Assembly (NCBI GenBank): GCA_963733055.1
Contig: CAVTBR010000003.1
Location: forward strand, 672,001-736,000
Length of the DNA stretch: 64,000 nucleotides
Direction: 5' to 3'
Source of the DNA: Candidatus Bathyarchaeota archaeon
GTDB lineage: Archaea; Thermoproteota; Bathyarchaeia; 40CM-2-53-6
Shown here: positions 1 to 64,000 of the stretch, in pieces
How positions within the stretch are numbered: position 1 is the first letter of the stretch
How the letters are laid out: every line of letters starts with the position of its first letter
Made by a program: the position numbers and the translations under genes
The notes under the pieces: model-generated
What the model was told of the DNA's origin: nothing
Seen by the model: the letters and a program-made list of their open reading frames with translations, nothing else
Database searches by the model: none

Positions 1-825
1 AGGGCAGAAGACTACGAGGAACTGTATTACGCTGACCTACAAGCAGCCTTTGATGGTGTTGCAGAACATTACGACGAGCACATTCTCGGAAACCCCATGA
101 ACGTTTGGCTCCGCAACCGCTCCGTGAACTACCTATCCAAGATTTTCAAACCGGGAGAGGTCGTGCTCGAGATAGGCTGCGGAACAGGCACCGAGACCCT
201 TCTACTGGCCCAGCAAGGGCTGAAGATATTGGCTGCGGACATCTCGCCCAAGATGCTCGAAGTGCTAACAAGTAAAGCGAAAAGCGCCGGACTCTCTGAT
301 CAGATCGTCCCAATCCAGACGCGGACCTACTTGCTAAAGGAAAAGCTGGAGCAATTGGGCTATGGTAGAATTGATGGTGCATACTCAACATATGGTGCGA
401 TCAATTCAGAACCGAAGCTTGACCAACTATTCCAAGACCTACACTCGCTCATTCGCCCCGAAGGGCATTTGGTCCTCGGGGTTTGGAACAAGTATTGCTT
501 GTATGAAATGTTAGGCTATTCGCTCAAGCTAAGACCATCTATGGCTTTCGCACGATGGACCAACCCAGTTCCGGTAGGCAAGTCCAGGTTCTGCATCACG
601 TCATACGCCTATTCAGTCGGATCCTTGAAGAAACACCTAGGAACCATATTCAAACTGAAGAGAGTTTACGGCGTCGAAATATTACTCCCCGCCTCAAATC
701 TAATTCGATACCTACCACCAGAGCCGCTGCTTAGTCTCGTGAAGAGAGTTGACATTATGCTTGAAGCACACTATCCCTGGAACCGTCTCGGCGATCACTT
801 CCTCGGTGTGTATTCACGAGTCTAG
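1..825 (+). CDS. Class I SAM-dependent methyltransferase (5'-truncated by window edge)
   Basis: VLEIGCGTG motif I and DISPKML; frame is open from base 1 (RAEDYEELYYADLQAAFDGVAEHYD...). Confidence 0.85.
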   Translation, partial: RAEDYEELYYADLQAAFDGVAEHYDEHILGNPMNVWLRNRSVNYLSKIFKPGEVVLEIGCGTGTETLLLAQQGLKILAADISPKMLEVLTSKAKSAGLSDQIVPIQTRTYLLKEKLEQLGYGRIDGAYSTYGAINSEPKLDQLFQDLHSLIRPEGHLVLGVWNKYCLYEMLGYSLKLRPSMAFARWTNPVPVGKSRFCITSYAYSVGSLKKHLGTIFKLKRVYGVEILLPASNLIRYLPPEPLLSLVKRVDIMLEAHYPWNRLGDHFLGVYSRV

Positions 826-864
826 GAAAACTCCTAACTAGACCACCTTTATTCGAGTAAGTGA

Positions 865-1539
865 TCATGAGGAACAGAAATATCTCTCAGCATAGGTGCT
901 CCCGCATCTCTTACCGACCCCCCTGGCATGCTCCTCAAGAAGCACGCGGTGATCATTTTGAGTGAGGTACAGCTTGCTGAAAGAGAGTTTTCTTCTGAAT
1001 TGACTTTCTTCGAGAGGCCGGTATCGGACAGACAATTCCCCGCAACATTGCGATAACTCTCCGACACGTGTCTCGACTTCAACCTCAATGTCTTTCATTC
1101 TAGCAGCGTGAGGGAGGTCTTCGTAAAAACAAAGGCTTGGTCTTCGGTCACAACTTATCCAGTAATCGATCGCGGCACTCCGCACCGCTAGATGATCGGA
1201 ATGCGCAGATACACCAAGTGGACAGAAGACATGTCTGAATGTCCCTTGAAGGCCTTTAAGTTTGGTAGCGATTTGTCGCCCTTCAATCGGATAAGTTCGA
1301 ACGGATGAATCCTCCATCCATAGAAACTTGGATCTGACTCGAAGCCGGGTTAGTATGATTCTTTCTTCAGTCGTTCTCATGATTGTAACAATGTACTTTG
1401 GCAATAGCCCCCATTTCGTAAATCGAGAAACATTGAAGAAGACTACTGCAGTTCCGACCTCAGCATGGTCGAGTAGCGCGGAGAAGGCGGAGTATATGAG
1501 GTCATCCGGATGAGGAGCGAGGAAAAGGCTGGAAGTCAC
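865..1539 (-). CDS. PIG-L/LmbE family deacetylase
   Basis: FLAPHPDD and HSDH metal motifs, FYEDLPH; start reassigned to GTG 1539 because the longer ORF overlaps the divergent GT4. Confidence 0.8.
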   Translation of the reverse strand: MTSSLFLAPHPDDLIYSAFSALLDHAEVGTAVVFFNVSRFTKWGLLPKYIVTIMRTTEERIILTRLRVRSKFLWMEDSSVRTYPIEGRQIATKLKGLQGTFRHVFCPLGVSAHSDHLAVRSAAIDYWISCDRRPSLCFYEDLPHAARMKDIEVEVETRVGELSQCCGELSVRYRPLEESQFRRKLSFSKLYLTQNDHRVLLEEHARGVGKRCGSTYAERYFCSS

Positions 1540-1579
1540 GCAAATTCGTTCCTGGTTCGATTGGGAGATCAAATCTAGC

Positions 1580-2726
1580 TTGACGAATCTCGGAAAGTTG
1601 CTTGTACCTTGGTATAAGTACCCGCCGTTTAGGAAAGAAGGAATAGGCGGGCTGTCTGTTGCTGTCTGGGAACTGACACAGGAGCTCGCATCACAAGGAA
1701 CTACCTTGGACGTCTTAACTCGAACTGCCGATGTTGATGGCGGAGACATGCAACGAGGTGTCCGCGTCGTCCGTTCAGATCTAGGCGAAAAGTTCGCGCG
1801 AAATCAACCTTTGACGGAAAATGAGGGCAGGTTCCTGAATGATTATGACGCCATCCTATCTGTCAACAATTACGCAGCGCGAACACTCCGCTCGTACAGA
1901 CGAGGATTTGGTAGAATTACCAGGCAGATTCACACGATTGGGCAAGACCGTCGCATTGACACGTATGTATCCTTGAAACCAAGCGTTGTTGAACTCCTTA
2001 GGATGGTTGCGGCTAGGAGAAAAGATCGAAGGGACTTACGATCACTGAAGGGAAGCAAGACGATTTGTGTAAGCAGTTATTTGATGCACAAGATGCAAGC
2101 TGGGGTTTTGGAGGATCCCCGGAATCTGTACGTGGTGCCGAACGGCATTCAGAGCAAATCCTTTCGCCCCATGAATCTGGCCAAAGAATACGACCTTCTA
2201 TTCATAGGGCGATTTCAAAAGGCGAAGGGGCTTGATGTTCTCCTTCGAGCATTACACTTCATCCAAAATACGATGGGTGAAACTTACAAACTTGCGATCG
2301 TAGGGGAATTTACTAACGAACAGAGAACGCTCCTCACAGAGGACGTCCCAGAGATAGTAAGAGAAGGCATAGTGTTCTTGGGCACCCTTCCGCGGGAGCG
2401 TATGCCCGAGGCAATTAACCGTGCGAAGCTCATCGTCGTCCCATCGCGGTACGAAACATTTGGTCTTCCCGCGCTTGAGGCGATGGCGTGTGGTGTCCCG
2501 GTCTTAGCAACGAGGGTTGGTGGTTTGGTTGAAGTTGTAGATGAATCAGTAGGCGTCCTAGTCGAGCCAGATGATCACGTGGCCTTAGCTAGAGCGATTT
2601 ATACCTGCCTTGAGGATGCTTCATTGGCCGAAACGCACGCTCGCATGCGGCCCAACGAAAGTAGAGAAGTACGATTGGCGAGTGATTGCTCCCAAGATTC
2701 TAGAAGTCTTGTTCAAGAAAACCTAG
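1580..2726 (+). CDS. GT4 glycosyltransferase (apparent frameshift near 2630)
   Basis: LFIGRFQKAKG, PSRYETFGLPALEAMACGVPV; the typical C-terminus (EKYDWRVIAPKILEVLFKKT*) lies in the shifted frame ending TAG 2724-2726. Confidence 0.85.
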
Positions 2727-2746
2727 AGATAGTCGTCTGGTTCAAG

Positions 2747-3004
2747 TTACGCTATAAATTTGGTTCTCTGCTTCAGTTTTATGTTGGCGAGCTTATTCCA
2801 ATTCTGCAGGATCCGAGTTATGTCGTATCCGCACACCTCGACTATACCGGGGTAAGGATCAGTGGTGGGGGCGATTTTGATTCCAAGGCACTTCGAGCAT
2901 ATGAAGAAGAAGTAGGCTCTGCTTTTGGTGGTTATAGAAAACAAGATTCCCGTTCTCTCGATCAGGACCTTGAACATTGTCCGCTCGCAGATCAGCTTCC
3001 TCAT
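2747..3004 (-). CDS. Small hypothetical protein
   Basis: 85 aa; ATG overlaps the TGA of the upstream GT2 (ATGA coupling); one CxxC. Confidence 0.4.
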   Translation of the reverse strand: MRKLICERTMFKVLIERTGILFSITTKSRAYFFFICSKCLGIKIAPTTDPYPGIVEVCGYDITRILQNWNKLANIKLKQRTKFIA

Positions 3005-3757
3005 GCTTCGCCACTTACGCCCCTATTCAATCGTAACCAAGGAGCTGGTTTTACGAAGCCATGTAGGAACTTCAGATAGAATATCGGGACGTAGACAATG
3101 TTCTTCAAGTTTCGACTATTCAGGCTTAGCAGGACGATTACCTTCAAAGCCAAAAGTAGCTCTTTGTGATTGGAGTCAGGGAGAATCCTTGTGTTAGCTC
3201 CTTCCCATTCTGGTTTGAACCTTCGAAATTGCGAGCGGTGAATAATTGAATCATCGGCGTAAAAGGTTAGGAGGTTCTTCTTGTTCAAGCGCTTTTGGAT
3301 GAAGAATGTCTCTCTTGCATCAATATAGTCAGGTACAATCTTGCCCAAGAAGTCATTCTTACGCAGAATGAGTAAACTTGCTGGGAGACCGTAGCGGAAC
3401 CGATGGCCTAGGGCCATCCCCACGACTGCACCATACTGTCTCCGACTCAGAACTCAAGTCGCAGACTTCGAGAAAATCTCTTCTTACTATTTCAACATCG
3501 GAGTCGACGAATACAATGTATTTGGAATTTGTGAGGTCGAAGCAGAGTTGCCTCGCATGCCCTAGCCCTTTCGCCTCTGAGAATATTTCCGCACCGAATT
3601 CTTTTGCGATTTTAACAGAGCCATCTCTGCTCCGATGATCGACAACCAAGAGCCACGACTCGGGGGCGACTTTTCTTATGCTCTCCAAACAGCGTACCAA
3701 TGTTTTTGCCGAGTTGTAAGTGCACACGCAGATTGTCAGAGATCGATCGTCTGCCAA
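3001..3757 (-). CDS. GT2 glycosyltransferase (frameshift near 3460)
   Basis: ICVCTYNSAKTL, VVDHRSRDGS, FVDSD in ORF 3359-3757; continues in ORF 3001-3423. Confidence 0.8.
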
Positions 3758-3778
3758 CGTTATCGGTTTGCTCCGGCG

Positions 3779-4771
3779 TTAGGATTGGCTGCCGTATCGG
3801 CGCCAGGGCACATGCTTCTTCGAAGTGAGAATATCACCAATCGCAAGAACCGTGGAAAACGCTTCGCCGATCACGGCGACCGGCACGGCGAGAGCTAATT
3901 TCGGTGATTTCGCTGTGGCCCTGATAAGAATTGATAGGCTAAGCAGAGGGCTAGAGGCGAGCATTGATTCTGTTGTCCTCGGTGCTTGACCTATAGATCG
4001 GAGTATTTGGAAGTGCCCATAGAGTATTCGCCTGCGTTGCGCTAGCAGGTCGGAATACTTGCTCGGGACATCAATTCTGACCCGTGCTGATTCACAGAAC
4101 CTTATCGCGTAACCTGCCCGGTAAGCCTCTCCGGCCAAGAAAGCGCCATCGTTTACGGTATTCTCAGGCAATTTGCGAATGGCTTCGGACCTTACGACGA
4201 TTAGTTCGTCACAGCAGTGATTGTTTCGGTTCTCCTCGTTCAATGCGAACAGACATTCATTATGGACTCCCCACATCAGCTGGAGCACCGCCCCTGTAAC
4301 GCCTCTTATTTCTTCGATTACGGGAGAAGCCGACACCAGACCAACGTGCTTGTCTCGCGAGATGGCTGCTAGCAGCGTGGAGATGGATCCAGGTTCGGGA
4401 CGGGCATCCGAGTTGACGAGTACGAGAAATTGGCCGGTGAACGACTCGATTATCTGGTTAATCGCTTCAGCCTTCCCGCGTCGAGTCGGCTCCTCAACTA
4501 AGACTACGCTAGCATGGCTATTCGCAAATTCCCTGACAAATCTGAGCGCTTGGATGTCGAGGCCACTGCCGACGATCACGATCTTGTCCAGCACAAAGTT
4601 CTCGGGGTATGGTTCAGTCTCCAAGATCTTGAGTAATTCCTTGAGGTTTGAAGCATGATCGGCTGCACAAATGCCGATAGAAAATTCGGCCCCGATTAGC
4701 TTAGGTTGAGGTGTAATTAGACGTTGGCTCATTGACCGACCACACTCTTGCTTGGGAGGTCGATTACTCAC
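3779..4771 (-). CDS. GT2 family glycosyltransferase
   Basis: RRGKAEAIN, VLVNSD, TVNDG and QRRRI (QxxRW-like) motifs. Confidence 0.8.
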   Translation of the reverse strand: MSNRPPKQECGRSMSQRLITPQPKLIGAEFSIGICAADHASNLKELLKILETEPYPENFVLDKIVIVGSGLDIQALRFVREFANSHASVVLVEEPTRRGKAEAINQIIESFTGQFLVLVNSDARPEPGSISTLLAAISRDKHVGLVSASPVIEEIRGVTGAVLQLMWGVHNECLFALNEENRNNHCCDELIVVRSEAIRKLPENTVNDGAFLAGEAYRAGYAIRFCESARVRIDVPSKYSDLLAQRRRILYGHFQILRSIGQAPRTTESMLASSPLLSLSILIRATAKSPKLALAVPVAVIGEAFSTVLAIGDILTSKKHVPWRRYGSQS

Positions 4772-5720
4772 CCCAGAGTACGCGCAGCCACCTGTAGAAG
4801 TTCGAAGTGTAGATGCAGGAGTTGGAAGTCATTATTGGCTCAAAAACTCGCAGATCCTTGCCTTCGGACTCTAGCGTAAGGTTCGTGAGATAGGCGCGAA
4901 GTCGAAGGTAGCGACTCAAAATCAGGTAAGTAATTCCTTCCGCACAGGCGAGGACGAGTGAGAAGCTGCCCGAGTCACCTTTCCTATGGGCAACACCATT
5001 CAAGCCAGGGCCCAGTAGTTTCAATTTGCGTCGGTATGGTTTCGGGAAGAATTCTTCGACCCATTCATTATCTGCGAGCATCTTTCGGTATTCTTCTCTA
5101 CCTGCCACCGGTTGTGCTTTGAGTAGTTCGCGGGCGAAGAGTGAACTGGCTCTGCTCTTGCGAGATTCGTTCAAGAAGCCCTGTTCATCATGCACGTAGC
5201 TTAGGCAGAACTTGGAGAGGTGAGGGGGCCTAAGAGTCAGTAGCTTGTTTAACCTAACCAGTACCAGAGTGAGTAGTGCTGACATCCACAGTCGGTTTCG
5301 CTCGGTAACTATGAAAAGGTCTATGTCGTCCCATTTGGTCGCGCTTCCATATGCCACGCTACCGGTGACGGCGACGGTTCGGATAAAGGGAATCATTCGC
5401 GTCAACAGGTTCGCGAAGCTGCCCGCGGAATCTAATTTATCGGCTGATGCCCGCCCAGTTTCGGAACGGGATAGGCTAGTCTGATCCTCATTTGTGATGA
5501 GATAGCCGTCTCTAATTTTGAATCCGAGATCAGCAAATTTGCTATTATTTAGCATTGATTCGAGTTGCTGAGGAGTAATGCTGCATTTGGGTAGGAAATA
5601 GTCTGCGACCTCTTCCAAGGTGAAAGGAAAATTGAGGTATTCGGAAACCTCATAGACTTTCTGCAGTTCGGCGTGTACTTGTTCTAAGTCGTATAGATGG
5701 TTGGTTGTCACGCTTCGCAT
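4764..5720 (-). CDS. Pol-beta-type nucleotidyltransferase domain protein
   Basis: VAVTGSVAYG...DDIDLFIV (GS + DxD) motif. Confidence 0.7.
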   Translation of the reverse strand: MRSVTTNHLYDLEQVHAELQKVYEVSEYLNFPFTLEEVADYFLPKCSITPQQLESMLNNSKFADLGFKIRDGYLITNEDQTSLSRSETGRASADKLDSAGSFANLLTRMIPFIRTVAVTGSVAYGSATKWDDIDLFIVTERNRLWMSALLTLVLVRLNKLLTLRPPHLSKFCLSYVHDEQGFLNESRKSRASSLFARELLKAQPVAGREEYRKMLADNEWVEEFFPKPYRRKLKLLGPGLNGVAHRKGDSGSFSLVLACAEGITYLILSRYLRLRAYLTNLTLESEGKDLRVFEPIMTSNSCIYTSNFYRWLRVLWGE

Positions 5721-5822
5721 AACTTTTCACCTCTTCGGATTTTTCTAATTTTCCGGTTTGACCGAGCGGCTCGCTGAGCTGAGCGGTATAAAAGAGTTAC
5801 TACTATCGGTGTAGTAGCTTTT

Positions 5823-6305
5823 CTACCGCCTCTTAATTAGGAACGCTACTACCGCAAAAATCACAAGCCAAACTCCAGCGGAGATTACGTTCCAGAGACT
5901 AACAAACAAGTACCCAGATGCATCGGTAACTTGGAGTTGTAACGCCATTATTCTCCCACGAAGGTCATCCATTCCCGTCTGGTACGCGGTACTATTCCGG
6001 GGCAGACTCTCAAGGATCGTTGCACGCGCAATTATTCCATCTATATCATGCTGAATTTCACGAAAATCGGTCTTGTCGGTTGGAAACCACCATACCGGGT
6101 TTCCAGATTTGGGCAGGAGAAGCCGTCCGCGTTGCATATACGCGATCATATCTTCGGCAAAACCCGCAGTTTCGGCACGGTTGAACAAAGCGTTAGCCCG
6201 GTTGATAGCGTAGAAGGAGTTGTAGTATGCATAGTAGGACATCGATGCACCCACGACGATGATGGCCAGGAACGCAACTAATCCTAGAATTACTCGCTTC
6301 TCCAA
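5823..6305 (-). CDS. Hypothetical membrane protein (2 TM segments, extracellular helical domain)
   Basis: N- and C-terminal hydrophobic segments; starts 1 nt after the stop of the CslA-like GT2. Confidence 0.7.
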   Translation of the reverse strand: MEKRVILGLVAFLAIIVVGASMSYYAYYNSFYAINRANALFNRAETAGFAEDMIAYMQRGRLLLPKSGNPVWWFPTDKTDFREIQHDIDGIIARATILESLPRNSTAYQTGMDDLRGRIMALQLQVTDASGYLFVSLWNVISAGVWLVIFAVVAFLIKRR

Positions 6306-6306
6306 A

Positions 6307-7758
6307 TCAAACCTTCACCCGACCCGCAAATGAATGCAGGATCGTTAATCCAGCGACATAAATGAAACCCAAAGTTTGTGCCGCAAGATTCGGTATTAAT
6401 AGAAAGCTTCCCTTGATCAGAGCCATCAGAATCACTACGACTCCATAAGCCGCGAGCGCAATCTCTCCGCTTGTGACCCACGAAAACGGGACTGAGTAGC
6501 CTTTCCCCTTCCACGTATCGTGACCTCCGGTTATCCCGTATTTCGGCGTACGATCAAAGGAACCCTTGTAACCCAGCAATCCTTGGAAGAACCCGATTGA
6601 ATTCGTTAACGATATTCCTTCGCCGAAGAGGAGGAGGTACATGTAACGTGGCACCATCGAATACCAATTCTTCCCGTACATCTTCCTGATCGCATACACG
6701 TACGCGAGAGGTCCGAGGGTCAGCTGAGAAACTATCCCGGTAGTCGGGGAAAGGTCAAACCCCCAAGCGATTAAGAACGGGAGCAATAACAACTGCAGAA
6801 TGCTGAGTGGAAAAACGATGTGCCGCGTCAGCTGAAATAATGCCTGAATCTTTGTGCCCAACTTCAACCGGCTCTCAAGAACGTCTCCGAAAAATTTCCT
6901 AACACACTGGGCGGTTCCCTTAGCCCACCTGTACTGTTGTCTTCGCGAAGCGTTCATCTGTACTGGAACTTCCCCGTGAGTCAGCTGATCATCAACCAGA
7001 ATGAACTTCCAACCCTTCATTTGAGCTCTAAAACTCAAATCTAGGTCTTCGGCGAGCGTATCATGCCAACCGCCCGCATCTAGGATACAGTCCTTACGCC
7101 AAACTCCACCTGTACCGTTGAATGTCATGAAGAGTTCCGAGTAGCTTTTCGCGCGTTGTTCAATTAGGAAGTGAGCGTCCAAGCTGAGTGCCTGGGCCTC
7201 GGTTAGGGTTGAATAATTGTCGTTTAGGTGGCCCCATCTTGTCTGAACCATTCCAATCTCTTTGGACGTGAAGTAGGATAGGCTCTTCATGAGGAACTCT
7301 TTCGGGGGAAGAAAGTCGGCATCGAAAATAGCTATGAACTCTCCCTTCGCAGTTTTCAATGCCTCTTGAAGCGCCCCAGCTTTGTAACCCGTACGCGTGG
7401 ACCGATGAATGTAGAGTAGGTCTATTCCTTTGTCTCGAAACTCTTGTACCACATTCTTACAGATATCCGCCGTTTCATCTGTTGAGTCGTCTAGGACTTG
7501 TACTTCGAGTTTTGATTTTGGATATTCGACTTGGCACGTTGTTTCGATTATTCGCTTCGCGACATATCGTTCATTGTATATTGGTAGCTGGATTGTAACG
7601 TGTGGTAAGTCCGGGTTCGAGATCGGCAGAGGTTTGGGTTTTGAAGGGTTGCGTGATGATCTGAAGGTGAGATAGTAGAAGTTCGCCCCGTAGGCGAACA
7701 TGAGGGCTGAGATGACGGTATATACGCTGAAAAGTAATTCACCAAGCAAACTTACCAA
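6307..7758 (-). CDS. Processive membrane GT2, cellulose-synthase-like (CslA-like)
   Basis: QLPIYNE, DDSTD, GYKAGAL, IFDADF, AEDLD and QQYRW (D,D,D,QxxRW) with several TM helices. Confidence 0.9.
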   Translation of the reverse strand: MVSLLGELLFSVYTVISALMFAYGANFYYLTFRSSRNPSKPKPLPISNPDLPHVTIQLPIYNERYVAKRIIETTCQVEYPKSKLEVQVLDDSTDETADICKNVVQEFRDKGIDLLYIHRSTRTGYKAGALQEALKTAKGEFIAIFDADFLPPKEFLMKSLSYFTSKEIGMVQTRWGHLNDNYSTLTEAQALSLDAHFLIEQRAKSYSELFMTFNGTGGVWRKDCILDAGGWHDTLAEDLDLSFRAQMKGWKFILVDDQLTHGEVPVQMNASRRQQYRWAKGTAQCVRKFFGDVLESRLKLGTKIQALFQLTRHIVFPLSILQLLLLPFLIAWGFDLSPTTGIVSQLTLGPLAYVYAIRKMYGKNWYSMVPRYMYLLLFGEGISLTNSIGFFQGLLGYKGSFDRTPKYGITGGHDTWKGKGYSVPFSWVTSGEIALAAYGVVVILMALIKGSFLLIPNLAAQTLGFIYVAGLTILHSFAGRVKV

Positions 7759-7899
7759 TCCATCCGATCTTTGGCCGCATGATGGGCTCTCCGCTTCCCG
7801 TTAGACCGATTTATTACTATTATCGTAGTAGCAACCCTCTCACAAGAAATCCCAAGGCAACCAGCAACACTTGTTAATGCGTCTCAGGCCAACATAGCT

Positions 7900-7971
7900 G
7901 CGGCATGACGTGGATTGACCTGCACCGAGGCGACCTCACGCCAGATGAGGAGATGCATCTCCGCTGACCGC
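7900..7971 (+). ncRNA. Box C/D guide sRNA, predicted to guide 2'-O-methylation in 16S rRNA helix 34
   Basis: Terminal stem GCGG/CCGC; C-like ATGACGT 7905-7911; D' CCGA 7925-7928; hairpin GGCG/CGCC; C' ATGAGGA 7945-7951; D CTGA 7964-7967; both guides complementary to conserved archaeal 16S sequences recalled from memory. Confidence 0.75.
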
Positions 7972-8022
7972 GATAAAGACTTAAAGTGACATCTGAAACT
8001 CCTCGATTCCGAAGGTGCCCTT

Positions 8023-8619
8023 ACGCCAGATTCCCGCGATTACGTTGCGCCGAGTTGGGATGAAATTTACGACATGCTCGTAAGCTTAGCCATTAGAATA
8101 AAGGAGTCGGAGTTCAAACCGGATCTTATTGTGGGTGTATCTAGAGGAGGCTGGGCGCCCGGAAGGATTCTCTCAGACCTTTTGGCCAACACGCACACCG
8201 CGAATATCAAAATTGAATTTTATGTGGGCATCAGCAAGACGGCGCGGAAGCCAATAGTCACGCAGCCAATCAGCGAAGACATATCCAAGAAAAAGATCCT
8301 CATAGTTGACGACGTGGCCGACACGGGCGAAAGCCTCGTCGTGGCATTGGATCATATTCGCGAGAGGGGCGCTGGAGAAGTTAGGACTGTGACCGTTTAT
8401 CATAAGCCCCATAGCAAGTTCAAACCAGACTTCTTCGCGGAAACGACGAGCAATTGGATAGTTTTTCCGTGGGAAAGGTTGGAAACAACAATCCTCCTGA
8501 TTCAAGAAGCAAAAGCAGAGGGACGTAGCCTGGAGAGTGTTCGTGAGACGCTCCTCAAATGCAGGATTGACGAGAGGACCGCGAGCGCCCTTCTCAAACT
8601 CGCTGACGGCGGTACATAG
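8023..8619 (+). CDS. Purine phosphoribosyltransferase (HGPRT/XPRT-like); start uncertain, first ATG at 8074
   Basis: IVGVSRGG, LIVDDVADTGES PRPP loop, WIVFPWE; conserved-looking YVAPSWDEIY precedes the ATG. Confidence 0.85.
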   Translation, partial: TPDSRDYVAPSWDEIYDMLVSLAIRIKESEFKPDLIVGVSRGGWAPGRILSDLLANTHTANIKIEFYVGISKTARKPIVTQPISEDISKKKILIVDDVADTGESLVVALDHIRERGAGEVRTVTVYHKPHSKFKPDFFAETTSNWIVFPWERLETTILLIQEAKAEGRSLESVRETLLKCRIDERTASALLKLADGGT

Positions 8620-9185
8620 TGATATTCGAGCTCCCCCAACTCGGTCAATATGTGTGGATGTCAGCGTTCGACACTAAACCGCAAAATATCGAGCAAATGC
8701 TTCGGGGCGCTGGGGAGAAATATCCCGATACCAGCGTTCAATGCGTGGATTTGGATAAGATACCTGGAAGCCACTACCTCCTCTTGGCAACGGCTAACGC
8801 GCTCAAATCTCACACTTCAAGGCAACCAATTGCGAAATCTCTGGGGATGGAACTTCTCCTCTACATATCAGGCAACGGACAGATCAATGAAGCCCTAACC
8901 AAGGTCGGGGTCACTTCGGAAACAAACCGGACCGCGGTCCTAGCCGTAGGAAGTTCAAGTAATCAAGTCTCAGTCGCAGGAAGATACTTAGAGCAATTGT
9001 TTAGCCAGCAGGCAAGAGACGAGCTCCTCGATCGCTGGTCACCCGCCAGAATTGAGAACGTGCGTTTAGGATTTCAGATTGGAGACAAAGAACTGAAGGC
9101 GATGATCCGCAAAAAGGAGCCCATCACTAGCGCAATTGAGCGTCTGGCAATAGAGCGGTCGGCGATGCTTGCACTCAGGAATTAG
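8619..9185 (+). CDS. cgi121: KEOPS complex subunit Cgi121
   Basis: AKSLGMELLLYISGNGQINEALTKVG and C-terminal LAIERSAML. Confidence 0.8.
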   Translation: MIFELPQLGQYVWMSAFDTKPQNIEQMLRGAGEKYPDTSVQCVDLDKIPGSHYLLLATANALKSHTSRQPIAKSLGMELLLYISGNGQINEALTKVGVTSETNRTAVLAVGSSSNQVSVAGRYLEQLFSQQARDELLDRWSPARIENVRLGFQIGDKELKAMIRKKEPITSAIERLAIERSAMLALRN

Positions 9186-9190
9186 AACGG

Positions 9191-9718
9191 TTAGGTCTTT
9201 CGTTTCTCGCGTTCGACCGAAAGCGTATCATCCACCTTAAGCAAGGCAGCGCCCGCCAAATCTCCGATAACTTCTATCATAAGTATCCTATCCGGATGCT
9301 CTAGGTTGACAGTTCGTTCAATCTTTTTCGCTATCGTGTCAATTATCGTCTTGCTCGAAAGTCCGGTGTGACGTTTCTCAACCGTTATCCTGAACGTCTC
9401 CTTCTCTGCAATTCCCTCAGCCAACGCGAGAGCTGAGGATTGTATTGCCTCGAGCTTCGCTTCTGTAACAGTTTGAACCGGAACCAACTTCAGTGTGTAT
9501 TTGAACTCCCAAGGCCTTTCTTTTAGGAGCTCGCGAAGGTCGTGAATCGCTTTAACAACGTTGAGCTTGGTTTTGGCGACAACCAACCCTATGACTGATG
9601 TGGTTTCGATCGTTGACCCACGGTCTCCAACTTCTCCGAGGAGGTACCACATCTCGCTGCAAGTATTCTTCTCGTTTCCTCTACTGGTTGAGACGACCAG
9701 ATTGAAGTCTTTCAGCAA
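9191..9718 (-). CDS. THUMP-domain RNA-binding protein (Tan1-like)
   Basis: FNLVVSTSRGNE, TFRITVEKR, VNLEHPD..LMIEVIG. Confidence 0.85.
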   Translation of the reverse strand: MLKDFNLVVSTSRGNEKNTCSEMWYLLGEVGDRGSTIETTSVIGLVVAKTKLNVVKAIHDLRELLKERPWEFKYTLKLVPVQTVTEAKLEAIQSSALALAEGIAEKETFRITVEKRHTGLSSKTIIDTIAKKIERTVNLEHPDRILMIEVIGDLAGAALLKVDDTLSVEREKRKT

Positions 9719-9761
9719 CGAGATGACCCGAGACTAGCGAGAGATAGCTGTACATTAATAG

Positions 9762-10385
9762 CTATCTTGGCCTACGCTGGCGCAGGCAACGAATTATCTC
9801 CGACCTCTCTACCGGCCCCTCCCGCAAAATGGCGATTTTTGCTTGGGTTAGGTCCACAACCGTGGAGGCTACGCCGAGCGAGGATCTGCCTCCGTCCAAC
9901 ACAACGTCTACGCGGTCTCCGAGTTCCTTCAAAGCTTCTACCGCTGTCGTCGCCGGGGGTTTTCCCGAGAGATTTGCGCTAGTCCCTATCAGTGCACCCG
10001 AACAAAGTTCCAGTAAGTTCAAGCAAATGGGATGCTTCGGTGAGCGTACGCCTACCCTTCCCTCCGGTGCAAGTATTGTAGGGGCAATCTCTTGAGAGCG
10101 CAGAATCATCGTCAATGGTCCAGGCCAAAAACTCTCAGCTACTCGTCTCGCACGATCTGTCACTTGCGTAAGCCTTTCCGCATCTGCTAACCCTTTCACC
10201 AAGACAGGCGGTGGCCTAGTTCGATCTCCCTTTACCTCCAAAGTCCTCTTGATCGCTAATTCATTCAGGGGATCGCATCCCAAACCGTATACGGTGTCTG
10301 TTGGGTAGCAAATTACTCCACCTTTGGCGACCGTGTCTGCCGCGCTCGCCAACCCATCCAAATCCGCCTTCAATACGCGTACCAA
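9762..10385 (-). CDS. tsaC: Threonylcarbamoyl-AMP synthase, single YrdC domain (TsaC-type)
   Basis: YPTDTVYGLG, FWPGPLT, TSANLSG, STVVD, ILREG; no SUA5 C-terminal domain. Confidence 0.9.
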   Translation of the reverse strand: MVRVLKADLDGLASAADTVAKGGVICYPTDTVYGLGCDPLNELAIKRTLEVKGDRTRPPPVLVKGLADAERLTQVTDRARRVAESFWPGPLTMILRSQEIAPTILAPEGRVGVRSPKHPICLNLLELCSGALIGTSANLSGKPPATTAVEALKELGDRVDVVLDGGRSSLGVASTVVDLTQAKIAILREGPVERSEIIRCLRQRRPR

Positions 10386-10486
10386 AGGGGTCCACAGGCT
10401 TAAGCGAAGTATCGTTTCGCAAACTGCTTAAAGATTAGTCCGCGAGTCACGCTCACACTACTTCCGATCAAGCGAGGTGAGTCTGC

Positions 10487-11437
10487 TTGGAGGCACGGAT
10501 TGTTGTTCACGGTGGAGCCGGATTCTGGAGAAGAGACATTAAACTGGGTAGAGAGGGGGTGCAGAAGGCTGCGTCAGCTGGCTCGAAGGTTCTCGCCACC
10601 GGTGGGTGCGCGCTTGACGCGGTTGAAACCGCCGTCTCGGTAATGGAAGACGACCCCATCTTCAACGCTGGCAAGGGTTCTGCGCTGACCTACGTCGGTA
10701 CGGTGGAGATGGATGCAGCAATAATGGATGGACGGGATCTGTCGGCGGGCGCCGTCGCCTTGATCCGGAACACCAAGAATCCCGTACACCTTGCCCGAAT
10801 CGTGATGGAAAACACCGACCATGTACTATTAGCGGGGAAGACAGCAGAAAAGTTAGGTAGGGCGTATTGTCTGCCGACCGCTAACCCCATCACAGCTAAA
10901 CGTCGGAAAGCTTTCGCTGAGATGAAAAGGAATCCAATCAAGGGAAGATTGGAATGGCTGAAGCGAAGTCCTAGATTGATTCGTGAACATCCCGAAATTC
11001 TGGGTCACGATACAGTCGGGGCGGTGGCCGTCGACAGAGGTGGAAACTTCGCCTCAGCAGCGTCTACTGGAGGGATGGCGATGAAATTGCCTGGGAGAAT
11101 CGGTGATACACCATTGATAGGCGCTGGGTTGTACTCAGACAATCAAGCGGGAACGGCTACGGCAACTGGATGGGGAGAAATCGCAGTTAAGCTAGCCCTC
11201 TCAAGGACGACGTGTTTGATGATGGGGGAGGGACTATCCGCCACTAGGGCGGCTGAAGCCTGTGTTCGGATGGCCTCAACACGGTTGCACGGGCATGCAG
11301 GAGTCATCGCAATCGATCGAACCGGAAAGATGGCGGCCGTTCATAACACCGCTTACATGCCCTGGGCCTACTCTACTTCTACAATGAAACTACCAAAGGC
11401 AAGTGTCAGAGGGAAGATAGTATCCCGTTTGCGTTAG
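10487..11437 (+). CDS. iaaA: Isoaspartyl peptidase/L-asparaginase (Ntn hydrolase)
   Basis: IVVHGGAG, FNAGKGS, EMDAAIMDG, HDTVGAVA, STGG, GRIGDTP. Confidence 0.92.
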   Translation: MEARIVVHGGAGFWRRDIKLGREGVQKAASAGSKVLATGGCALDAVETAVSVMEDDPIFNAGKGSALTYVGTVEMDAAIMDGRDLSAGAVALIRNTKNPVHLARIVMENTDHVLLAGKTAEKLGRAYCLPTANPITAKRRKAFAEMKRNPIKGRLEWLKRSPRLIREHPEILGHDTVGAVAVDRGGNFASAASTGGMAMKLPGRIGDTPLIGAGLYSDNQAGTATATGWGEIAVKLALSRTTCLMMGEGLSATRAAEACVRMASTRLHGHAGVIAIDRTGKMAAVHNTAYMPWAYSTSTMKLPKASVRGKIVSRLR

Positions 11438-11503
11438 GCACCGGGCATGCGTCCCGCGACGTGTGGTAATGCGTTTTGCGCGCGTCGATTGACTTTCACG
11501 GCC

Positions 11504-11515
11504 AAAAGTTTAAAG
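11504..11515 (+). promoter_or_regulatory. BRE-TATA promoter for the microprotein/ABCE1 unit
   Basis: AAAAGTTTAAAG about 45 nt upstream of TTG 11561. Confidence 0.55.
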
Positions 11516-11560
11516 GAGCCTGCTTAACGGCTTACACGAACTCCATCACAGGTCCGACTC

Positions 11561-11653
11561 TTGAGTGAAGATAATTGGGACAGCGATGAAGACGACTGGA
11601 CCGACGATGAATGGGGAGAGGACGAAGGTTGGGGAGAAGAAGAGGAGTGGTAA
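11561..11653 (+). CDS. 30-aa acidic Trp-rich microprotein MSEDNWDSDEDDWTDDEWGEDEGWGEEEEW
   Basis: TTG start with AGGT SD-like sequence upstream, tandem TAATAA stop, strongly non-random composition; below the ORF-track cutoff. Confidence 0.7.
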   Translation: MSEDNWDSDEDDWTDDEWGEDEGWGEEEEW

Positions 11654-11732
11654 TAAGGCCCAGCCTCGACTTGCCTGATTTTGATTTAGGAACCTAACTA
11701 AACTGAACATTGATTCGAGAGATGAGGTAATC

Positions 11733-13511
11733 TTGTTACGCGTCGCTACACTGGACAAGGAACATTGCAAGCCAGATGACTGTGGCATACCGTGTTACCG
11801 TTTCTGCCCTGAGGTTCTGAATAGAAGATACGCTATCAAATTCATAGCAGGACAGAAGAAACCCATAATCGACGAGGACCTCTGCACCGGTTGCGGAATC
11901 TGCATCAAGAAATGCCCCTTCGACGCGATCAGCATAGTGAAGCTCCCGCAAGAGCTTGACGGGGAATGCATTCACAGTTATGGCGTAAACGAATTCAAAC
12001 TCTTCAGACTACCCGTCCCCAGCCCCGGCACACTCATCGGGCTCGTGGGAAGAAACGGCACGGGAAAGAGCACAGCCCTCCGAATATTGGGCGGAGAGAT
12101 GAAACCGAACTTCGGCACACCTGAAACCGCGACCGACTGGGATACCGTCCTAAAGAGATACCGAGGGACTCTGCTTCACGAATACTTCACCAACGTCTCC
12201 ACTGGCAGCATGAGGATCGTTCACAAACCGCAACACGTCGACAAACTCGGCGAGGTCATCAAAGGAAAGATTGGCGGGTTGTTGAATAAGGTCAATGAGC
12301 GCGGAAAGCTCGCGGAACTGATCGATGACCTCGAATTGAAACCGCTGCTCGAACAAGACGCGAAGGTGTTGAGCGGCGGTGAACTGCAAAGGGTTGCTAT
12401 CGCAGCGGCTATATCCAGAAACGCCGACGTCTACATCTTTGACGAACCATCAAGTTACCTAGACGTTTACCAACGAATTCGAGCAGCAAGGAGCATAAGG
12501 AAACTACTGGCAGAGAGAAAGACCGTACTCGTTGCCGAGCATGACTTGGCAATGCTCGACTACCTCTCGGACGAAGTCTACCTAGTTTACGGTCAGCCCG
12601 GATCATACGGCATCGTATCGCACGTTCACCCAACACGAAGCGGAATCAACGATTACCTCTCCGGATTCCTGCCCGACGAAAACATGAGGTTCAGAGATGA
12701 CCCAATCCGATTCCACGTTAGACCACCGAGGCAAATTGACTTCGAATCTCAAACCAGACTTGAATGGCCAAAGATCACGAAGAAGGTTGGGGAGTTTCAA
12801 CTCCAGGTTGACCCAGGCTACGTTGCGGGCGGCGAAATCATTGGAATACTTGGGCCCAATGGAATCGGAAAGACCACATTCATAAAAGAACTCCTCGCAT
12901 ACTACGAAAAATCAAGTCAAAATCAACTCCAAGTTAGTTACAAACCACAATACATCTCCTCAACCTACCAGGGGAACGTTCAGGAACTTCTCATGAGCGT
13001 TGTAGACGACTATTCATCCGCAATGTTCACCGACGAAGTGATCCGCCCCTTATCCATCACGAAGCTCCTCGACCGGAAGATAACCGAACTGAGCGGGGGA
13101 GAACTTCAACGGGTCGCGATTACTGCCTGCCTCGGAAAAACGGCTCAAGTCTACTTACTCGACGAACCAAGCGTGTTCCTAGATGTTGAGGAGAGGCTGA
13201 ACGTAGCTAAGGCGGTTAGGCATTTAGTTGACGCTCGACAAGCTTTCGCCTTTGTGGTTGAACACGACATTGTCACGCAAGATTTCCTTGCGGACCGTAT
13301 GATGGTTTTCAAGGGAACACCTAGCGTCGACGGCTACACTTCCAACCCGATGCCTTTGCGGGAAGCGATGAATGTCTTCCTTTCCGAAATGGGAATCACA
13401 TTTAGACGCGACCCCGACACGCAGCGTCCGCGAATAAACAAGTTGGATAGTAAGCTGGACAGGGAACAGAAGAGCTCTGGCGAATTCTACTACGTTGCCG
13501 CCAGCGAATGA
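11733..13511 (+). CDS. rli: Ribosome recycling ATPase ABCE1/RLI
   Basis: N-terminal 2x[4Fe-4S] Cys motifs (CKPDDC..C..CP; CTGCGICIKKCP), two ABC domains with LSGGELQR, ITFRRD..RPRINK. Confidence 0.97.
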   Translation: MLRVATLDKEHCKPDDCGIPCYRFCPEVLNRRYAIKFIAGQKKPIIDEDLCTGCGICIKKCPFDAISIVKLPQELDGECIHSYGVNEFKLFRLPVPSPGTLIGLVGRNGTGKSTALRILGGEMKPNFGTPETATDWDTVLKRYRGTLLHEYFTNVSTGSMRIVHKPQHVDKLGEVIKGKIGGLLNKVNERGKLAELIDDLELKPLLEQDAKVLSGGELQRVAIAAAISRNADVYIFDEPSSYLDVYQRIRAARSIRKLLAERKTVLVAEHDLAMLDYLSDEVYLVYGQPGSYGIVSHVHPTRSGINDYLSGFLPDENMRFRDDPIRFHVRPPRQIDFESQTRLEWPKITKKVGEFQLQVDPGYVAGGEIIGILGPNGIGKTTFIKELLAYYEKSSQNQLQVSYKPQYISSTYQGNVQELLMSVVDDYSSAMFTDEVIRPLSITKLLDRKITELSGGELQRVAITACLGKTAQVYLLDEPSVFLDVEERLNVAKAVRHLVDARQAFAFVVEHDIVTQDFLADRMMVFKGTPSVDGYTSNPMPLREAMNVFLSEMGITFRRDPDTQRPRINKLDSKLDREQKSSGEFYYVAASE

Positions 13512-13550
13512 TGTGCCACAGGTTTAACTAGCACGCCACAAACCTACCAC

Positions 13551-13781
13551 TTGGAGACCAAAATCCAAGTGACAACGAATTACTGTCTAGAATGTGGAGG
13601 AATATTGAGCTACGATAGCGCCCTGAAGCATTACACCTGCAAGAGCTGCGGACTCACTACAAGCGCACAACAACTCATGGAAGGCCGACTGAAACTGAGG
13701 GAGCGAGAATCTCCAGAGGAACAACGCAGGCGCAAACAGAATGACTACCTGAAATGGTGGCTCTCCAAGAAACCCGATTAA
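13551..13781 (+). CDS. Small Zn-ribbon protein
   Basis: CLECGG...CKSCG, C-terminal YLKWWL. Confidence 0.75.
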   Translation: METKIQVTTNYCLECGGILSYDSALKHYTCKSCGLTTSAQQLMEGRLKLRERESPEEQRRRKQNDYLKWWLSKKPD

Positions 13782-13884
13782 CCCCCACAATACTGAGAAC
13801 GTGCGACCGAACAAACCATCTAGTCATTTCTCCAAACACCATTTATCCATAGAGCTCTGAAATCAGTTCAGAGCTTGAGCCAGA

Positions 13885-14688
13885 TTGAGTTGCATCGTTG
13901 AGATACTGTCGATCGGCAACGAGTTGCTTCTCGGAAACACGATCAATACGAATGCGTCCTGGTTGTCGTCACAAATAACTTCTCTCGGAGGCGACGTAAA
14001 ACGAGTAACGACTGTCGGAGATAATTTGGGCGAAATTTCGCACGCGGTAAAGGAGTCTCTAGGACGTGCACCTGATTTCCTAATAACCACAGGAGGAATT
14101 GGCCCGACTTTTGACGATATGACTCTACTAGGCGTGGCTAAGGCGTTAGGGCGACGAGTTAAGTTGGATAAAGAAGCTGTTCGTCTAATCCGCGAGCATT
14201 ATGAACGAAGATTCAAAGAATCCATTGCGTTCACTAAACCGCGTTTGAAGATGGCGCGGATACCAACAGGTTCGACCCCGATACACAACCCAGTAGGAAC
14301 AGCCCCAGCAGTCTCTTTGAATCTCGGACGAACTGAGGTCTTCTGTCTCCCAGGCGTTCCCTCAGAAATGAAGGCGATATTCCAAGAATCAATATCAGAA
14401 GGAATACGCTCAAAGTCGGGCGGGAAGAATTTCCTTGAAAAATGGGTTAAGATCAGCGGCATCATGGAGTCCGCAGTAGCCCCAACTATAGATCGTGTAA
14501 TGAACCACTGGCCCGGGGTTTACATCAAGTCGCACCCTCGCGGCGTTGAGGCGAGTGGCCGAGCCCATATTGAACTACACTTCTCGATCTTCTCCCAGAA
14601 GAAAACTTTAGCCAAAGAGAGTGTGAACGGCGCGCTAAAGGAAATGAAGCGGGAACTGAGAGCTGTAGGAGCGAAGATAGACCCTTGA
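13885..14688 (+). CDS. CinA-like molybdopterin-binding (MocF) domain protein
   Basis: IGNELLLG.TINTNA, TTGGIGPTFDD, LPGVPSEM, YIKSHP. Confidence 0.9.
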   Translation: MSCIVEILSIGNELLLGNTINTNASWLSSQITSLGGDVKRVTTVGDNLGEISHAVKESLGRAPDFLITTGGIGPTFDDMTLLGVAKALGRRVKLDKEAVRLIREHYERRFKESIAFTKPRLKMARIPTGSTPIHNPVGTAPAVSLNLGRTEVFCLPGVPSEMKAIFQESISEGIRSKSGGKNFLEKWVKISGIMESAVAPTIDRVMNHWPGVYIKSHPRGVEASGRAHIELHFSIFSQKKTLAKESVNGALKEMKRELRAVGAKIDP

Positions 14689-14694
14689 GATTAA

Positions 14695-16545
14695 CTACTG
14701 CAGTTTGATGTACCGCTGAATCTGTTCCTCAATAACGCGGATGCTCCCCCGCCAGAAGTCTGGTTTGTGTATATCGATCCCGAATCTCCCGGCCAAATCC
14801 GCGGGTGTCGCCTCTCCGGTGCTTGCTAGTAAGGCCTCGTAGTCTTTCACAAACTCTCGCCCTCGTTCTCTGTAAATGGCGTAGAGACCAGTGCCGAAGA
14901 GTAAACCGAAGGCATACGGGTAGTTGTAGAATGAGAAGCTGGGAATGTAGTAGTGGACTTTCCAAGCCCACATGTATTTGTGAAGGAATTTTTCGTCTAA
15001 CCCGTCGGCGTAGGTAGCTTTCTGGCAGCTTAGCATGATTTCACAGAAATCGTCCGCCGAGAGTTCTGAGTTAACGCGTTTTTCGAATACTTCCTTCTCG
15101 AATAGGAAGCGTGAAGTTATGTCGACTATTACCTGGCTAGAACCAATCAGAGAGGTCTCCAGAATTGCTAACTCTTCCTCCGAATTCGCTGCTTGCGCTA
15201 GTGCTGCATTGGCTATGATTGTTTCATCCATGATCGAGGCGGTTTCCGCCAACGTCATCGGCGTGGTCCTCTGCAGCAACTGTTTCCCGGATAGGCATTC
15301 GTTGTGGAAAGCGTGCCCTAACTCATGAGCTACGGTGGAAACTTGGTCGAGAGAACCATCGAAATTGCAGAGAATACGCGACTCTTCAACGCCGGGTACG
15401 TCCATGCAAAATGCCCCGCCGCGTTTCCCGTTACGGGGTTCAGCGTCGATCCAATGATTGTCGAATGCTCTCTTTGCGAGCTTTTCTAACCGTTCGTCAA
15501 AGCTTCGGAACTGGGTGAGAATGAAACTGATCGCTTCCTGCCAAGTGTATCTTCTCTCATTCTTTCCAACTGGCGCGAATAGATCCCACCAAGGGAGCCT
15601 ATCGTGTCCAAGCCTCTTTGCTTTAGCGTTTAGATATCGCCGGAAGATGGGGAACGATTCTTGCATCACTGAAAGTAGAGTGTCTAGGGTCTCACGGTCG
15701 ATTCTTGAGGTATCGAGTGAATCATGGAGAGCATCTTTTCGACCTCGTCGATTGTCAACGGTGAGTGAACTTCCCTTTACCCCGTTTAGCGCGCTCGCTA
15801 AAGGTTCGCGGACGGTTTCCCATGCGGCGAGTTCGGTTTCGTAGGCTCGTCGTCGAACGTCTGCGTTGGGATGATGGTTTAGGTTTTGGAGGGCGGTTAT
15901 TGGCATTGTCTGGGTCTTTCCATCGAGCTCGAAATTAACGGTCAATTGGGAGCAGATTGTCCCTTGGAGTTTGCTCCAGGCGTTTGCTCCGCTCAGTTCA
16001 AGCTCGGATGCTAAGGCTTCCTCCGGTTCGCTCATGAGGTAACGGCTTTGTTCTGCTGTTTCGCGAAGGTAGAACGCGTGGTCCTTTGCCGTTCCTTGTG
16101 CATCAAGAATCGACGGCAAAATGTCTTTGATTGTACCGACCCAGCCCCTGAACCGCACTTCTTGCTTCTGCAGCCGAACTCCGACCATCTCGAGTTCTGA
16201 CTCGAGCCGCTTCGCCGTCGTATTGTAGGAGTCTGTAGTTACGAATGATGCTATGTAGGCGTTGATGGTCGAGTATAGGCGCAACGCTTTGTTGGTTCGT
16301 TCTAAGTAGCCGTCGATGAGCGGCTTCGCTTGAGTACCGGAGTGGCTGGGAGCGGTACCAGCCGTTCGAGATATCCGGTGGTGATCGAGATACTCATCTA
16401 GAGCGTCAACCTGAACGCCCAGATCCGCGATAGCCTTTCGAAGTGAATCGGTCTCAAGGCCGGCATAGACGTTGGAGAGATCCCATCTGGGCAATTGACC
16501 CGCGTCGACAGCAGTCAACTGGTTAACCTTCGTCCGCGTAGTCAT
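14695..16545 (-). CDS. pepF: M3B oligoendopeptidase F
   Basis: HELGHAFH zincin motif, GKRGGAFC, LAETAS, FYNYPYAFG; start ATG 16545. Confidence 0.93.
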   Translation of the reverse strand: MTTRTKVNQLTAVDAGQLPRWDLSNVYAGLETDSLRKAIADLGVQVDALDEYLDHHRISRTAGTAPSHSGTQAKPLIDGYLERTNKALRLYSTINAYIASFVTTDSYNTTAKRLESELEMVGVRLQKQEVRFRGWVGTIKDILPSILDAQGTAKDHAFYLRETAEQSRYLMSEPEEALASELELSGANAWSKLQGTICSQLTVNFELDGKTQTMPITALQNLNHHPNADVRRRAYETELAAWETVREPLASALNGVKGSSLTVDNRRGRKDALHDSLDTSRIDRETLDTLLSVMQESFPIFRRYLNAKAKRLGHDRLPWWDLFAPVGKNERRYTWQEAISFILTQFRSFDERLEKLAKRAFDNHWIDAEPRNGKRGGAFCMDVPGVEESRILCNFDGSLDQVSTVAHELGHAFHNECLSGKQLLQRTTPMTLAETASIMDETIIANAALAQAANSEEELAILETSLIGSSQVIVDITSRFLFEKEVFEKRVNSELSADDFCEIMLSCQKATYADGLDEKFLHKYMWAWKVHYYIPSFSFYNYPYAFGLLFGTGLYAIYRERGREFVKDYEALLASTGEATPADLAGRFGIDIHKPDFWRGSIRVIEEQIQRYIKLQ

Positions 16546-16629
16546 CCGTTTGGCTATTAAAGGGACAAGCCTGAACCTAGATGGAGCGGAGTTGAATGAT
16601 ACCACGTTAATTCCATGCTGGGCATATCC

Positions 16630-17400
16630 ATGACGTACACGATATTTCTCATTGGGATGGCAGGTTCGGGAAAGTCAGCGCTCGCCGCTGCATATTCACA
16701 ATGGCTTAGGGGCACGGATCAAGACATTCTCGTTGCGAACCTGGACCCGGGCGCTATCGCAGTACCCTACAATCCCGACATTGACGCTCGGCAATATGTG
16801 GACGTAGAGAAGTTGATGCTGGACTATCGGCTTGGGCCGAACGGTGCCCTCATCATGGCGTCTGACCTGCTTGCAGATCATTTGGAGGAGATTAGGTCAG
16901 AGATAGACGCAGCTAACCCGGACATTCTTCTTGTCGACACACCGGGCCAAATAGAATTGTTCGCGTTCAGAGAGGGAGGTCGGTTCATTGCAACGCAGCT
17001 GGCGGAAGGCGATCAGGCGGTGATTTATCTGATGGATGCACCTTTCACTAAATATCCTCTTAATTTCGCATCCAACATTTTCCTCTCAGCAGCTGTGTAC
17101 AGCCGGATTCAACAGCCTCAAATTCTAACATTATCCAAAGCCGATTTGATTTCTGAGGAGGATATCGATATGATAGTTTCTTGGGTAACTGAGCCCGACG
17201 CTTTCGATCGATCACTGCAGACGATTAAGGAAGAAAATTTCTCGTTAATTTCCAGGACCCTAGCCAACGCTATCTTTGAGAGCGGGCTACTATCGGAACC
17301 CGTACCGGTTTCAGCAAAAAACAACTCTGGATTCTTGGAGCTTAACGCCGCGGTGACTCGAATGCTGTCGGGCGGTGAAGAGACATTCACTCAGAAGTAG
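16630..17400 (+). CDS. GPN-loop GTPase
   Basis: GMAGSGKS, NLDPG, LGPNGAL, DTPGQIE. Confidence 0.93.
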   Translation: MTYTIFLIGMAGSGKSALAAAYSQWLRGTDQDILVANLDPGAIAVPYNPDIDARQYVDVEKLMLDYRLGPNGALIMASDLLADHLEEIRSEIDAANPDILLVDTPGQIELFAFREGGRFIATQLAEGDQAVIYLMDAPFTKYPLNFASNIFLSAAVYSRIQQPQILTLSKADLISEEDIDMIVSWVTEPDAFDRSLQTIKEENFSLISRTLANAIFESGLLSEPVPVSAKNNSGFLELNAAVTRMLSGGEETFTQK

Positions 17401-17468
17401 TGGGAAAACGGCCACGAACGGTAAATAGTACTGGATAAGGTGTCGGATCAAAGCTCGAAGGAAGAAAC

Positions 17469-18191
17469 TTGGCCCAAGGGACGGCAGACCGAATCATCAC
17501 TGGCGCTCGGAAGCAAAAGAGACAGGCGCTACTAGAGCCTGAGGCCAAAGAGATTTGCGTCGCCTATAACATTCCAACCCCGACGTTTCGAGTCGCCCAC
17601 ACCGCATCCGAGGCTGCATCGCTTGCAGAACAAGTGTCATTCCCTGTCGTACTGAAGATCGTATCCCCAGACATATTGCACAAGACTGAGGCGGGCGGGG
17701 TCATAATGAGCCTGAACTCGAAAGACCAAGTCAAAGCCGGTTATGAGCAGCTTCTCTCGAACGTGAGAGGATTCAAGGAGGATGCTCGGATCGAGGGCAT
17801 CCTAGTGCAGCATATGGCGCCTAGAGGCGTGGAAGTAATCGTAGGGGGTCTCAGGGACAACCAGTTCGGACCAACCGTACTGTTCGGCCTAGGCGGCATA
17901 TTCGTTGAGGTGTTGAAGGATGCCAGTTTCCGAGTGGCCCCGATGACCGATTTGGATACGCGGCAAATGATCAGAGAGATTCGTTCATACCCCATACTTC
18001 AAGGAGTCAGGGGGCAGCCCCCCGCCGACGAAGATGCAATAACGGGTATCCTTCAGGCCACTTCGAGGATGTTGCTTGAGAATTCAGAGATACAGCAGAT
18101 AGACCTCAATCCCGTCATGGTATACGGAAAGGGAGCCACGGTTGTTGATGCCAGAATTGTTCTAACCCAATCAGCAACTCCATCCAACTGA
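17469..18191 (+). CDS. acdB: ADP-forming acyl-CoA synthetase beta subunit (ATP-grasp)
   Basis: LLEPEAK, PVVLKIVSPDILHKTEAGGV, FGPTVLFGLGGIFVE, DLNP, VVDARI. Confidence 0.92.
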   Translation: MAQGTADRIITGARKQKRQALLEPEAKEICVAYNIPTPTFRVAHTASEAASLAEQVSFPVVLKIVSPDILHKTEAGGVIMSLNSKDQVKAGYEQLLSNVRGFKEDARIEGILVQHMAPRGVEVIVGGLRDNQFGPTVLFGLGGIFVEVLKDASFRVAPMTDLDTRQMIREIRSYPILQGVRGQPPADEDAITGILQATSRMLLENSEIQQIDLNPVMVYGKGATVVDARIVLTQSATPSN

Positions 18192-18347
18192 TTATATATG
18201 TGCGACAAAATCATTCCCACATCGTTCAGACAGCGGGTTAAATTGAAAGCCTCCAGCGCAAGAGCCATTCAGTCAGCGAATATTCCGGAGTATCACCTCA
18301 TTATCCATAACCCGAAGGTTCCATTTCGCTTAGTAGGGCGTCGCTGA

Positions 18348-19250
18348 ATGAGTACCGAAGTAATGCAGACATCTCTCGACAACCTTTACCGTGAACTCGA
18401 TGACCTAAGAACCAAGACCGCCGCCTCGAAAGCAGACATTGCAAACCTTCGAAGACGAATAGATGAGTCCGCAGACGAACGAGACGGGTTGAACGCGGAA
18501 GTCAAGAAGTTATCGGGCGAGGTAAAGAAGCTCAAGTCTCAACGCGATGCTTTGAATGGACACGTAAAGGAACTAAAGCTGAAACGTGATGAGCTGAGAA
18601 CTCAGGCTGGGGAGAAACGTGAAAGCCTGACGAAACTCTTGGATCAAACACATCTCATGTCTGAGCAAATCAAAGGCAGCGTCTCAGAACTGTACCGCCA
18701 GATCAACAGCCTCGAATGGTACATTCAAACGAATCCTCTGGCCCCGAAAACCGAGAGGAACATAATTGCCAAGATTAGCGTCTTGGAAAAGGATCTGGCG
18801 AAACATAAGGGACTCAGGAATGTCAAAGACAAATTGGTCCAGTTGCGAGTTGAAGTTGGGGCACTGAGAATCCAAGCCCAGGCAACACACGCGGAACTTA
18901 TGAAAATAGCTGAGGAAAGCGAGAAAGTTCACAAATCAATGTATGAACTAGCGAAGAAACTCATCGAGAAGAAGAAAGAAGCTGACTCGAAACACGCACG
19001 ATTCCTTGATCTGAATCAGGAACGCCGGGAGGCCGTAAGCAAACTACGGGATAATTTAGAACGCATCGACCAGCTCCGAACCAAGATAGGGGAAACGAAA
19101 GAGTCGCAGTCCCCGAGGTTGAAGGGAGAGAAAGTAAAGTCACAGTACAAAGAAGCTGCGACCGAGAAAATGCGAACCGGTGGAAAGTTGTCATTTGAAG
19201 AATTCCAAGCCTTAATGGGGGACTCGGGTTCAGATACCGACGAAGATTAG
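18348..19250 (+). CDS. Archaeal coiled-coil protein (COG1340-like)
   Basis: Heptad-rich; LEWYIQT..L.PKTE and GGKLSFEEFQAL. Confidence 0.8.
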   Translation: MSTEVMQTSLDNLYRELDDLRTKTAASKADIANLRRRIDESADERDGLNAEVKKLSGEVKKLKSQRDALNGHVKELKLKRDELRTQAGEKRESLTKLLDQTHLMSEQIKGSVSELYRQINSLEWYIQTNPLAPKTERNIIAKISVLEKDLAKHKGLRNVKDKLVQLRVEVGALRIQAQATHAELMKIAEESEKVHKSMYELAKKLIEKKKEADSKHARFLDLNQERREAVSKLRDNLERIDQLRTKIGETKESQSPRLKGEKVKSQYKEAATEKMRTGGKLSFEEFQALMGDSGSDTDED

Positions 19251-19268
19251 AAATTTCGTGCACGAACA

Positions 19269-20042
19269 TTGCCAAGAATAGCGATCATTGGCGGGAGCGG
19301 CCTAGAAGACCTGCTGCAAGGATCAAAGATAGTTCGCCTCGAAACACCATACGGCACACCGCCCCCAATCTCAGTTGGAGTAATCGGGCGAGAAGAGGTG
19401 GCCTTTCTTCCACGACATGGATCGAAACATGACCTCCCGCCTCACAAGATAAACTACAGAGCAAATCTCCATTCGCTTAAGCAAGTCGGCGTTGAAAGAA
19501 TCATAGCGACCAACGCCGTGGGCGCAATCAACGCCGCCTACAACCCTGGCGAATTGGTCATCCCATCTGACATTTTGGACATGACGAAGTCCCGAAGCGG
19601 CACCTATTTTGATGCCGCTCCAGTGACCCACATAGACGTAACGGAACCTTATTGCCCCGAACTAAGCCGCATATTGATCGACTGTTCTAAGGGAATCGAG
19701 GTTGCGACCTACGACAAAGCAATCCTAGCTGCAACTGAAGGCCCACGCTATGAGACACCAGCCGAAATTCGCATGCTCGAAAAACTCGGGGGAGATATCG
19801 TTGGCATGACGGGAGCTCCGGAGGTCTTCTTAGCAAGGGAGCTTGAGATATGCTACTCGACGCTTTGCTTCATTTCGAATAAGGCAGCCGGTCTCCAGGA
19901 GCGATTGTCCCATATCGAAGTCATCAATGTTGCCAAGCGGATGTTGCCGTCAATGGAACAAGTGATTCGCGCAGCGATTGAGAGAATTCCAACTCAGAGA
20001 TCATGCATGTGCGCAAAGGCCACGAGTCAGGGCCGTGTGTAA
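19269..20042 (+). CDS. mtnP: Methylthioadenosine/methylthioinosine phosphorylase
   Basis: IIGGSGL, ETPYG, RHG..H..PPH.INYRAN, EGPRYETPAE, VGMT..PE..LARE. Confidence 0.9.
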   Translation: MPRIAIIGGSGLEDLLQGSKIVRLETPYGTPPPISVGVIGREEVAFLPRHGSKHDLPPHKINYRANLHSLKQVGVERIIATNAVGAINAAYNPGELVIPSDILDMTKSRSGTYFDAAPVTHIDVTEPYCPELSRILIDCSKGIEVATYDKAILAATEGPRYETPAEIRMLEKLGGDIVGMTGAPEVFLARELEICYSTLCFISNKAAGLQERLSHIEVINVAKRMLPSMEQVIRAAIERIPTQRSCMCAKATSQGRV

Positions 20043-20045
20043 CCT

Positions 20046-20828
20046 ATGCTGCCGACCCTCCTCAAGGCCATTGGCGTGTACTCGTTCTATGAAAGATGGT
20101 TGGAAGACGAGGTAAGTTCAGATAAGATGCCCGAACACGTCGGGATAATACTTGATGGTAACAGACGATGGGGGTTCGAGAAGTACGGTGTGAAACTCAA
20201 TGGCCATCTGTACGGAGCACGTACGGGAGAAGATTTTCTCGAATGGTGCCTTGATCTCGGGATCAAAACCGTCACACTCTATGTTTTTTCAACAGAAAAC
20301 TTCACCAGGCCGAAGGAAGAGATCAGCACGATACTGAAGCTGATCGAAAACGAGACCCGCAAGCTCGTAATCGATAAGCGGATTCATGCGAACAAAGTGC
20401 ATGTGAAAGCGATAGGTCGGCTGGAATTACTCCCAGACACGTTGAAGGACGCTTTGGCTGAAGTTGAGAAGGTAACGGCTGACTACGATGAGCACTACTT
20501 GAACATCGCCGTGGCTTACGGGGGCAGGGCAGAGATCGTCGATGCCGCAAAACGGATAATTGACGAGGTCAAGAGCGGGGCATTAGATGAGGACCTTGTC
20601 GACGAGGACACTTTCAGAAAGTACCTTTACACCTCGTATCTACCGAACCCCTACCCTGAACTCATAATCCGAACCTCAGGCGAGGAGAGATTGAGCGGCT
20701 TCCTTCTCTGGCAGGCGGCCTACAGCGAGTTCGTCTTCCTAGACGTCTACTGGCCGGAATTTCGCAAAATCGACCTACTCAGAGCCGTAAGAACCTACCA
20801 ACGCCGAAAACGAAGGTTCGGCACGTAG
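20046..20828 (+). CDS. uppS: cis-prenyltransferase (polyprenyl diphosphate synthase)
   Basis: HVGIILDGNRRW, FSTENF.RP, YGGRAEI, IRTSGEERLSGFLLWQ, RRFG. Confidence 0.95.
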   Translation: MLPTLLKAIGVYSFYERWLEDEVSSDKMPEHVGIILDGNRRWGFEKYGVKLNGHLYGARTGEDFLEWCLDLGIKTVTLYVFSTENFTRPKEEISTILKLIENETRKLVIDKRIHANKVHVKAIGRLELLPDTLKDALAEVEKVTADYDEHYLNIAVAYGGRAEIVDAAKRIIDEVKSGALDEDLVDEDTFRKYLYTSYLPNPYPELIIRTSGEERLSGFLLWQAAYSEFVFLDVYWPEFRKIDLLRAVRTYQRRKRRFGT

Positions 20829-20958
20829 AAGCACGCTATTCCGGCTGGTGGGAAATACTGGAAGTTGGGGTTCTAGGTCGTGTTGTTTCGAGGGTTTCTG
20901 GCGTGGTTTGGGCCTGATCTGGGTTGTTTGGCGGATTTTTTGGGGGGAGGGGTTTTGG

Positions 20959-20973
20959 GGTTCTGTTAACTTA
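20959..20973 (+). repeat. 15-bp inverted repeat, left copy GGTTCTGTTAACTTA
   Basis: Exact reverse complement of 25190-25204. Confidence 0.6.
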
Positions 20974-21026
20974 ATTGAGGTTGTCATGACTTCAAACCCA
21001 GCATAATCAGACGACTGCAGCCGATG

Positions 21027-21452
21027 TCAAGTTCTTCTCAGTAGTCTGAAGTTGGCGAACGTTCGCCAGATAACATAGACAAGACCGGCAATTGCAGCAA
21101 TTATGGGAATGATTCCCCAGCCGTGGAGCGACTCGTAGGTTAGCGTTATGAAGTTGTAAAAGAGCAAAATCAGTGAGATGAAATATACGCTTTCCGAGAC
21201 GATATACTCCTCTGAACTATAGGAGGTTCTCGCCATTTCTCCTGCAATAGCGAAAGTGATTGTGCAAAGCAGGAGACCGACCTTCACCGACACCGGAAAT
21301 GAGTTCCCCAGAAGGCCAATCATGAACACTAGAGAGGCGAATGAAAACCCCGAAAGCGTCAGCGCAGTTGCTTGAGAGCTGCTGCAGCACCCAAGAATGT
21401 TCCTCCGGAATCTCACGCTTGAGACCAAACTTCTTCCGCAAATCAAATTCAC
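21027..21452 (-). CDS. Hypothetical membrane protein (about 4 TM)
   Basis: Hydrophobic segments; directly follows 21457-22140. Confidence 0.6.
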   Translation of the reverse strand: MNLICGRSLVSSVRFRRNILGCCSSSQATALTLSGFSFASLVFMIGLLGNSFPVSVKVGLLLCTITFAIAGEMARTSYSSEEYIVSESVYFISLILLFYNFITLTYESLHGWGIIPIIAAIAGLVYVIWRTFANFRLLRRT

Positions 21453-21456
21453 CCAA

Positions 21457-22140
21457 TCACAAAGTGGAAGGTGTTTGAGATTCCTGTTCGGCCTTATGAA
21501 TGATCATCCTGCCGATAGCAGAGAAAACGATCAGAGTGAAGGCGGTAATAACGATGGGGTTGGGCACCCATCGCAGCAGCCCTTGGTAGGACGCCCAGAA
21601 AACGAATGCTCCCACAGCCAACCCAACTCCAGTTCCCTTCATGGTCGAGGAAACTTTCAGGTTCAAGAAGTAGGCTATCATAACCGTAACCCACCAACCG
21701 ATCAGGAACGTAGAAAAAGCGAGTACACCGGTTATTCCAACGATACCCGCATGGGCGACCAAGTAGTTCGATATGGGAAAATATTGCCTCTTTAAGCGCA
21801 TTAGGTGCGGCGCCACACGAGAGTATTGTTCGACCGAGCGTAAGACCCTCAAACTTGCATATGTCGCAAACGCAAGAATTGGCATAACCAGCGCTACGGA
21901 TACGTAGGATGGAAGTCCGATCGCAGATCCATTTGCAATTGCCAAACCAAAGCCTCCTAGTAGAGATAGAAGAACAAATTGCGAAGGCCAGGCCCTGAGA
22001 AGACCACCGACTATGACGCCAATCAAGAACACGATTCCAACAGTAAGTAAGGGATAGGCATCTAGGAATCGGCGAAGCGACTCGATTTCCGGCGAAAAGA
22101 TCGAGTAAAATGCTTCTCTACTTTTCCTGATTCTCAGCAT
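21457..22140 (-). CDS. Polytopic membrane protein (weakly resembles small multidrug-export/COG2426-like)
   Basis: About 6 hydrophobic segments; IGWWVTVMIAYFLNL. Confidence 0.6.
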   Translation of the reverse strand: MLRIRKSREAFYSIFSPEIESLRRFLDAYPLLTVGIVFLIGVIVGGLLRAWPSQFVLLSLLGGFGLAIANGSAIGLPSYVSVALVMPILAFATYASLRVLRSVEQYSRVAPHLMRLKRQYFPISNYLVAHAGIVGITGVLAFSTFLIGWWVTVMIAYFLNLKVSSTMKGTGVGLAVGAFVFWASYQGLLRWVPNPIVITAFTLIVFSAIGRMIIHKAEQESQTPSTL

Positions 22141-22230
22141 TTTGGCTGCCCTGAGCTTTTAGGAGGCCATGTTTTCTCCTTGAAATAAGAATAAAAATAG
22201 AGTGAATTAGCTTAATCCGCACCATTCCTT

Positions 22231-22587
22231 TCATACCTTCAGAAACATCTTCTTGGCTTCCTCAACACGCTTCACGTACTCGTGAGGATCGTCGGACAAT
22301 GACACATTTGACGCTGGAAGAGTCAAGCCTAATTCCGCGTATAGTTTTCGAACAATTCTCCCACCCAGAACTCTACCGCCGACTCCGAACGACCCTTTGA
22401 GTGCTGCGAAAAACTCGTTCAGATGACTCGAAACCTCTGCGGGGCTTATTCCAAGATAGGCGTAGAGGTGATAGCCGAAAGCGTCTGCAACATTTCTACC
22501 TAGGACTTCGGCGATAGTCTCCTCAATCGATTTAATGAGCGCACTATTGAATCGCTCTTCCGGATTCTGGGTCTCCGGTGACGTCAT
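22231..22587 (-). CDS. Small helical protein, DUF3227/NitrOD5-like
   Basis: SIEETIAEVLG..., F..ALKGSFG.GG.VL..RIVRKLY..LGL pattern. Confidence 0.6.
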   Translation of the reverse strand: MTSPETQNPEERFNSALIKSIEETIAEVLGRNVADAFGYHLYAYLGISPAEVSSHLNEFFAALKGSFGVGGRVLGGRIVRKLYAELGLTLPASNVSLSDDPHEYVKRVEEAKKMFLKV

Positions 22588-22820
22588 TGTCGGTCGACCT
22601 TCTTAACTGAATTGCGAATCGCGTCCAGTGTGATTCTTTTGGGATCGTAATCGACAGTCAGCATCTGCAATATGTGATCGGCTTCTGACTTCGAGACCCC
22701 TTTCAGGTTCTTGACTGCCATTCTTGCTTTCTCTAACCTGCTGGGATCATCAGTATCCCATATGCGAATGGTACACATCGCTCTGCTTTTCTTCTCCCGC
22801 ATGAGTAGCATCCCACTCAC
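22584..22820 (-). CDS. HMA-fold protein lacking the CxxC motif
   Basis: LKGVSKSEAD...LTVDYDPKRITLDAIRNSVK resembles CopZ/HMA. Confidence 0.6.
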   Translation of the reverse strand: MSGMLLMREKKSRAMCTIRIWDTDDPSRLEKARMAVKNLKGVSKSEADHILQMLTVDYDPKRITLDAIRNSVKKVDRQ

Positions 22821-22850
22821 ATCTTGGGGAGTGTCGCTATTTCATTGGGG

Positions 22851-22906
22851 CGTATTTTTTGTAGTGACGTCTCTGGTGTTCGCTACTTTCGGTCACAAAA
22901 AATACG
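22851..22906. promoter_or_regulatory. Divergent promoter region with 12-bp inverted repeat
   Basis: CGTATTTTTTGT (22851-22862) and ACAAAAAATACG (22895-22906). Confidence 0.55.
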
Positions 22907-22966
22907 TCCTATTGAAGTGTTATCCGGTCCTTATGCACGCTATCGATGAGGGGGGGTGAAATTTAG

Positions 22967-23209
22967 ATGGAAGTTGAAAATCGAAAGCTGCCTAGTTGGG
23001 CGCGAGCTCTAGCTGTCATGGTAGGGTTAGTTACGCTTGTGGCGGGGTTCCTTGTATTGGTGTTTCCAGCGCTCGGAGTTCTCTTTGTTGTGTACCTTCT
23101 AGCGTTTGCACTCATTCTCCTCGGCGTAGAGAGGCTTGGAATGGGAATTACGGGCCACGCCTACACAATTACAGCCAAGAGTAAGAAACCAGAACCAGCG
23201 AGAACCTGA
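22967..23209 (+). CDS. DUF308/HdeD-like small membrane protein
   Basis: Two TM hairpin, LVFPALG..LLAFALILLGVERL; SD GGGGTGA upstream. Confidence 0.7.
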   Translation: MEVENRKLPSWARALAVMVGLVTLVAGFLVLVFPALGVLFVVYLLAFALILLGVERLGMGITGHAYTITAKSKKPEPART

Positions 23210-23365
23210 TTCGCCTCAATGAATCGCAGGACACTTTGGAGAACTATCGTTCTCCACTCCTACCCACTCCTACTGTTTTCTTTTCCTATGTCGCGTCAAA
23301 AAATTCAAGGGAATCAGCTCACACTTTAAAGGAGGTTCAATAGAATAATTCAGGGCTATTTGTAA

Positions 23366-23887
23366 TTGGTGAAGAAAGAAAAGAGTGTGACAAGGTCGTT
23401 TCGAGTAAGCGAAACTGCATTCAAGGCTCTAGAGGAAGACGCTGCGACGCGGAATGTTAGTGTGAATACTCTTGTGAACCAGCTCTTGCTCGCATACGCA
23501 AACTGGGGTCGATTTTTTGATAAGATTGGGGCAGTTCGCATCCCAAAAGAAGCGTTAAGCCGACTCTTAGATGCCTCTTCCAATGAGGCAGTCATCGAAG
23601 CTGCTCGCCTCTCAGGATTGGACACTCCAAGAGCGATCATGCTCGCAAAACATGGAACCCTATCCCTAACCACAGTCTTGGACTTCATTCGCGGAGGCGC
23701 CGCCTATGGCGGGTTCGCAGAGTACAGTGAGGTGGAGAATCAAGGGAAATTAGTCGTCACGATAATGCACAATATGGGCCGGAAAGCATCAATTTATTTC
23801 GGCAGCCTCCTAGAAGCTATATTTGCAAACATAGATCGTCACCCTAAAATTAGCTCAAGTGAACACTCAGTCCTAATCGAAATCTAG
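23366..23887 (+). CDS. Ribbon-helix-helix transcription regulator with C-terminal ligand-binding-like domain
   Basis: VTRSFRVSE..FKALEEDA..RNVSVNTLVNQLL RHH pattern. Confidence 0.75.
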   Translation: MVKKEKSVTRSFRVSETAFKALEEDAATRNVSVNTLVNQLLLAYANWGRFFDKIGAVRIPKEALSRLLDASSNEAVIEAARLSGLDTPRAIMLAKHGTLSLTTVLDFIRGGAAYGGFAEYSEVENQGKLVVTIMHNMGRKASIYFGSLLEAIFANIDRHPKISSSEHSVLIEI

Positions 23888-24039
23888 AGCCGACGATATT
23901 CGCTGGCCAAGTCCTCCTCACAAGCGTTCTTCTTTAGATGAAAAACAAGACCGCAATTTCACTTTCTATATTGATTTAGAAACTCGGCAGAGTTAATCAT
24001 GGCGGGAACTAGGCAAAATCAAGTGAGGACGAACAGCAC

Positions 24040-24357
24040 ATGGAACTTTTCATCTTCGCTCGCTTCCATGCTCGTGAAGGGAAACAGGACGCGGTAGAGG
24101 CAGCATTGCGTGAGGAAATACCACAAGCGCGCAAAGAACCGGGCTGCTTGGCAATTAACGCCTATCGTTCTGCTCGCGACCCGACGTTGTTTTTCATTCA
24201 TTCACGTTGGACTGACGAGAAGGCGTTTGATGCTCATGCGGAAATGCAGCATACGTTGCACTTCATCAGGAGCGTGGAACCGCTGATCGACCATGCCTTA
24301 GACGTGAACCGCACGAACCTCATTGAGATTCCAGCGCGGGTAAAGGAGGTCTCATGA
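24040..24357 (+). CDS. Antibiotic-biosynthesis monooxygenase (ABM) family protein
   Basis: RKEPGCL, SRWTDEKAFDAHAEMQH. Confidence 0.85.
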   Translation: MELFIFARFHAREGKQDAVEAALREEIPQARKEPGCLAINAYRSARDPTLFFIHSRWTDEKAFDAHAEMQHTLHFIRSVEPLIDHALDVNRTNLIEIPARVKEVS

Positions 24358-24358
24358 C

Positions 24359-24522
24359 GTGAAGTACACTGCAGTCATAAGAGAACAGGGTCCAGCTTGG
24401 AATTCATCCGCATTGATGAGGGAACAGAAGGGTGGAAAAATCACGCTGCCTTCATGGACGCTCTTGCCGGAGAAGGATTTGTAGTTCTAGGCGGCCCGCT
24501 AGATAAATGCGAAAGGCATTGA
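24359..24522 (+). pseudogene. YciI-like gene fragment
   Basis: REQGPAWNSSALMREQ, frameshift, WKNHAAFMDALAGEGFVVLGGPL, then premature stop. Confidence 0.6.
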
Positions 24523-24614
24523 TAACCTATCTCATGCTCGCCATTACTCTAATAGTACGGGGAGCAGGTGTAATCTCAGTGGACTCTATCCTTGGCTTTT
24601 AGGGAGGGAAATGA

Positions 24615-25037
24615 ATGAGTCACGTTGCTATGAATGACGTAGAACTTCGGGAATTCCTCTCTCAACCCTTGATCGCTGATTTTGTGACCTTGAACAAGGA
24701 CGGTTCCCCACAGATCACGCCTGTCGATTACTATTTTGACGGAACCTACCTCTACTTCTCGACCACTACTGACCGGGCGAAGGGTAGGAATGTAAAACGT
24801 GACAACAGAATCGCCGTCTCAATCCGAAACGAGAATGCTCACAAAGTAGTTCTCTTTGCAGGCATCGCCGACATCTTGGATGACTCGGACCATGCTCTAG
24901 TTCGTAGGATCGTTGCAAGGTATTGGCCGCCAGACAAGGTCGATGCAACGCTAAGCGGTCTGGAGGCCAACCGAATCATACTCCGAATGAAGCCAACCAA
25001 GACGATCAGCTGGGACTACGCCAAATCAGGAAACTAA
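24615..25037 (+). CDS. PPOX-class (F420/FMN split-barrel) oxidoreductase
   Basis: VTLNKDGSPQITPV, RAKGRNVKRDNRIA, ISWDYAK. Confidence 0.85.
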   Translation: MSHVAMNDVELREFLSQPLIADFVTLNKDGSPQITPVDYYFDGTYLYFSTTTDRAKGRNVKRDNRIAVSIRNENAHKVVLFAGIADILDDSDHALVRRIVARYWPPDKVDATLSGLEANRIILRMKPTKTISWDYAKSGN

Positions 25038-25189
25038 CAGAGGTGACTAACAAAGGTCCACGAATAATCCTCAAGGTATCACTGTCGTTGGGGTGCTTAT
25101 GATTATTGTTGGTTTGGCGGAGGTGGCGACTGGTTTCAGCCATAGCTTTCTTGGCATTATCTCTACAAGCTCTGAGTTTAACACCCGTC

Positions 25190-25204
25190 TAAGTTAACAG
25201 AACC
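25190..25204 (-). repeat. 15-bp inverted repeat, right copy
   Basis: TAAGTTAACAGAACC on the + strand, reverse complement of 20959-20973. Confidence 0.6.
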
Positions 25205-25298
25205 GGGGTGACTGCCAACGGATTACTGTTGGCGAGGGTGGAATTAGTTACAGTTACCTCCCATGCTGAAATTCCCGGCTAGTTGATTTTGGGGGGTT

Positions 25299-25808
25299 GT
25301 GGTTCGGTGGCCGAACGATATGAGGTTGCGTGATTTGTTTTTCGAGACGCGCCTGCGTGGTTTGTTTGGACGGGCGGGCGTGGGGCCGGAGGTTAGGGTG
25401 CAGAGGATTTGCAACCGTATCCTCGACGGGTTGAACTACACCCCAGCCGCGCCTGCGTCCGCTGGAGGACTAGTAGAGCCGAGTGGCGGAAAGGATGGGG
25501 AGAGAACCGACACCCATCCCAAGCTTGGGGATGGACCGACGCGGCCGTGGCTTCTTTTGCACATGCGCCAGATCATGGAGATAGCTTTGGACCGGGTGAC
25601 GAACCCGAAAACTCCGACTGGAGACCGGATCAAATGGTCCCGCGTCCTAATCAGCGCAGGCCAAGCCTGCAACTCCGTCCTCCGTGACGTAGACATAGAG
25701 GCGTTGAAAAAGGAAATTCAAGAGCTCAGGCAGCTCACCGAGGAAAAGCTGAGAGATGAGCAAGGCAGCGATCAGGAAGAACATAGACCAACTCCGCAGA
25801 CAGATTAA
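25299..25808 (+). CDS. Hypothetical protein with C-terminal coiled coil (possibly mobile-element derived)
   Basis: RIKWSRVLISAGQACNSVLRDVDIEALKKEIQEL; start uncertain. Confidence 0.55.
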   Translation: MVRWPNDMRLRDLFFETRLRGLFGRAGVGPEVRVQRICNRILDGLNYTPAAPASAGGLVEPSGGKDGERTDTHPKLGDGPTRPWLLLHMRQIMEIALDRVTNPKTPTGDRIKWSRVLISAGQACNSVLRDVDIEALKKEIQELRQLTEEKLRDEQGSDQEEHRPTPQTD

Positions 25809-26511
25809 CCACACACCGCGAATCTGGCGATTCCGCGGACGACGAGTCGTCCCAGCCGAGAAATGGCAGTACGAGGACTGGACAACCTTCCCAGACACAT
25901 TCACCCTAGTCCTCATGAGCGCACACCCCCCAAAGGAATGGATGAAAGACTACAACGACCTCATGAACCAAACCAAAGACCCACAATTCGGGTGGCAAAT
26001 CTGCCTACAAAACTGCGCCATCTACCACGCGCAGACGCAGAAAGAAGAAGTAGACCGGCGGCGATGGACGCCCGACCGAGGCGGCGAAGAAGCCCAACAA
26101 AAATTCTATGACGAATGCGGAAAAACCCGCGCCGACGAATTCCGACGTGAAGACGCATTCGAACAGGTCAAGCTCAGAATCCTCAACGAACTCACAGGAG
26201 CACACGGCCGAACCTGCACCATCATCAACTTCTTCAAATGCCCCTACGGCGACGAACACAACATCCTTCTCGACGAGGGCAGGGCGGCCGGGAGGTTACT
26301 GGAACACCTTGAATGGTACAACAAACACTGGAACCGAAGCTCCACTAATACACCCACCCAAGACGAAATGAAATGGTACCACTACAACGAACCCCCAATC
26401 CTCGACGTAACAAACTACGACGACGTTCGCAAGGCGCTGGAGGATGGAAGGCTCAATAAAATCATCGCTGAGCACACGCGCTACCGGAAGGAGAGCGGGT
26501 ACGAGCGCTAG
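25756..26511 (+). CDS. Hypothetical protein
   Basis: 251-aa ORF overlapping the upstream gene; strong C/A-rich codon bias. Confidence 0.65.
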   Translation: MSKAAIRKNIDQLRRQINHTPRIWRFRGRRVVPAEKWQYEDWTTFPDTFTLVLMSAHPPKEWMKDYNDLMNQTKDPQFGWQICLQNCAIYHAQTQKEEVDRRRWTPDRGGEEAQQKFYDECGKTRADEFRREDAFEQVKLRILNELTGAHGRTCTIINFFKCPYGDEHNILLDEGRAAGRLLEHLEWYNKHWNRSSTNTPTQDEMKWYHYNEPPILDVTNYDDVRKALEDGRLNKIIAEHTRYRKESGYER

Positions 26512-26611
26512 GCCTTCTAACATGCAGAGGAAATTTGGGAGTAATCCTCAGAAGTCAATTCAACGCGTCGCAGCACTAAGCCGTTCTAAGAGGCCCTTAC
26601 GCGGGTTAAGA

Positions 26612-26824
26612 TCAGGTTGACATTGGAGTCTTTTTAATACGATTTCTTAGACCGACTATAGTGATACCTACGAGTTCTCCGCCCCTTGTCCTAATCACAA
26701 CGCCCTCCTGTGGCTCTATGGAGTCGTCTGCTTCTCTCGGCGAGCCAACGGAAATGTAGAGAACATCGCTCTCCTCATCGTAATCGATATCGAGGTTCTC
26801 TGGCTTCAGGACTAGGCTTTCCAC
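26612..26824 (-). CDS. DUF2283-family putative antitoxin
   Basis: IDYDEESDVLYI, GELVGITI. Confidence 0.8.
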   Translation of the reverse strand: MESLVLKPENLDIDYDEESDVLYISVGSPREADDSIEPQEGVVIRTRGGELVGITIVGLRNRIKKTPMST

Positions 26825-27153
26825 ACAACCTCACCCTTTACTCGCTTTAGGTTCGAAGTGAAGTATGCGGTTATTATAGCCTTCTCGTCGTCTTCCTCTC
26901 GGTAGACCACCACTAGATACTTCTTCGAGCCCAGGTGGGTTCTATCTATGCACTTAACGGCCTTCATTCGCCCCGCATAGCCTTTGAAAATGACTTCAGG
27001 CTTTCCAAGAGTTTCTTTGATCCACTCCTCGTAACGTGAAACCTCTGGATGCCTTTCGCGGATGTGTTTCCGGGCTGCTTCTGAAAGGGTCAAGCTTCTC
27101 GGAGGGCGGTGTGTTGGACTATTGAACCTTGCCGGTAGTACGAGACTTGTCAT
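26812..27153 (-). CDS. RelE/BECR-fold putative ribonuclease toxin
   Basis: HIRERHPEV..IKETLGKPE, KYLVVVY, IITAYFT; overlaps the DUF2283 gene; start uncertain. Confidence 0.7.
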   Translation of the reverse strand: MTSLVLPARFNSPTHRPPRSLTLSEAARKHIRERHPEVSRYEEWIKETLGKPEVIFKGYAGRMKAVKCIDRTHLGSKKYLVVVYREEDDEKAIITAYFTSNLKRVKGEVVWKA

Positions 27154-27270
27154 TGGTGACAGCTTCTCGCGTGCGCGACTCACCGCCCCCCATGGCGGAA
27201 TCCCAATGTTCGAGCGCATCGTTGCACGAAGTTTTAAGATATAGATTACAACTTACAGATAGCGGTCCTA

Positions 27271-27477
27271 ATGGCCAATAAGACAATAGCTGTGGACGAG
27301 CGAGTGTGGCGGAGATTGAAAGCGATGATGAAGGACGAGAAGGCCGACAGCTTTGGAGAATTAGTCGCTAAGCTGATTGAGAAGCGGAAAGCAGTGTCGT
27401 CGTCAATGTTTGGCATTGATAGCGGAAGTGGTCTCAAATTTACTCAACGGGAACACGAACAGATTATTCGAGACTAG
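27271..27477 (+). CDS. vapB: VapB-type antitoxin
   Basis: KTIAVDERVWRRLK, SFGELVAKL, SMFG. Confidence 0.75.
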   Translation: MANKTIAVDERVWRRLKAMMKDEKADSFGELVAKLIEKRKAVSSSMFGIDSGSGLKFTQREHEQIIRD

Positions 27478-27534
27478 CTTAGAGGTCGGACCGCTGAACG
27501 AATGCTGGTCGGGTTGATGACGTAGAAGGCGTAG

Positions 27535-27640
27535 GTAATCGATTCTTTCGCTTGGTTCGAGTATTTCCTTGGCTCGGATGCAGGGATGAGAGCAAACCCT
27601 ACATCGAAACAGGAAACGTCATGACGCATCGTGTGGGTAG
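27535..27640 (+). pseudogene. vapC: VapC (PIN) toxin remnant
   Basis: VIDSFAWFEYFLGSDAGMRA, frameshift, PYIETGNVMT; preceded by in-frame stops, no intact start, truncated. Confidence 0.65.
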
Positions 27641-27876
27641 CTAAAGATCCAGCCAAGTAACCCATATGATGGATGCTGCCGGTTTACCCAAACCTGTCTG
27701 TTTTACACCGGATTTCAACAGCAGCGCCATGCCAAAGTTGACACGGCCTTATCCATACAAATCATCATGAAAATGTAACCAAGCCTTATCTTCGCACCTT
27801 CTTAGCAGCCGAGGTAACACGATAGTCGCTAAAGTAGCAAAATCCCGCGTACCCATCGCGACGAGTCGAATGACCA

Positions 27877-30800
27877 TTGGTATACATCAAAAGGATCGAC
27901 CTCAGAGGCTTCAAGACCTTCGGCAAGAAGGCGACCGTCCACCTCGAACGCGGGCTCACAATAGTAACTGGTCCCAACGGGTCCGGGAAATCCAACATTC
28001 TAGACTCCGTAAAATTTGCCCTCGGCGAACTTAGCCCTAAGGAGCTTAGGGGGGAGACGATAGGGGACCTGATCCACAAAGGCGCCCAAGCCTCAACCAC
28101 ACACTCAGCATGGGTCGCGGTGCAATTTGACAACCATGACAGGCGCATACCCGTCGACGCCGAAGCCGTAACAATCTCCCGAGAGTTCCGGCGGGGTGGA
28201 GAGGGCATCTACCGGATGAATGGCAGGAAGATCTCGAGGAAACAGCTCACAGACATCCTCTCCTCAGCCGACATCCAAGTCTCAAGCTACAACATCGTCC
28301 CACAACACGCCATAACAAGACTTGCCGAAGTTACTGCCGAAGAACGACGCAAAATAATCGAAGACATGATCGGAATAGCCGTATACGATACGAAGAAGAC
28401 TGCAGCCCAGGCGGAACTGCAAAAGGCCGACGTCAACCTTCAAGTCGCATCCGCAAAGATCGAAGAAGTCCGACTTCGGGTCGAATCCCTCGAAAAGGAA
28501 CGCAACGATTTCCTGAAATTCATCCAAATAAGAAGTGAGATGTACGAGCTTCAAGCCAAAGCGGTCTCGCACAAAATTCTGAAAGCCAAGCAAGAAGCCG
28601 CGGACCTAGAAGGTCAAATGAACGAAAACCAACAACAGATACATGAACTCAAGACTAAACGAGACCAACTAATCCAAGAAAAAGGAAGACTCGAAACCGA
28701 AAAGAGAGCATACGAAGACACTGTTGGTGAGAAAGGCAGCAACAGGCTGCTTGAGGTTCAACGAGCGATGGGCGACATAAACGCCACAATCGCCGGACTT
28801 CGATCCCAAGCCGACCATATCAAGTCTAACACAAAGCTACTGCAGACCCAGAAAGGTGAACTCGAACAGAACTCGACAGAAATAGAAAAGAAAATCTCCA
28901 GTTCTAGGATGGAACTGCAACAGCTCGAATCACAGCACGAATCCATTCTGAAAGAGTTAGATTCCAAACAGGCACTGGCGGATGCATCCTTCAATGCACT
29001 CACAGGATTAAGAGAAACGCTTGGAGAGAGAAATAAGGAAGCCGAGGATCTGGAACGAACGATCGGCGGATTGAACAACCGAATCTTCAAGTTCGACGCC
29101 CAGATAAAAGCCAGCGCAACAAAAATTGACCTCCTCAACAACCATCTCCTAACACTCAAATCACGGAAGGAAGAGTACGAGACCGTCCTCCAAAATATCA
29201 CGAAACGACTTGAGGATCTCAGGGCAGCTAAGGTCGAGGAAGAAAAGAGGGCGTCAGCGGCTGACGCCAAGAGTGCAGGCTACAACGCAATAAAGAAACA
29301 ACGATCCACAGAGATTGAAAGTGCAAATGCAGTAGCCAAGCGAGCGGCCCTAGCATTGGCAGAAATCGATACACAGAGGACGATAGCTCAGAATTTCGCT
29401 TCAGACGACAAGGCCCTACGACTAATCGAAGAAATGGCAAAAGCAGGTACAGTGACCGGCGTATATGGACGACTTGCGAACCTCATCAAAGTGAAGAAAG
29501 GAATTCTGAAACCAGTCGAAGCCGCGGCCGCCGGATGGCTAAAGGCAATCGTAGTCAAAGACATGGAAACAGCGATCTACTGCATTGAAGTGTTGAAGAA
29601 GACCAAAGTTGGCCGCATCAAACTGATTCCTCTGAAGGGCCTTCAAACTCCTAGGAAAACGTCAATTCCCAAAGAAATTCCAGAGATCGTCGGCCCCATG
29701 ACGGAACAGTTGGAATTTGACGAGCAAATCAGGCCCGCGATCGAATACGTCTTCGGCGACACCGTGTTGACAAGCACGCAGAAATCTGCGTTCCTCACCT
29801 CCCTCAAGGGCATTAGAGCGGTAGCTGCAACTGGCGACCTTTACGAACCGGGAGGCGGGATGGAAACCGGCTATTTCAGGCAGCCCCTAGACATGTCGAA
29901 ACTCTTGCTTGACGGCCAGACGGTCTGTGAACTCAAGAACACTCTCGTCTCACTCGAAAAACTCACCCTCAAAGCAAGAGAAGAGATCAAAAGGATAAAC
30001 CAAGAAGTGCTCGACCAAGGCAGGAACAAGACCCAAAGCCTCAATCTAGCACACCTAACAGAAAGAGAAATTGAAACCATAAGCGAAAGCCTGGAGCGAG
30101 CACACAAGATCGTGGATGAAACCGCCGTTAGAATCGATCAGCTAAACCGCGAAATTGTAACCGAAAATATAGTCCTTGAAGCTTGCGCGTCGAAGAAAAA
30201 GCATCTTCAGGCGCCATTGTCTACGTACGAGCAATCCAAAGAATCCATGAGTATCCGCTCGCAGTCCACAACTCTCCTCGAAAGGGAGAACGAGCATTCG
30301 AGACTAACGAGTGAAGCAAACGACCTCCTTCGACAAAGGATTGAGATCGAAGGCCACATGCAAGGCCTGTCATCAACGGTTACGGCAATTGAACCCACAC
30401 TCGACCAGACGAAAGTACAGATCACGAGCATCGACAGCCAACTGAGAAAACTCAGCGACGAACTTCTTCAAACAGAGGCTGAGCTGCCCAAGTTCGAAGA
30501 ACAACTCAAAGAGAGTAACACGACCCGCGATCAACTCTCGGAGGAATTAGCGGGAGTGAAAAAGAAACGTGACGAGTACAACGAACAACTCAGGAAACTA
30601 GAAGCGGAAATCACCGAGATCCTTGAGGAGCTTGACCCCGCAACCAGCAAACTCGCCGACGTATCAGCCTCAAACAAGCACATGCAAATGCAGATTGAAT
30701 TCCATTTGAACGAACTGAAGCAGTTAGGCTACACGGAAGTAACCGAGGTATCAGACGATGAGATGGAAAGAGTAGAGAAGATTCTGCCCGTCCTCAAGAA

Positions 30801-31428
30801 AGAAGTAGCGTCAATAGGCGGCGTAAACGAGCTTGCCTCTTCACAATACGACGAGGTTAAGGAGAATTACAAGCACCTTGCCTCAAGAATCTACGACCTA
30901 GAGAAAGAGAAACTCTCCATCGTACGGTTCATGAATGAACTTGACCAGCGGAAACTGGAGGCGTTCATGAAAGCATTCAACCAGGTCAGCGCATCATTCG
31001 ATGAAATCTTCTCCACTGTCACAAGCGGATCGGGACGCTTGTTCCTAGAGAACCCCGAGAAGCCGTTCGAGGCCGGAGCGGACATCAAGCTGCAATTTCC
31101 AGGCAAGACTATGATGACTATCGGAAGCGCCAGCGGCGGGGAGAAGTCTGTCGGCACAGTCTGCTTCATCTTAGCACTTCAAGCCATCCACCCCATGCCT
31201 TTCTATATGATGGATGAAATTGACGCCCACCTAGACGTCGTTAATTCCCAGAAGCTTGCCGAGCTTCTGAAATCGAAGTCGAAGGGTTCACAATTCATAG
31301 TCGTCTCGTTGAAAGATGTGACAATTTCTCGCGCTGACGCTGTCTACGGCGTGTTCATTCAAGAGGGAGTTTCTCAGGTCGTCGGGTTACCGATGCAAGA
31401 GGTGAGGCCGGTTGGAAGAGCTAAGTAA
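27877..31428 (+). CDS. smc: Chromosome segregation protein SMC
   Basis: GPNGSGKSN Walker A, hinge GVYG, long coiled coils, SGGEKS, MDEIDAHLD. Confidence 0.97.
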   Translation: MVYIKRIDLRGFKTFGKKATVHLERGLTIVTGPNGSGKSNILDSVKFALGELSPKELRGETIGDLIHKGAQASTTHSAWVAVQFDNHDRRIPVDAEAVTISREFRRGGEGIYRMNGRKISRKQLTDILSSADIQVSSYNIVPQHAITRLAEVTAEERRKIIEDMIGIAVYDTKKTAAQAELQKADVNLQVASAKIEEVRLRVESLEKERNDFLKFIQIRSEMYELQAKAVSHKILKAKQEAADLEGQMNENQQQIHELKTKRDQLIQEKGRLETEKRAYEDTVGEKGSNRLLEVQRAMGDINATIAGLRSQADHIKSNTKLLQTQKGELEQNSTEIEKKISSSRMELQQLESQHESILKELDSKQALADASFNALTGLRETLGERNKEAEDLERTIGGLNNRIFKFDAQIKASATKIDLLNNHLLTLKSRKEEYETVLQNITKRLEDLRAAKVEEEKRASAADAKSAGYNAIKKQRSTEIESANAVAKRAALALAEIDTQRTIAQNFASDDKALRLIEEMAKAGTVTGVYGRLANLIKVKKGILKPVEAAAAGWLKAIVVKDMETAIYCIEVLKKTKVGRIKLIPLKGLQTPRKTSIPKEIPEIVGPMTEQLEFDEQIRPAIEYVFGDTVLTSTQKSAFLTSLKGIRAVAATGDLYEPGGGMETGYFRQPLDMSKLLLDGQTVCELKNTLVSLEKLTLKAREEIKRINQEVLDQGRNKTQSLNLAHLTEREIETISESLERAHKIVDETAVRIDQLNREIVTENIVLEACASKKKHLQAPLSTYEQSKESMSIRSQSTTLLERENEHSRLTSEANDLLRQRIEIEGHMQGLSSTVTAIEPTLDQTKVQITSIDSQLRKLSDELLQTEAELPKFEEQLKESNTTRDQLSEELAGVKKKRDEYNEQLRKLEAEITEILEELDPATSKLADVSASNKHMQMQIEFHLNELKQLGYTEVTEVSDDEMERVEKILPVLKKEVASIGGVNELASSQYDEVKENYKHLASRIYDLEKEKLSIVRFMNELDQRKLEAFMKAFNQVSASFDEIFSTVTSGSGRLFLENPEKPFEAGADIKLQFPGKTMMTIGSASGGEKSVGTVCFILALQAIHPMPFYMMDEIDAHLDVVNSQKLAELLKSKSKGSQFIVVSLKDVTISRADAVYGVFIQEGVSQVVGLPMQEVRPVGRAK

Positions 31429-32083
31429 ACCGTTCTGGCTGCGACCACCCTACCTGATCCTGTTCGACCTACTCAGGCTTCACCGCATCAAACCTTGGGA
31501 CGTGGACATCACGGAACTCCTAAACTCCTTCCTAGGGGAGATGAAAAAGAACGGTTTCATCGACTTCTCCGCCTCTGGAACCGCCCTACTCTCATCGTCA
31601 GTGGTTCACCGAATGAAATCAGAACTCGTCCTCAAGATGGAGGAACCACCGAAACCCCCAACACCCAGGCCCAACGAGGAAATACCACCCCCGTTACCCT
31701 TTCCCCTACGCTTCGAATACACATCCACCTCAGTCGCAGAAATCCTACGCACGCTCCAAGAAGTGCTAGCGAACGAGAAAGCCGTCTTGGCGAAGAAACC
31801 TTTCATTCTAAGCCCGCCATCGGTCTTCGAACAGTTCGACGAGTTCCTGGCCAACATTGAAGAAAATATTGAAACTTACTATGGCCACTTGATCAAGCTC
31901 AGCATTAGGGGATTACCGCTCTCATTCAGGAAGTTGGTTGAAGGCCAGACCTTCGTGGAGTGGGTAAGAGTGTTCATCATGCTGCTCTTCCTGGCCAACG
32001 AAAAGAAGATCCTCTTGACGCAGAACGAGGGGGATTCTGATTTGTACATAAGATTAGGTGAGGTCTCACCCCCAATTGTCTGA
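31412..32083 (+). CDS. scpA: Kleisin ScpA
   Basis: IKPWDVDI, DFSASG.ALLSSS, FIMLLFLA..KI.L.Q; follows smc. Confidence 0.88.
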   Translation: MEELSKPFWLRPPYLILFDLLRLHRIKPWDVDITELLNSFLGEMKKNGFIDFSASGTALLSSSVVHRMKSELVLKMEEPPKPPTPRPNEEIPPPLPFPLRFEYTSTSVAEILRTLQEVLANEKAVLAKKPFILSPPSVFEQFDEFLANIEENIETYYGHLIKLSIRGLPLSFRKLVEGQTFVEWVRVFIMLLFLANEKKILLTQNEGDSDLYIRLGEVSPPIV

Positions 32084-32711
32084 ACCCACGCCCCCGCCCC
32101 CACCTGAACCTAAGCTTTCAATCCCGAAAGCCAGAACGAAAGTCGCTTTGATCGAAGCCGCGCTCTATGTCACTGGAAAGCCCTTAGACCTAAAGACGCT
32201 GGGCTCGGTCGTGGAATTCAGATCGGAGGACAAGATCAAGGAACTAGCACGGCATCTCAAGGCAAAGTACAGGGCCGACGATAGCTGCCTCGAAGTCTTA
32301 GAGTTAAGCGACGGAAGGTTCGTCATGCAACTCAAACCACAGTACGTTAGCCACGTAAAGCGCCTCGCTACCAGGCAACTACTAACGCCAGGCCCCATGA
32401 AGACGCTATCCTTCATCGCCTACCGACAACCAGTCACTCAGTCTTATCTCGCGAAGGTCCGCGGAAGCCTAGCCTACTCGCACGTGAGACAACTCCGTGA
32501 GATAGGCTTGATTGCTGAGGAGAGATTAGGGCGAACGAAGGTCCTCCGCACGACCCCGAACTTTGCGGACTACTTCAACCTAAGCCATGAACCCCAAGCC
32601 CAGAAGAAGCAGCTGGAACGACTCTTCGACAACATCAAAATGCAAAGAACACCGAAGAAAGCCGAAATACCAAACCCCGTTCCAGTCTCAAAACCAGAAC
32701 AACTACTCTGA
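32076..32711 (+). CDS. scpB: SMC-Scp complex subunit ScpB
   Basis: IEAALYVTGKPL, TLSFIAYRQPVTQ, TTPNFADYF; TTG 32076 after GGTGAGGT. Confidence 0.92.
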   Translation: MSEPTPPPPPEPKLSIPKARTKVALIEAALYVTGKPLDLKTLGSVVEFRSEDKIKELARHLKAKYRADDSCLEVLELSDGRFVMQLKPQYVSHVKRLATRQLLTPGPMKTLSFIAYRQPVTQSYLAKVRGSLAYSHVRQLREIGLIAEERLGRTKVLRTTPNFADYFNLSHEPQAQKKQLERLFDNIKMQRTPKKAEIPNPVPVSKPEQLL

Positions 32712-32838
32712 GCCAACTCTACCGACGAGAAAGAACAAAGCTTTCGACCTCAGGTTCTGGTTCCGTCTCGTTTGGCGACGACAAGTGGTCAACGCTAATC
32801 CAAAACGCTAGTAAGGCAAAAGCCAGCATAAGTCGAAC

Positions 32839-33069
32839 TTGAAGTCGAACAAAATGGGGAGGCGTTTGATAGTAGCGGTCGTCCTTGTTGAGATGATCTT
32901 CTTGTTAATCTCATTCTTCTTGCTGAGCAAAGCTACAACGCATGTAAGCCTTAGCCAACAAATGGTTCTGGAAATCGTCGGGGTTCTCCTAATCCTAGTC
33001 GCGTTCATAGTGAGTGCTCAATATGAACCACTTAGCGGTGTCCTGAGCGGACCCTCCCTTGGCCCCTAA
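32839..33069 (+). CDS. Small 2-TM membrane protein
   Basis: Two hydrophobic segments. Confidence 0.5.
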   Translation: MKSNKMGRRLIVAVVLVEMIFLLISFFLLSKATTHVSLSQQMVLEIVGVLLILVAFIVSAQYEPLSGVLSGPSLGP

Positions 33070-33212
33070 CTGAGTAGATCTCACGACCAAACGAAAAGTA
33101 ACAACCCTAGAAATTGAACCTACCATCGTTAAGGTCCCAAAGTCTGACCTCACAATGCTTAAATGAACCGCTCCACGCCTCTGATCGAAATCGCGATCAG
33201 GAGTTAGTTTGA

Positions 33213-33608
33213 TTGCCCCAATGGCATGGAGATCTTCACAAGAGAAAGAAGAGCGGTGGTAAGAAGCACATTTTCCGCGGTAAGCGCGCGTTTGAGATGG
33301 GTAGCGATCCAGCGCAAACCATTGTTGGAGAGAAGCGTTTTTCGTTACGGAGGGGCCACGGCGGGAGAATAAAACTAGCAGCTCTGGCGGTTGACACAGT
33401 CAATGTAACTGACCCGGCAACTGGAAAGAGCCAGAAGACTGAGATTCAAGGGGTCGCGAAGAATCCAGCTAACGTCGACTACCAACGACGTGGCGTAATT
33501 ACCAAAGGCGCAGTACTCGATACTCCTCTCGGTCAGGCGGTCGTTACTTCGAGACCTGGACAACACGGCGTTGTAAACGCAATCCTAATCCAGAGTACAC
33601 AGAAGTAA
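33213..33608 (+). CDS. rps8e: 30S ribosomal protein S8e
   Basis: HKRKKSGG, RRGVITKGA, TSRPGQHGVVNA. Confidence 0.96.
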   Translation: MPQWHGDLHKRKKSGGKKHIFRGKRAFEMGSDPAQTIVGEKRFSLRRGHGGRIKLAALAVDTVNVTDPATGKSQKTEIQGVAKNPANVDYQRRGVITKGAVLDTPLGQAVVTSRPGQHGVVNAILIQSTQK

Positions 33609-33638
33609 GAGTTCGCGCCGTCCTCGAAGGCGTGACGC

Positions 33639-33947
33639 TTGAAACTTCATGGAAAGTCGGTGATCTGGCCGGCGAACCTTGATTCAACTAAATCCAGAAA
33701 AGCCGGGCGAAAACTCGCAAAAGGCCCGGCTGTACAAACTCCCAAGCTGGAAGAGCTAAAGGATGCTGCAACCCAGCTCGCCATCGAACATGAAGCCGTA
33801 GGTGGGAAGTCTAGGCCGAACAGTTGGTGGGAAAAGGGAGGTTATCTCATCGTCCCAAGGGCGAACCCTCGATCCAAACTCCTCCGCTCCCTCGCAACCG
33901 AGATTCGCAAACAGAGAGTTACGAAGGAGAAAGACAAGAAGCCCTAG
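33639..33947 (+). CDS. srp19: Signal recognition particle SRP19
   Basis: VIWPANLDSTKSRKAGRK, P..WW..GG. Confidence 0.9.
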   Translation: MKLHGKSVIWPANLDSTKSRKAGRKLAKGPAVQTPKLEELKDAATQLAIEHEAVGGKSRPNSWWEKGGYLIVPRANPRSKLLRSLATEIRKQRVTKEKDKKP

Positions 33948-33951
33948 CCCT

Positions 33952-35226
33952 TCAAACGTCTCCCACTAAGATAACTTCCACTTCTTCACCCGCCTCGATA
34001 GCTCTGACTGATTCGGGAATCGTCACGATCCCATTAGCGTCGACCATGCTCGCCAACACCGACGAACGCTGAACTTTCAAGGGCTCAGCTAGAAAACCTG
34101 TCTGTCCCCTTTCAACCTTAACGCGCACAAACGTTCGTAGGTTTGGTGCACCTGAGATTCTCTCTTTAAGCACCGCTCTTATCGATGACTCGATCGGGAT
34201 AGGAGATCCAGTCATTTTAGTCAAAAGCCTAGGCACGAAAGTCTTGAAGGCGACGATTGCTGAGACTGGGAAACCGGGCAGTGAGACTATTGGCTTGCCG
34301 TTTATGACCGCTAGTCCGGTTGGCATGGCCGGTCGCATTGCGACTCCATGTACTAGCATGCCGGGTTTTCCGAGGCTGTTGATGCAACCTGGGACGAGGT
34401 CTCTCTTGCCAACCGAAGACCCAGCCGTGACTAGGACTATGTTCGTGGTGCGTAAACCCTTCTTGAGTGCTCGTGTTATTTCTCGGGGCTCATCCTTAGC
34501 TATGCCTAGGTCAACGGTTTCGGCCCCTAGTTCCCGCACCATCGCTGAAATTATGGGACGATTTATGTCGACGATCTTCGCACTTTGATTCGCGGGTTGT
34601 GAGTTTACGAGCTCGCTTCCTGTCGATAGGATTCCTACGCGGACCTTTCTAACGACGAGGACCTTGGTCAGGCCCAATGCCTTGAGTGCTCCAATATCTT
34701 CGGGTCTTAACCGTCTGCCCTTGCGGAGGATCAGCCGACCTGGTGCGAAGTCCGCTCCCTTGCGTGTCACGCCCTCTCCTGGAGTTGTAGTAGAATGGAT
34801 CCCGACCCTGTTCCCCTGTAGCCTTGTCGTGTGTTCGACCATCATGACCGAATCAGCTCCTCGCGGCAAGCGGCTCCCTGTTGCAACCGCGACCGCTTGC
34901 CCTGAGACAATCTTCAAGTGACAAGGTTGGCCAAGTTTACTTTCTCCAACGACCTCCAAAACTACCTCATTAGCCTGAGACGCGCCTTGAAGGTCGTTTG
35001 ATTGAACCGCGTAACCATCCAATGCCGACAGATCAGCTGCTGGAAGGTATCTTCGTGCAATGGCATCTTTTGCCAGGATCCTACCTACGGCATCGTGAAT
35101 CAGAACCCTTTCGGCTCTTTCTTTCATATAGCCAACGGCTTGCAGAAATGCATGATTTGCATCTTCTATGGTTGAGAGTTGCCAGAATCCTTTCGTCTCC
35201 ATAAGCTTCAATCCTACAGTTCCCAA
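33952..35226 (-). CDS. moeA: Molybdopterin molybdotransferase MoeA
   Basis: SALDGYAV, ATGSRLPRGADSV, STGSEL, GSSVGKRD, LPGFPVS. Confidence 0.93.
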   Translation of the reverse strand: MGTVGLKLMETKGFWQLSTIEDANHAFLQAVGYMKERAERVLIHDAVGRILAKDAIARRYLPAADLSALDGYAVQSNDLQGASQANEVVLEVVGESKLGQPCHLKIVSGQAVAVATGSRLPRGADSVMMVEHTTRLQGNRVGIHSTTTPGEGVTRKGADFAPGRLILRKGRRLRPEDIGALKALGLTKVLVVRKVRVGILSTGSELVNSQPANQSAKIVDINRPIISAMVRELGAETVDLGIAKDEPREITRALKKGLRTTNIVLVTAGSSVGKRDLVPGCINSLGKPGMLVHGVAMRPAMPTGLAVINGKPIVSLPGFPVSAIVAFKTFVPRLLTKMTGSPIPIESSIRAVLKERISGAPNLRTFVRVKVERGQTGFLAEPLKVQRSSVLASMVDANGIVTIPESVRAIEAGEEVEVILVGDV

Positions 35227-35269
35227 ACGAAGATATTATTCCAGCCCTATGTAACCCAAGCTGACGCTC

Positions 35270-35506
35270 TTGCAATTACCCGCAAGCCTTGCGATCGGAG
35301 TCCTTTCCGTCGGGGCAGTAGTAGTCCTATTGTCGGGACTAGTTGGGTGGACTAGAAGCCGGCGCGAGAAGTCAGCTGAGCCCATCATTGAGCTTGAGAA
35401 ACTCGTGAATTGTAAATCGTGCGGATCGCTCATGCCTGAGGGTGCCCGCAAATGCGCATTTTGCGGTGCTTGGCAGAGGCAGGAACCGATTCCGGAGAAC
35501 AAATAA
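35270..35506 (+). CDS. Membrane-anchored zinc-ribbon protein
   Basis: N-terminal TM, CKSCG...CAFCG. Confidence 0.7.
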   Translation: MQLPASLAIGVLSVGAVVVLLSGLVGWTRSRREKSAEPIIELEKLVNCKSCGSLMPEGARKCAFCGAWQRQEPIPENK

Positions 35507-35550
35507 AGAGCTAACAGGAAATGCGCGAACGCCGCCGAACGGACACACGA

Positions 35551-35678
35551 GCCGCCGTATGCGAATGTTACGCAGACGATAGCTCAGTGGTGGAGCAGCG
35601 GATCCTTCGCAAGAAGGAGCTGAAGCTGTTAAACGGGCAGAAACCCGTTGGTCGCAGGTTCGAGCCCTGCCGGCGGCG
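35551..35678 (+). tRNA. tRNA-Asn(GTT) with three introns (8/9: 35559-35580; 30/31: 35602-35624; 37/38: 35632-35642)
   Basis: Spliced product folds: acceptor GCCGCCG/CGGCGGC, D stem GCTC/GAGC, anticodon stem GCGGG/CCCGT with loop CTGTTAA, T arm GCAGG-TTCGAGC-CCTGC, discriminator G; each intron junction forms a BHB-type motif. Confidence 0.9.
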
Positions 35679-35698
35679 CTATTGATTTCACTAGCAAG

Positions 35699-36115
35699 TC
35701 AGCTGCTCGGGGTAATGACTAGGAAGTTTTTGCAGACGAGATCTCCGCGTACGTTTTGGCCAGTCGCGATGGTTCCTACGCTATAGGACCCTGAAGGCAA
35801 TCCTCTAGCCAAAGTCACGTTGTATTGCCCAGCTGGGACAACTAGCGTTACGATGGCGTTGGATCCACCGAAGCCTTCCAGGCCTGGGCAGCTAGGTTCA
35901 GGGTAAATAGCGAGATCTGTTGGGCCTCCACCGGAGTAATAGAATTCTATGGGTTGTTTTGCTATTGGAGCCGCGGGTGAGTAGCTTATGGTGGGAGGAC
36001 TTTGCCCATAGGCAAGGTTAGTCGAAGTTAGGATTGCGACAGCAACCATAGCGATTCCCAGTAGCTTCCGCAAATCATAGGTCAAAGTGAAACGCCAAAC
36101 TCCGACGGCTAACAC
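35699..36115 (-). CDS. Putative secreted beta-rich protein
   Basis: Signal-peptide-like segment (LLGIAMVAVAILTSTNLAYGQ), two Cys. Confidence 0.6.
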   Translation of the reverse strand: MLAVGVWRFTLTYDLRKLLGIAMVAVAILTSTNLAYGQSPPTISYSPAAPIAKQPIEFYYSGGGPTDLAIYPEPSCPGLEGFGGSNAIVTLVVPAGQYNVTLARGLPSGSYSVGTIATGQNVRGDLVCKNFLVITPSS

Positions 36116-36280
36116 CGTAGAGTCGGATATAATCAGTCGGATCGAGGGAGCATGCTATTGCTATGCAGCTCTAATCCTCACCAAATTATCAGCTACAGTT
36201 TTGACAGCAAATAGTGAGAGTCCAAAGGCTAAAGTGTCGCCCAGATTGTCTCGTCGTTCGTAAGTTCCCCAGAATCCTAG

Positions 36281-36715
36281 ATGATCGGATTGTCGAGAGC
36301 GCAGATTCATGAATTTCAAATGAAGGATTACGACGCGATTCTTGGGCTCTGGAAGGCGGCCGGCTTGGTCATCAGGCCGGGTGACGATGTAAGTGGGGTG
36401 CGAACGAAATTGCTGCGAGATCCCGACCTTTTCCTTACCGCGCTGATGGGGGAGGAGATTGTCGGGTGTATCATCGGCGGGTGGGATGGACGGCGCGGAT
36501 GGATATATCATCTGGCCGTGAAACCATCCGATCAAAGGCAAGGTATAGCTACAGCTCTCCTAACCGAGGTTGAGAAGCGTCTGGCTGAGAAAGGGGCGAA
36601 GAAGGTTAACGCTCAAATTTACGAGTCGAATGAGAAGTCTATGAAGTTCTTCAAGAAACGAGGTTACGAAACGCATGCCGACCTTGTAATGGTCGGCAAG
36701 TACCTGAAAGGTTGA
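36281..36715 (+). CDS. GNAT acetyltransferase (YpeA-like)
   Basis: GGWDGRRGWIYHLAV, QRQGIA, N..SMKFFKKRGY. Confidence 0.9.
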   Translation: MIGLSRAQIHEFQMKDYDAILGLWKAAGLVIRPGDDVSGVRTKLLRDPDLFLTALMGEEIVGCIIGGWDGRRGWIYHLAVKPSDQRQGIATALLTEVEKRLAEKGAKKVNAQIYESNEKSMKFFKKRGYETHADLVMVGKYLKG

Positions 36716-36724
36716 GGGTTCCGA

Positions 36725-37789
36725 CTAATTGGCTCGTGCTTCGGGAAGGGGTAGGTATTCACAGATTGGGGAGGGCTTCTCCAAGATGCGGTTTATAGTT
36801 ACTTCGCCGACCATTCGACAATATTTTGATATTTGACCTAGGTTCCAGACTATAATCCTGAGGCTGGCTGCGATAACTGGGTCCTTCACGTAGGCGAGAA
36901 CTTTCTGAGTCAATTTTCTTTCGTCGTTTTCCGCTGACTCGACCATTTCCACCGCCTCGTTGGACATGGCGATGTCTCCGGTGAGAAGGGCTTTCATGGT
37001 TTGTTCTGAGGTCTTGGTTGTCTGTGTTGCGAATTTTGATATGTCGTTCAATATGGCGTCGCTAGTGACCTCCTTATCCTTCAACGCTAGGACTTCGTTT
37101 GCGATGTTCTCTGCTGAATCAGCCATTTCTTCAAGCATCTTAGCGACAACTCTGTTCCCCGCGATATGGACGGGAGACTCAATCCCGATCTTCATGCCCA
37201 CACTCCGATCGCGTATGGCGAGCAGCAACTGCCGCACAATGAGCCAATATATTCTATCTGACTCCTCCTCCATATGCGTGACTTCAGTCGCGAGTTCGGG
37301 CCGCCTCTCAACCAAGGCTTTGATTGAAACGTCAACCATCGAGGTGATGATGATGTGCAGACGGCGCATAAGGCCGTAGATAGGGAAGCGTGTGGGGTCG
37401 ACGAAACTCTGGAGGGTTATCTGTTTGATTGTTTGCTCCACTATACTGAGTCCGGTGAGTCGTTGTGTCGTCGCCCGTATCTCTTCCAGATGGGCCTTCT
37501 TCAATTCATCCTTGGCCTGGATCTGAATGGTGTCATGGCCGAGGATGTAGTTGGCGGTTATGACGCGGGTCAGGAGATGGGTTGAGTTGCAGAGATCGGC
37601 GTTCACTATGCAATTCCTGATTTCGTCCCGTTTGTGTTCGGTGCCGGGGAAGAGTTTCAGTGATCCATCGTCCTCTCGTTTAATGGATACAATGTCTCCG
37701 GCCTTGAGCTTCACATCTTCAACCCAGTCTCGAGGCAGGGAGACGGTGAGAGTTGAGTACCCTACGCGCTGCACTTTACGAGCTTCCAA
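36725..37789 (-). CDS. AbrB-PhoU phosphate-uptake-regulator family protein (paralog 1)
   Basis: RKVQRVGYSTLTVSLPRDWV AbrB domain; PhoU repeats EEESDRIY. Confidence 0.9.
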   Translation of the reverse strand: MEARKVQRVGYSTLTVSLPRDWVEDVKLKAGDIVSIKREDDGSLKLFPGTEHKRDEIRNCIVNADLCNSTHLLTRVITANYILGHDTIQIQAKDELKKAHLEEIRATTQRLTGLSIVEQTIKQITLQSFVDPTRFPIYGLMRRLHIIITSMVDVSIKALVERRPELATEVTHMEEESDRIYWLIVRQLLLAIRDRSVGMKIGIESPVHIAGNRVVAKMLEEMADSAENIANEVLALKDKEVTSDAILNDISKFATQTTKTSEQTMKALLTGDIAMSNEAVEMVESAENDERKLTQKVLAYVKDPVIAASLRIIVWNLGQISKYCRMVGEVTINRILEKPSPICEYLPLPEARAN

Positions 37790-37854
37790 AATCTCGCCTC
37801 GGTGAAATATACTCTAAGCAGTAGAATATATGCTTCTATAGTGTTTTTCACACT

Positions 37855-39160
37855 CTAAACTAACCTAAGGCAACTATAGAGATTACAATAAGGCATCAAG
37901 AAAACTGTATCGCTGGCGTGGGGGCTTACTCTAGTTACTTGGCCACCCGCGAACACGTACGACGAGACGTATTCCGCGATCCGTTTCATTCCGAGGTCTA
38001 TTCTTTGTTCGGGTTCGCTTACGAAAGTCAGCCGGATATGTCCTGCTCCTTTTTCTCCAAAGAATGAGCCGGGTATTGCAACGACACCCTTTTGCTTGAG
38101 CAAGTGGTCGCACAACTCCATGTCCGTTTGATCCATTTCAGCCAGATACTTCTTCATATCAACGAAAAAGTAGAATGCTCCATCTGGCTTCACGGTGGTC
38201 GGCGTCAGGCAAATACTTCTGGATAGATTGTTCCATGAAGTTTCTTCGCGCAAGATACGTTGGAATGACCATCTCTCTCAGATACTTCTCCTTGACATCC
38301 CCAGTCAAGAAGCGCAGCATTGCAAGTTGGCTTAACGTATTTGGTGCTAGCGTCGTGTATTGCTTTATCTTCTCCATGCCGTCAATGACCTGGGCTGGGC
38401 CCAACGCGTAACCTAGCCGCAACCCAGGCACGGATGCCTCCTTCGAAAAACTTCCAGTGGAGATGACTCGTTCGTGTGCTCCGGGTAGGGAGGTGAGTTT
38501 GGGTTGAATGTTTTCGCCGTAGACTATGTCGCGATATGTTGCGTCATATATGATCCAGAAATCGTTGTCAACGGCCATGTCCAAGAGGCCTTTGACAAAC
38601 GGGAGGCGAGCAATCCTTCCCGTTGGATTGTCGGGGCTGAGCAAAACTACAACTTTGGTCCGCCGAGAAACCAACGACTGCAGCAGTTCGAGGCTCGGTT
38701 GGTATCCGTCTTTCACGGAAACCGGCAGTCGCACGATCCGTCCCCCAGCAAGCTGCGCTGCCTCTGAGTAACCGAGGTAAGTCGGGTCGGCAAGGATTAC
38801 TTCGTCGTTCTTGTTGAGTATCGAATGGAAAGCGGCGAAGATAGCTTCGGTGGCTCCTTCGCTCAATATTACCTCGGTTTCGGGGTCATAGGCTTCGCCT
38901 TGATGCCGAGCCCAATCATCCGCGATAAGGCTTCTAAGCTCTAGGTAGCCTCTCGTCCCCGAGTAAACGATCGTTCCCTGAGGATCTTTAGACATCATCC
39001 GAATAATTTCGTTTGACACTTCTTTGGGCGGTGGTAGGCTGGGAGCACCGCCGCCGAAGGAAATTATCTCCTTCCGATTGTTCGCTTCTGCGAGGAGTGC
39101 TGCAACGCGGCGGATGGGGGAGACGTGGAGTGCGCCAACACGGTCAGATAGAGTTACCAT
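37855..39160 (-). CDS. PLP-dependent class I/II aminotransferase (frameshift near 38195; 3' end uncertain)
   Basis: SPDNPTG, DATY, GSFSK..VPGLRLG; C-terminal PDGAFY, IPGSFFG, HIRLTF in the shifted frame. Confidence 0.88.
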
Positions 39161-39296
39161 CTGTATGCCCGCCATCTCGTGCTTGGTTACTGTGCGCCGA
39201 TTCCTACCTCCGAACTTAAGGTATATGCAGTGCGATAACGCACCAAGTTTGATAACCAACATGTATTACGAGTAAGGAGAAATATCAAGCGAGTGT

Positions 39297-39767
39297 ATGA
39301 TCGAGTCGAGTGGATCGCTCTTGTGTCTAAACTTCGTTGAGGGCGGAAGATGCCACCTCATTGATGGAAAATGCCTCCTGGGCGAACGCGGCGCTACCGC
39401 TAGGAATTCTGATGGAGCATGTGAGTTTCATGGCAAGTTTGACGTGTGGCTGACCAACAGCAACGATGTCTTCATCACGGACATGGGTTTTCCATCGGAT
39501 GAACCGAAACAGTGCTTAGCCCTTGGCGTCAATGAGAACCTTGCTCGAAATATCGCGACGGAGAAATCTGAGAAGTTCGCAACCAGAGTCATGACGAGCG
39601 AGAGGGGATGCGTCCGATGCGGGGCTCGCTATTGGATATCGCAACACCAACGATCGCTAGGGTTACATGAAACAGGGCATAACCATTTCTGTCCGGATTG
39701 CATCGGCCGCGTAACAGAGCAGGAAAAGGAGCGTAGACTAGGGGCTCAGCGTTACTGGTGCGGATGA
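39297..39767 (+). CDS. Cys-rich hypothetical protein
   Basis: Ten Cys, including CVRCG and CPDC. Confidence 0.6.
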   Translation: MIESSGSLLCLNFVEGGRCHLIDGKCLLGERGATARNSDGACEFHGKFDVWLTNSNDVFITDMGFPSDEPKQCLALGVNENLARNIATEKSEKFATRVMTSERGCVRCGARYWISQHQRSLGLHETGHNHFCPDCIGRVTEQEKERRLGAQRYWCG

Positions 39768-39772
39768 CCCCT

Positions 39773-40408
39773 CTATTGGTCAGCCCATGCAGGAATGCAG
39801 TGGAACGGGCATTTGGAGCTGAATTCAGGTATTGGGTTTGCCCGAACGAATTCTCTGCCTTTCTTGAACGCCAGATAATTCAGGCCGATTAGCTCTTCTT
39901 TCTTCCCAGACATGAAGTACTTGATCGATTCCTTGGTCCGGTCGTCGTCAATTTCTGGTGCACACAGGCCGATGAAGGCGCCAAACATCACTGCATTTGC
40001 GAATATTTTGGTATCGTTGATTCCTTTTGATTGGATCTCGCCCTTCAGTTGGTCGGCCATTTCTGTGGCGGGTATACCCAGGCTCTTTACATCGTCTCGA
40101 TCTACTCCGGTTTCTACAAGCGATGAATTGTACAGGACTAGCCCGTTGGGACGGAGGTAGTTTAGAAATTCCATTGAAGGTTGATTCATGATTAACTCAA
40201 TATCAGGCTCTTCTACGATTGGGTTGTCGACTTCTTCATCTGAGATTACAACGTAGCATTTTGCTTTGCCACCGCGTGTTTCCGGTCCATATGATGGGGT
40301 ATATGCAACGTGTTTTCCTTCCAGCATTGCGGCGTAGGCGATGTAGTCGCTCAGCAGTAGGACGCCCTGGCCACCGTGGCCTGCTACAAGCATCTTAGTC
40401 TTGGTCAT
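39773..40408 (-). CDS. 2-oxoacid:ferredoxin oxidoreductase gamma subunit
   Basis: AGHGGQGVL, PSYGPETRGG, ANAVMFGA. Confidence 0.92.
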   Translation of the reverse strand: MTKTKMLVAGHGGQGVLLLSDYIAYAAMLEGKHVAYTPSYGPETRGGKAKCYVVISDEEVDNPIVEEPDIELIMNQPSMEFLNYLRPNGLVLYNSSLVETGVDRDDVKSLGIPATEMADQLKGEIQSKGINDTKIFANAVMFGAFIGLCAPEIDDDRTKESIKYFMSGKKEELIGLNYLAFKKGREFVRANPIPEFSSKCPFHCIPAWADQ

Positions 40409-41205
40409 TCTTTCTCAACTCCAAAGCTGTCTTTGTATAACCCCAACGGGAATTTCTTCACCATCTGTTCGTAAACAAAACGCTTAGCGTCAAGCACCGG
40501 CATCTTCCAGTTGATGGCGCATGTGCTCAGGAGCTCCACGAATGCGAACCCTCCGAGGGCTTGAACTTTGAATGCGTTCTCCACGGATTTCTTTGCATCG
40601 AGCAGGTTCTTTATCGTGTACACTTTGCCCCTTTGGCTAGAAATCTCTTGAACCGCCAGGCTCACCCGTTTGACGTATGAGGCGCCATCCATTCCCGCAA
40701 CGAGCTTTGACGCGTCCAGCTCTGTTCCAGTTAGATGGGCGTCTCTGCCGAACGGCGTTGTGCTTGTAACCTGGCCTTCCAGGGTTGTGGGCGCCATTTG
40801 CCCTCCGGTCATCCCATAAATTGCGTTGTTCACAAGGAATATCGTAATCGGTGTCCCTCTCTTTGCCGCGTAGACAAGTTCTAAAAGCCCGATCGAGGCC
40901 GCGTCCCCATCACCCTGAACCGTAAAAACCGTCAACTCAGGCCGTACATGTTTCAAACCCGCGGCCACTGCCGGCGCCCTCCCGTGTGCCGAGACTACAT
41001 GATCGAAGTTGAGGTAGTTGTAGGCGAGAACACTGCAACCGACCGAGTCGATCATCACGGTTTTCTCACGTACACCTAAATCGTCAATCGCCGCAGCTAT
41101 CAGCCTCGTAAGCGTGCCGTGTTCGCAGCCTGCACAGTAATGCGTCGGGGTATCGGTTAACGACTTCAGTTTTCCAACTTTAACTCGGAGCGCTAGTTGG
41201 CTCAT
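40405..41205 (-). CDS. 2-oxoacid:ferredoxin oxidoreductase beta (TPP-binding) subunit, VOR-type
   Basis: HYCAGCEHG, VGCS, HGRA, QGDGD...NNAIYGMTGGQ. Confidence 0.93.
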   Translation of the reverse strand: MSQLALRVKVGKLKSLTDTPTHYCAGCEHGTLTRLIAAAIDDLGVREKTVMIDSVGCSVLAYNYLNFDHVVSAHGRAPAVAAGLKHVRPELTVFTVQGDGDAASIGLLELVYAAKRGTPITIFLVNNAIYGMTGGQMAPTTLEGQVTSTTPFGRDAHLTGTELDASKLVAGMDGASYVKRVSLAVQEISSQRGKVYTIKNLLDAKKSVENAFKVQALGGFAFVELLSTCAINWKMPVLDAKRFVYEQMVKKFPLGLYKDSFGVEKE

Positions 41206-42278
41206 ACCGCGACCACCTCCAACCTCCTTAGTTTGCTCTCTATCTCTGCTTCAGTCGGTACGAGACCTCCCCATTTTCCTAGAAAATCAACAGTAACATC
41301 GCTGCCAACCGCGAGCTTCACATCCTCAATCATTTGTCCTGTATTCAGCTCGACGACTAGGAATCGTTTACCTTCTGACGCAAGTTTCTTGAGTTGTAAT
41401 TTGGGAAATGGCCACAGGGTTATCGGCCGGAAGAGTCCGACTCTCATCCCTTTGGAGCGCAGCTTGTTAACTACGCCTTTCGCTATTCGGGAGACGATTC
41501 CGAAGGCCACGATGACCGTCTCGGCGTCTTCAGTTCGGTATTCTTCGAACATGACATCGTTTGCTTCGGCGTTTCTGTATTTCTCGAAGATTCTTCCAAT
41601 GTGTTTGAAGTGCTTCTGCTGGTCGAGTTCTAGCGAATTGAGAATGTGAGGCGCTCTATCCTTTGCGCCCGTGGTTGCCCAGGATGACACGTCATACTGT
41701 TCGGGCGTGAATTCCGGGAATTCTACATCTTCCTTAAGCTGTCCAGTAAATGCATCGCTGAGGATTAGGACTGGGTTTCTGTACTTGAAAGCCAGATCGA
41801 ACCCGACTCTCGGCAGGATAGCCATTTCCTGGACCGTTGCGGGTGCAAGAACGAGTAGGTGGTAGGTCCCGTGACCACCACCCTTGGTTGACTGGAAATA
41901 GTCACTCTGTTCCGGGCCGAGGTTTCCTAACCCCGGTCCCGCTCTGCATATGTCAGCTACTAAGAATGGGAGTTCCATGCATGCTGCATATGAGAGACCT
42001 TCCTGCTTCAAACTGAAACCTGGGCTCGATGTCGCGGTCATTGCCCGGGCACCGCCTGAGGCGGCGCCGATTACCATGTTAATTGCTTCGAGTTCGCTTG
42101 CGGCCTGGAGGAAGAATTTGTACTCTGGATACTTGTTGCCGCCAAATTCTTTCGCCAGTGTTTCCGGGATTTCGCTTGAGGGCGTGATCGGATACCCGAA
42201 GTAGGCGTTGAGTCCTGCTTCCAATGCGCCGTATGCGAGGGCTTCGTTTCCTTTCAAGTAAACTCGTTTCTTGGCCAT
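41202..42278 (-). CDS. 2-oxoacid:ferredoxin oxidoreductase alpha subunit, VOR (ketoisovalerate)-type
   Basis: KGNEA, GYPITP, TSSPGFSLKQE, RAGPGLG, KGGGHG, RPITLWPFP. Confidence 0.93.
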   Translation of the reverse strand: MAKKRVYLKGNEALAYGALEAGLNAYFGYPITPSSEIPETLAKEFGGNKYPEYKFFLQAASELEAINMVIGAASGGARAMTATSSPGFSLKQEGLSYAACMELPFLVADICRAGPGLGNLGPEQSDYFQSTKGGGHGTYHLLVLAPATVQEMAILPRVGFDLAFKYRNPVLILSDAFTGQLKEDVEFPEFTPEQYDVSSWATTGAKDRAPHILNSLELDQQKHFKHIGRIFEKYRNAEANDVMFEEYRTEDAETVIVAFGIVSRIAKGVVNKLRSKGMRVGLFRPITLWPFPKLQLKKLASEGKRFLVVELNTGQMIEDVKLAVGSDVTVDFLGKWGGLVPTEAEIESKLRRLEVVAV

Positions 42279-42530
42279 CTATGCTTTCACCTGGATTTCG
42301 CTGATGGCAAAGTCTGGGCAGACCCAGTAGCAGATTGCGCAACCGGTGCACTCTCCCCTTGTTCCCCGATAAGAGAACTCGACTGGGTGGAAGCCAGCAT
42401 GGTTCAGCTTTGTTGAAAATTTCAAGTTACCTTGTGGGCATGTAACGACACAGAGCTCGCACGCTTTGCATCGCTCTTCAAGAATCTTAACGTCGGCTCT
42501 AGGTTGAAGCACGGTTGTTACCTGGCTCAA
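42279..42530 (-). CDS. 2x[4Fe-4S] ferredoxin (delta subunit)
   Basis: CKACELCVVTCP and CTGCAICYWVCP. Confidence 0.92.
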   Translation of the reverse strand: MSQVTTVLQPRADVKILEERCKACELCVVTCPQGNLKFSTKLNHAGFHPVEFSYRGTRGECTGCAICYWVCPDFAISEIQVKA

Positions 42531-42946
42531 ACTTCTAAAACCTCTTTCTTCTCGACAAAACTCTCCAAGAGGTAACGCAGCATGGCGTAATGTTGTTCCT
42601 CATCCAACGCTAACATTGTCAGCAGGGTCTTCAGGTGCGGATCCCGAACCTGAGATGAGGCGGACGTGAACAGTCGCAAGGCCTTCTCCTCCATGTCCAT
42701 GAGCTCAAGAATATCCTTCCGAGTTTCACCAATTGGGGCGAGTGCTTCCCATTTGTCGCTCGCTAGGTAGCTGAGGGCGCAGCGGATGACGTCCGCGTGC
42801 TGCATCGAGTCCCGCATCAATTTGGCGTAGAGAAGTTTTGCAACACTGTGTTTGGTTTCTCTTACCTTTCGGGCGTAGACTTCGGTCTCGTGTTCTTCAT
42901 GATCGAGCTGACCTTTTAGCAAGTCCCCGAGTTTTTGGTTCAGCAT
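42527..42946 (-). CDS. Ferritin-like (rubrerythrin-type four-helix) protein
   Basis: DSMQH and DEEQH helix motifs; coupled to the ferredoxin gene. Confidence 0.75.
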   Translation of the reverse strand: MLNQKLGDLLKGQLDHEEHETEVYARKVRETKHSVAKLLYAKLMRDSMQHADVIRCALSYLASDKWEALAPIGETRKDILELMDMEEKALRLFTSASSQVRDPHLKTLLTMLALDEEQHYAMLRYLLESFVEKKEVLEV

Positions 42947-43135
42947 AATCCCGACCACGAGAAAATGGCGGGGTAATTACAATTAGAAGTTCTGCTGCTA
43001 TTCTATATATTATACTGAGACGTCCGTGGACATAGCTGAATACATCACAGGGTTCCTGCAGGAGATATGCGAACCAAAAAGCATCCCCATTTCTAAACCT
43101 CCTATCCGCTTCAGTAACTCGGAAGACATACTGAA

Positions 43136-44350
43136 CTATCGTGAAGGCGGCGCTCGAGGGTCCTTAAGCATTAGCGCCACCAGTAATGTCAGTGCGGCAG
43201 GTATCATGGCGTTCAACGCAACAGCTCTTCCTACTCCTATGACGAAAAGAGATGCCGTGATTATTGGCGAAATGACGGTGGCCACTGACTGGGATGTCGT
43301 CGTGAGCCCGAGGGCGGTCCCGGTCCTGCCCTTGCAGGTATCAACCATTAGCGCTTGCATAATTGGGAAGATTGCGCCGCTGAAGAAGCCCATCATAATG
43401 GCAACCAACAGATCAAGGATCAGATTTGAGGTTGCGAAAAAAAGCGCATACGACAATATCACGGCAAGGGAAATTGAAGCCAACAATCTGTTCCTACGCC
43501 AAAGATCCGACGCTCCACCTAGGACAAGTTTACCGATTCCTCCCGAAATGAAAACTACTGCCGCGAAGAGGGCGGAGGACAATATCCCAAAATGCATGAC
43601 TTTAAAGAAATAGTAGGGCAAAAACACCACTTGCCAAACGGAAGCCCAGGTCGCCAAAAGCGCAAAGGCCATCATGAGAATTACGTTCCTTTGTCTGAGA
43701 AGCTTCAAGGCGTCGCTGCCCAGTCTTATCCGTGCAGAATCATTACCAGACGAGGAAAATTTGCTTTTCAGCCCGACTACACCAGCGATTACTAAGAGAC
43801 CTAGCGACGGCGCAGCGAAGAAGGCAGTTCGCCAGCTTCCTGAAAGAGCGTAGGCGAGGCCTCCCAATGAGAGACCGGCAACGCTTCCCGCATCAAAACC
43901 AATATAGAATATGCCCAAAGCCAGTCCCTTGCGCTCCTTGAAATATGATGCAACCGCAGCCATAGCAACGGGCCAGAAGATTCCCTCACCGAAGCCGCTC
44001 ACGAGGCGAAAGACAAACGCTTCGAAGAAACTCGACGCCAGTCCTATCAGCCCTGTGAACAGCGTGAACACCACTAGACCGACGATCAAGACGGACCTTC
44101 TTCCATACCTGTCCGACAGGTGACCTGCAAGGAAAACGAAACACAGAACACCAATGTATTGAGCTGAACCGAGGAGACCGATTCCGTAGTTCGTCAACTG
44201 AAGATCCGGAATCATCAGCGCCAACACGGACGCGAGGACAGTTCGGTCAGCGGCGTAAACGGCGTAACCGACGGTCATGATCAGTAGGAATAGAATTGAG
44301 GACCAGCGGTAGTTGAGCCATTTGGCTCGAAAGGCGAGTATTCGAGACAA
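43136..44350 (-). CDS. MFS transporter
   Basis: GHLSDRYGRR motif A, FRLVSGFGEG, about 12 TM; start TTG 44350. Confidence 0.92.
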   Translation of the reverse strand: MSRILAFRAKWLNYRWSSILFLLIMTVGYAVYAADRTVLASVLALMIPDLQLTNYGIGLLGSAQYIGVLCFVFLAGHLSDRYGRRSVLIVGLVVFTLFTGLIGLASSFFEAFVFRLVSGFGEGIFWPVAMAAVASYFKERKGLALGIFYIGFDAGSVAGLSLGGLAYALSGSWRTAFFAAPSLGLLVIAGVVGLKSKFSSSGNDSARIRLGSDALKLLRQRNVILMMAFALLATWASVWQVVFLPYYFFKVMHFGILSSALFAAVVFISGGIGKLVLGGASDLWRRNRLLASISLAVILSYALFFATSNLILDLLVAIMMGFFSGAIFPIMQALMVDTCKGRTGTALGLTTTSQSVATVISPIITASLFVIGVGRAVALNAMIPAALTLLVALMLKDPRAPPSR

Positions 44351-44369
44351 ATCGGCTGCTCTCTTTTGC

Positions 44370-45155
44370 CTAGGTTGGAACGGGTATGGCATTTGCCATA
44401 GCCATATCCGATAGGGTGTACTTTCTGAGGTTCGCAACCTGGGTTGGCGTTAGGATCGTACATGCGAAACCCCAATGAAACGAAATCCAGTCTCCCTTCT
44501 TCGCTCCAGCTACGAAACTCTTCCCCTGAACTTGCGCAAGAACCTTCGTCATCGTCGGCTTTCCCAAATTCAATACGCCGTTTACCCGCTGCAAAGGCTC
44601 ATAATCGACAACCAGATTACCGCTCTCATCCGCCTCCAGAACTCTCCCCCATGAGATACGGCATTTGTCCATCAAGCCCCCAACCGCCTCGTCCTTCCCC
44701 GCACCGCTCGCGAGGGCTTCGGGAGCAGTCCCCATTGTGGAGAATGAGTTGAACACGTGAAGGGCGTGGTGAGGAAATGGAGCGAAAGTTTTGGTTTCAA
44801 AGAATTTCTTGATATGTTCTTTGGGGAATTTTGACTTGAATCTGGCTGCGAGATGGTCGTAGAAGTCTCCGGGGGAGATCTTCTGAAGATAATCGTTGCC
44901 GATCCAATACGCCTCCGCGGCCCTGTAATCTAGGGGATCCTGGGCTCCGAGTGATTCGGCTATGAATCGGATGTATGGGTAAGCGGCTTTGAAGCCCCTG
45001 AGGGCGTCGATCAGTTGCTCGTTGCGCGTGTTGCTCAGGCAGGAATCGAATAATACGTCATTTTCGTCTGGGCCGCAGTAGCCAAGACGATTGGGCATGA
45101 AGCTGTGCCGCGCCGCCAGAATTGCGCCATCCATCAGATTGGGTCTCGTCTGCAA
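44370..45155 (-). CDS. DUF6390-like protein
   Basis: ARHSFMPNRLGYCGP, EAYWIGN, PHHALHVF, DKCRISWG, GDWISFHWGFAC; family recognised from memory. Confidence 0.7.
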   Translation of the reverse strand: MQTRPNLMDGAILAARHSFMPNRLGYCGPDENDVLFDSCLSNTRNEQLIDALRGFKAAYPYIRFIAESLGAQDPLDYRAAEAYWIGNDYLQKISPGDFYDHLAARFKSKFPKEHIKKFFETKTFAPFPHHALHVFNSFSTMGTAPEALASGAGKDEAVGGLMDKCRISWGRVLEADESGNLVVDYEPLQRVNGVLNLGKPTMTKVLAQVQGKSFVAGAKKGDWISFHWGFACTILTPTQVANLRKYTLSDMAMANAIPVPT

Positions 45156-45160
45156 ATCTG

Positions 45161-45394
45161 CTATGACTCCTCCGAGTCAATACCCCGAATCATCTTCCAC
45201 AAATCCAAGGTCTCCAATGCCTCTTTCTTGGAGAGCACCTTGATGGCAAAACCACCTTGCACGAGAACGTAACTGCCGAGATTCGGCTTTACAAGAGAGA
45301 CGTTGACATTGTCTCTGATTCCATCCTGGCCATAGTCCACTGAGGCAAATTCCCCAGTTATCGCCACTACTTTTCCAGGATAAGTGAGGCACAA
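45161..45394 (-). CDS. hypC: HypC/HupF-family chaperone (His replaced by Gln)
   Basis: TTG 45394 gives MCLTYPGKVV; GSYVLVQGGFAI. Confidence 0.82.
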   Translation of the reverse strand: MCLTYPGKVVAITGEFASVDYGQDGIRDNVNVSLVKPNLGSYVLVQGGFAIKVLSKKEALETLDLWKMIRGIDSEES

Positions 45395-45555
45395 GGCCAA
45401 CCGCTGATGGAAAAATCTGTAGGCGACCTATATGTCTGTAATGCCAATTCCCAAAGGTGAATTCGGTAGCCGTTGTCACAAGGCTTCTGATTGTGAGAAT
45501 TCAATAGGTACTTTCTTAACCCGTAGCTCTCAGAGCAACAACAGATGGAAATGCC

Positions 45556-46245
45556 TTGGCAAAACCAGTCGAAGTAGTGACCTCCGCAGAAGGGGAGGTT
45601 TTCGATGTGGAACTCGAAGTCAGCATACTCAGAGAAAATGATCGATTAGCGAAAGAGAACCGGAGCAGATTGGATGCGAAGGGGGTTCACGCGGTAGATG
45701 TTATGGGCTCCGTTGGTTCGGGTAAAACTTCCCTGATTAAGTCGATGATTTCCCGACTCAAGAAAGACCTACGAATTGCCGTCATTGAGGGCGATGTCAC
45801 GACCACGATTGACTCGGACATTATCTCCTCAGAAGGTATACCCACGGTTCAAGTCAACACGGGTAAAGAATGCCACCTTGATGCGAACCTTATTCGAAAA
45901 GCGTTGAATAAAATCCCCCTTGATACGCTTGACTTGATCTTCATTGAGAACGTTGGAAATCTCATCTGCCCGGCTGAGTTTCCGTTGGGGTCGGACAGGC
46001 GGCTAGTGGTCATTAGTGTAACTGAGGGCCCCTACATGGTCCTTAAACATCCGATGATGTTCCGGGACGCAGCAGTGGTTGCGATCAACAAGATCGACGT
46101 TGCGGCAGCTATGGGCGTCGACCCAGACAAACTCAGCTCTGATGTCGCTCACATCAACCCTCGAGCGGCCACGGTTCACACAAGCTGCAGGAACGGGACG
46201 GGCATTGCTGAGGTTATTGAGAAGCTTGGGCTGAAGAATAGGTAG
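45556..46245 (+). CDS. hypB: Nickel-insertion GTPase HypB
   Basis: GSVGSGKT, TGKECHLDA, ENVGNLICPAEF, KHP, NKID. Confidence 0.95.
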   Translation: MAKPVEVVTSAEGEVFDVELEVSILRENDRLAKENRSRLDAKGVHAVDVMGSVGSGKTSLIKSMISRLKKDLRIAVIEGDVTTTIDSDIISSEGIPTVQVNTGKECHLDANLIRKALNKIPLDTLDLIFIENVGNLICPAEFPLGSDRRLVVISVTEGPYMVLKHPMMFRDAAVVAINKIDVAAAMGVDPDKLSSDVAHINPRAATVHTSCRNGTGIAEVIEKLGLKNR

Positions 46246-46257
46246 AGGGTGCTTCAC

Positions 46258-46665
46258 GTGCATGAGCTTGCGATTGCAACTTCACTGACTGAGGCACTTT
46301 TAGAACTGGTCAAGGAACGCTCTGCAAGTAAGGTCTTGGAGGTTCAGCTAAAGGTTGGGAAGCTTCGGGTTCTATCGATCGAGCAACTGAAGTTCTCCTA
46401 TGAGATACTGTCCAAAGGCACGGCATTAGAAGGATCGACCTTGAATGTTGAAGAGACGCCGGGATTTGCGAGATGCACAAACTGTAACTATGCTGAAAAA
46501 CTTGAAACTGACGATCTCTCATTCCACTTTAGCTTACCACAAATGACCTGCCCTCGATGTGGGGTGAATTTGATCCTAGAAGGGGGAGATGAATGCCTCA
46601 TAACGAGAGTTCGCATGGTAGCTCCATCAGCCAGCTCTGTGATGTCGATGAATGGGCACGACTAG
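46258..46665 (+). CDS. hypA: Nickel metallochaperone HypA
   Basis: GTG 46258 gives the MHE Ni site; CTNC...CPRC Zn site; GGDEC. Confidence 0.93.
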   Translation: MHELAIATSLTEALLELVKERSASKVLEVQLKVGKLRVLSIEQLKFSYEILSKGTALEGSTLNVEETPGFARCTNCNYAEKLETDDLSFHFSLPQMTCPRCGVNLILEGGDECLITRVRMVAPSASSVMSMNGHD

Positions 46666-46787
46666 TCGAACAAGTATTCGACAATGCAGATAGTTCTCTA
46701 TATAGAATCACGGCGAAATATATAACAGCGCAGGAGGACGACCCTCCACAAGAATGACGAGCCAGAAATAACTACAATGAAGCTTGA

Positions 46788-47891
46788 GTGAAGGATTTGG
46801 AAATCAGAAAGGTACAACGTGTCGGCCACTCAACCCTAACGGTTTCCTTGCCCCGGGATTGGGTAAGGCAAGTTGGTCTCAGACGGGGCGGTGTCGTTAC
46901 ACTTCGACTTTCCGAGTTCGGAGAGTTAGTCGTCACTCCAGGCAGCGAGATGGAGTCCGACGAAATGACCGTTTGCAAGATCAATGCCGACGCTTGCAAG
47001 GACAGCGAACTTCTCGCCAGAATGATTACAGGCAACTACATCCTGGGACGCGACACGACCATCATTTCCTCCACTACGGATCTAACTGCTGAACAAATCA
47101 ACGCCATCCGCAACTCAACAAGACGCCTAAGCGGATTAGGTATCGTCGAACAGACTCCTAAGGAGACAGTAATCCAATGCTTCCTCGACCCGTCAAAGTT
47201 CCCCATCACAGGCCTCCTCTCACGACTTCACAAGGTCGCCGTTTCAATGCTGGAGACAGCACTACAAGCATTGATGGAACGCAAGTTCTCCCTCGCGCTA
47301 GAGGTTCTGGAGCTTGAAAACGAAGCAGACAGATTATATTGGCTGATACTACGCCAGATCTTCCGCGCGATCTCAAGGATTCCATTGTCACGACATGTCG
47401 GTATTGAGTCCGCCACACATGCCGTCGGTTACAGAGCTGTCTCAAAATACCTAGAGGAGACAGCCGACTGCAGCGAGTCAATGGCCAACCACATATTAAC
47501 CATCGCTGAAGAGAGATACACTGAATATGTTTCAATTATTGATGCAGTGTGTAAGTTCGGAGTCGAAACACTTGCGACCTCGAATGGTGCGATGAACTCC
47601 TTCAGCCTGTTGGATGTAGAACTCGCAAATCGTACCATTGAACAATCCAAGAGACTAGAAGAGGAACAGAAGAAACTCATTGACCTGGTTATCTCATCCG
47701 TGCAGGATCGGAAGCTCTGCCTTGTGCTCAGAGGAATAGTTTGGGACCTCGCTCGAATCTCCCACCTATCACAAATGGTCTCTGAAGTAGCTTTGAACCG
47801 ATATCTTGAAAGCAACACTGAAGTCTCTCAATTCTGGAAAGAGCGCAAGAGCGGGGGAGACATTCAATACCTGAAGAAGATAGCAACCTAA
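46788..47891 (+). CDS. AbrB-PhoU regulator family protein (paralog 2)
   Basis: RKVQRVGHSTLTVSLPRDWV; ENEADRLYWL; aligns with 36725-37789. Confidence 0.9.
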   Translation: MKDLEIRKVQRVGHSTLTVSLPRDWVRQVGLRRGGVVTLRLSEFGELVVTPGSEMESDEMTVCKINADACKDSELLARMITGNYILGRDTTIISSTTDLTAEQINAIRNSTRRLSGLGIVEQTPKETVIQCFLDPSKFPITGLLSRLHKVAVSMLETALQALMERKFSLALEVLELENEADRLYWLILRQIFRAISRIPLSRHVGIESATHAVGYRAVSKYLEETADCSESMANHILTIAEERYTEYVSIIDAVCKFGVETLATSNGAMNSFSLLDVELANRTIEQSKRLEEEQKKLIDLVISSVQDRKLCLVLRGIVWDLARISHLSQMVSEVALNRYLESNTEVSQFWKERKSGGDIQYLKKIAT

Positions 47892-49345
47892 ACTCGTTTT
47901 TTGACCCAAAATCATTAGCAGTCATCGGCGCCTCCGCAACCCCGAGCAGAATAGGGTATGCAATTGCGGAGAACATGGTCACAAACCGAAACAGGGGCAT
48001 CTTCAAAGGCCATGTCCACCTAGTCAACCCAAAGCATCATGAGATCATAGGCGAGAAATGCTATCCCACCCTATCAGCGGTACCTGACAAGGTTGAAACA
48101 ATTGTAGTTGCCATTCCCGCTCCCGGTGTGCCTGCAGCAATTGAGGAAGCGGGACAATGCGGCGCCAAAGCAGCGATCGTAATATCCTCAGGATTCGCGG
48201 AGGTCGGATATAGAGACCTAGAAGAGGAACTCGTGAAGGCGGCAAGGAAATACGATTTGCGAGTAATAGGCCCGAACTGCCTCGGAATATACGACGCATA
48301 CACGGGAATGGATACCCTCTTCCTCCCGGAACACAAGTTCCTCTCTGACGGCCGCGAAGTCGTCGCCACTCCTCGCCCAAGACGAGGGTCGGTCTCGTTT
48401 CTCACCCAAAGCGGAGCTTTCGGAGCGGCGGCTCTGGATTACATGGCCGGACATGCCATGGGAATTAGAGGGTTCGTGAGTTATGGAAACAGATGTGACG
48501 TAACCGAAGATGAACTTCTTGCCTACTTCGGGAATGACGCTCAAACGAAAGCGATTCTAATGTATGTTGAAGGGCTCGCGCGTGCAAGAGATTTTCTCTT
48601 CACAGCTAAGGAGACATCGAAAAAGAAACCTATCGTAGCCCTGAAAGCAGGAAAGACCGAAGCGGGCACAAGAGCAACGGCGTCTCACACCGCCGCTCTC
48701 GCCGGGATGGACCAGATTTACGACGGCGCGTTCAAGCAAGCCGGGATTATTCGAGTACGAAATGTTGAGGAGCTTTTCGACTTCGGCCGCACGTTGGCTC
48801 TACAACCCCCAACCTACACGAAAAACATGGCAGTCATAACGAACGCCGGCGGGCCTGGGATAATCGCGACCGACGCCTTAGAAGAATCGGGACTCATCGT
48901 GCAGAAATTCCCGGAACGCATCATGGCAAAATTCTCTGAGTACAAAGAGAAGAAGCTACTCCTCTCAGTTCAATCAGGTTTCAACCCAATCGATCTCTCA
49001 GCAGAAGCCACGAGCGATATGTTCGCCTTAGTAGTATCGACTATTCTGGAAGATCCGGAAATTGGAGGACTAGTAGCCATATGCCTACACCACGCACCAA
49101 CCATACTCGACGACGTGCCCGAGAAACTTGCGAAGATAATCCCGAAATATGGAAAACCTGTAATGGTGTGCGACATGGGGGCGACGGAAATGGCGCAAAC
49201 GATGAGAATGTCGTTTGAGAAACATGGCCTTCCGGCATACTCGGTACCGGAAAGAGCCGCACGCACGCTCTGGGCTCTTAGCTACTATGGAACTTATTTG
49301 TTGGAGCATGGTGTCGTAGGGAAACGAGAAGAGATTACCGCTTAG
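47867..49345 (+). CDS. acdA: ADP-forming acyl-CoA synthetase alpha subunit (start uncertain; first ATG at 47975)
   Basis: FFDPKSLAVIGAS upstream of the ATG, IGPNCLG, TQSGA, SHTAALAG, TNAGGPG, NPIDL. Confidence 0.92.
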   Translation: MPEEDSNLNSFFDPKSLAVIGASATPSRIGYAIAENMVTNRNRGIFKGHVHLVNPKHHEIIGEKCYPTLSAVPDKVETIVVAIPAPGVPAAIEEAGQCGAKAAIVISSGFAEVGYRDLEEELVKAARKYDLRVIGPNCLGIYDAYTGMDTLFLPEHKFLSDGREVVATPRPRRGSVSFLTQSGAFGAAALDYMAGHAMGIRGFVSYGNRCDVTEDELLAYFGNDAQTKAILMYVEGLARARDFLFTAKETSKKKPIVALKAGKTEAGTRATASHTAALAGMDQIYDGAFKQAGIIRVRNVEELFDFGRTLALQPPTYTKNMAVITNAGGPGIIATDALEESGLIVQKFPERIMAKFSEYKEKKLLLSVQSGFNPIDLSAEATSDMFALVVSTILEDPEIGGLVAICLHHAPTILDDVPEKLAKIIPKYGKPVMVCDMGATEMAQTMRMSFEKHGLPAYSVPERAARTLWALSYYGTYLLEHGVVGKREEITA

Positions 49346-49359
49346 GAAGATTCACCCTC

Positions 49360-50517
49360 TTGCCCGTTGCTGCGTTACCGAAATATGTCGACGAACTAAA
49401 AATACGGCCGCTCGACAATCTGGTTACGCCGCTCGTCGAGTCCCCTCCAGATGTCACATTATCCAAAATCCTAGGGATGATGCAAGATCGGGCAGTCTAC
49501 GAAGTCTTCTTCCCCGAAGGCACTAGATGCGGCATGATTTCAGAGAGAGAAGTCCTCAAGGCGCCAAGTATCGAGGCGACAAAAATCTCAGCCTTGGTTG
49601 TGTACGTACCCGTTCTCAAGAAAGAGGCAACAGTCGGGGAGGTCGCCAGATTGATGGCGGACTATAGAGTTAGAGCAGCGCCAATCTCAGACGGTCGGAA
49701 GATCATCGGCCAAGTAAACTGCACGACCCTTCTGCACGAACTAAAAGGAAGAATTGGGGGAGACCTCAAAATTACCTCAATAGCTACGGAAAACCCAATC
49801 ACGATCGAAGAGGACGATTCAGCCGCAAAGGCGAAGGATCTTCTGGTAAGAAAACGCATTGATCATTTGCCCGTAATCAAGGAGAAACGAGTCGTAGGAC
49901 TGCTTACCTCATCCCACATCGTTTCCAGATTGAGATCGCCCGAGCGTGTCGGTAGCAAGTCCATTAGGCCCGACACAAGACACAGTTTGGGCTTTCGTTC
50001 TGGAGATGCCATGGACCCTACTCCGCTCACGTGTCCCCCAGACACCACCGCAGAACACGCACTCGAATCCATCCTCAAGGCCGCCAAGACGTGCACATTG
50101 GTCACCCAATGGGAAGAACTCCAAGCAATATCCACTCAGCGAGACTTCATGACCCTGCTAGCCGAAATCGAACCCGCCCCCGAGTTCCCGATATTCATCG
50201 TCGGCCTACCCGAAGACCCATTCGAAGCCGAAGCTACTAAGACGAAGTTCAAACGGGTAGTCAATCAACTACACAAGGTCTTTCCAGATATTCTCGAAGC
50301 GAGGTCGGTCATAAAATCAAAATTCAAAGCTGGAAGAGAAAGAGGCCGTTATGAAGTTACGGTTCAGATCCGAACTCCCGTAGATTCTTTCAGCTACTCT
50401 GATGAAGGCTGGGAACTCGCCGCGCTATACGACCTTATAACGGACAGGCTTAAACGCCTGATGACCCACAAGCAGAAACCGCGGCGAACTCGTCAGAGGG
50501 AAAACCCAGAAGCCTAA
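49360..50517 (+). CDS. CBS-domain protein with C-terminal HPF/RaiA-like domain (archaeal ribosome hibernation factor-like)
   Basis: Four CBS repeats (RIDHLPV..VVGLLT), then RYEVTVQIRTP...EGWELAALYD..DRLKR. Confidence 0.75.
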   Translation: MPVAALPKYVDELKIRPLDNLVTPLVESPPDVTLSKILGMMQDRAVYEVFFPEGTRCGMISEREVLKAPSIEATKISALVVYVPVLKKEATVGEVARLMADYRVRAAPISDGRKIIGQVNCTTLLHELKGRIGGDLKITSIATENPITIEEDDSAAKAKDLLVRKRIDHLPVIKEKRVVGLLTSSHIVSRLRSPERVGSKSIRPDTRHSLGFRSGDAMDPTPLTCPPDTTAEHALESILKAAKTCTLVTQWEELQAISTQRDFMTLLAEIEPAPEFPIFIVGLPEDPFEAEATKTKFKRVVNQLHKVFPDILEARSVIKSKFKAGRERGRYEVTVQIRTPVDSFSYSDEGWELAALYDLITDRLKRLMTHKQKPRRTRQRENPEA

Positions 50518-50551
50518 TCAAGAATCGCAAAAACTCTGGAGACACGACCAC

Positions 50552-52579
50552 TTGCTATTACCGACCAGGATGAGACGCGTCGAGATAATTGTACCGAAGA
50601 GAAACTTCGAAGACGTGATGCTCTACCTCAGAGAGCAGAATACTATCGAACTGCTTGACGTCAAGGAAATGATCAAAGGGTATGGCGGAGGCGTTACTCC
50701 AACTCCTCTTTCGGATAGGCTATATCGGCTTACGACTCTGGAATCGAAGATCAATTCCGTAATCGCAACGCTCGAAATTACCGGAACCCGCGCAAAGCCG
50801 GTCTCAGTCGAACGACGAGTCTCCGACGAACAGTTTGCCGAAGTTGAAAAGAAAGTATCCGATTTAGAATCGCGGGTAACAGGCCTCACGAATGAAGCAC
50901 AGACCCTCGAAGCCCTCGTCACGTACGCAGAACATCAAGTTAATCTGAGCATTGAAGAGATAATGAAGATTGACGACGTAAACTCCCCCGAAGGCCGACA
51001 TAAGCTCGAGGAGATCATCACTGGCATCTTCCAGACATTGAAACCGACGGAACTCAAAGTTTCAGGCCCGCTGGAAGATATTGTTCAATCGAAAGCGTTG
51101 GAAGAGGCGGTTGTCAAGGATATTTCAGACAATGTTACCAAAATTTTGGAATCGAAACGAGACTCCGCCGCAATCGCCGAGACCATCACCAGCACGTTAG
51201 GCCTGAAACTGAAATCAATTTCACGGAAAAAGAACCTCAGGTACGAAGCGGCAAGCAGAATCGAAGCCGCGCGAACGCGACTCAAGGAATTGAAAGCGAA
51301 CCTTGCCGAGATCAGCCACGCAGACGGAGAATACCTGCTGGTACAGAGGGAAGTCATCGGCGCGGAAAGAGCACTCGAGCAAGCAAAGGGCTACTGCGGA
51401 AAGACGGAATCGACATCCATGATCGAGGGATGGATACCGTCCTCAAAAGTGAACAAGATTAAGGACGGACTCAAATCGATATGTGCAGACGAAGTAATCG
51501 TCAAAGACTGGCCCGCCAAAAACGCCCCAACACAGCTCCAAAACCCCAAGGGGCCAATCTTATCCACATTCGAGAAACTAACAGTCGGCTTCGGAGTACC
51601 AAAGAGCGAAGAGATCGATCCCACCATTCTATGGCTCGTAACCTACCCGCTCTTCTTCGGGCTTATGTTCGGTGACGTAGGCAACGGAATTGTAGTAATA
51701 ATCGCATCAAGCATCATTTACTTCTACAAGAGAAGGGGATTGAAGATCCCAGACAACGCCTACGGAGGAATGGGCGGCGTCTTCAGCATGGTAATCGCCG
51801 GTTCACCCTTATTGATTCTGAGCGGCTTCGCGTCCCTATTTGTTGGATTCCTGTACGGAACAATATTCGGAAATGTGGAATGGTTTAAGATGGTTACCGG
51901 CCTCCCTGGACCCCTCTGGTTCGAACCATTCAGCAACATACGACTAATGCTGAGATTATCCATAACGATCGGCGTAATTCACATAATGTCCGGCATGATA
52001 CTGAAGATAATAGACAAGCTCTACGTCCGAGATTACCGCGAAATGATTTCCGGCCCCTTGGTTTGGCTATGGTTCTACGGAGCGTTCGGTATCACTTTGT
52101 TACAATACGGGTTGCGCTTCCCCAACTACCTCTTCAACCCGAACAACGGCATGAACATATTCTTGATTATGGGAGTCCCTCTCATCGCGATGCTGGTAGC
52201 AAAGTTCTGGGCTGTAGGACCAATGGGTTTGATGGAGGCCTTTGAAGCGTTGCTCGCAACCTTGTCCCACACAATATCCTATGTTCGAATACTCGCAATG
52301 AAACTCATCGAGGACGTATTCTTCCACTTATTCCTTGGAGTACTAGTCTTCTTCATGGCTTGGGGAAACCTAGCCGGCGACGCCCTCGGATACATACTCT
52401 TCGCGGCTCTAACAACAATACTAATCATGATACTAGAGACCGCTTTCGTGTTCATGCAGACTCTTCGACTTCACTGGGTAGAGTGGTTCCTCAAATTCTA
52501 CGAGGGAAGCGGTATCGCATTCAAACCCTACGGCATCATCAGAACCTACACCCGAGTTCAGACCGACCTCCCCTCGTAA
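50552..52579 (+). CDS. atpI: A/V-type ATP synthase subunit I (a)
   Basis: EGWIP, EIDPT, FFGLMFGDVG, SHTISYVRILA, LRLHWVEW..KFYEG.G..FKP. Confidence 0.93.
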   Translation: MLLPTRMRRVEIIVPKRNFEDVMLYLREQNTIELLDVKEMIKGYGGGVTPTPLSDRLYRLTTLESKINSVIATLEITGTRAKPVSVERRVSDEQFAEVEKKVSDLESRVTGLTNEAQTLEALVTYAEHQVNLSIEEIMKIDDVNSPEGRHKLEEIITGIFQTLKPTELKVSGPLEDIVQSKALEEAVVKDISDNVTKILESKRDSAAIAETITSTLGLKLKSISRKKNLRYEAASRIEAARTRLKELKANLAEISHADGEYLLVQREVIGAERALEQAKGYCGKTESTSMIEGWIPSSKVNKIKDGLKSICADEVIVKDWPAKNAPTQLQNPKGPILSTFEKLTVGFGVPKSEEIDPTILWLVTYPLFFGLMFGDVGNGIVVIIASSIIYFYKRRGLKIPDNAYGGMGGVFSMVIAGSPLLILSGFASLFVGFLYGTIFGNVEWFKMVTGLPGPLWFEPFSNIRLMLRLSITIGVIHIMSGMILKIIDKLYVRDYREMISGPLVWLWFYGAFGITLLQYGLRFPNYLFNPNNGMNIFLIMGVPLIAMLVAKFWAVGPMGLMEAFEALLATLSHTISYVRILAMKLIEDVFFHLFLGVLVFFMAWGNLAGDALGYILFAALTTILIMILETAFVFMQTLRLHWVEWFLKFYEGSGIAFKPYGIIRTYTRVQTDLPS

Positions 52580-52675
52580 CACGCAGAACTTGCGGTTGAA
52601 CCTCGAACAGATGCGGCTTCTGTTTATATTGCCGTGTCGCTGGCGTACCAGACACAGCGATAAGGTGAATCTCCT

Positions 52676-53998
52676 ACGAGTGCATCAAGCGCAGTTCAGG
52701 TCCAAGCAATAAGCGACATTGTCGCGGAACTACAGGAATATGGCCTGACCCGAAATGAAGCCCGAGTACTCGTCTTCTTAGCGAAAACGGGCCCGTCAAA
52801 AGCCAGCGAGGTCGCACGAGCTGTCCTGATCAACCGAACAGAAACCTACCGAACCATCAGGAACCTTCAGAGGCGCGGCCTCGTGGAGGCAACACTTGAG
52901 CGACCCGTACGATTACAATCTGTCCCCTTTGAGCGATGCTTGAGCATTCTCATCGAGGAACGAAAGGCGAGGCTGAGAATTCTCGAACAGCGGGGAGAAG
53001 CCCTACGTCGCCAATTTGACGTTGTTCGCATAGAGCCCGTGACCCACGAAGTGGAACGGTTTCAAGTAGTGGAAGGTAGACTTCGAATTGAACAGAGACT
53101 GCAGGGCATGTGTTCGCAGGCCCAAAAATCAGTCATGACAGTTCTTTCCCCCTCAGAGATGGTCAGGGCCGATACCGCCGGCCTCTTTGACATGCTAAAC
53201 CAGGCTGCGTCAGGCGGGTTACGCGTAAGAGTGATTACTTCGATAGTGAAACCGAACCTCGAGATAGTCGAGAAACTCCCGCAACACGTTGAGATTCGAC
53301 ACTTGGACCTGAAAGCAAAGCCGATTCCGAGAGTTTCAATTATTGACGACAGCGAGGCTCTATTCGAGATAAGCACTGCTGATGACTCGCCCAGAATGGA
53401 AGAAGAGGTCGCGCTGTGGATCAACAGCCGCGCATTCGTGCGAAACCTTCAAGCCTACTTTGACGAGATGTGGACCTCTGCGACACCCTCCGAAGCTCGG
53501 ATTGAAGCTTTGCGAAAGGGCATTCCTCCAGACGAACTCAAAATCTTCAAGGGACGAAACGAAGTCAACGGAAAGCTCAATCAAATGATCGAATCCGCCG
53601 ATAAGAGCGTTGAGATCTGGACGACGATGAGGGGAATTCAGGCTCTCGCGGACTTCCATTTCGCGCAGTTGAAAGAGGCAAAAGGGCGCGGAGCGAAGAT
53701 TCGTATCATAGCGCCGATCACAAGCGAGAACACGGAAGGAGCTAGGAAACTCGTCCCGGTCTCCGAATTGCGTTACTCCGAGGCGCTTGGGCCGACAGGA
53801 ATGGCTATCGTGAATCAACGAGAGTTAATGCTCTACGAGAGGTTACCGGACGACAACAGCCCGGATGTGGGAGCTGATGTTGGATTTTGGACTAACAGTA
53901 CTCGGTTCACTGAAACTATGAGTCGAGCGTATGATGCCATGTGGAAAGGGGTGTTTACAATCTACACGCCAAAGCGTCGCGGGTCTCAGAGTAGATAG
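52676..53998 (+). CDS. TrmB-family transcription regulator (wHTH plus two effector domains); start uncertain
   Basis: LQEYGLTRNEARVLVFL...RTETYRTIRNLQRRGLV lies upstream of the ORF-track GTG 52883 in the same frame. Confidence 0.85.
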   Translation, partial: TSASSAVQVQAISDIVAELQEYGLTRNEARVLVFLAKTGPSKASEVARAVLINRTETYRTIRNLQRRGLVEATLERPVRLQSVPFERCLSILIEERKARLRILEQRGEALRRQFDVVRIEPVTHEVERFQVVEGRLRIEQRLQGMCSQAQKSVMTVLSPSEMVRADTAGLFDMLNQAASGGLRVRVITSIVKPNLEIVEKLPQHVEIRHLDLKAKPIPRVSIIDDSEALFEISTADDSPRMEEEVALWINSRAFVRNLQAYFDEMWTSATPSEARIEALRKGIPPDELKIFKGRNEVNGKLNQMIESADKSVEIWTTMRGIQALADFHFAQLKEAKGRGAKIRIIAPITSENTEGARKLVPVSELRYSEALGPTGMAIVNQRELMLYERLPDDNSPDVGADVGFWTNSTRFTETMSRAYDAMWKGVFTIYTPKRRGSQSR

Positions 53999-54036
53999 AC
54001 CGAAAATACTTTCATGAATTTACATAGGCGCTGTAT

Positions 54037-54906
54037 TTGTCGCGCCCGAAGTTCGGCCTCCAGCTTCCGCAGGATACTCCCAATCCGGACCATCTCATTG
54101 AGGTGGCCAAAGAATGCGAGGCCCTTGGATACGATAGCGTTTGGGCATATGACCACCTTTCTCCTTACTGGCTTCCCTCAGGCAGAGCCATGGAATGCTG
54201 GACCCTGCTTTCCGCCGTCGCGGCTCGGACGTCAAAGATTAGAATTGGAAGCCTCGTAACGAATGTAAATCTGCGCAATCCCGCATTACTCGCAAAGATG
54301 ACGAGCACAGTCGACTGCATTAGTGGGGGGAGGCTGATTGTCGGATTGGGTCCCGGTGATAGAATGAGTGCGCATGAAATGCAAAGCCATGGCTATCACT
54401 TTCCGTCGCTTGAACGGAGAATAAGTCGCCTGAGGGATACAATCCTTATCTTGAGAGAGATGTGGACTGGCGAGAACATCTCGGTAGTCGGCAAAACATC
54501 AGGGGTATCGAATGCGCTGAGCCTACCGGAGCCGAAACAAGAACCTGGACCACCAATTTGGATTGGCGGGAAACACCATATGATTCTAGATCTTGTCGCC
54601 GAGCTTGCGGATGGATGGAATTATTGGGACTTGGACAAGGGCCTCTTGGAAGAACGCGAGAAGTATCTGTTTGCAAAATGTGCAGAGTTCGGTCGCTCCC
54701 CCGAAGATCTGCTGAAGTCGTGGGCTGGAACGGTTGACAACGAGGTGAGGCGATCCTACAACAAGTCAATGATGGTTGATAGCATTAGGAGAATGCTGTT
54801 GTCGAAGACAAGCAAGTATACCGATTATTTCATAGCTTCTTTTGGCCACGAATCCGACCGCGAGGCTTACGAGGCATTCGCGGAGGCTGTGAAATCACTC
54901 GCCTAA
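54037..54906 (+). CDS. LLM-class flavin/F420-dependent oxidoreductase
   Basis: GYDSVWAYDH, RNPALLAKM, SGGRLIVGLG, PPIWIGG, ADGWN. Confidence 0.9.
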   Translation: MSRPKFGLQLPQDTPNPDHLIEVAKECEALGYDSVWAYDHLSPYWLPSGRAMECWTLLSAVAARTSKIRIGSLVTNVNLRNPALLAKMTSTVDCISGGRLIVGLGPGDRMSAHEMQSHGYHFPSLERRISRLRDTILILREMWTGENISVVGKTSGVSNALSLPEPKQEPGPPIWIGGKHHMILDLVAELADGWNYWDLDKGLLEEREKYLFAKCAEFGRSPEDLLKSWAGTVDNEVRRSYNKSMMVDSIRRMLLSKTSKYTDYFIASFGHESDREAYEAFAEAVKSLA

Positions 54907-54919
54907 TGGGGGTTGGATT

Positions 54920-55659
54920 ATGAACCTCTCTGAGCAGCGGACGACCAAGACTAGGCAGATTACGTTGGCTGCGGTCTTTGCGATCGTATACTTCATTCTA
55001 AGGAGCGTGCCCACGTTTTCGATGATTGAGTTGTCTGGACAGTTTACGGCGGGAGACTTTCTGTTGACAACTATCGCTTTAGTGGCGGGGGTTTGGAGCG
55101 GAACAATCGCGGTTTTGGTCGGAACTATAATCGCTTACCCGGTGAGGCCTCCTATTTTCTTTGGGTTGGATTTTCTTCCTGGCGTTGTGAACGTTTTCGT
55201 GGCTGCGCTTCTAATTTCAGGGCGACGCAGAATTGCCCAAGCTGTCTACGTTCTGATCTTGGCCGCATTTCTTGTAAGCCCGTATAGCGTATTCTATGGC
55301 TACGACCATGTCCCCTACGTGTGGCTTCACCTGATCGCTCTTATCGTCCTCCTATCTCCTGCGGCCTCTCGGATACCCCGTGGTTGAACAAGGGTGGATA
55401 TTTCGGAGCTGCCGCCATTGCAACCCTAGCTTTTGTGGGCACCATGGCGCAACACCTTGTGGGTGGAATATTGTTCGAAACCGTAGTGGGGTTCGTGGGA
55501 GGAGTTTCACCCGCTAAGTTTGCGCAGATCTGGGGAGTAGTATTCTTCCTATATCCGGAAGAAAGACTGATCATTCTGACGATATCGACGATTCTAGGTA
55601 TCGCAATATTCAACGCCTACCAACGGTTGCTCCCTCACACTACGAGAGGAAGACAGTAG
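54920..55659 (+). CDS. ECF transporter S-component-like membrane protein (frameshift near 55375)
   Basis: Six or more TM segments across two joined ORFs; GTMAQHLVGG, YPEERL. Confidence 0.7.
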
Positions 55660-55784
55660 GCTATGCGAGCTGAGGGCCCGAGCAGGACAAAGTCTGAACG
55701 ACCTCTCCCGTTCCGCGGTTAACTCCTGTAACCATATTAGAGTGCGGAAACCTATCCTCTTCTTGATGTAGGTAAAACCGCTGG

Positions 55785-56834
55785 GTGGAACGGATTATGG
55801 CCAAACGCCCGATGAAACTCTTCGAACGGTTGCTAGATACTGACGTGAAGGCAGACCTACTTACGCTCTTTCATAACAATGCCAACATGTCTGAGACTCC
55901 GGAAGGACTGGCGAAGAAGGTTGGACGGAACCCAGTCGAGGTCCAGCGTGAGCTCGAAGATTTAGTGGAACTTGGAATTCTGAAGAAAGTTGAGGTTTAC
56001 TCGTTTGGAATGGACCGAGATAAGGAAATACAAGACGCGATTTCAAAGCAACTAGCTCTCGGAGAGATCGTTGGACCCGGCGGAGCAGTTAGCGGCACCG
56101 GCGTTAATGCAAGACAAGTTCCTAGGATCAGATCAGGGATCGAGATCATAGACAAGATGCTTCCCGATGGATTACCCTCTACATGCACGATCGTCCTACT
56201 CACCGATCCGGGGGCTGGACCAGAGAACGTTGTGGCGCACATGGTCGGTCGCCAAATCGAATCTGGGAAGACCGTTCTGTACATCACTTTGGATAATTTC
56301 CCACCCAACATTCGGCAGAGCGTTCACGCGCACGTTACTCAGGGAACTACTGACTGGTCGTCTCTTGTGTTTGTCGATTGCTACTCGAAGACGGTCGGCG
56401 TCGAGAGTGAAGAGACGCACGCGGTTGATCCGGAAAACGTGACAGCAATCAGCATCGCAATATCGGACGTGATGGCGCGCAGTGCAGTGTCACTGATCGT
56501 GGTTGACTCATTCAACACCTTGATACGCAAAAGAGGGGGCCATTCGGCGATTGAGTTCTTGCGCGTCCTCGTGGCTAGAACACGGCAGGCGAAGTGTCTT
56601 TGCCTAGTCACTATGAATCGGAAGGCCTTTCATCCGGCCATCGTCGCTTCGGCGCAGGACATTGTGGACGGAGTTATCGAACTTAAACTGGACGAAGAAG
56701 CCGAAGGGATCGCCACGTCGCTTCGGATTCTTAAGATGGTTGGGGCAAAACATTCCACCGCTTGGGAGCGGTATACGATTTCCGATGACGGTGAATTGGT
56801 TTCAGCGGCTCCGGATACAACTGAAAAAACTTAG
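55785..56834 (+). CDS. wHTH fused to RAD55/KaiC-like ATPase with degenerate Walker A
   Basis: SGIEIIDKML, TDPGAGPE (no GKT), FVDCYS, VVDS, DGVIEL, LRILKM. Confidence 0.75.
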   Translation: MERIMAKRPMKLFERLLDTDVKADLLTLFHNNANMSETPEGLAKKVGRNPVEVQRELEDLVELGILKKVEVYSFGMDRDKEIQDAISKQLALGEIVGPGGAVSGTGVNARQVPRIRSGIEIIDKMLPDGLPSTCTIVLLTDPGAGPENVVAHMVGRQIESGKTVLYITLDNFPPNIRQSVHAHVTQGTTDWSSLVFVDCYSKTVGVESEETHAVDPENVTAISIAISDVMARSAVSLIVVDSFNTLIRKRGGHSAIEFLRVLVARTRQAKCLCLVTMNRKAFHPAIVASAQDIVDGVIELKLDEEAEGIATSLRILKMVGAKHSTAWERYTISDDGELVSAAPDTTEKT

Positions 56835-56841
56835 ATGTGGT

Positions 56842-57959
56842 CTAGCTCATCTCTTTCAATTTCGCTGGTAGGTACTTGTCGACTATGTAGGCTAGGCCGT
56901 AACGGCTGAAAGCCTCCTGCTCCGATTTACGTTTGTTCTTCAGGAACGACGCAATCTCCTTCTTCCACAATTTCCCATCGTATCGAGGATCCTTCTCAAG
57001 CTCGTAGAGGCGTTTTATGTCAAGATCGGTTAGTGGGTCACTTGGGAGTTTGTAATTAACGATATCCGAGGCATGAACTCCGCACCATTTGGCGTCTGGC
57101 GTGTTTAGGTCCCGAAGGTGTGCTGCGTTCGCTGAACCCGAGATTATGACGTTGGCGATGTGCATTCCCCAAGGATCCGCAGTCGCAGAATATGTAACAT
57201 GGTAGCTTCAGCTCTCTATTCATTCGCCTTATCAGAGATCGAGTTGCGCGAGGAGCCTGGCCGGCTGTGTGAATCAATATTGCCCTGTGCTTCTCATGAA
57301 CCCGCTCTTCGATGAAACGAGTGAACAAGCCACCTTTCTCGATGGCAATTATCTTGTCGGCACCACAATCACCGAATTCGGCATTTGTCGAGCGCGGGGC
57401 CGATCATCATTCCGTCGGGATGCGAGGCAAGGTTAAGTTCCTTCCCCTCGTAACCTCGCACGGTATACCGAATTGTTAAGTCGCCGAATATTGCGCTCCG
57501 TTCTTCGGGAAAGACGTTGAAATCTTCCCTAGAGTGACCAATCACTGTTTCTAGATCAGTGATTATGTCATCGCTTTCTGCCTGATCGGCGAAGCTCATT
57601 TCATATGCCTGGGCAGAATAGAAGACGTCTCGAAGGGTTGAGGTTTTTCCTTCGCTGGTGAGTTCGTCGACGAATGACCCAGTCCAGACAAGTTGGGTTA
57701 ACGGCCGGACGTGTCTGATGTTGCGCACGCTTCGTCTTACGAAGTGATCTCCAAGAATGTACTGCCGAGTCTGTTGATCGTAGTGGATGTTAGTGATAGA
57801 TCGGCTTGGCATGCGGACTGAGGGCCACTGTTTCTGAGACAGTTGCGCGTAGATTTGCTCGCCAAGGTCCTTTAGGGTACCCTGGACGACGCGTTTCTTT
57901 TCTTCGATTCGGCTAGGCGTCTTGGATGTCTTCGTCGCTTTCGTCGCTTTCTTCTTCAT
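56842..57959 (-). CDS. top6A: DNA topoisomerase VI subunit A (two apparent frameshifts, near 57390 and 57181)
   Basis: [35 protein letters not shown] across three ORFs. Confidence 0.9.
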
Positions 57960-59469
57960 GGCTTAGAACACTCTTCAGTAACAACGAAACGTCGGGCTGC
58001 TTACTTTTTCTCGCAAGCTTCGTGGAGAATAAGGCAATTTTCGGAAGGTACTTTTGGAATACGTCAAGCCTGTGCTTGTCGTGGGCGATATTGATTTTCT
58101 TTGATAGGAATAATGATAGTCTCCGAGCGACCTCCCTTAGCGCGTTTAATATTTCGTGTTCGACATCAGGCCTGTCCGCGATGAATTCCTTCCCAACGGT
58201 CTTGTACGGTACTTTGGTGGAGCATATGTGAACGAAAACTGCGATCGGCATGTCGGGGGTGGCCTTGTAATGCTTCCAGTCGACTTGCGTATTGACTACC
58301 TTCCAAGAGACGTCGCTTGCTTCATCGAAGAGCAGGGGGATCTTGTTGGCAAACCTAAACAATTTGATGCCGCCGCCGGCCTCAATCTGTCCACCATACG
58401 CAATCCCAACCTCAACTATGAAGGGGAATCCGGCGTAAGCTGAGGGTTTTCGTTGGTAGACGGCGATGAATTCTGGGGAAAGCTCCTTCTTTATCCCAGC
58501 CTCCAACAATTCCTCGCCCAACGGAGAGAGGCAGCTGGCGTCAGGAGCTAGGAACTTGTAATTCTTCATCCCGTTCACGAGGGTGACGATTTCCTCCGGG
58601 GTGAGTTTCTTAGGGTTCTTCCTCGTCGCGAGGTTGACCGTTTGGAGGAACGACGTGGCAATGGTTCTCCCAACCCGATGGAAATGAGTTCGCATGAAAT
58701 TCACGAGCGTCCTCTCGTTGGTTAGATCGATTAGGCGCTTCATGGTTTCGACGTCGACTCCGTGTGGGTGGGGTAAGGTTTCTTCAGGCGGTTTCGGCAT
58801 CTGGGTGGTAATGCGATCAAACCTGTACAGCCTGCCTCGCGGATCAACGTAAGTCACGGTGGCGTAGGGGGCGACGATCGCGGTCTCCATTAGGTAATCT
58901 AGAATTTTCGACATTGCACGGGTGTAATCTGCTTCTGTGGAGAATTCGATTACGGCCCCGTGCCATCGGTTCTCGTTCGGATGGGTTTTGTGTTTCAAAA
59001 CCGTGGGCTTGTTCTTCTGTATGTCAATAATCAGATCGTATTGATGGATCTTCGTCGGACCGGTGCTCGACATTATAGTGGCCGTCCCATGAGTGGTGAT
59101 TTGGCCGTAGAGGATCGCCATCTTCCCGCCCAAGCCGAAGGTGCCTCGAGTCTGTCGGAGTTTGTACTTTGATCCGAAGAGCACCTGGCCGAAGGCTGAT
59201 GGAATTATGTCGTGAGGTATGCCAATCCCATTATCTTCAATATGCACCCTGTAAATGCCGGGCCCATCAGTGGGCCCCGACTCGTGCGAAATGCGCAGAT
59301 ATATGTCGGGCGGAATTTGTTTTGTTTCACACGCGTCCAGAGAGTTTTCAACTAGTTCACGGATGGTTGAATAGATCGCCCGAGTTGGATTTGTGAACCC
59401 CGCGATGTCACGGTTCCGGTAGAAGAAGTCTGCCGCAGAGATTTCCTGGAATACTTCTTGCAGCGCCAT
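57913..59469 (-). CDS. top6B: DNA topoisomerase VI subunit B
   Basis: ELVENSLDA, EDNGIG, QTRGTFGLG, RFANKIPL, STKVPYKT.GKE. Confidence 0.96.
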   Translation of the reverse strand: MALQEVFQEISAADFFYRNRDIAGFTNPTRAIYSTIRELVENSLDACETKQIPPDIYLRISHESGPTDGPGIYRVHIEDNGIGIPHDIIPSAFGQVLFGSKYKLRQTRGTFGLGGKMAILYGQITTHGTATIMSSTGPTKIHQYDLIIDIQKNKPTVLKHKTHPNENRWHGAVIEFSTEADYTRAMSKILDYLMETAIVAPYATVTYVDPRGRLYRFDRITTQMPKPPEETLPHPHGVDVETMKRLIDLTNERTLVNFMRTHFHRVGRTIATSFLQTVNLATRKNPKKLTPEEIVTLVNGMKNYKFLAPDASCLSPLGEELLEAGIKKELSPEFIAVYQRKPSAYAGFPFIVEVGIAYGGQIEAGGGIKLFRFANKIPLLFDEASDVSWKVVNTQVDWKHYKATPDMPIAVFVHICSTKVPYKTVGKEFIADRPDVEHEILNALREVARRLSLFLSKKINIAHDKHRLDVFQKYLPKIALFSTKLARKSKQPDVSLLLKSVLSHEEESDESDEDIQDA

Positions 59470-59526
59470 TAGGGTTCGACTACCTTTGCGGGCGTGTGGA
59501 ATAAAGCTGATGATGGTTTCTGCGTG

Positions 59527-60099
59527 TCAACTCGGTGGCTTTTGCCACAGCTCAAGGGTTTCTCTCTTTTTGCTTTCACTCTTTATCTTTCTAAGTAATT
59601 TGTACACGGTGGAATGCTGTTTGCCTTTCAGTAAGAGTTCTATTGCTTCTCTTGCAGCAGTGACCGTCTCATAATCGCCGAGCATCGAGATCGTATGCCC
59701 GTAAACTGACACTTTTGCATCGGTCATTTCCTCCAGTAATCTACGAATCTTTCCTTCGCGGCCGATCACGCGCCCTTTCAGTCGAGAGATGTCTCGGTCA
59801 TTCTTGCCGAAAGTTTCTCGCAAGTCAATAATGTCGAGCACTATGTCGTCGTCGGTGAGTGTGAGTGCGCGTTCGGGTGAAAATCCTTCGAGCAATTGCG
59901 AGAACTACGTCACGCGCCCGTAGGATTGTGGTTGGATCATCTGAATCTTCGCGCGGACGATCTCGATCACGCCGCTCTCACTTTGAACGAGAAGCTTCAC
60001 CTTGAACGCATTCTCAATTTCGGATTTTGTTGTCCCATCTCTTCCAATTAAGACGCCCATGCGTTCATTCGGAATAGTCGTGCTAATTCTTGTCGACAT
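59527..60099 (-). CDS. KH-domain ribosome biogenesis protein (Dim2/Pno1-like), two apparent frameshifts
   Basis: RMGVLIGRDG; AIA/RGFSPERA; KGRVIGREG; HSTVY. Confidence 0.88.
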
Positions 60100-60880
60100 C
60101 TTCCCCTGTCACCCATTTCGTTAGCCTTTCGATTGGAGGTACGCCAACTCCGATCTTCGAGAAGTATTCATTCATTCGTAGCAGATCTCTTTCAAGAAAA
60201 GTATTCGCCATAGGGTGTTCAATGGTCACTGCTTGTGCAAAGTCGAAGATTATCGGGTTGAGATCCACCATCATTATGTTGTACTCGCTCAGGTCGCCGT
60301 GAACCAGATGCGCCTTCTGGTAAAGGAGCTTTACTGCTTCAGCTACCTTGTCGTACACTCGTGCTGGATGGTTTAATGGGGTTTCCCTTAGCAGGGGTGC
60401 GGGTTCTCCTTTCTTCCCGATAAATTCCATCAGTAGCACATTGCCTTCAACCTTCAACGGGGTTGGGACACGTATACCGACCTCGGCAGCTTGCTGTAAG
60501 TTCCTGAACTCCTTCAACGCCCACAAGTTGACTAATGAACGTGTGTCTTTTCTTGTGCTCTTGAACCTTTCATCACCTTGAATGTACATCATTCTGCCCT
60601 TCAAGAATTCCGCGGAGGTCGTCAGGTAAATTTTGATGGCTACGAGCTTTCTTTTTCTCCCGACGCCCCAGTATAGCCGCGACTCTTTCCCAGCGCGGAC
60701 GACGCCGTTGATGCTGTTAATGTAGCCGCGGTTAAGTAAGCGGTAGACGATCATGAGTGTGGATCTATCGAACACTTCTTCGAGGGTGTCCATTTCTTCG
60801 CTGCGTTTGTCCCTCATCAATCGTTTTGTTTCATATTGCGCGACTCTCCTTCGTAGCTTTCGCTCGGCCCACGGTTCCAT
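60083..60880 (-). CDS. rio1: RIO1 kinase
   Basis: GKES, AIKIY, WALKEFRNL, LVHGDLSEYNI, IFDFAQAV. Confidence 0.94.
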   Translation of the reverse strand: MEPWAERKLRRRVAQYETKRLMRDKRSEEMDTLEEVFDRSTLMIVYRLLNRGYINSINGVVRAGKESRLYWGVGRKRKLVAIKIYLTTSAEFLKGRMMYIQGDERFKSTRKDTRSLVNLWALKEFRNLQQAAEVGIRVPTPLKVEGNVLLMEFIGKKGEPAPLLRETPLNHPARVYDKVAEAVKLLYQKAHLVHGDLSEYNIMMVDLNPIIFDFAQAVTIEHPMANTFLERDLLRMNEYFSKIGVGVPPIERLTKWVTGEDVDKN

Positions 60881-60897
60881 CTAAGACACCTTGGATT

Positions 60898-61203
60898 CTA
60901 TGCGAGGATGCGTCCTTGACTTCGTAGCACGTTGGCCTGGCTTTCCGTATAACGCCAGAGAATGTCGCCCCGCGAGTCCGTCTGGAAATCCCAGGGCGCG
61001 ACAAGTACGGTATCCCCGACCTTGATCCATACCCGACGTTTCATTTTCCCCCTGATGCGACACACTCTTTCGTGACCGTCCGCACATTTCACCATCAGTC
61101 GGTCATAACCTAGCATCTGAAGTACGACGCCGAACATCTGCCCCTCGCCGGGCAGCACCATTTCCCTGAGGTCTCCCTCACTCAGGACCTTCTTCTTACC
61201 CAC
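60898..61203 (-). CDS. eif1a: Translation initiation factor aIF-1A
   Basis: CADG.ERVCRIRGKMKRRVWI..GD.VLVAPW..Q..RGDILWRY. Confidence 0.95.
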   Translation of the reverse strand: MGKKKVLSEGDLREMVLPGEGQMFGVVLQMLGYDRLMVKCADGHERVCRIRGKMKRRVWIKVGDTVLVAPWDFQTDSRGDILWRYTESQANVLRSQGRILA

Positions 61204-61321
61204 ACATTCCACCGAGTTTTGTTCTGCTATCAGCCCAGGACACTAAATAAGCATTTTAACCCCGCGTTAGCAACCCACGGTGGACCAACCGATACCCCAT
61301 ACAACCGGCCTGAAACCTGCG

Positions 61322-61630
61322 TCACATTTTGACGATTTGCACGTGGGGGACGCCGCTAATGTGAAGGATTGCGGTTGGATCGACGAGACTCTGTTGAACG
61401 GCCGCTTGCACTATTGTCTCGCCTACGAGGTTAGCGATGTCCGCGGTGTCTATGGCCGCTAATGCTTCTCCAACGCTGGCGCGGTTTCCTTGGTAGAAAT
61501 CTGGTTTGACTTCGAGCTTTAGTTTTCCCTCTCGAAAAGTCTCACCGAGAAGTTCGGTATCACACGCTGCCACTAACGTGTGCTTTGCGTCTTTGATGAC
61601 CCTTAGGAATACCTCAGTCAGAGGATGCAC
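61322..61630 (-). CDS. DUF424 family protein
   Basis: LVAACDTELLG, FYQG, IANLVG, ISGVPHVQ. Confidence 0.88.
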   Translation of the reverse strand: MHPLTEVFLRVIKDAKHTLVAACDTELLGETFREGKLKLEVKPDFYQGNRASVGEALAAIDTADIANLVGETIVQAAVQQSLVDPTAILHISGVPHVQIVKM

Positions 61631-61633
61631 TTC

Positions 61634-62044
61634 CTAGAATGGTAGTATCGAGGACCGGGCACCGCAAGCCTCGCAACGAAGGAACAGGTAACGTCCCTCC
61701 TTCTCGACCTTAGTGTCAGGCCTGTTGCAAATCGGGCAGATGACAAACCTCTTTGCATATATGTTGAGTAGCCGCGTGACTGTTTGTACGTCGAATCTAC
61801 CCTGGAAGATTGCTCTGCCGCCATCCAAAGACGCTGCTGTCGCTAACTCTCTAGAGAGGAACTTCAGCAGGTGATGTGGGTCACGGTTTATTTTGCTACT
61901 GATATCGCCAAAATTCTGGAGAATAGTCCTACGTCCCATCCTAATTCCGACAACCCTCGGAATCTCAAACCTCTCTCCAGTACCCACAGACTTCGGTAGA
62001 GTCGAATACGCCCTATCCAGGAGCTTTGCATAATCCGCGCTCAT
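61634..62044 (-). CDS. eif2b: Translation initiation factor aIF-2 beta
   Basis: YAKLLDRAY, ERFEIP, FLSRELAT, CPIC.RPDT, CEACGA. Confidence 0.95.
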   Translation of the reverse strand: MSADYAKLLDRAYSTLPKSVGTGERFEIPRVVGIRMGRRTILQNFGDISSKINRDPHHLLKFLSRELATAASLDGGRAIFQGRFDVQTVTRLLNIYAKRFVICPICNRPDTKVEKEGRYLFLRCEACGARSSILPF

Positions 62045-62236
62045 GACTAATTCCTGACGCCCCTTGTGAAGCGCCATATTTCTTGATTCCCCTTAAAGAA
62101 AACGTTAATGGGGACACGCGCCAAGGTTGGGAAAGCATTTGGAGGGGCAGATACTAACCACAAACAACCCGACGGGCAGTAAAGGCTCAGACCACCTTCC
62201 CTGGAATATATCTGCCACGAGTGGAGGCGAGGACTA

Positions 62237-63880
62237 TTGACACGATGGATCATCAATTCTGCTTGGCCCTACGTTAATTCCGTTCCCCATCTGGGCACAT
62301 TCATTCATCCACTGTATGCTGATGTGTACGCTAGATACTTGCGCCTCAAAGGTGAGGACGTCATAGCGGTCACTGGCTCGGACGAACATGGGACTCCCAT
62401 CGAAGTTGAAGCCATCAGGAAAGGTGTCCCACCAAAACAATTGACCGATCAAATACACAACCAGATCCTCCAATTTCTCGATGCATTCAATATTCGCCTT
62501 GACAATTATACACGGACTGAAAATCCCGTTCACATTCGGTATACGCAGGATTTGTACAGGAAGGCGTACGAGAACGGGTACATATACACTCAGAACGTCA
62601 ACCTACCGTATTGCCAAACCGACCAAAGATTTCTCCCCGATCGATTCGTGGAAGGAACGTGCCCTCACTGTGGCTACGAAAACGCAAGAGGAGACCAATG
62701 TGACTCATGCGGCCGAGTTTTAGACCCTCTTGAGTTAGTGAAGCCACGATGCGTCTTCTGCGGTAACACGCCGACGATAAAATCATCAACTCACTGGTTC
62801 TTCGACCTACCCAAATTTCGCGACAAACTCTACGCCACAGTCAAGGATAACAAACAGTTACCGGAAAACGCACGCAACTTCTCGTTGAGATGGCTCGAGG
62901 AGGGTTTGAAACCCCGCTCAGTGACACGGGATAACAAGTGGGGAATCCCAGCCCCCTTCCCCGGCGCCGAGGGTAAAACGATCTACGTCTGGTTAGAAGC
63001 CGTACTAGGCTATGTCTCCGCCGCCATAGAGTGGGCGGAAAAGTCTGGTAAACCCGAAGCTTGGAAGGACTACTGGTTCTCGCAAGAAACCAGGAATGTC
63101 CATTTCATTGGCAAAGATAACATTCCGTTCCACGTGATCATCTTCCCCGCGCTCCTGCTCGCAACACACGACCCTTACGTCCTACCCTGGCAGGTTTCCT
63201 CGACCGAATTCATATTGTTTGATGGAAAGAAGTTCTCCAAAAGCAACAAAATCGGTGTGTGGATCGACGAGGCTTTGAAAGTCGCGCCCGGTGAGTACTG
63301 GCGGTACGTGCTGATTGCAATAAGACCGGAAGCCCGGGACGCGAACTTTACTTGGCATGAGTTTGAAACGCACGTGAATTCCGAGTTGAATGATGTTCTC
63401 GGAAATTTCGTTCACCGAACCCTCACTTTCGTGAATAACCAATTCGAAGGAGTAGTGCCCGAACCTGGCACATTCGACGAGAAGGATGAGGCGATTAGGA
63501 AGGAGATTGAAGAGGCTCCGTCGAAGATCGCGTCACAGCTGGATCACTTCCAGTTGAAGGGAAGCTTAGCGCAAACAATAGAATTGGCGAGGACGGGGAA
63601 CCAATACCTCAGCGAACGCGAACCATGGCACCTGATCAAAACAGACCGCACCAAGACCGCGACCACGCTCTACCTAGCGACTCAACTCGTAGGATCACTT
63701 GCAATCCTGATTTCACCGTTCTTACCCGAAACTGCGAAGGGAATTGGCGAACAGCTCAATCTAAGTACGAACCTGACAGGTAGCTGGTGGGACGCGGGCA
63801 AACTACGCGTCGAGGCGGGGCATAAGATAGGGAAACCCGTCCCCTTATTCCATAAGGTCAGCGTTTCCAAATCACAATGA
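62237..63880 (+). CDS. metG: Methionine--tRNA ligase (no C-terminal tRNA-binding appendix)
   Basis: PYVN..PHLG, GSDEHG, Zn knuckles, GKDNIPFH, KFSKS. Confidence 0.96.
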   Translation: MTRWIINSAWPYVNSVPHLGTFIHPLYADVYARYLRLKGEDVIAVTGSDEHGTPIEVEAIRKGVPPKQLTDQIHNQILQFLDAFNIRLDNYTRTENPVHIRYTQDLYRKAYENGYIYTQNVNLPYCQTDQRFLPDRFVEGTCPHCGYENARGDQCDSCGRVLDPLELVKPRCVFCGNTPTIKSSTHWFFDLPKFRDKLYATVKDNKQLPENARNFSLRWLEEGLKPRSVTRDNKWGIPAPFPGAEGKTIYVWLEAVLGYVSAAIEWAEKSGKPEAWKDYWFSQETRNVHFIGKDNIPFHVIIFPALLLATHDPYVLPWQVSSTEFILFDGKKFSKSNKIGVWIDEALKVAPGEYWRYVLIAIRPEARDANFTWHEFETHVNSELNDVLGNFVHRTLTFVNNQFEGVVPEPGTFDEKDEAIRKEIEEAPSKIASQLDHFQLKGSLAQTIELARTGNQYLSEREPWHLIKTDRTKTATTLYLATQLVGSLAILISPFLPETAKGIGEQLNLSTNLTGSWWDAGKLRVEAGHKIGKPVPLFHKVSVSKSQ

Positions 63881-63889
63881 GGTTTCTTG

Positions 63890-64000
63890 ATGCCTTTACT
63901 TAAGATAGACATGCACGTTCACACAGTTAGATCCCCCGACGCCCACACAAAGCGCGAAGACCTACCCGCTATCATCAAGAGTAAAAGGTTAGACGGCGTT
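63890..64000 (+). CDS. PHP-domain metal-dependent phosphoesterase (3'-truncated by window edge)
   Basis: MPLLKIDMHVHTVRSPDA...LDGV. Confidence 0.8.
   Translation, partial: MPLLKIDMHVHTVRSPDAHTKREDLPAIIKSKRLDGV

Follow-up and report, generated by a model that had tools for sequence, protein, structure and literature searches.

Organization of the locus

The window, a stretch of 64,000 nucleotides from a Candidatus Bathyarchaeota archaeon, carries a microprotein gene directly upstream of the gene for ABCE1 (Rli). The features of the locus are as follows.

11502..11516, + strand: BRE/TATA-like promoter CCAAAAG TTTAAAGG, ~45 nt upstream of the microprotein start codon
11550..11553, + strand: weak Shine-Dalgarno-like AGGT, 8-11 nt before the microprotein start codon
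11561..11653, + strand: microprotein gene, 30 codons, TTG start, TAA stop; acidic product with periodic Trp
11654..11732, + strand: spacer between the microprotein gene and ABCE1, with a second TAA, T-runs GATTTTGATTT (11678-11688) and SD-like GAGGT (11724-11728)
11733..13511, + strand: ABCE1/Rli, 592 aa, TTG start, 79 nt after the microprotein stop
13551..13781, + strand: 76-aa zinc-ribbon protein with a basic ...KQNDYLKWWLSKK tail, immediately 3' of ABCE1

The ORF at 11561..11653 reads M(TTG)SEDNWDSDEDDWTDDEWGEDEGWGEEEEW, which corresponds to the full 30-aa product MSEDNWDSDEDDWTDDEWGEDEGWGEEEEW. Seventeen residues are Asp or Glu, and Lys, Arg and His are absent. The net charge is approximately -17, and Trp is the only type of hydrophobic residue. 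The five Trp residues occupy positions 6, 13, 18, 24 and 30 (spacings 7, 5, 6 and 6), and the C terminus is EEEEW-COOH. An earlier note on this DNA had described a 30-aa acidic, Trp-periodic ORF 79 nt before ABCE1, and the sequence, the 17 acidic residues, the Trp spacing of 5-7 and the lack of basic residues given there all hold. The start codon had been taken as ATG; the actual codon is TTG. The tandem stop that had been reported is present in the window (TAA at 11651-11653, second TAA at 11654-11656), but it is not a conserved feature, since only 3 of 20 genus loci have one. In a six-frame scan of the 2,884,337-base source genome, only one stretch of 20 aa contained 3 or more Trp together with 9 or more Asp or Glu residues, and it belongs to this ORF. 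Only two other ORFs of any length ended in [DE]3-W, and these had 8 and 18 codons.

The BRE-TATA element that had been claimed upstream of the ORF was recovered as CCAAAAG-TTTAAAGG at 11502-11516. In an alignment of the 20 genus loci, the promoter block ..CCAAAAGnTTTAAAG.. was the top conserved non-coding stretch, with a mean pairwise identity of 0.76; the corresponding values were 0.83 for the ORF, 0.57 for the 5' leader and 0.34 for the sequence farther upstream. Most of the other families compared have a TATA box 45-55 nt upstream of the microprotein. The element appears to be a conserved microprotein promoter. Shine-Dalgarno sites are conserved as well. GGAG or GGAGGTG occurs at the matching distance in relatives of the locus: most genus members have GGAG ~10 nt before the start, several other families have a strong GGAGGTG 6-10 nt before it, and others have a partial match. 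AGGT at 11550..11553 probably serves as the working ribosome-binding site.

The spacer at 11654..11732 is poorly conserved across the genus, where it shows only short T-runs. No clear second TATA box was found in the spacer before ABCE1, either in the window sequence or in the genus loci, and ABCE1 in the genus is preceded by SD-like GAGGT or GGAGG. The microprotein and ABCE1 are likely encoded on one transcript in this genus. In most other families, T-runs follow the microprotein stop. The Pfam domains of ABCE1 are two ABC_tran domains and 4Fe-4S (Fer4) domains, and its nearest named relative, with 77% identity, belongs to an uncultured Candidatus Bathyarchaeia archaeon. The 76-aa zinc-ribbon protein scored 19.6 bits with the Pfam TFIIB zinc ribbon, below the cut-off of 29. 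Its gene is kept 3' of ABCE1 in 19 of the 20 genus loci and in two further loci (L021 and L028), and it is possibly part of the same cluster.

Conservation and selection of the microprotein ORF

ABCE1 was found in 41 relatives, with orthologue-level matches (E <= 1e-165) in 39 of the 41 genomes and matches reaching E ~1e-11 in the other two. Thirty loci of the same order were scanned in six frames with flanks of ~1.5 kb. An acidic, Trp-containing ORF ending in ...[DE]4-W-stop was present, co-directional and upstream of ABCE1, in all 30; a six-frame scan upstream of rli in related archaea was a check that the earlier note had proposed. The spacer between the microprotein and ABCE1 was 49-185 nt in the order loci measured.

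Within the genus (20 loci), variable sites were distributed 9/4/25 over the three codon positions of 29 ungapped codon columns. Pooled pS and pN values were 0.78 and 0.088, with a pN/pS of 0.11, and a median dN/dS of 0.059 was obtained from the unsaturated pairs (67 of 171). The ORF is under purifying selection. At the start position, 16 loci have TTG, 3 have ATG and one has GTG, the three codons able to initiate. Indels in the ORF were multiples of three, and the frame remained open to the Trp-stop in all 30 order loci.

The low complexity of the sequence and its being missing from protein catalogues would fit a chance ORF in purine-rich (GAR-repeat) regulatory or spacer sequence. We find this hardly credible in view of the third-position variation and low pN/pS, the exchange of ATG, GTG and TTG at the start position, the presence of SD sites and promoters, and a frame kept open despite indels. 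No Rfam match at E <= 1 was found for the microprotein region, and its RNA fold was not unusual compared with shuffled sequences (z = -1.0). Because of the codon-pattern, promoter, Rfam and fold results, a chance ORF and a structured RNA are ruled out as far as comparison allows, and we are nearly certain that the ORF at 11561..11653 is a real gene.

Linkage to ABCE1

Synteny with ABCE1 extends beyond the order. In other orders of the class, 16 of 30 genomes have a same-strand ORF within ~300 nt upstream of ABCE1; one further copy lies at ~615 nt, one is divergent, and no copy occurs within 1.5 kb of ABCE1 in the remaining 12. The other classes contributed 29 genomes with an ABCE1 orthologue: a same-strand ORF lies within ~400 nt upstream in 9 of them and a divergent ORF in one, and 19 are without a copy within 1.5 kb of ABCE1. 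The nine linked genomes include two of the Sul7d-bearing, Sulfolobaceae-like family f36, in which the microprotein gene precedes ABCE1 by ~50 nt (L101 and L102). A set of 77 named loci was also inspected. The ORF lies near ABCE1 in 8 of 15 Thermoproteota outside the Nitrososphaeria: six times directly upstream on the same strand, once with a zinc-ribbon gene between, and once divergently. No ORF near ABCE1 was found in the named loci of Nitrososphaeria (0/15), Asgard archaea (0/5), euryarchaea (0/27), DPANN (0/9) or unclassified archaea (0/6), where 9 of the 62 negative loci (L123, L134, L142, L143, L149, L162, L167, L169 and L174) offered less than ~330 nt of upstream sequence.

The genes that flank the pair were compared in 23 linked loci. 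Upstream neighbours belong to at least 8 Pfam families (Asparaginase_2 in seven loci, Sua5 in five, ABC_tran in four, and THUMP, HAD, radical SAM, 2-Hacid_dh and MFS in one each), and in 2 of the 23 loci the upstream neighbour has no Pfam match. Downstream neighbours belong to at least 10 families, among them TopoVI-A, dCMP deaminase and FBPase (three loci each) and MoCF_biosynth and TIM (two each). Because the flanking gene families differ among these loci, the microprotein-ABCE1 pair must have survived many rearrangements, and this persistent pairing is the main argument suggesting a functional tie between the two. Pyrobaculum-like genomes have the microprotein gene away from ABCE1. The proposal that the product is a partner of ABCE1 is partly supported, by an adjacency kept across classes of Thermoproteota; the many copies that lie far away speak against an exclusive ABCE1 role.

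Distribution of the family and look-alikes

Members of the microprotein family have 18-46 aa and end in ...EEEEW. The terminal [DE]-[DE]-Trp is shared by all 38 members that were aligned. Together with the composition of the microprotein, this invariant end is, judged from sequence, the signature of a disordered acidic/aromatic docking motif.

A census was performed with a strict DNA pattern for [DE]4-Trp-stop. The last codon of the pattern was TRR, so a few matches are Trp-Trp and not a stop. In the whole phylum sample, 202 of 401 genomes matched, with a reversed-pattern control of mostly 0 per genome. Matches were found in 4 of 5 genomes of the window's own order (the window genome left out) and in 45 of 54 genomes from other orders of the class. 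Three families were matched almost throughout (f30, 23/23; f27, 28/32; f22, 14/16), and two were matched rarely (f21, 3/56; f34, 2/24). The ABCE1 of family f21 is Nitrosopumilus-like, with 78-85% identity. The Methanobacteriota sample, with 3 of 61 genomes matched (two of them Trp-Trp, not stops) and 6 of 61 in the reversed control, represents the background level of the pattern. The family is widespread in Thermoproteota, including the Sul7d-bearing, Sulfolobaceae-like family, and is not found in ammonia oxidisers. Sul7d is a Sulfolobaceae-type marker, and its control matched Sulfolobus acidocaldarius only.

Two further samples yielded matches, 40 of 101 genomes for Asgard archaea (reversed control 12/101) and 58 of 61 for the Thermococci-type phylum (reversed control 9/61). 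The Asgard look-alike ORFs have 24-37 aa, and a recurrent type, present in 5 genomes, ends in ...PEDDEEDWDEEYDDEEDW. In Thermococcales, 8 of 16 fetched loci and one further locus encode a look-alike of 51-61 aa with a Lys-rich N terminus and an acidic/Trp tail ending in ...WEEEEEW. In the remaining 8 of the 16 loci, the match is the C terminus of a 190-200-aa protein ending in ...YGLIEEEEEW. One of these proteins was identified as TBP by Pfam and aligns to PDB 1PCZ over residues 1-189. Both the Thermococcales and the Asgard look-alikes have unrelated neighbours, and ABCE1 is not adjacent. Common descent of these distant look-alikes and the Bathyarchaeia peptide cannot be proven, because the sequences are of low complexity.

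Database and literature searches

No Pfam or NCBIfam family matched the microprotein at E <= 1, and exact look-ups of 20 sequences, from family members and look-alikes, found none in a collection of ~15 billion proteins. The earlier note had expected size cutoffs to miss this gene, and gene callers do miss it. A 27-member family profile yielded nothing at E <= 1e-3 among 8000 scored candidates. A 38-member profile gave 0 matches against 1.84 billion representatives, a search in which a 25-position low-complexity profile cannot reach significance. The 51-aa Thermococcales form matched a single 52-aa protein among 5.8 billion clusters. In the ESM Atlas, the nearest clusters were unnamed 'hypothetical proteins' of 30, 32 and 41 aa with scores of 0.84-0.78, which are leads at most. 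No description of an acidic Trp microprotein, beside ABCE1 or elsewhere in archaea, was found in the open-access literature searched. By these comparisons, the microprotein appears to be an unannotated family without a known relative. Mechanistically, it may turn out to be a known kind of acidic/aromatic tail in free-standing form.

Comparison with known acidic/aromatic tails

The closest mechanistic precedents concern ABCE1 itself. In PMC6125642, a hydrophobic cavity in NBD1 of archaeal ABCE1 binds residues L103, L106 and F107 at the C terminus of the stalk protein aP1, and ATPase activation requires these residues. The aP1 tail resembles the microprotein in being acidic and flexible and in placing hydrophobic or aromatic residues at its end. 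In contrast to the microprotein, it ends in L..LFG, forms a short helix and is tethered to the ribosome, whereas the microprotein ends in EEEEW, has Trp as its sole hydrophobic type and is free of a ribosome tether. Neither the Ribosomal_60s domain (Pfam) nor the L..LFG end was found in the microprotein. The source genome's own aP1, encoded elsewhere, has the ordinary end ...EEALAGLGALFG (...LAGLGALFG), and because of this the microprotein is to be seen as an additional element and not as a replacement of aP1.

The second precedent is eukaryotic eIF3j/Hcr1. PMC7780240 places the eIF3j N terminus in contact with ABCE1 near NBD1/NBSI on the small subunit, at a site similar to that of aP1. PMC2824034 describes the N-terminal acidic motif (NTA) of eIF3j as built around a conserved Trp, which fills a hydrophobic pocket in the RRM of eIF3b. 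A Trp within an acidic run is shared with the microprotein as a resemblance only, and recycling/initiation is the common context of eIF3j/Hcr1 and the role proposed for the microprotein. The two differ in that eIF3j/Hcr1 is a eukaryotic protein of ~250 aa with a helical dimer core, whereas the microprotein has 30 aa, no domain or Pfam match, and neither a dimerisation core nor a C-terminal tail following it.

A third comparison was suggested by the earlier note, which had pointed to the C-terminal Trp of the Fe-S adaptor Lto1. The eukaryotic CIA signal is [LIM]-[DES]-[WF]-COOH in PMC10245660, and PMC4523923 has Lto1-Yae1 adapting Rli1 to the CIA targeting complex. The microprotein shares with these clients the [DES]-[WF]-COOH end and the link to the Fe-S protein Rli1/ABCE1. 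In detail the agreement is partial: Trp is last and Glu or Asp stands at position -2 in 38 of 38 aligned members, but position -3 is also Glu or Asp in all 38 and never Leu, Ile or Met. The signal is read in a pocket between CIAO1 and CIAO2B, which, unlike the setting of the microprotein, is eukaryotic; according to PMC12910081, prokaryotes lack the targeting complex. The Thermococcales TBP (190 aa; solved relative 1PCZ) has the same terminal motif, ...YGLIEEEEEW, and differs from the microprotein in that its tail forms part of a folded DNA-binding protein.

Copies away from ABCE1

Many relatives have stand-alone copies of the gene with their own promoter, Shine-Dalgarno site and T-runs. Five unlinked copies (L062, L063, L065, L066 and L068) are convergent with the next gene and therefore cannot be leaders. 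A leader or uORF would always lie in cis, directly upstream, and the stand-alone convergent copies depart from this arrangement. Some genomes have multiple copies, with three in G200. In two genomes of family f13, a conserved unlinked copy lies between hypF and hypD, and in G254 the gene order is asparaginase, peptide and Obg-like GTPase. A separate TATA box precedes the ABCE1 start by 30-40 nt in several lineages, with T-runs between the two genes. On account of the convergent unlinked copies, the multiple copies and the separate ABCE1 TATA boxes, it is highly probable that the product acts in trans rather than the ORF acting as a uORF.

Proposed function and alternative explanations

We tentatively propose that the microprotein is a free acidic/aromatic docking peptide that acts in trans, with ABCE1 or ribosome recycling as its most likely client. 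For a function tied to ABCE1 or recycling in any form, we see a chance somewhat short of even. Disorder, action in trans, ABCE1 as the partner and the docking mode are all predicted properties. The gene would be driven by its own BRE/TATA promoter and ribosome-binding site and would here probably also head the ABCE1 transcript. Translation would yield a 30-residue, intrinsically disordered polyanion with a Trp every 5-7 residues. Its acidic runs would contact basic nucleic-acid-binding or factor-binding surfaces, and hydrophobic pockets would be entered by the side chains of Trp, in particular that at the C terminus. The peptide could then compete with, replace or complement acidic/aromatic ligands of ABCE1, such as the aP1 tail on NBD1 or, in eukaryotes, the N-terminal acidic motif of eIF3j. 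Alternatively, it could mask the RNA-binding face of the ABCE1 Fe-S domain. In either mode, ABCE1 ATPase activity, ribosome binding or release from the 30S subunit would be tuned.

The same composition would also suit a general polyanionic mimic or chaperone, in which acidic residues stand for phosphates and Trp for stacked bases, and which shields or regulates basic DNA- or RNA-binding proteins in general. Possible clients are ribosomal proteins, TBP-like factors and RNases, and adjacency to ABCE1 would then reflect ancestral gene order or co-expression with translation genes. This explanation would accommodate the stand-alone and multi-copy genes near Na/Ca exchanger, PIN, HxlR, HD, Mut7-C and hypF-hypD genes, the Thermococcales and Asgard peptides away from ABCE1, and the shared ...EEEEEW end of the Thermococcales TBP, in that a reader of the motif may be unrelated to ABCE1. 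Charge-pairing partners are hinted at by three copies of family f16 (L061, L063 and L076), which are followed by a Lys-rich ORF of 15-18 aa (with an SD site at L063 and L076), and by family f13, whose acidic part is joined to a basic segment at the N terminus. We nevertheless consider a general mimic rather unlikely, given that the same-strand pairing with ABCE1 has been kept through rearrangements and that neutral synteny at 45-60% ABCE1 identity would be unusual; a strictly kept EEEEW end and conserved positions of the Trp residues likewise suggest a specific pocket and not bulk charge.

An action in cis has a different set of observations to explain. In a leader ORF, the acidic nascent chain or its termination would control either how often a T-rich terminator is read through or how often ribosomes re-initiate at ABCE1, and synthesis of the recycling factor would thereby be coupled by feedback to ribosome status. 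Nascent chains rich in Asp and Glu destabilise the ribosome, the linked ORF is always upstream and co-directional with a short spacer, and T-runs lie past the stop in many families. The lack of an obvious second promoter in the genus and an ABCE1 SD site like that of an internal cistron are also in line with a leader. Such a role is improbable all the same, considering the conserved stand-alone copies that converge with the next gene, the presence of several copies in some genomes, the TATA boxes that belong to ABCE1 itself in several lineages, the selection on exact Trp positions and on the C-terminal residue, and an RNA region with neither an Rfam match nor an unusual fold. Even less probable is an Lto1-like adaptor for Fe-S delivery, in which the C-terminal Trp would recruit the cluster-insertion machinery to the two 4Fe-4S sites of ABCE1. 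The [DE]-W-COOH end, the Fe-S nature of ABCE1 and the eukaryotic precedents (PMC10245660, PMC4523923 and PMC12910081) speak for such an adaptor; the acidic residue at position -3, the lack of a deca-GX3 or other ABCE1-holding domain in the peptide and the eukaryotic restriction of the targeting complex stated in PMC12910081 speak against it, as does the occurrence of the same ending on TBP, which is not an Fe-S protein.

Two other ideas were considered. A Trp-sensing attenuator was dropped, as ABCE1 is unlinked to Trp metabolism and stand-alone copies exist. A histone-chaperone function was weakened by the presence of the gene in the Sul7d-bearing family f36, as Sulfolobaceae are, to our knowledge, without histones.

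Implications for ABCE1 in archaea

ABCE1 is an essential protein found throughout archaea and eukaryotes, and that of Saccharolobus solfataricus is an established biochemical model. We know of no archaeal ABCE1 accessory protein beyond the ribosomal stalk. A conserved, selected microprotein beside the ABCE1 gene is a concrete candidate for an accessory factor, and one that is cheap to test, with a 30-residue peptide that can be synthesised. The ABCE1-linked form spans the range from Bathyarchaeia to the Sul7d-bearing, Sulfolobaceae-like family. With this linked form and the Thermococcales look-alike, the proposal could be put to the test directly in model archaea, provided that a laboratory strain is first shown to carry the microORF. 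A whole archaeal gene family would be missing from annotation pipelines and protein databases, and [D/E]n-Trp-COOH would constitute a recurrent archaeal C-terminal motif that also occurs on the Thermococcales TBP.

A wider and speculative extension, to which we attach little probability, is that the free [D/E]n-Trp peptides of at least three major archaeal lineages (Thermoproteota, Thermococcales and Asgard) bind translation factors as soluble ligands, with the ABCE1-linked form as the archaeal counterpart, and possibly the forerunner, of the eIF3j/Hcr1 Trp motif. Archaea lack eIF3 as far as we know. If the extension were true, the ABCE1-linked peptide would be a missing accessory factor that couples recycling to initiation in organisms without eIF3.

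In an exploratory comparison between ABCE1 of peptide-bearing lineages and ABCE1 of Nitrososphaeria, euryarchaea and DPANN, seven alignment columns discriminated the groups by charge. Four of these fall within the first 36 residues, and each of the four makes the domain more basic in the peptide-bearing lineages. Residue 13, which adjoins the first cluster cysteine, may point to the Fe-S domain, although this correlation is confounded by phylogeny, with few independent events, and is a lead only. Lys or Arg occupies this position in all 33 linked lineages examined; for Bathyarchaeia with an unlinked copy the count is 2 of 4, for Nitrososphaeria 1 of 13 and for euryarchaeal sequences 2 of 20. 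In the two f16 genomes with unlinked copies, residue 13 is Glu.

Gene Neighborhood of the Microprotein

The genes that flank the acidic peptide and ABCE1 in the window are as follows.

9191-9718, - strand, THUMP-like protein (label read from the sequence)
9762-10385, - strand, Sua5/YrdC-like protein (label read from the sequence)
10487-11437, + strand, asparaginase (Pfam Asparaginase_2)
13551-13781, + strand, zinc-ribbon protein of 76 aa, directly 3' of ABCE1, with the basic tail ...RRRKQNDYLKWWLSKK

Within the upstream region 9191-11437, Pfam was applied to the asparaginase of the window only. Sua5, THUMP, and asparaginase genes again adjoin the peptide in other families, and in those loci the assignments were confirmed by Pfam. 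In genome G254 the peptide is still located beside the asparaginase, with ABCE1 elsewhere. On the 3' side, the 76-aa zinc-ribbon gene is kept after ABCE1 in 19 of the 20 loci of the genus as well as in loci L021 and L028; its only Pfam match, to the TFIIB zinc ribbon, was below threshold. A different putative zinc-ribbon ORF, starting CPKCG... and labeled from its sequence, is located between the acidic peptide and ABCE1 in L114 and L124, two loci from named Thermoprotei. For G023 and G024, genomes from other genera of the same family with completeness of 94 and 89%, respectively, no orthologue-level match to ABCE1 was found (best E about 1e-11).

Charge of the ABCE1 Fe-S Domain and Basic Segments near the Peptide

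The Fe-S domain of ABCE1 (window 11733-13511) is more basic in peptide-bearing lineages at residues 13, 20, 31, and 36. Residue 13 is Lys or Arg in all 33 lineages with a linked microprotein gene, Glu in two genomes of family f16 with unlinked copies, and Lys or Arg in only 1 of 13 Nitrososphaeria, a correlation with linkage for which phylogeny is a confounder.

Basic residues also accompany the peptide itself. In three f16 loci (L061, L063, and L076), a Lys-rich ORF of 15-18 aa, for example MPKKGKKGKKKSKAS, follows ∼50 nt downstream of the acidic Trp-containing ORF, preceded in L063 and L076 by a Shine-Dalgarno site. In family f13 (L062, L066, L068, and L078-L080), the acidic peptide opens with a basic segment, MSRKKKPPK..., and the Thermococcales form likewise begins MQPPKKKKK. 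Taken together, the f16 ORF pair and the f13 fusion look like a basic-plus-acidic pair that is either split or fused. A further locus, L072, was grouped with these cases.

Acidic Termini Ending in Trp in Other Proteins

Short acidic ORFs with Trp as the last residue were found in Asgard archaea (L197-L201, L208-L213, and L216), including a subtype, ...[GP]PEDDEEDWDEEYDDEEDW, that recurs in five genomes. Their neighbors include genes for DUF362 and a TPR protein and, in addition, TrmO together with an RNase Z-like gene; ABCE1 was not among the neighbors at these loci. In Asgard loci L202 and L203, an ORF of ∼330 aa likewise has the C terminus ...EEEEW. The TBP of Thermococcales ends in ...YGLIEEEEEW (L218, L220, L222, L224, and L227-L230), a terminal motif shared with the microprotein. 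In one of the Thermococcales loci, the identity of TBP was confirmed by Pfam, and the same locus aligns to PDB 1PCZ.

Follow-up and report, generated by a model that had tools for sequence, protein, structure and literature searches.

The tRNA-Asn(GUU) gene described here, from a Candidatus Bathyarchaeota archaeon, carries in its leader an exact second copy of the 5' strand of its own acceptor stem. Comparison with related genomes indicates that this leader copy is a real, selected element tied to the intron at tRNA position 8/9. We give a probability of about 0.65 to the reading in which the copy forms a helper helix in the precursor: it would take the 3' acceptor strand, leave nucleotides 1-8 free for the bulge-helix-bulge (BHB) motif, keep the exon tethered and delay RNase P. 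A decoy and tether mechanism of this kind is likely, if still unproven. Throughout, the window is the whole stretch of 64,000 nucleotides that was analysed.

The gene occupies 35551-35678 on the forward strand and is interrupted by three BHB introns, at positions 8/9, 30/31 and 37/38. Each cut was placed between the second and the third base of its 3-nt bulge; the rule was calibrated with the 30/31 intron of this gene, whose central 4-bp helix is perfect. The features of the locus are as follows.

35501-35508, + strand: TATA-like box AAATAAAG, overlapping the stop codon of a 78-aa ORF (35270-35506)
35530-35537, + strand: leader copy of the acceptor 5' strand, with GCCGCCG at 35531-35537
35538-35550, + strand: spacer, whose 3' part (35543-35550) pairs in the predicted fold with the 5' half of the D-arm, extending helix H1
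35551-35558, + strand: exon 1, tRNA nucleotides 1-8 (GCCGCCGU), containing the acceptor strand GCCGCCG (35551-35557); nucleotides 3-6 form H2 with 35575-35578, and the 5' bulge includes G7 and U8
35559-35580, + strand: intron 1, position 8/9, 22 nt; H3 is 35560-35563 with 35571-35574, and the H2 strand GACG lies at 35575-35578
35581-35601, + strand: exon 2, tRNA nucleotides 9-30 (D-arm and 5' strand of the anticodon stem)
35602-35624, + strand: intron 2, position 30/31, 23 nt, present in all 30 orthologs; H2 is 35596-35599 with 35619-35622 (4/4 pairs), H3 is 35603-35608 with 35613-35618
35625-35631, + strand: exon 3, tRNA nucleotides 31-37, with the anticodon GUU at 35628-35630
35632-35642, + strand: intron 3, canonical position 37/38, 11 nt; H2 is 35626-35629 with 35637-35640
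35643-35678, + strand: exon 4, tRNA nucleotides 38-73, with a regular T-arm (35654-35670), the 3' acceptor strand CGGCGGC (35671-35677) and the discriminator G35678; CCA is not encoded

When the exons 35551-58, 35581-601, 35625-31 and 35643-78 were joined, ARAGORN called tRNA-Asn(gtt) on the 72-nt product, to which CCA and A flanks had been appended in the script. Removal of the 30/31 intron yields a regular anticodon arm. From the unspliced gene ARAGORN reported no tRNA in the window, and a search against Rfam returned nothing there at the gathering score; the RF00005 score of the genomic sequence (C3:707580-707670) was 25.8 bits, below the 29-bit cut-off. Both failures can be ascribed to the three interrupting introns; the spliced form passes ARAGORN. 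A reading of CUGAAG (35620-35625) as a Phe anticodon was rejected because the 30/31 BHB, with its perfect 4-bp H2 and 6-bp H3, excises that segment; CUGUUAA remains after splicing, and ARAGORN says Asn for the spliced form. The genome-wide intron mode of ARAGORN was also discarded, as it produced implausible genes such as a 'tRNA-Trp' overlapping the tRNA-Asn locus. The 37/38 intron is missing from 8 of the 30 orthologs compared (loci L016, L018, L019, L020, L022, L023, L025 and L029). A search for loci related through the neighbouring SRP19-like protein found none.

At the 8/9 junction the two bulges, GUA at 35557-59 and AUA at 35579-81, are 3 nt each and lie on opposite strands 4 bp apart, and the same geometry is found in 30/30 Asn and 22/22 Cys precursors. 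The outer helix H1 is built from nucleotides 1-2 together with leader nucleotides -1 and -2, paired with the 5' strand of the D-stem; it contains 3-4 pairs in Asn and 2-3 in Cys, in agreement with the need for at least two contiguous pairs in a flanking helix. On sequence grounds the intron helix H3 covaries across the precursors, with all four pairs formed in 22 of 30 Asn sequences (16 distinct sequence pairs) and in 18 of 22 Cys sequences (12 distinct). The central helix H2 reads CGCC/GACG in the window, with 3/4 pairs and a C.A mismatch; among the orthologs it has 3/4 pairs in 25 and 4/4 in 5 of the 30 Asn precursors, and 3/4 in 22/22 from Cys. Because H2 mostly has one mismatch, we tentatively assign the 8/9 motif to the relaxed kind, using the BHB definition, relaxed form included, given in the available part of bioRxiv 10.64898/2026.10.13.758758. 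Supplementary Note 3 of that preprint deals with acceptor-stem and junction introns, and might bear on leader copies.

H1 and H2 together use nucleotides 1-6, and the BHB and the acceptor stem are therefore mutually exclusive. The competition of the BHB with the all-GC acceptor helix, a central point of the initial annotation, thus follows directly from the sequence. Cleavage of the 8/9 intron by EndA is predicted, and the product spliced in silico is called as tRNA-Asn(gtt). The genome contains two EndA-domain ORFs (C3:228623-228877 and C1:1338756-1338995), which fit, as expected, a broad-specificity heterotetramer, and an archaeal RNase P RNA detected at 176 bits.

The leader heptamer at 35531-35537 is an exact repeat of 35551-35557, 20 nt from start to start and separated from it by a 13-nt spacer. 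This duplicate had been noticed in the initial annotation together with an AAATAAA at 35501; its coordinates are right, and the A/T-rich element is present at 35501-35507. In addition, C35530 can pair with the discriminator G35678, extending the match between leader and 3' end to 8 bp, so that the potential of the leader to pair with 35671-35678 exceeds that of the true acceptor stem by one base pair. Comparable A/T boxes (TTAAATAA and TTAATAAA) stand at the homologous place in relatives whose upstream gene differs, and the box at 35501-35508 would function as a promoter element. The distance from the end of the TATA-like box to the copy is 22 nt in Asn and about 24 nt in Cys; elsewhere in this genome, ordinary tRNA genes have 22-36 nt between the end of the box and the mature 5' end, these distances having been taken partly by eye from the leaders, as the automatic TATA finder chose far-upstream windows for about 10 genes. 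The copy thus occupies the place of an ordinary tRNA 5' end relative to the box. Transcription is predicted to begin at the copy or slightly before it; the copy itself would then be transcribed, at or within a few nucleotides of that start.

We searched 41 related genomes at the DNA level, found the gene in 33 of them, and compared 30 loci from ten families of one order. Loss of the duplicate from orthologs that have the 8/9 intron had been named beforehand as an outcome that would count against a decoy; instead, an exact GCCGCCG copy lies 5-14 nt upstream of the tRNA in all 30 Asn loci, and 88 of the 105 genomes of the order match GCCGCCG-N3-20-GCCGCCGT, with the reservation that related genomes are not independent samples. 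That pattern also matches seven non-tRNA places (L121-L127), and a few matches are coding sequence; a reversed-pattern control for the order-wide count was uninformative because GCCGCCG reads identically backwards. In an alignment anchored on the copy, every position inside it is identical in 30/30 loci, whereas at the flanking positions the commonest base is found in 9-23 of the 30. The spacer varies between 5 and 14 nt in length, with no sequence conservation between families, and the rest of the leader differs completely from family to family. Among further public archaeal-type contigs, 11 of 12 have the exact copy. The sole variant copy, GCCGTCG (L183), retains a G.U pair with the 3' strand.

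The copy follows the intron. An uninterrupted GCCGCCGTAGCTCAGT occurs in none of the 105 genomes of the order; in the other orders of the class it was found in 46 of 296 genomes. In those other orders, 30 loci of tRNA-Asn(GUU) lacking the 8/9 intron have no leader copy within 60 nt (0/30), even though they possess the same acceptor stem and G73, and nine of them contain introns elsewhere. The copy in Asn is therefore tied to the 8/9 intron, and not to the acceptor sequence or to introns generally. A search for another tRNA family that combines the acceptor strand GCCGCCG with a copy found none.

A similar arrangement is seen in tRNA-Cys. Among the 30 tRNA genes of the same genome that were recognised by a T-arm/acceptor scan (a stricter version, used in place of a relaxed one that gave 222 mostly false candidates), all but Asn and Cys lack an exact copy in the 60 nt of leader. 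The tRNA-Cys(GCA) gene also has an 8/9 intron, and its leader copy is that of its own heptamer, GCCGGGG. Cys loci with the 8/9 intron have the copy in 23/23 cases, 4-13 nt upstream (22 exact and one 6/7), and Cys loci without it in 0/7; a copy beside an uninterrupted Cys 5' end was found in 0/105 genomes of the order. For tRNA-Leu the picture is mixed. One paralog with an 8/9 intron, Leu-B, has the leader sequence GCGGGGG (L082) or GCGGGGT (L078-80), and in the intron-less ortholog of our genome the leader is degraded to GCGGGAA. The other group, Leu-A (13 loci, including C1:211219-211430 of the same genome), has an 8/9 intron with a perfect BHB and lacks an exact copy; a GCGGCGG (6/7) lies 38 nt upstream in our genome and is not conserved. 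The folding model predicts that the Leu-A acceptor helix is open even without a decoy. The expectation that other tRNAs with acceptor-proximal introns would have leader copies thus holds for Cys and fails for Leu-A, and because of Leu-A the decoy can be regarded as common at 8/9 introns but not obligatory.

The class that we propose, comprising genes with an exact or near-exact copy of nucleotides 1-7 within about 20 nt upstream that is present only together with an 8/9 intron, contains Asn and Cys. As acceptor stems are invariant within each family, the copy and the acceptor strand appear to covary only between families, and there may have been only two or three gains. Outside tRNA genes the signature carries no meaning: 7-mer repeats followed by their reverse complement number 242 genome-wide, which is control level (240-326).

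Folding models agree with the proposed pairing. Without the leader, the minimum-energy fold of the tRNA-Asn precursor has a closed acceptor stem; with the leader, the copy pairs with the 3' strand (35671-35678). This is what had been foreseen for folding with and without the copy. The helix between copy and 3' strand is present in the minimum-energy structure of 29 of the 30 Asn precursors, beats the acceptor-closed fold in all 30 by 0.8-13.7 kcal/mol and has a probability of 0.89-1.00 in each of them, that of the acceptor helix being at most 0.08. When the copy was replaced in silico by an A/U heptamer, the acceptor helix returned (P>0.5) in 25/30. In the leader-paired fold, a pseudo-acceptor stem closes a loop that bears the T-arm and one hairpin per intron, and the two D-stem strands take part in outer helices of the BHBs. 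In 17 of 22 Cys precursors the 3' strand has the leader as its partner (P>=0.85); in the tRNA-Cys of our own genome the true acceptor helix is preferred (P 0.99). Compared with shuffled sequences, the fold of 35521-35690 is not exceptional (z -1.90).

Other results of the models fit less well. The canonical register of H2, in which nucleotides 3-6 pair with GRCG, has a probability of at most 0.04 in all 30 Asn precursors; the energy model favours pairing of C6-G7-U8 with ACG, which gives a 3x3 internal loop, against the canonical BHB register. Forcing the BHB together with the leader helix costs a median of 6.7 kcal/mol and is better than the acceptor-closed fold in only 17/30. Strand exchange after splicing, also part of the initial proposal, is not favoured in the two-dimensional energy models: when the 8/9 intron was removed in silico, the leader helix was still preferred, by a median of 6.0 kcal/mol, which leaves the exchange unexplained by such energies. 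These gaps could be filled by binding of the enzyme, by tertiary contacts in the mature fold and by the irreversible cut of RNase P.

Three short contigs from RNA libraries of relatives (151-168 nt, two studies) span the gene in unspliced form; all three introns are retained, and none of the contigs has a spliced joint. Two of these contigs, one from each study, start at the equivalent of 35540, 3 nt past the copy, and the third at 35549, which hints that the copy is possibly absent from abundant RNA; however, such contigs cannot show transcript starts, their depth is 2-5x, and the three runs contained only a small share (0.07 of sampled words), from relatives and not from this strain. Transcription of the copy is thus the weakest point of the argument. 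Standard RNA libraries lose about ten bases at 5' ends.

Altogether, we envisage the following course of events, in which transcription of the copy, helix formation in vivo, the order of the processing steps and the strand exchange are what we infer. In the unspliced precursor the copy would pair with 35671-77, joined by C35530-G35678, and produce a pseudo-acceptor stem stacked on the T-arm. With the 3' strand already paired to the copy, the true nucleotides -2 to 8 would not be captured by the all-GC acceptor helix, and the relaxed BHB could form and be cut by the splicing endonuclease after U8 and before A9. The leader helix would probably tether the 5' exon, which is very short and amounts to the leader and 8 nt, to the body of the tRNA until the ligase acts, and would probably also prevent premature trimming of the leader by RNase P. 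After ligation, the true 5' strand would displace the copy, and RNase P would take off the leader of roughly 20 nt. The co-transcriptional order may favour the decoy, because the copy would be free and the true strand engaged when the 3' strand emerges. The initial proposal that a leader decoy enables 8/9 splicing is partly supported, by the conservation of the copy, its link with the intron and the predicted pairing, and is weakened by the RNA contigs that start past the copy, the strand exchange, the Leu-A exception and the BHB register.

Other explanations of the repeat have to be weighed against this one. A chance repetition of a GC-rich heptamer might be suspected from the window, where GCCGCCG occurs nine times on both strands (7.66 +/- 2.78 expected; 31 of 100 shuffles reach nine) and is special only by its position, and from the genome-wide repeat count, which stays at control level. 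As the heptamer is not over-represented there, the window alone cannot exclude chance; the ortholog comparison does, with the copy in 30/30 orthologs and 88/105 genomes as against 0/30 intron-less Asn loci and with the like pattern in Cys, and we consider coincidence wholly implausible. It is only slightly less improbable that the mature tRNA begins at 35531, with the upstream heptamer as its genuine exon and 35538-35579 as one large 7/8 intron. The copy does lie at a normal promoter distance, and in the window TA precedes GCTC at 35580-81, so that a joint between 35537 and 35580 also gives GCCGCCG-UA-GCUC. Relatives, however, have C or A at the position of 35580, and the base that comes after their upstream copy is A, G or T, whereas the downstream copy is always followed by T; U8 can thus be supplied only by the downstream copy. 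Moreover, no H3 helix adjoins the upstream copy, and the BHB geometry suits the downstream one in 30/30.

Two further readings are unlikely, though less so, and we rate them alike. In one, the gene originally began at the copy, which stayed behind when an insertion or duplication gave rise to the 8/9 intron; it would be a relic kept at the DNA level, as part of the initiation region of the promoter, and without a role in the RNA. This would account for the distance of the copy from the TATA-like box, which is that of an ordinary tRNA 5' end, for the two RNA contigs that start 3 nt past it, and for the constant association of copy and intron, as from a single mutational origin. A neutral relic would nevertheless be expected to decay like its flanks, and yet the copy is intact in 30/30 loci; a match to the acceptor strand of each individual tRNA (GCCGCCG, GCCGGGG, GCGGGGG) is not what one would expect of a promoter element. 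The only Asn variant preserves pairing through G.U, and the Leu-B gene that is without the intron in our genome has the degraded GCGGGAA, both of which argue against a relic. In the other reading, the leader helix serves only the timing of 5' maturation, hiding the RNase P site until splicing is over, with no part in BHB formation or tethering. RNase P RNA is present in the genome, H1 uses leader nucleotides -1 to -9 so that an early RNase P cut would weaken the BHB, and in the model the BHB of Leu-A forms with no decoy present. Against it stands the prediction that, without the copy, the acceptor helix covers nucleotides 1-7 in 25/30 precursors and would block the BHB regardless of RNase P. 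In silico, this timing role and the helper helix appear inseparable. The helper helix remains our preferred reading.

Several known systems share parts of this arrangement. In the split tRNAs of Nanoarchaeum equitans, as described in the available portions of PMC4090602 and PMC4033280, complementary GC-rich trailer and leader sequences join two half-transcripts at a relaxed BHB; there, as proposed here, sequence outside the mature tRNA pairs to arrange the pieces for splicing and is later discarded, within the same endonuclease and ligase pathway. Unlike the split tRNAs, tRNA-Asn is encoded in one uninterrupted stretch behind one promoter-like box and would give one transcript, the predicted partner of its leader element is the mature 3' acceptor strand and not a trailer, the extra helix is not the one that flanks the BHB, and the copy would be removed by RNase P and not by the splicing endonuclease. 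In TACK archaea, (alpha-beta)2 broad-specificity endonucleases correlate with non-canonical or multiple BHB introns, according to the same portion of PMC4090602. The Asn introns at 8/9 and 30/31 resemble such introns in having 3-nt bulges 4 bp apart and flanking helices, and the two EndA paralogs of this genome are a further likeness to TACK archaea. Permuted tRNA genes, in which leader and trailer pair into the BHB (PMC4090602, available text), are comparable in that the Asn leader would help to form the splicing substrate. The Asn gene differs from these in that it is not permuted and that the conserved part of its leader pairs with the mature 3' end.

In attenuators and in the anti-sequestor helices of riboswitches, two partners compete for one strand, and the partner transcribed earlier decides. 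Unlike these, the Asn leader would work without a ligand or a ribosome; splicing is proposed to reset the competition, and RNase P to resolve it irreversibly. Pairing of leader and trailer in split and permuted tRNAs, as well as alternative folds for non-canonical introns, are already described in the accessible parts of this literature. In the texts that we covered on BHB introns and on split and permuted tRNAs, we found no account of an acceptor strand being copied in a leader, and no mention of a leader element competing with the acceptor stem in the available parts of the literature on TACK BHB introns. What we rate as new is thus a cis element in a pre-tRNA leader that acts within the known pathway of BHB splicing.

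A wider reading, which we hold as tentative and somewhat doubtful, combines several propositions. Acceptor-strand decoys would form a general, overlooked class of cis elements in pre-tRNAs; the primary transcript would begin with the copy, and the precursor would be refolded by it into an alternative splicing architecture, in which a pseudo-acceptor stem closes a loop with one BHB hairpin for each intron. The copy would be the original 5' end of the gene, still at its first distance from the promoter, and the 8/9 intron would have come in as part of a cassette together with a second copy of nucleotides 1-8. If this were so, the copy would both record and enable the gain of an intron beside the acceptor stem.

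Introns adjacent to the acceptor stem create a conflict: the motif that the endonuclease needs draws on bases that also belong to the strongest helix of the tRNA. The leader copy, if it works as proposed, would be a simple, RNA-only answer to this folding competition, and would mean that pre-tRNA leaders, commonly seen as free of constraint, can carry a new type of information. The copy is also a signature that gene finders could use for hidden tRNA genes missed by standard tools, and offers a way into the questions of how BHB introns are acquired and why they persist at particular positions.

The tRNA-Leu gene with an 8/9 intron in the window's own genome carries a leader of about 45 nt, and its relatives were compared with it:

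C1:211219-211430, minus strand, tRNA-Leu (8/9 intron; leader of about 45 nt; loci L062-L069 in relatives)

In this gene and in L062-L069, the leader forms two hairpins that covary between relatives, one changing from GCGG..CCGC to GCGC..GCGC, the other being CCC-UUAC-GGG. A GGCCUGG segment of the same leader is complementary to the D-loop sequence CCAGGUC. The tRNA-Leu leader may be a different leader answer from the leader copy of tRNA-Asn (GCCGCCG, 35531-35537) to the folding problem of the 8/9 intron, whose bulge-helix-bulge (BHB) competes with the acceptor stem for the same tRNA bases.

A public contig titled Acidiferrales bacterium (L173) has the archaeal tRNA-Asn gene with its three introns and the leader copy, preceded by the same ORF end as in the window, and is probably a mis-binned archaeal contig. 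The genome bin G195 holds two differing tRNA-Asn genes (L128 and L129), each with the 8/9 intron and the leader copy, reflecting either a duplication or a strain mixture.

The ORF that precedes tRNA-Asn in the window is as follows:

35270-35506, plus strand, ORF of 78 aa, hydrophobic stretch near the N-terminus, zinc-ribbon-like CxxC...CxxC motif at the C-terminus

Its stop codon lies within the TATA-like box of tRNA-Asn, and its C-terminus, ..PIPENK, is kept among same-genus relatives. Further upstream (33213-35226), translations inspected by eye resemble ribosomal protein S8e and SRP19; a minus-strand ORF there resembles a MoeA-type molybdopterin molybdenumtransferase.

The same genome also contains four isolated tRNA 3' fragments:

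C1:1423419-1423447, tRNA 3' fragment
C3 near 631634, tRNA 3' fragment
C3 near 527913, tRNA 3' fragment
C2 near 407581, tRNA 3' fragment

Each consists of a T-arm and an acceptor 3' strand without an upstream 5' half and repeats the 3' end of a nearby intact tRNA. In this they resemble what integrated elements leave behind at their attachment sites.

The three-intron tRNA-Asn gene (35551-35678) was detected neither by ARAGORN nor by Rfam at the gathering score. Of the 31 Rfam tRNA matches across the genome, just 13 passed the cut-off, and the ARAGORN calls with introns were implausible; tRNA annotation in this lineage is probably very incomplete. Base 35580, a T here whereas close relatives and all three RNA-library contigs have C, makes the splice position ambiguous (7/8, 8/9 or 9/10) in this genome only. 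Intron 2 of tRNA-Asn (35602-35624) ends in GCUGAAG, which resembles the Phe anticodon loop (CUGAAG) and is unchanged in 30/30 orthologs because it makes up the central 4-bp helix (H2) and 3' bulge of the BHB. This Phe-like sequence could mislead anticodon assignment.

Follow-up and report, generated by a model that had tools for sequence, protein, structure and literature searches.

Multi-intron tRNA genes with relaxed splicing motifs are already well known. In the Thermoproteales (Pyrobaculum, Thermofilum and Caldivirga), up to three short introns per tRNA gene are described at canonical and non-canonical sites in section 4 of PMC4090602 and in passages of PMC8450103 and PMC4033280, and a sequence-only reading of the DNA studied here had likewise named this order, with other TACK lineages, for multi-intron tRNAs. 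These introns are presented in PMC4090602, in the passages that deal with them, as strict or relaxed bulge-helix-bulge structures, with 30/31 among the listed sites; a two-subunit EndA of broad specificity cuts them, and in some of the genes one intron must leave before the motif of the next can form (passages of PMC4090602, PMC8450103 and PMC4033280). The 3/4 intron of certain Thermoproteales tRNAs is called 'an extreme case' in a passage of PMC4090602. In the split and permuted tRNA genes of Nanoarchaeum, Caldivirga and Thermofilum, it is pairing by leader or trailer sequence that builds the EndA motif (PMC4090602, section 4; a passage of PMC3218864).

The locus that we describe here resembles the multi-intron genes of the Thermoproteales in its three short introns, its relaxed motifs, the two EndA-family genes of its genome and the predicted order of removal of introns 2 and 3, whereas it differs from those genes, as they are described in the passages above, in belonging to the class Bathyarchaeia, in using the 8/9 site and in having a conserved upstream copy of the acceptor strand. 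As with the 3/4 intron, its first intron lies so near the 5′-end that acceptor bases and leader must join the motif, but the site and the lineage are different. Sequence outside the mature tRNA would pair toward an EndA motif here as it does in split and permuted genes; however, the present gene is contiguous, what it has in addition repeats the 5′ acceptor strand directly and is not the complement of another leader, and the role proposed for this element is to occupy the 3′ acceptor strand, not to form the cut site itself. Many non-canonical introns, notably in the D arm, that are missed by standard software are also a feature of the Asgard tRNAs of a preprint, which concerns another phylum, places a few acceptor-stem and junction insertions under 'other' and leaves the leader unmentioned. 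The upstream copy linked to the 8/9 intron is thus the new part, since multi-intron genes as such are not; no mention of such a copy was found in the literature on archaeal tRNA introns, leaders and bulge-helix-bulge motifs, as far as the passages at hand extend, and the 8/9 site itself is unnamed in the text of section 4 of PMC4090602 and in the corresponding passages of PMC4033280, PMC8450103, PMC3218864 and the Asgard preprint.

The gene occupies positions 35551-35678 of the plus strand of the window, by which we mean the whole 64,000-nt stretch of DNA analysed; the genome that the window comes from is called G000. Neither ARAGORN (0 tRNA genes) nor Rfam (0 tRNA matches at the gathering score) recognised any tRNA in the raw 64-kb window, and in a genome-wide search the unspliced locus scored 25.8 bits with RF00005 against a cut-off of 29 bits. 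After in silico removal of three introns, a 72-mer was obtained that ARAGORN called tRNA-Asn(gtt) with a clean canonical cloverleaf, as the sequence-only reading had anticipated, having an acceptor stem of 7 bp, a D stem of 4 bp, an anticodon stem of 5 bp and a T stem of 5 bp. Exon 1 (35551-35558) supplies tRNA positions 1-8, GCCGCCGT, and is followed by the 22-nt intron of the 8/9 site (35559-35580). Exon 2 (35581-35601) supplies positions 9-30, that is, the D arm and the 5′ side of the anticodon stem, and it is separated by the 23-nt intron of the 30/31 site (35602-35624) from exon 3 (35625-35631; positions 31-37), in which the anticodon GTT stands at 35628-35630. After the 11-nt intron of the canonical 37/38 site (35632-35642), exon 4 (35643-35678) gives positions 38-73 with the 3′ side of the anticodon stem, the variable loop, the T arm and the 3′ acceptor strand CGGCGGC (35671-35677), and it ends in the discriminator G at 35678.

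A 7-bp acceptor stem, a D arm, a 5-bp anticodon stem with a 7-nt loop carrying U33, a T arm with a TTCRA loop, U8 and a discriminator base were taken to define an archaeal tRNA cloverleaf, and all of these were present in the in silico spliced product (ARAGORN; cloverleaf score 14, the highest seen). The identity of tRNA-Asn is set by the anticodon GUU together with the discriminator G73, and both were found, the anticodon at 35628-35630 and the G at 35678. An independent intron solver was also run, which exhaustively tries the excision of as many as four bulge-helix-bulge candidates from the sequence that lies between a T-arm/acceptor anchor and each 5′ strand matching it; a 4-bp central helix was required, with cleavage behind the second base of every 3-nt bulge. 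Over the 128/148-nt region, exactly these three introns came out in first place, at the highest cloverleaf score (14). The four exons were collinear inside 128 nt, which is not the arrangement of a split or permuted gene, and the upstream element repeats the 5′ acceptor strand and not a 3′ half. The tRNA-Asn gene of G000 has no encoded CCA end, and CTA follows directly at 35679-35681 in its place; CCA is encoded in 29 of the 30 parsed relatives, and it stands 3′ of the tRNA-Asn at loci L031-L033 as well. An Ala-like tRNA of G000 (C1:1552220 region) is likewise followed by CTA. The ARAGORN call on the spliced 72-mer, the independent solver, and conservation with compensatory changes in 33 relatives all uphold the earlier proposal of a tRNA-Asn(GTT) with three introns, and we hold with high confidence that 35551-35678 (+) is a functional, apparently the only, tRNA-Asn(GUU) gene of G000, with EndA-type introns at 8/9, 30/31 and 37/38.

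The splicing motifs were compared with the bulge-helix-bulge as defined by a 4-bp central helix, 3-nt bulges on opposite strands at either side of it and cuts after the second base of each bulge, and the flanking helices on the exon side (h) and the intron side (h′) were counted when they had at least 2 pairs each. For the 8/9 intron, the outer helix GAGC/GCTC of 4 bp (35549-35552 with 35582-35585) makes use of two leader bases, the central helix CGCC/GACG has three of four pairs with a mismatch of C35555 and A35576, the bulges are GT^A and AT^A, and the inner helix TGCG/CGCA has 4 bp; every one of these elements lay where the sequence-only reading had drawn it. Since only three of the four central pairs are formed in the window, the relaxed definition alone is satisfied there. 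The 30/31 intron has, as had also been proposed, a clean motif of the strict hBHBh′ type, in which the central helix CAGC/GCTG was paired 4/4, the inner helix had 6 bp and the outer helix 2 bp. The 37/38 intron, earlier described as a relaxed CTGT/GCAG motif, indeed proved to be of the hBH type, with four of four central pairs including one G-U, an inner helix of 0 bp, and an outer helix that has 1 bp before removal of intron 2 and 7 bp after it. By helix geometry all three inserts are thus bulge-helix-bulge (EndA) introns, that of the 8/9 site in relaxed form.

These motifs determine in part the order in which the introns can be removed. Motif 1 (8/9) takes up one future strand of the D stem and acceptor bases 1-6, and motif 2 (30/31) takes up the other D-stem strand and bases 27-28 of the anticodon stem; since the two have no base in common, both can form together and no mutual order is needed. 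Each of them is incompatible with the cloverleaf. Bases 35626-35627 belong to motif 2 as well as to motif 3, and the outer helix of intron 3 is the anticodon stem itself, which becomes available only once intron 2 is gone, so that both the shared bases and the lengthening of this helix from 1 to 7 bp place the removal of intron 3 after that of intron 2. It had been claimed from the sequence that the motifs compete with each other and with the cloverleaf; this was right for introns 2 and 3 and for introns 1 and 2 against the cloverleaf, but not for introns 1 and 2 against each other.

In order to see how far the gene is conserved, 41 related genomes were searched with a 170-nt query around it, and matches were obtained in 33 of them and at one place in G000. 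The exons were near-invariant in all the 33 matching relatives, while the three inserts varied in length and sequence. The introns at 8/9 and 30/31 were kept in 33/33, and that at 37/38 was missing in eight and 15-25 nt long in most of the others. In the 30 distinct sequences of the relatives, 228 of the 270 cells of the central and inner helices of the 8/9 intron were paired, against 52-125 when the 3′ partner was slid by 1-3 bases as a control, and the second inner pair covaried (GC in 12 sequences, AT in 10, GT in 4 and CG in 2). For the 30/31 intron, 246/261 such cells were paired versus 77-137 in the slid controls. The C-A mismatch in the central helix of the 8/9 motif recurred in 24 of the 30 distinct sequences, and the remaining six had C-G at this place, making a perfect CGCC/GGCG; in the outer helix, base -1 paired with T12 in 29 of the 30 and base -2 with C13 in 16. 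Near-invariant exons beside freely changing introns argue against a silent pseudogene.

Whether another gene could supply tRNA-Asn in G000 was also looked into, a check that the sequence-only reading had named. The query matched nowhere else, no intronless form was found by a pattern search of the genome, and no other GTT candidate was found among 35 T-arm anchors. One other anchor, with a YTGTTR word and a discriminator G, was rejected as a class II tRNA and read as Ser. The solver resolves part of the 35 anchors and the tRNA inventory is incomplete, so that 'only copy' here means that none was found. Among 86 other genomes of the same order, the intronless form gave a single match, which ARAGORN did not call a tRNA. 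Sequencing runs with matching sequence had it at small shares in every case (≤0.17), and in a scan of the wider collection with the exon 1-intron-D-arm pattern, most of the matches listed were chance bacterial ones.

The class was then represented by samples of 301 genomes, 87 of them of the own order of G000. With a pattern that does not require the copy, an 8/9 intron in tRNA-Asn was present in 75 of these 87 own-order genomes, and 8/9 introns were found in tRNA-Cys and tRNA-Leu(GAG) of G000 too. The 8/9 site is therefore old and recurrent in this class; the earlier description of it as very unusual stands insofar as section 4 of PMC4090602 leaves it out of the many positions that it names, but not for this lineage, in which it is ancient and recurrent. 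A junction intronless at 8/9 was present in 112 of the 301 genomes, almost all in other orders, and the spliced 8/9 junction of tRNA-Asn, GCCGCCGT-AGCTC, is the exact sequence of these intronless orthologues. Two genomes of another family of the class (G050:C103:2826-2886 and G112:C7:15104-15164) had two GCCGCCG copies with a 16-nt insert that is incompatible with the splicing motif, and both also carry an intronless tRNA-Asn junction; the two-copy locus is perhaps a decayed duplicate of the gene.

An upstream copy of the acceptor strand, tied to 8/9 introns, is new here and was absent from the earlier reading. It starts twenty bases 5′ of the tRNA as an exact repeat, GCCGCCG, of the 5′ acceptor strand (35531-35537, plus strand), is proposed to pair as a decoy with 35671-35677, and was present in 33/33 matching relatives. 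The linker between the two copies (35538-35550) ends in the bases GA, which pair in the outer helix with T12 and C13, and it contains a CAC that is able to pair with GTG in the D loop; across 30 relatives it was variable in sequence and 5-14 nt long, and up to 25 nt in other families. A pattern of copy, linker, exon 1, intron and D arm was matched in 87 of the 301 class genomes and in 0 with the reversed pattern as control; the positive genomes comprised 72 of the own order and 15 of other families, two of the 15 being chance-like. All the 75 own-order tRNA-Asn genes with an 8/9 intron had the copy, 72 exactly and three with one mismatch (GCCGCCC, GCCGCCT and GCCGTCG, at the equivalent place), whereas in none of 30 loci that are intronless at 8/9 and have the same acceptor (26 are tRNA-Asn(gtt) according to ARAGORN) did the 45 nt upstream contain a copy. 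The genomes are kin and not independent, so these counts overstate the independent support, and the joint occurrence of copy and intron is supported in three tRNA families only, across several families of the class.

A TATA-like box, AAATAAAG, is present at 35501-35508 (+). Among the genes of the 33 relatives it was recognised by regular expression in 21, and in 21/21 it ended 22-26 nt before the copy; the distance from the box to tRNA position +1 was 34-45 nt in these 21 intron-bearing genes and 30-46 nt in 29 intronless ones. Archaeal transcription starts about 22-27 nt after the TATA box, and with this usual spacing the transcript is predicted to begin with the copy itself or no more than about 4 nt 5′ of it. 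The box overlaps the stop codon of an ORF at 35270-35506 (+), which thus ends inside it; this ORF of 78 aa is of a small zinc-ribbon type, has two CxxC pairs and is hydrophobic in its N-terminal part, and ribosomal-protein-like and MoeA-like ORFs lie upstream.

The same design was observed in tRNA-Cys(GCA) of G000 (locus L153, G000:C3:162495-162649, minus strand), in which a GCCGGGG copy is followed by a 5-nt linker, by GCCGGGGT and by a 32-nt 8/9 insert; further inserts stand near the anticodon and before the T arm. The copy here is that of the tRNA-Cys acceptor, which is different, and it was exact in 35 of the 36 parsed intron-bearing genes, with GCCGGGA in the deviating one; two more intron-bearing tRNA-Cys genes, outside these 36, were visible only in alignment. 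Of the five orthologues without the 8/9 insert, none had the copy. The spliced 8/9 junction is again the sequence of the intronless orthologue, GCCGGGGT-GGCCG, and the motif is weak, with three of four central pairs and an outer helix of 2 bp. When the four deviating copies of tRNA-Asn and tRNA-Cys were taken together, three differed at the base at the helix end and one kept a G-U pair. A near-identical 35-nt stretch that opens with the Cys-type acceptor word was seen in four genomes of other families (G047:C73:44542-44576, G083:C77:3790-3824, G088:C4:7551-7585 and G157:C53:359-393).

In tRNA-Leu(GAG) of G000 (locus L154, G000:C1:211219-211370, minus strand), a 22-nt 8/9 intron with a good motif was accompanied by an insert in the D arm and another at 35/36. 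Its leader contained a split or partial acceptor copy, namely GCGG, a hairpin and GGG, or GCGGGA in a subgroup, the elements of which can pair with the 3′ strand CCCCCGC. A 7-nt leader stretch, GGCCTGG or GACCTGG, pairs with CCAGGTC of the D loop, the G/A variation standing opposite a T. The single relative whose tRNA-Leu(GAG) is without the 8/9 intron lacks both the leader copy and the stretch that pairs with the D loop.

Secondary structures were predicted with and without the copy. In the minimum-energy fold of 35530-35680 with the copy (-66.3 kcal/mol), the copy paired with the 3′ acceptor strand; the hairpin into which exon 1 folded also comprised the intron and bases 10-13 of the D stem, and it was lengthened by pairing of CAC in the leader to GTG in the D loop. 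When the copy was left out, the normal acceptor stem was formed (-54.4 kcal/mol). Over the 33 genes, the folding model gave a probability of about 0.99 for the copy with the 3′ strand, while that of bases 1-2 with 10-11 was 0.68 with the copy versus 0.20 without it, and that of the true acceptor stem was 0.00 versus 0.68. The exact 4-bp central helix of the 8/9 motif had a probability of about 0 in the model. After in silico splicing, the copy was still paired to the 3′ strand in the nearest-neighbour model (probability about 0.99), and the proposed switch to the true acceptor would thus rest on tertiary structure and RNase P.

Contigs from RNA libraries (X18, X19 and X20; 151-168 nt, from metatranscriptome assemblies of three runs of two studies) represented the unspliced gene of close relatives. 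Projected on the window they covered 35540-35695, with a leader of at least 2-11 nt and a trailer of 11-29 nt, and were precursor-like and untrimmed. No spliced tRNA-Asn and no exon joints were seen in these contigs, which capture mature tRNA poorly; such libraries can hold DNA, and the contigs cannot show absence. Two of the RNA contigs, one from each of two studies, started at about 35540, three bases 3′ of the copy, and no RNA cover upstream of this point was found among the contigs (depth 2-5), whereas a DNA run extended further upstream. The starts at about 35540 are a weak hint of a stable RNA without the copy, or of a later transcription start, and they could equally come from ordinary loss of 5′-ends at a depth of 2-5.

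We consider it probable that pairing of the copy with the 3′ acceptor strand sets the true 5′ strand free for the splicing motif. The transcription start would lie about 22-26 nt beyond the TATA-like box, either at the copy (35531-35537) or immediately 5′ of it, and in the primary transcript the copy would form a pseudo-acceptor stem with 35671-35677. The freed true 5′ strand would then make the central helix with the end of intron 1 and would join the last leader bases in pairing with bases 10-13 of the D stem as the outer helix, so that the 8/9 motif is presented while the 30/31 motif forms simultaneously on the other D-stem strand. Cutting by a two-subunit EndA and ligation by RtcB would follow; the removal of intron 2 would let the anticodon stem form and complete the 37/38 motif, and formation of the D stem and of the true acceptor stem would become possible when introns 1 and 2 have been removed, after which RNase P would trim the 20-nt leader including the copy. 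The copy may also hold the short 5′ exon on the tRNA body, and it would render an acceptor-proximal intron spliceable and force splicing ahead of 5′ maturation. On balance, and with slightly less assurance, we extend this to the Bathyarchaeia, whose 8/9 introns would depend on a cis element, an acceptor copy at the 5′-end of the primary transcript that imposes a pseudo-acceptor fold and blocks RNase P until the intron is out. If true, the element would act as a programmed switch in RNA folding by which the order of tRNA processing is set, and it would explain how introns have colonised sites whose motif borrows acceptor-stem bases. The strict joint occurrence of 8/9 intron and copy points to a simple cis-acting way to splice an awkward intron site and to splicing that is ordered ahead of 5′-end trimming, and it bears on the limits to where archaeal tRNA introns persist in evolution.

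The gene could be real and the copy still have no role in RNA folding, being a leftover of the origin of the intron (the 5′-end having been duplicated locally, for example) or a promoter or initiator element in DNA, with the broad-specificity EndA cutting the relaxed 8/9 motif unaided. That RNA-library contigs of two studies begin just 3′ of the copy would agree with this, as would the folding model, in which the copy is not released after splicing; moreover, the acceptor is invariant within tRNA-Asn, so the pairs between copy and 3′ strand offer no covariation. On the other hand, the 7-nt copy has been kept in several families of the class while the adjoining linker varies freely, it was missing (allowing one mismatch) from 0/75 intron-bearing own-order genomes and present at 0/30 intronless loci, and where it deviates the change is at the helix end or retains a G-U. 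A promoter element would not be expected to match a different acceptor in tRNA-Cys, as the copy does, and for a tandem duplication no consistent similarity between linker and intron was seen by eye across the relatives. We regard a copy without a folding role as unlikely, though it is the alternative that deserves most weight, and prefer the decoy pairing with the 3′ acceptor strand.

Because the two copies do not differ, the sequence by itself does not reveal which of them reaches the mature tRNA, and the upstream GCCGCCG, which stands where a leaderless transcript would begin, might be taken as the true 5′ exon, with the downstream copy inside a longer intron that starts after base 7. This is very improbable: a T (U8) always follows the downstream copy only, the upstream one being followed by A, G or T; inspection revealed no bulge-helix-bulge geometry for a cut after 35537; and it is the 8/9 junction that restores the exact sequence of the intronless orthologues in Asn and Cys. 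An intron made of the stretch between the copies, or of that from the upstream copy to 8/9, was likewise rejected, as no bulge-helix-bulge geometry fitted on inspection. There is hardly more to be said for a decayed or silent pseudogene, or for a tRNA-Trp(cca) with a single intron, to which we give next to no credence. The Rfam score of 25.8 bits lies under the 29-bit cut-off, CTA and not CCA is encoded at the 3′-end, and ARAGORN in its intron search called 35572-35679 as tRNA-Trp(cca) with a 17-nt intron; its intron-mode calls were unreliable across G000, and this one was rejected because its acceptor stem is mismatched (two A-G mismatches), the variable region being mis-shaped as well. Decay or silence would also be at odds with near-invariant exons amid diverging introns and flanks in 33 relatives, with the finding of no other tRNA-Asn, and with the RNA-library contigs that cover the locus of close relatives.

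The splicing machinery of G000 was examined as well. Two separate genes of the EndA family (PF01974) were found in its gene content, with 83.9 and 54.7 bits; they lie in the regions C3:228623-228877 and C1:1338756-1338995 of G000. The nearest PDB chains of the 185-aa EndA-family ORF were 3p1z_B, 2cv8_A, 3ajv_B and 2zyz_B, which we take to be crenarchaeal catalytic EndA subunits, and the 188-aa paralogue was diverged. RtcB and RNase P RNA were both present. The EndA pair, RtcB and RNase P RNA make up the enzyme set expected for relaxed, non-canonical introns, as is stated in PMC4033280 and PMC5829648.

The tRNA-Asn gene is not alone in G000 in its interrupted form. Most tRNA precursors of this genome contained between one and four inserts and measured 90-250 nt, so that a large part of its tRNAs would escape standard annotation, and genomes of this kind would appear to be without tRNA-Asn and many other tRNAs. 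In the 2.88 Mb of G000, which is 96% complete, 13 loci passed the Rfam tRNA cut-off.

Follow-up and report, generated by a model that had tools for sequence, protein, structure and literature searches.

A DUF6390 protein with a HypC-homologous domain as candidate iron-side scaffold of a proposed HypDEF-independent [NiFe]-hydrogenase maturation route

Proteins of the HypC family (PF01455) are the iron-moiety chaperones of [NiFe]-hydrogenase maturation. HypC and HypD together form HypCD, which is described in passages of two articles as the scaffold for building Fe(CN)2CO (PMC12130793, PMC8454700), and the relevant passages of current reviews regard HypA-F as needed for every [NiFe] hydrogenase (PMC12134894, PMC12130793). 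HoxV/HupK and HoxL/HupF of O2-tolerant hydrogenases are presented, in part of one of these reviews, as accessory scaffolds and HypC paralogues (PMC12134894). A literature search returned no paper on DUF6390 by name or on a natural system lacking HypD, HypE and HypF.

The window (the whole 64-kb stretch of DNA that was analysed) contains hypB and hypA on the forward strand, divergent from hypC, a DUF6390 gene and an MFS transporter gene on the reverse strand (Table 1). An earlier note on this DNA had described this arrangement, and all five genes are found at the coordinates given in the ORF list, with family scores that pass. HypA remains below the NCBIfam equivalog cut-offs despite passing PF01155; with the GTG at 46258 as start, the DNA reads into the canonical MHE N-terminus, and the translation contains the zinc CxxC pairs of HypA (CTNC..CPRC). 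Judging from the sequence, the second TTG, at 45394, is the probable start of hypC, yielding MCLTYPGK with Cys2, and only 5 nt separate hypC from the DUF6390 gene. With the listed TTG start, the MFS gene would overlap the end of the DUF6390 gene by 68 nt, so its true start is uncertain; the top NCBIfam match of its product, TIGR00893 (anion:cation-symporter-like subfamily), lies far under the cut-off of that model. The region between hypC and hypB presumably holds the promoters for both sides. No hypD, hypE, hypF or hydrogenase gene is located within the 64-kb window.

Table 1. Features of the hyp-DUF6390 locus, in positions of the window
Feature	Position	Strand	Evidence
MFS transporter	43136..44437	-	PF07690, E 1.2e-59; last gene of hypC-DUF6390-MFS operon
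DUF6390 protein, 261 aa	44370..45155	-	PF19927, 185.3 bits vs cut-off 25
DUF6390 C-terminal HypC-homologous OB domain + helix, residues 164-261	44373..44666	-	structure match, hhalign; Cys165, His227
DUF6390 N-terminal all-helical domain, residues 1-163	44667..45155	-	eleven helices in models; Cys27 (GYCGP), His130 (PHHALH)
DUF6390 invariant residues (codons)	Cys27 45075-45077; His130 44766-44768; Cys165 44661-44663; His227 44475-44477	-	alignments
hypC	45161..45394 (ORF list start 45400)	-	PF01455, 64.4 bits vs 28.5; TIGR00074, 54 bits vs 48
Divergent intergenic region, hypC/hypB	45401..45555	.	ORF coordinates
hypB, nickel-inserting GTPase	45556..46245	+	TIGR00073 equivalog, 252.8 bits vs 121.2
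hypA, nickel metallochaperone	46258..46665 (ORF list start 46249)	+	PF01155, 81.8 bits vs 28.9

The DUF6390 protein passes the gathering threshold of PF19927 and covers profile positions 4-239 of 244. It contains the motifs GYCGP, PHHALH, DKCRISWG and GDWISFHWGFAC, and the four residues listed in Table 1 are invariant in 79/79 diverse family members, where Cys and His are the only invariant side chains, and present in 80/80 full-length sequences drawn from the window and 80 genome loci, one fragment being left out. The motifs GYCGP, PHHxxH and DKCR had already been singled out as candidate ligands, and their Cys27, His130 and Cys165 are among these four residues. An AlphaFold2 model (pLDDT 90.7, pTM 0.90) divides the protein into two domains. 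The best structural match of the N-terminal domain (carrier-protein helix bundles, Z 5.8) is under the meaningful level for a helical domain, an Atlas search gave no usable match and Foldseek with the whole model matched the HypC part only; we make no claim of a new fold, and on the model this appears to be a domain without a recognisable fold relative. A HypD-like N-terminal domain had been suspected from the resemblance of GYCGP and PHHxxH to HypD GPGCPVC and CGxHxH, and was ruled out by comparing the DUF6390 profile with an 11-sequence HypD profile (PF01924 motifs CGxH and GPGCPVC, Fe-S cysteines; hhalign probability 0.12%).

In the C-terminal domain, strands (residues 168-235) forming an OB barrel are followed by a helix (237-256), as in HypC. 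The top match in VIA, and also in Foldseek, is Thermococcus kodakarensis HypC (2z1c_A; Z 5.5, rmsd 2.1 A, 71/71 residues, model residues 165-254 against HypC 2-72), and an hhalign comparison with a 38-sequence HypC profile (95.8%, E 6.7e-9) aligns Cys165 with Cys2 and His227 with the position of His51. The HypC-like end carrying a His, as pointed out in the earlier note, belongs to a complete domain homologous to HypC, in which the His is invariant. With 14 bits against Pfam HypC (E 0.059, cut-off 28.5), we read this domain as a HypC homologue that nevertheless stays outside PF01455 by Pfam's rule, and its Cys is the internal residue 165 instead of a free N-terminal one.

The stand-alone HypC is a family member by score and keeps Cys2 with the start at 45394, but lacks the canonical ligand His51: it reads ..SYVLVQGGFA.., and in the alignment Gln occupies the site at which 4/4 solved HypCs have His. 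This had been seen in the window as an apparent His swap between HypC and DUF6390, which turns out to be both real and general, with His present in 35/35 HypCs adjoining HypD and in only 15/61 adjoining DUF6390.

The host genome (96% complete, 3 contigs, no N) encodes two intact [NiFe] hydrogenases on other contigs, one group-3c-like and one group-4-like, each with a HycI-type protease beside its large subunit. Despite these large subunits, the six-protein Hyp set (A-F) is incomplete: a family profile search found no HypD genome-wide, and neither HypF (best 29.6 bits vs 466) nor HypE (best 143.7 bits vs 251.6) over cut-off. The HypE candidate, an AIR-synthase-like protein (G000:C3:412 kb), was rejected for its score, its lack of a C-terminal Cys and its unrelated neighbours. 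The HypF matches each cover single regions of the model and, going by the HypF domain order, we take them to be Sua5/YrdC-, acylphosphatase- and Kae1-like proteins. The term 'hydrogenase-less', which the earlier note had applied to the module, is hence right for the window and wrong for the genome, from which HypD, HypE and HypF are missing and hydrogenases are not.

This combination recurs in other lineages. Among 50 genomes with DUF6390, 48 have a large subunit, seven HypD, six HypF and seven a HypE over cut-off, and 43 are without HypD/E/F, one of which (G232) is a single 3.6-Mb chromosome. In Chloroflexota, 115 of 201 genomes are large-subunit-positive, with HypD in 91, DUF6390 in 19, both in none and neither in five (89/19/0/5 of 113 when two genomes flagged unpublished, G410 and G288, are left out), and 19/21 DUF6390 genomes carry a large subunit. 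In the 251 Patescibacteria genomes, DUF6390 occurs in 23/53 large-subunit-positive genomes vs 0/198 others; the 53 divide into 13 with HypD, 23 with DUF6390, none with both and 17 with neither, and five of the latter were still negative when rechecked with the family profile (5/5). Overlap between HypD and DUF6390 is thus zero among 168 large-subunit-positive genomes of two phyla, a count whose significance is overstated by Fisher values, since related genomes are not independent, and in which incompleteness of MAGs raises the number of 'absent' calls. Within the host genus, all three genomes have large subunits, two with DUF6390 and no HypD (G000, G182) and one with HypD and no DUF6390 (G200), while HypD is found in 158/201 genomes of the host's class. 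The exclusion is not universal, as DUF6390 and HypD/E/F co-exist in 5/5 Acidimicrobiia and in one Thermaerobacter MAG. Measured against the refuting condition of the earlier note, constant co-occurrence of DUF6390 with complete hypDEF and hydrogenase sets, the outcome is mixed: hydrogenases do accompany DUF6390, but in most lineages hypDEF does not.

The gene neighbourhoods were compared in 80 genome loci, which over-represent relatives of the archaeal query because they were found with 14 closer sequences. Within 1.5 kb, DUF6390 has a HypC gene in 60/80 and a transporter gene (EamA or MFS) in 43/80, and anywhere in the locus HypA is encoded in 42, a HycI protease in 36, a [NiFe] large subunit in 33 and HypB in 14. 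Patescibacteria have the DUF6390 gene inside hydrogenase operons, and in Nitrososphaerales it adjoins the gene for a group-4 large subunit whose NiFe motifs are intact. When genomes are divided by HypD, HypC is within 1.5 kb in 37/43 HypD-negative vs 1/7 HypD-positive genomes, and a transporter in 30/43 vs 1/7. No gene able to make cyanide or CO was found in the neighbourhoods. A radical-SAM gene near DUF6390 turned up just once, and genes for thioredoxin reductase/glutaredoxin are confined to three loci, all in Saccharibacteria.

The domain homology, the invariant residues, the gene linkage and the pattern of co-occurrence and mutual exclusion are observations; that a metal is bound, that DUF6390 serves as scaffold and that the steps follow the order given below is what we infer. 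We propose that the locus serves as the [NiFe]-hydrogenase maturation module in a Bathyarchaeon whose hydrogenases are encoded elsewhere in the genome, and that DUF6390, together with the His-less HypC and the transporter, is the scaffold on the iron side of a maturation route independent of HypDEF, a reading to which we assign a probability of about 0.5. HypA and HypB would insert nickel in the ordinary way, and the iron side would be served by the tight hypC-DUF6390-MFS operon. Cys27 and His130 of the helical domain may form one putative metal site with Cys165 and His227 of the HypC-like domain, and the iron moiety of the cofactor would be bound there, as it is by HypC Cys2/His51 together with HypD in canonical HypCD. 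The stand-alone HypC, with Cys2 alone, would carry this moiety to the apo large subunit, to which HypA/B would add Ni, and subsequently the HycI-type proteases encoded beside the large subunits would complete processing. The transporter, MFS in the window and EamA in most bacteria, would also belong to the module. One suggestion of the earlier note had been that DUF6390 is an alternative scaffold in a system with a transporter of its own, and this agrees with both the gene neighbourhoods and the phyletic distribution.

The other suggestion made there was a Hyp module for a non-hydrogenase nickel centre, with DUF6390 as the nickel target. While a 64-kb window without a hydrogenase gene agrees with it, DUF6390 tracks large-subunit genes (23/23 Patescibacteria, 48/50 and 19/21), often in the same operon, and the host has two [NiFe] hydrogenases; therefore nothing indicates a non-hydrogenase nickel enzyme or DUF6390 as a nickel target, and we judge this view already refuted, with a barely perceptible chance of being right. 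An unlikely, though less remote, reading is that DUF6390 is a cytoplasmic Cys2His2 binder of nickel or another imported metal or ligand, which takes the substrate of EamA/MFS and passes it to HypA/HypB, the HTH-fused form being the sensor of a one-component regulator. The restriction of its invariant side chains to Cys and His, its position adjoining hypA and hypB and the transporters within 1.5 kb (43/80 loci) are consistent with such a binder, as are the family-5 solute-binding protein with ABC permeases in 16/80 loci, one EamA-DUF6390 fusion and HTH fusions of five types, among them PadR and MarR fusions with 15 and 17 cluster members. These HTH fusions suit a ligand-sensing domain better than a scaffold. 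However, a binder of this kind would leave unexplained both the exclusion between DUF6390 and HypD/E/F in Chloroflexota and Patescibacteria and the loss of His in the partner HypC, two of the four invariant residues correspond to the HypC residues known for holding the iron moiety, and the EamA and MFS neighbours look like carriers of carboxylates, amino acids or organic anions and not like known nickel carriers, although these matches are far under cut-off.

The co-existence of DUF6390 with full HypD/E/F in Acidimicrobiia and Thermaerobacter would be accounted for if DUF6390 were an additional HypC-type chaperone or holding factor for certain large subunits, comparable to HupF/HoxL and HoxV/HupK, with other, unrecognised genes elsewhere in the host genomes replacing HypD/E/F. 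This also agrees with the size of DUF6390 and its number of conserved polar residues, which are too small and too few for an enzyme, and with the 17/53 large-subunit-positive Patescibacteria that have neither HypD nor DUF6390, in which hydrogenase genes therefore occur without either. Fourteen of these loci were inspected, and eight have orphan proteins beside hypC or EamA; orphans in the DUF6390 slot were rejected as relatives of DUF6390 (hhalign 0.13% and 1.5%, no Pfam family). We nonetheless regard an additional chaperone as improbable: HypD overlap is zero in the 168 genomes of two phyla, Patescibacteria genomes of 0.5-1.3 Mb offer little space for an unseen pathway, and the DUF6390 neighbourhoods show no other conserved uncharacterised gene, most clusters of unannotated ORFs being antisense shadows. 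Against the scaffold of a HypDEF-independent route speak not only the HTH fusions, a MarR-fused form located in an actinobacterial-type hydrogenase cluster, neighbourhoods in which no gene could make cyanide or CO, the Acidimicrobiia and Thermaerobacter genomes that break the mutual exclusion and the 17/53 Patescibacteria with neither protein, but also the fact that DUF6390 appears unrelated to HypD by profile comparison and is without its Fe-S cysteine set, and therefore cannot supply the redox chemistry of HypD.

Extending the proposal, we put forward more tentatively, as a possibility we rather doubt, that a second, HypDEF-independent way to assemble the iron half of the [NiFe] cofactor exists and has a broad distribution, which takes in Bathyarchaeia, Nitrososphaerales, Patescibacteria, many Chloroflexota and other lineages. 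At its centre would stand DUF6390, as a self-contained scaffold that unites HypC and its partner, along with a HypC lacking His and an EamA/MFS transporter of its own. The transporter would supply or remove a small molecule replacing the cyanide made by HypE/F, and the route would imply a new source of diatomic ligands or a different set of iron ligands. If the pattern reflects biology, a large part of environmental hydrogen metabolism, in soil Chloroflexota, relatives of ammonia oxidisers, Bathyarchaeia and ultra-small Patescibacteria, would use an unrecognised maturation route, and surveys that infer hydrogenase function from hyp genes would need revising. The origin of CO/CN and the need for HypD redox chemistry could then be tested by comparison with a natural system reduced to three or four small genes, and the DUF6390 system could ease heterologous production of [NiFe] hydrogenases.

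Compared with HypC/HybG/HupF (PF01455), the C-terminal 98 residues of DUF6390 form the same OB barrel plus helix, aligned over the full length of HypC, with Cys and His kept at the Cys2 and His51 positions. In contrast to these proteins, the Cys is internal, the domain is fused to a helical domain of 163 residues and fails the Pfam HypC threshold, and a separate HypC is encoded alongside. DUF6390 resembles HypD in that it replaces it phyletically, the two never being found together in the large-subunit-positive genomes of two phyla, and in that it would offer Cys/His ligands facing a HypC fold. It differs from HypD in its length (261 aa vs about 365) and shows neither a sequence relation to it nor its [4Fe-4S] cysteines, GPGCPVC motif or GFETT motif, and HypE and HypF are absent together with HypD, so that the chemistry cannot equal the canonical one. 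With HoxV/HupK and HoxL/HupF, DUF6390 would share the character of an extra holder or carrier of the iron moiety encoded within hydrogenase clusters. HoxV/HupK, however, are described as large-subunit homologues acting downstream of HypCD, whereas most DUF6390 proteins occur in genomes in which no HypCD can form. By analogy, the actinobacterial and Acidimicrobiia DUF6390 proteins that co-exist with HypDEF could act like HoxV/HupK and HoxL/HupF.

The window carries two divergent, compact operons, hypC-DUF6390-MFS and hypB-hypA (see table), and profile scans of the window ORFs uphold all five gene assignments. These family scores, together with a Gln at the position that is His in all four solved HypCs, confirm the five-gene module with a His-less HypC described in the earlier note. 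The listed starts of hypC (45394–45400) and hypA (46249–46260) are probably a few codons early, since reading of the DNA from the second TTG of hypC (45394) and from GTG 46258 of hypA gives the canonical MCL... and MHE... N-termini that the HypC and HypA families need. Elsewhere, the window encodes standard archaeal housekeeping functions: SMC, an ABCE1-like ATPase, topoisomerase VI B, MetRS, V-ATPase subunit I, MoeA, a four-subunit 2-oxoacid:ferredoxin oxidoreductase and two AbrB-PhoU regulators. The latter, AbrB(MazE-like)-PhoU paralogues at 36725–37789 and 46788–47891, flank the region, one of them immediately downstream of hypA. Past the MFS gene lie a rubrerythrin-like gene of 143 aa (42527–42958) and the 2-oxoacid:ferredoxin oxidoreductase (39773–42530), and ORFs of matching length (about 139, 83 and 358 aa) again follow MFS in the Bathyarchaeia loci L015–L017 and L019.

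Features of the window and orphan genes of Patescibacteria loci (L)
Feature	Position	Strand	Remarks
MFS transporter	43136-44437	-	MFS_1 E 1.2e-59; overlaps DUF6390 stop
DUF6390	44370-45155	-	DUF6390 family 185.3 bits; 5 nt after hypC
hypC	45161-45400	-	HupF_HypC 64.4 bits
hypB	45556-46245	+	TIGR00073 252.8 bits
hypA	46249-46665	+	HypA PF01155 81.8 bits
258-261 aa orphan	L147:8101-8874, L148:8050-8823, L150:8112-8894, L152:4237-5010		contains ..FHHFGV..
203-216 aa orphan	L149:9718-10365, L153:4593-5213, L156:7246-7854, L157:4372-4995		invariant LPSCGG, several His

No hydrogenase gene, hypD, hypE or hypF was found within the 64-kb window. The term hydrogenase-less applies to the window only, because its genome (G000; 2.88 Mb in three contigs without N, 96% complete, 5.3% contamination) encodes two [NiFe] large subunits with intact metal motifs, RICGVC...DPCYGCATH within an Hdr/MvhD-type operon and RTCGIC...DPCFGCMDR within an Mrp/Nuo-type operon, each adjoined by a HycI-type protease. 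The suggestion of a non-hydrogenase nickel enzyme is not supported, and of the genome check proposed in the earlier note only the hypDEF half turned out in its favour: a genome-wide search gave no match whatever to HypD, and the best G000 matches to HypF and HypE reached 29.6 bits (cut-off 466) and 143.7 bits (cut-off 251.6), respectively. The HypE-model match is an AIR-synthase-like protein without the C-terminal Cys, encoded among unrelated genes (G000:C3:411967-413019; locus L096:6998-8017). The genes hypA, hypB, hypC and DUF6390 are each present in one copy.

DUF6390 is a two-domain protein derived from HypC. The AlphaFold2 model from a 79-sequence alignment is confident (pLDDT 90.7, pTM 0.90) and consists of eleven helices (10–165), a beta barrel (168–235) and a last helix (237–256). 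Among 48,161 chains searched, its best structural match is Thermococcus kodakarensis HypC (Z 5.5, rmsd 2.1 Å), where residues 165–254 of the model cover all 71 residues of HypC 2–72; E. coli HypC ranks second, and the Foldseek list is also headed by HypC. When the DUF6390 profile is compared with one of 38 HypCs, the probability is 95.8% (E 6.7e-9), with Cys165 aligned to HypC Cys2 and His227 to the His51 column; the Pfam HypC model itself leaves only a weak trace on DUF6390 (E 0.059). The DUF6390 motifs singled out in the earlier note are present, and Cys27, His130, Cys165 and His227 are the sole invariant side chains in 79 diverse members; all four recur in 80/80 full-length sequences, taken from the window and from 80 genome loci with the fragment at locus L020 left out. 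No structural match to the N-domain is convincing (best Z 5.8), and profile comparison shows no relation to HypD (0.12%). The family is large, with 967 cluster representatives at 50% identity matching at E <= 0.001. Its cluster members include helix-turn-helix fusions (PadR 15, MarR 17, GntR/XRE/ArsR 1–3 each), a single member carries a fused EamA transporter, and 3/120 homologues among the matches listed bear the automatic JGI name "hydrogenase maturation factor".

DUF6390 is encoded within hydrogenase maturation clusters. A one-genome-per-species scan yielded 587 relatives, and neighbouring ORFs of the best 80 loci of the 587, a set skewed toward relatives of the archaeal query, were clustered and representatives checked with Pfam. 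HypC is present in 60/80 loci, HypA in 42, HycI protease in 36, the [NiFe] large subunit in 33, HypB in 14, EamA transporters in 31, MFS in 19, and a family-5 solute-binding protein and NifU/Rieske in 16 each; 60 loci have HypC, and 43 a transporter, no more than 1.5 kb away from DUF6390. No further conserved unknown gene emerged from the 80 loci, most unannotated clusters being antisense shadows. The window arrangement recurs across Bathyarchaeia loci, while in Patescibacteria DUF6390 sits within group-3b-type operons (e.g. EamA-DUF6390-small subunit-large subunit-hypA), and in Nitrososphaerales hypC-DUF6390 lies beside a large subunit of 412–413 residues with ERICGICSFAH and DPCFGCMDR. This Nuo-like subunit, in a nuo/mrp-like operon (MAG loci L097:2546-3784, L098:2528-3766, L099:4660-5901), belongs to a group-4-type hydrogenase; the MAGs are of ammonia-oxidiser relatives, and HypD/E/F were not found in their genomes. 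In Saccharibacteria a thioredoxin-reductase-like flavoprotein and a glutaredoxin immediately follow DUF6390 (L024:6730-8033; also L034 and L084); they could provide a thiol redox supply confined to that one lineage.

The His retained without exception in DUF6390 is lost from the HypC encoded next to it. Cys2 is kept in 61/61 such HypCs, whereas the His51 column contains H 15, Q 12, Y 12, F 8, N 5, D 5, S 2 and A 2. As a control, 30 HypD loci from four phyla were inspected, 28 of which have a HypC-like ORF within 2 kb, and His is found in 35/35 of these ORFs (Fisher 2.2e-14). The apparent His swap of the earlier note is borne out and general. The gene linkage follows the same divide: hypC adjoins DUF6390 in 37/43 HypD-negative vs 1/7 HypD-positive genomes, and a transporter does so in 30/43 vs 1/7.

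In several phyla DUF6390 fills the phyletic place of HypD/E/F. Constant co-occurrence with both hydrogenases and HypDEF is not what the 50 DUF6390 genomes show: DUF6390 tracks hydrogenases (PF00374 in 48/50), yet HypD is present in only 7/50, with HypF and HypE above cut-off in 6 and 7, respectively, and sub-cut-off AIR-synthase-like HypE-model matches in 13/43 HypD-negative genomes. Among the genomes without HypD, HypE and HypF, G232 consists of one 3.6-Mb chromosome. The seven HypD-positive genomes comprise five Acidimicrobiia, one Thermaerobacter and one MAG labelled bacterial, whose DUF6390 contig is probably a binning error because its DUF6390 groups with the window (98% support) and its gene order is archaeal. 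Two contigs with Bathyarchaeal gene order, those of L014 (DATIYC010000073.1) and L018 (DATKOK010000102.1), sit in MAGs labelled Acidiferrales and Methylomirabilota, respectively, and are probably binning errors; their DUF6390 falls inside the Bathyarchaeia clade, that of L014 with the window at 98% support. Chloroflexota and Patescibacteria were sampled regardless of DUF6390. Among 201 Chloroflexota genomes (completeness >= 85%), 115 have a large subunit, with HypD in 91, DUF6390 in 19, both in 0 and neither in 5 (89, 19, 0 and 5 of 113 without the HypD-positive G410 and G288, flagged unpublished); a large-subunit match at E <= 1e-8 is missing from two of the genomes with DUF6390 and one with HypD. 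Among 251 Patescibacteria genomes, DUF6390 occurs in 23/53 with a large subunit vs 0/198 remaining, and the 53 include 13 with HypD, none with both and 17 with neither. The window's class has HypD in 158/201 genomes and DUF6390 in 2/201. In the genus of the window, DUF6390 without HypD occurs in G000 and G182, HypD without DUF6390 in G200, and neither in G152 (80% complete); large subunits were found in all four. Fisher values for the DUF6390/HypD pattern (1.8e-17 and 1.9e-4) overstate the case because genome relatedness is ignored, although the gene is spread over many Chloroflexota orders in the DUF6390 tree.

Linkage and phyletic pattern thus support and much extend the proposal of an alternative scaffold with its own transporter, the role itself being one that we infer. 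We hypothesize, at a probability of roughly 0.5, that DUF6390, His-less HypC and the transporter form the iron-side scaffold of a HypDEF-independent route. Cys27, His130, Cys165 and His227 would form one site holding the iron moiety, and the helical domain would give what HypD gives HypC in the canonical scaffold; the stand-alone HypC may deliver the iron moiety, and HypA/B and the proteases would work as usual. The EamA/MFS proteins resemble carboxylate, amino-acid or organic-anion carriers, with matches far below family cut-offs. Against the scaffold reading, DUF6390 and HypDEF occur together in Acidimicrobiia and Thermaerobacter, and a MarR-fused DUF6390 closes an actinobacterial-type cluster with large subunit, protease, TPR, NifU/Rieske and NHL genes. 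The helix-turn-helix fusions, which likewise count against a scaffold, fit a sensing domain. The DUF6390-MarR fusion (L100:5974-7233) is followed by a second MarR gene (L100:7419-7931), NifU/Rieske being found in the sister locus L104. Also against the scaffold reading, a third of the large-subunit-positive Patescibacteria have neither HypD nor DUF6390, and none of five rechecked with the DUF6390 family profile matched (0/5). At 4/14 such loci an orphan of 258–261 aa occupies exactly the DUF6390 slot (hypC-EamA-X-small subunit-large subunit-hypA), and at another 4/14 an orphan of 203–216 aa adjoins hypC near large-subunit genes; neither has a Pfam family, and hhalign against DUF6390 gives 0.13% and 1.5%, respectively. 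Some role for DUF6390 as a hydrogenase maturation factor is very likely.

Our literature search found no paper naming DUF6390, and for natural HypD-less or HypDEF-less systems the search extracts gave only E. coli mutant work. A 2025 review describes the six Hyp proteins as necessary, and its excerpted text names no natural exception (PMC12134894). According to the excerpted text of Jaffe et al. 2020, which makes no mention of maturation gaps, one protein family, some of whose members are hypC-like, is common to the two forms of CPR hydrogenase (PMC7304191). Set beside the six-protein pathway, the DUF6390 system appears to be a novel form of [NiFe]-hydrogenase maturation.
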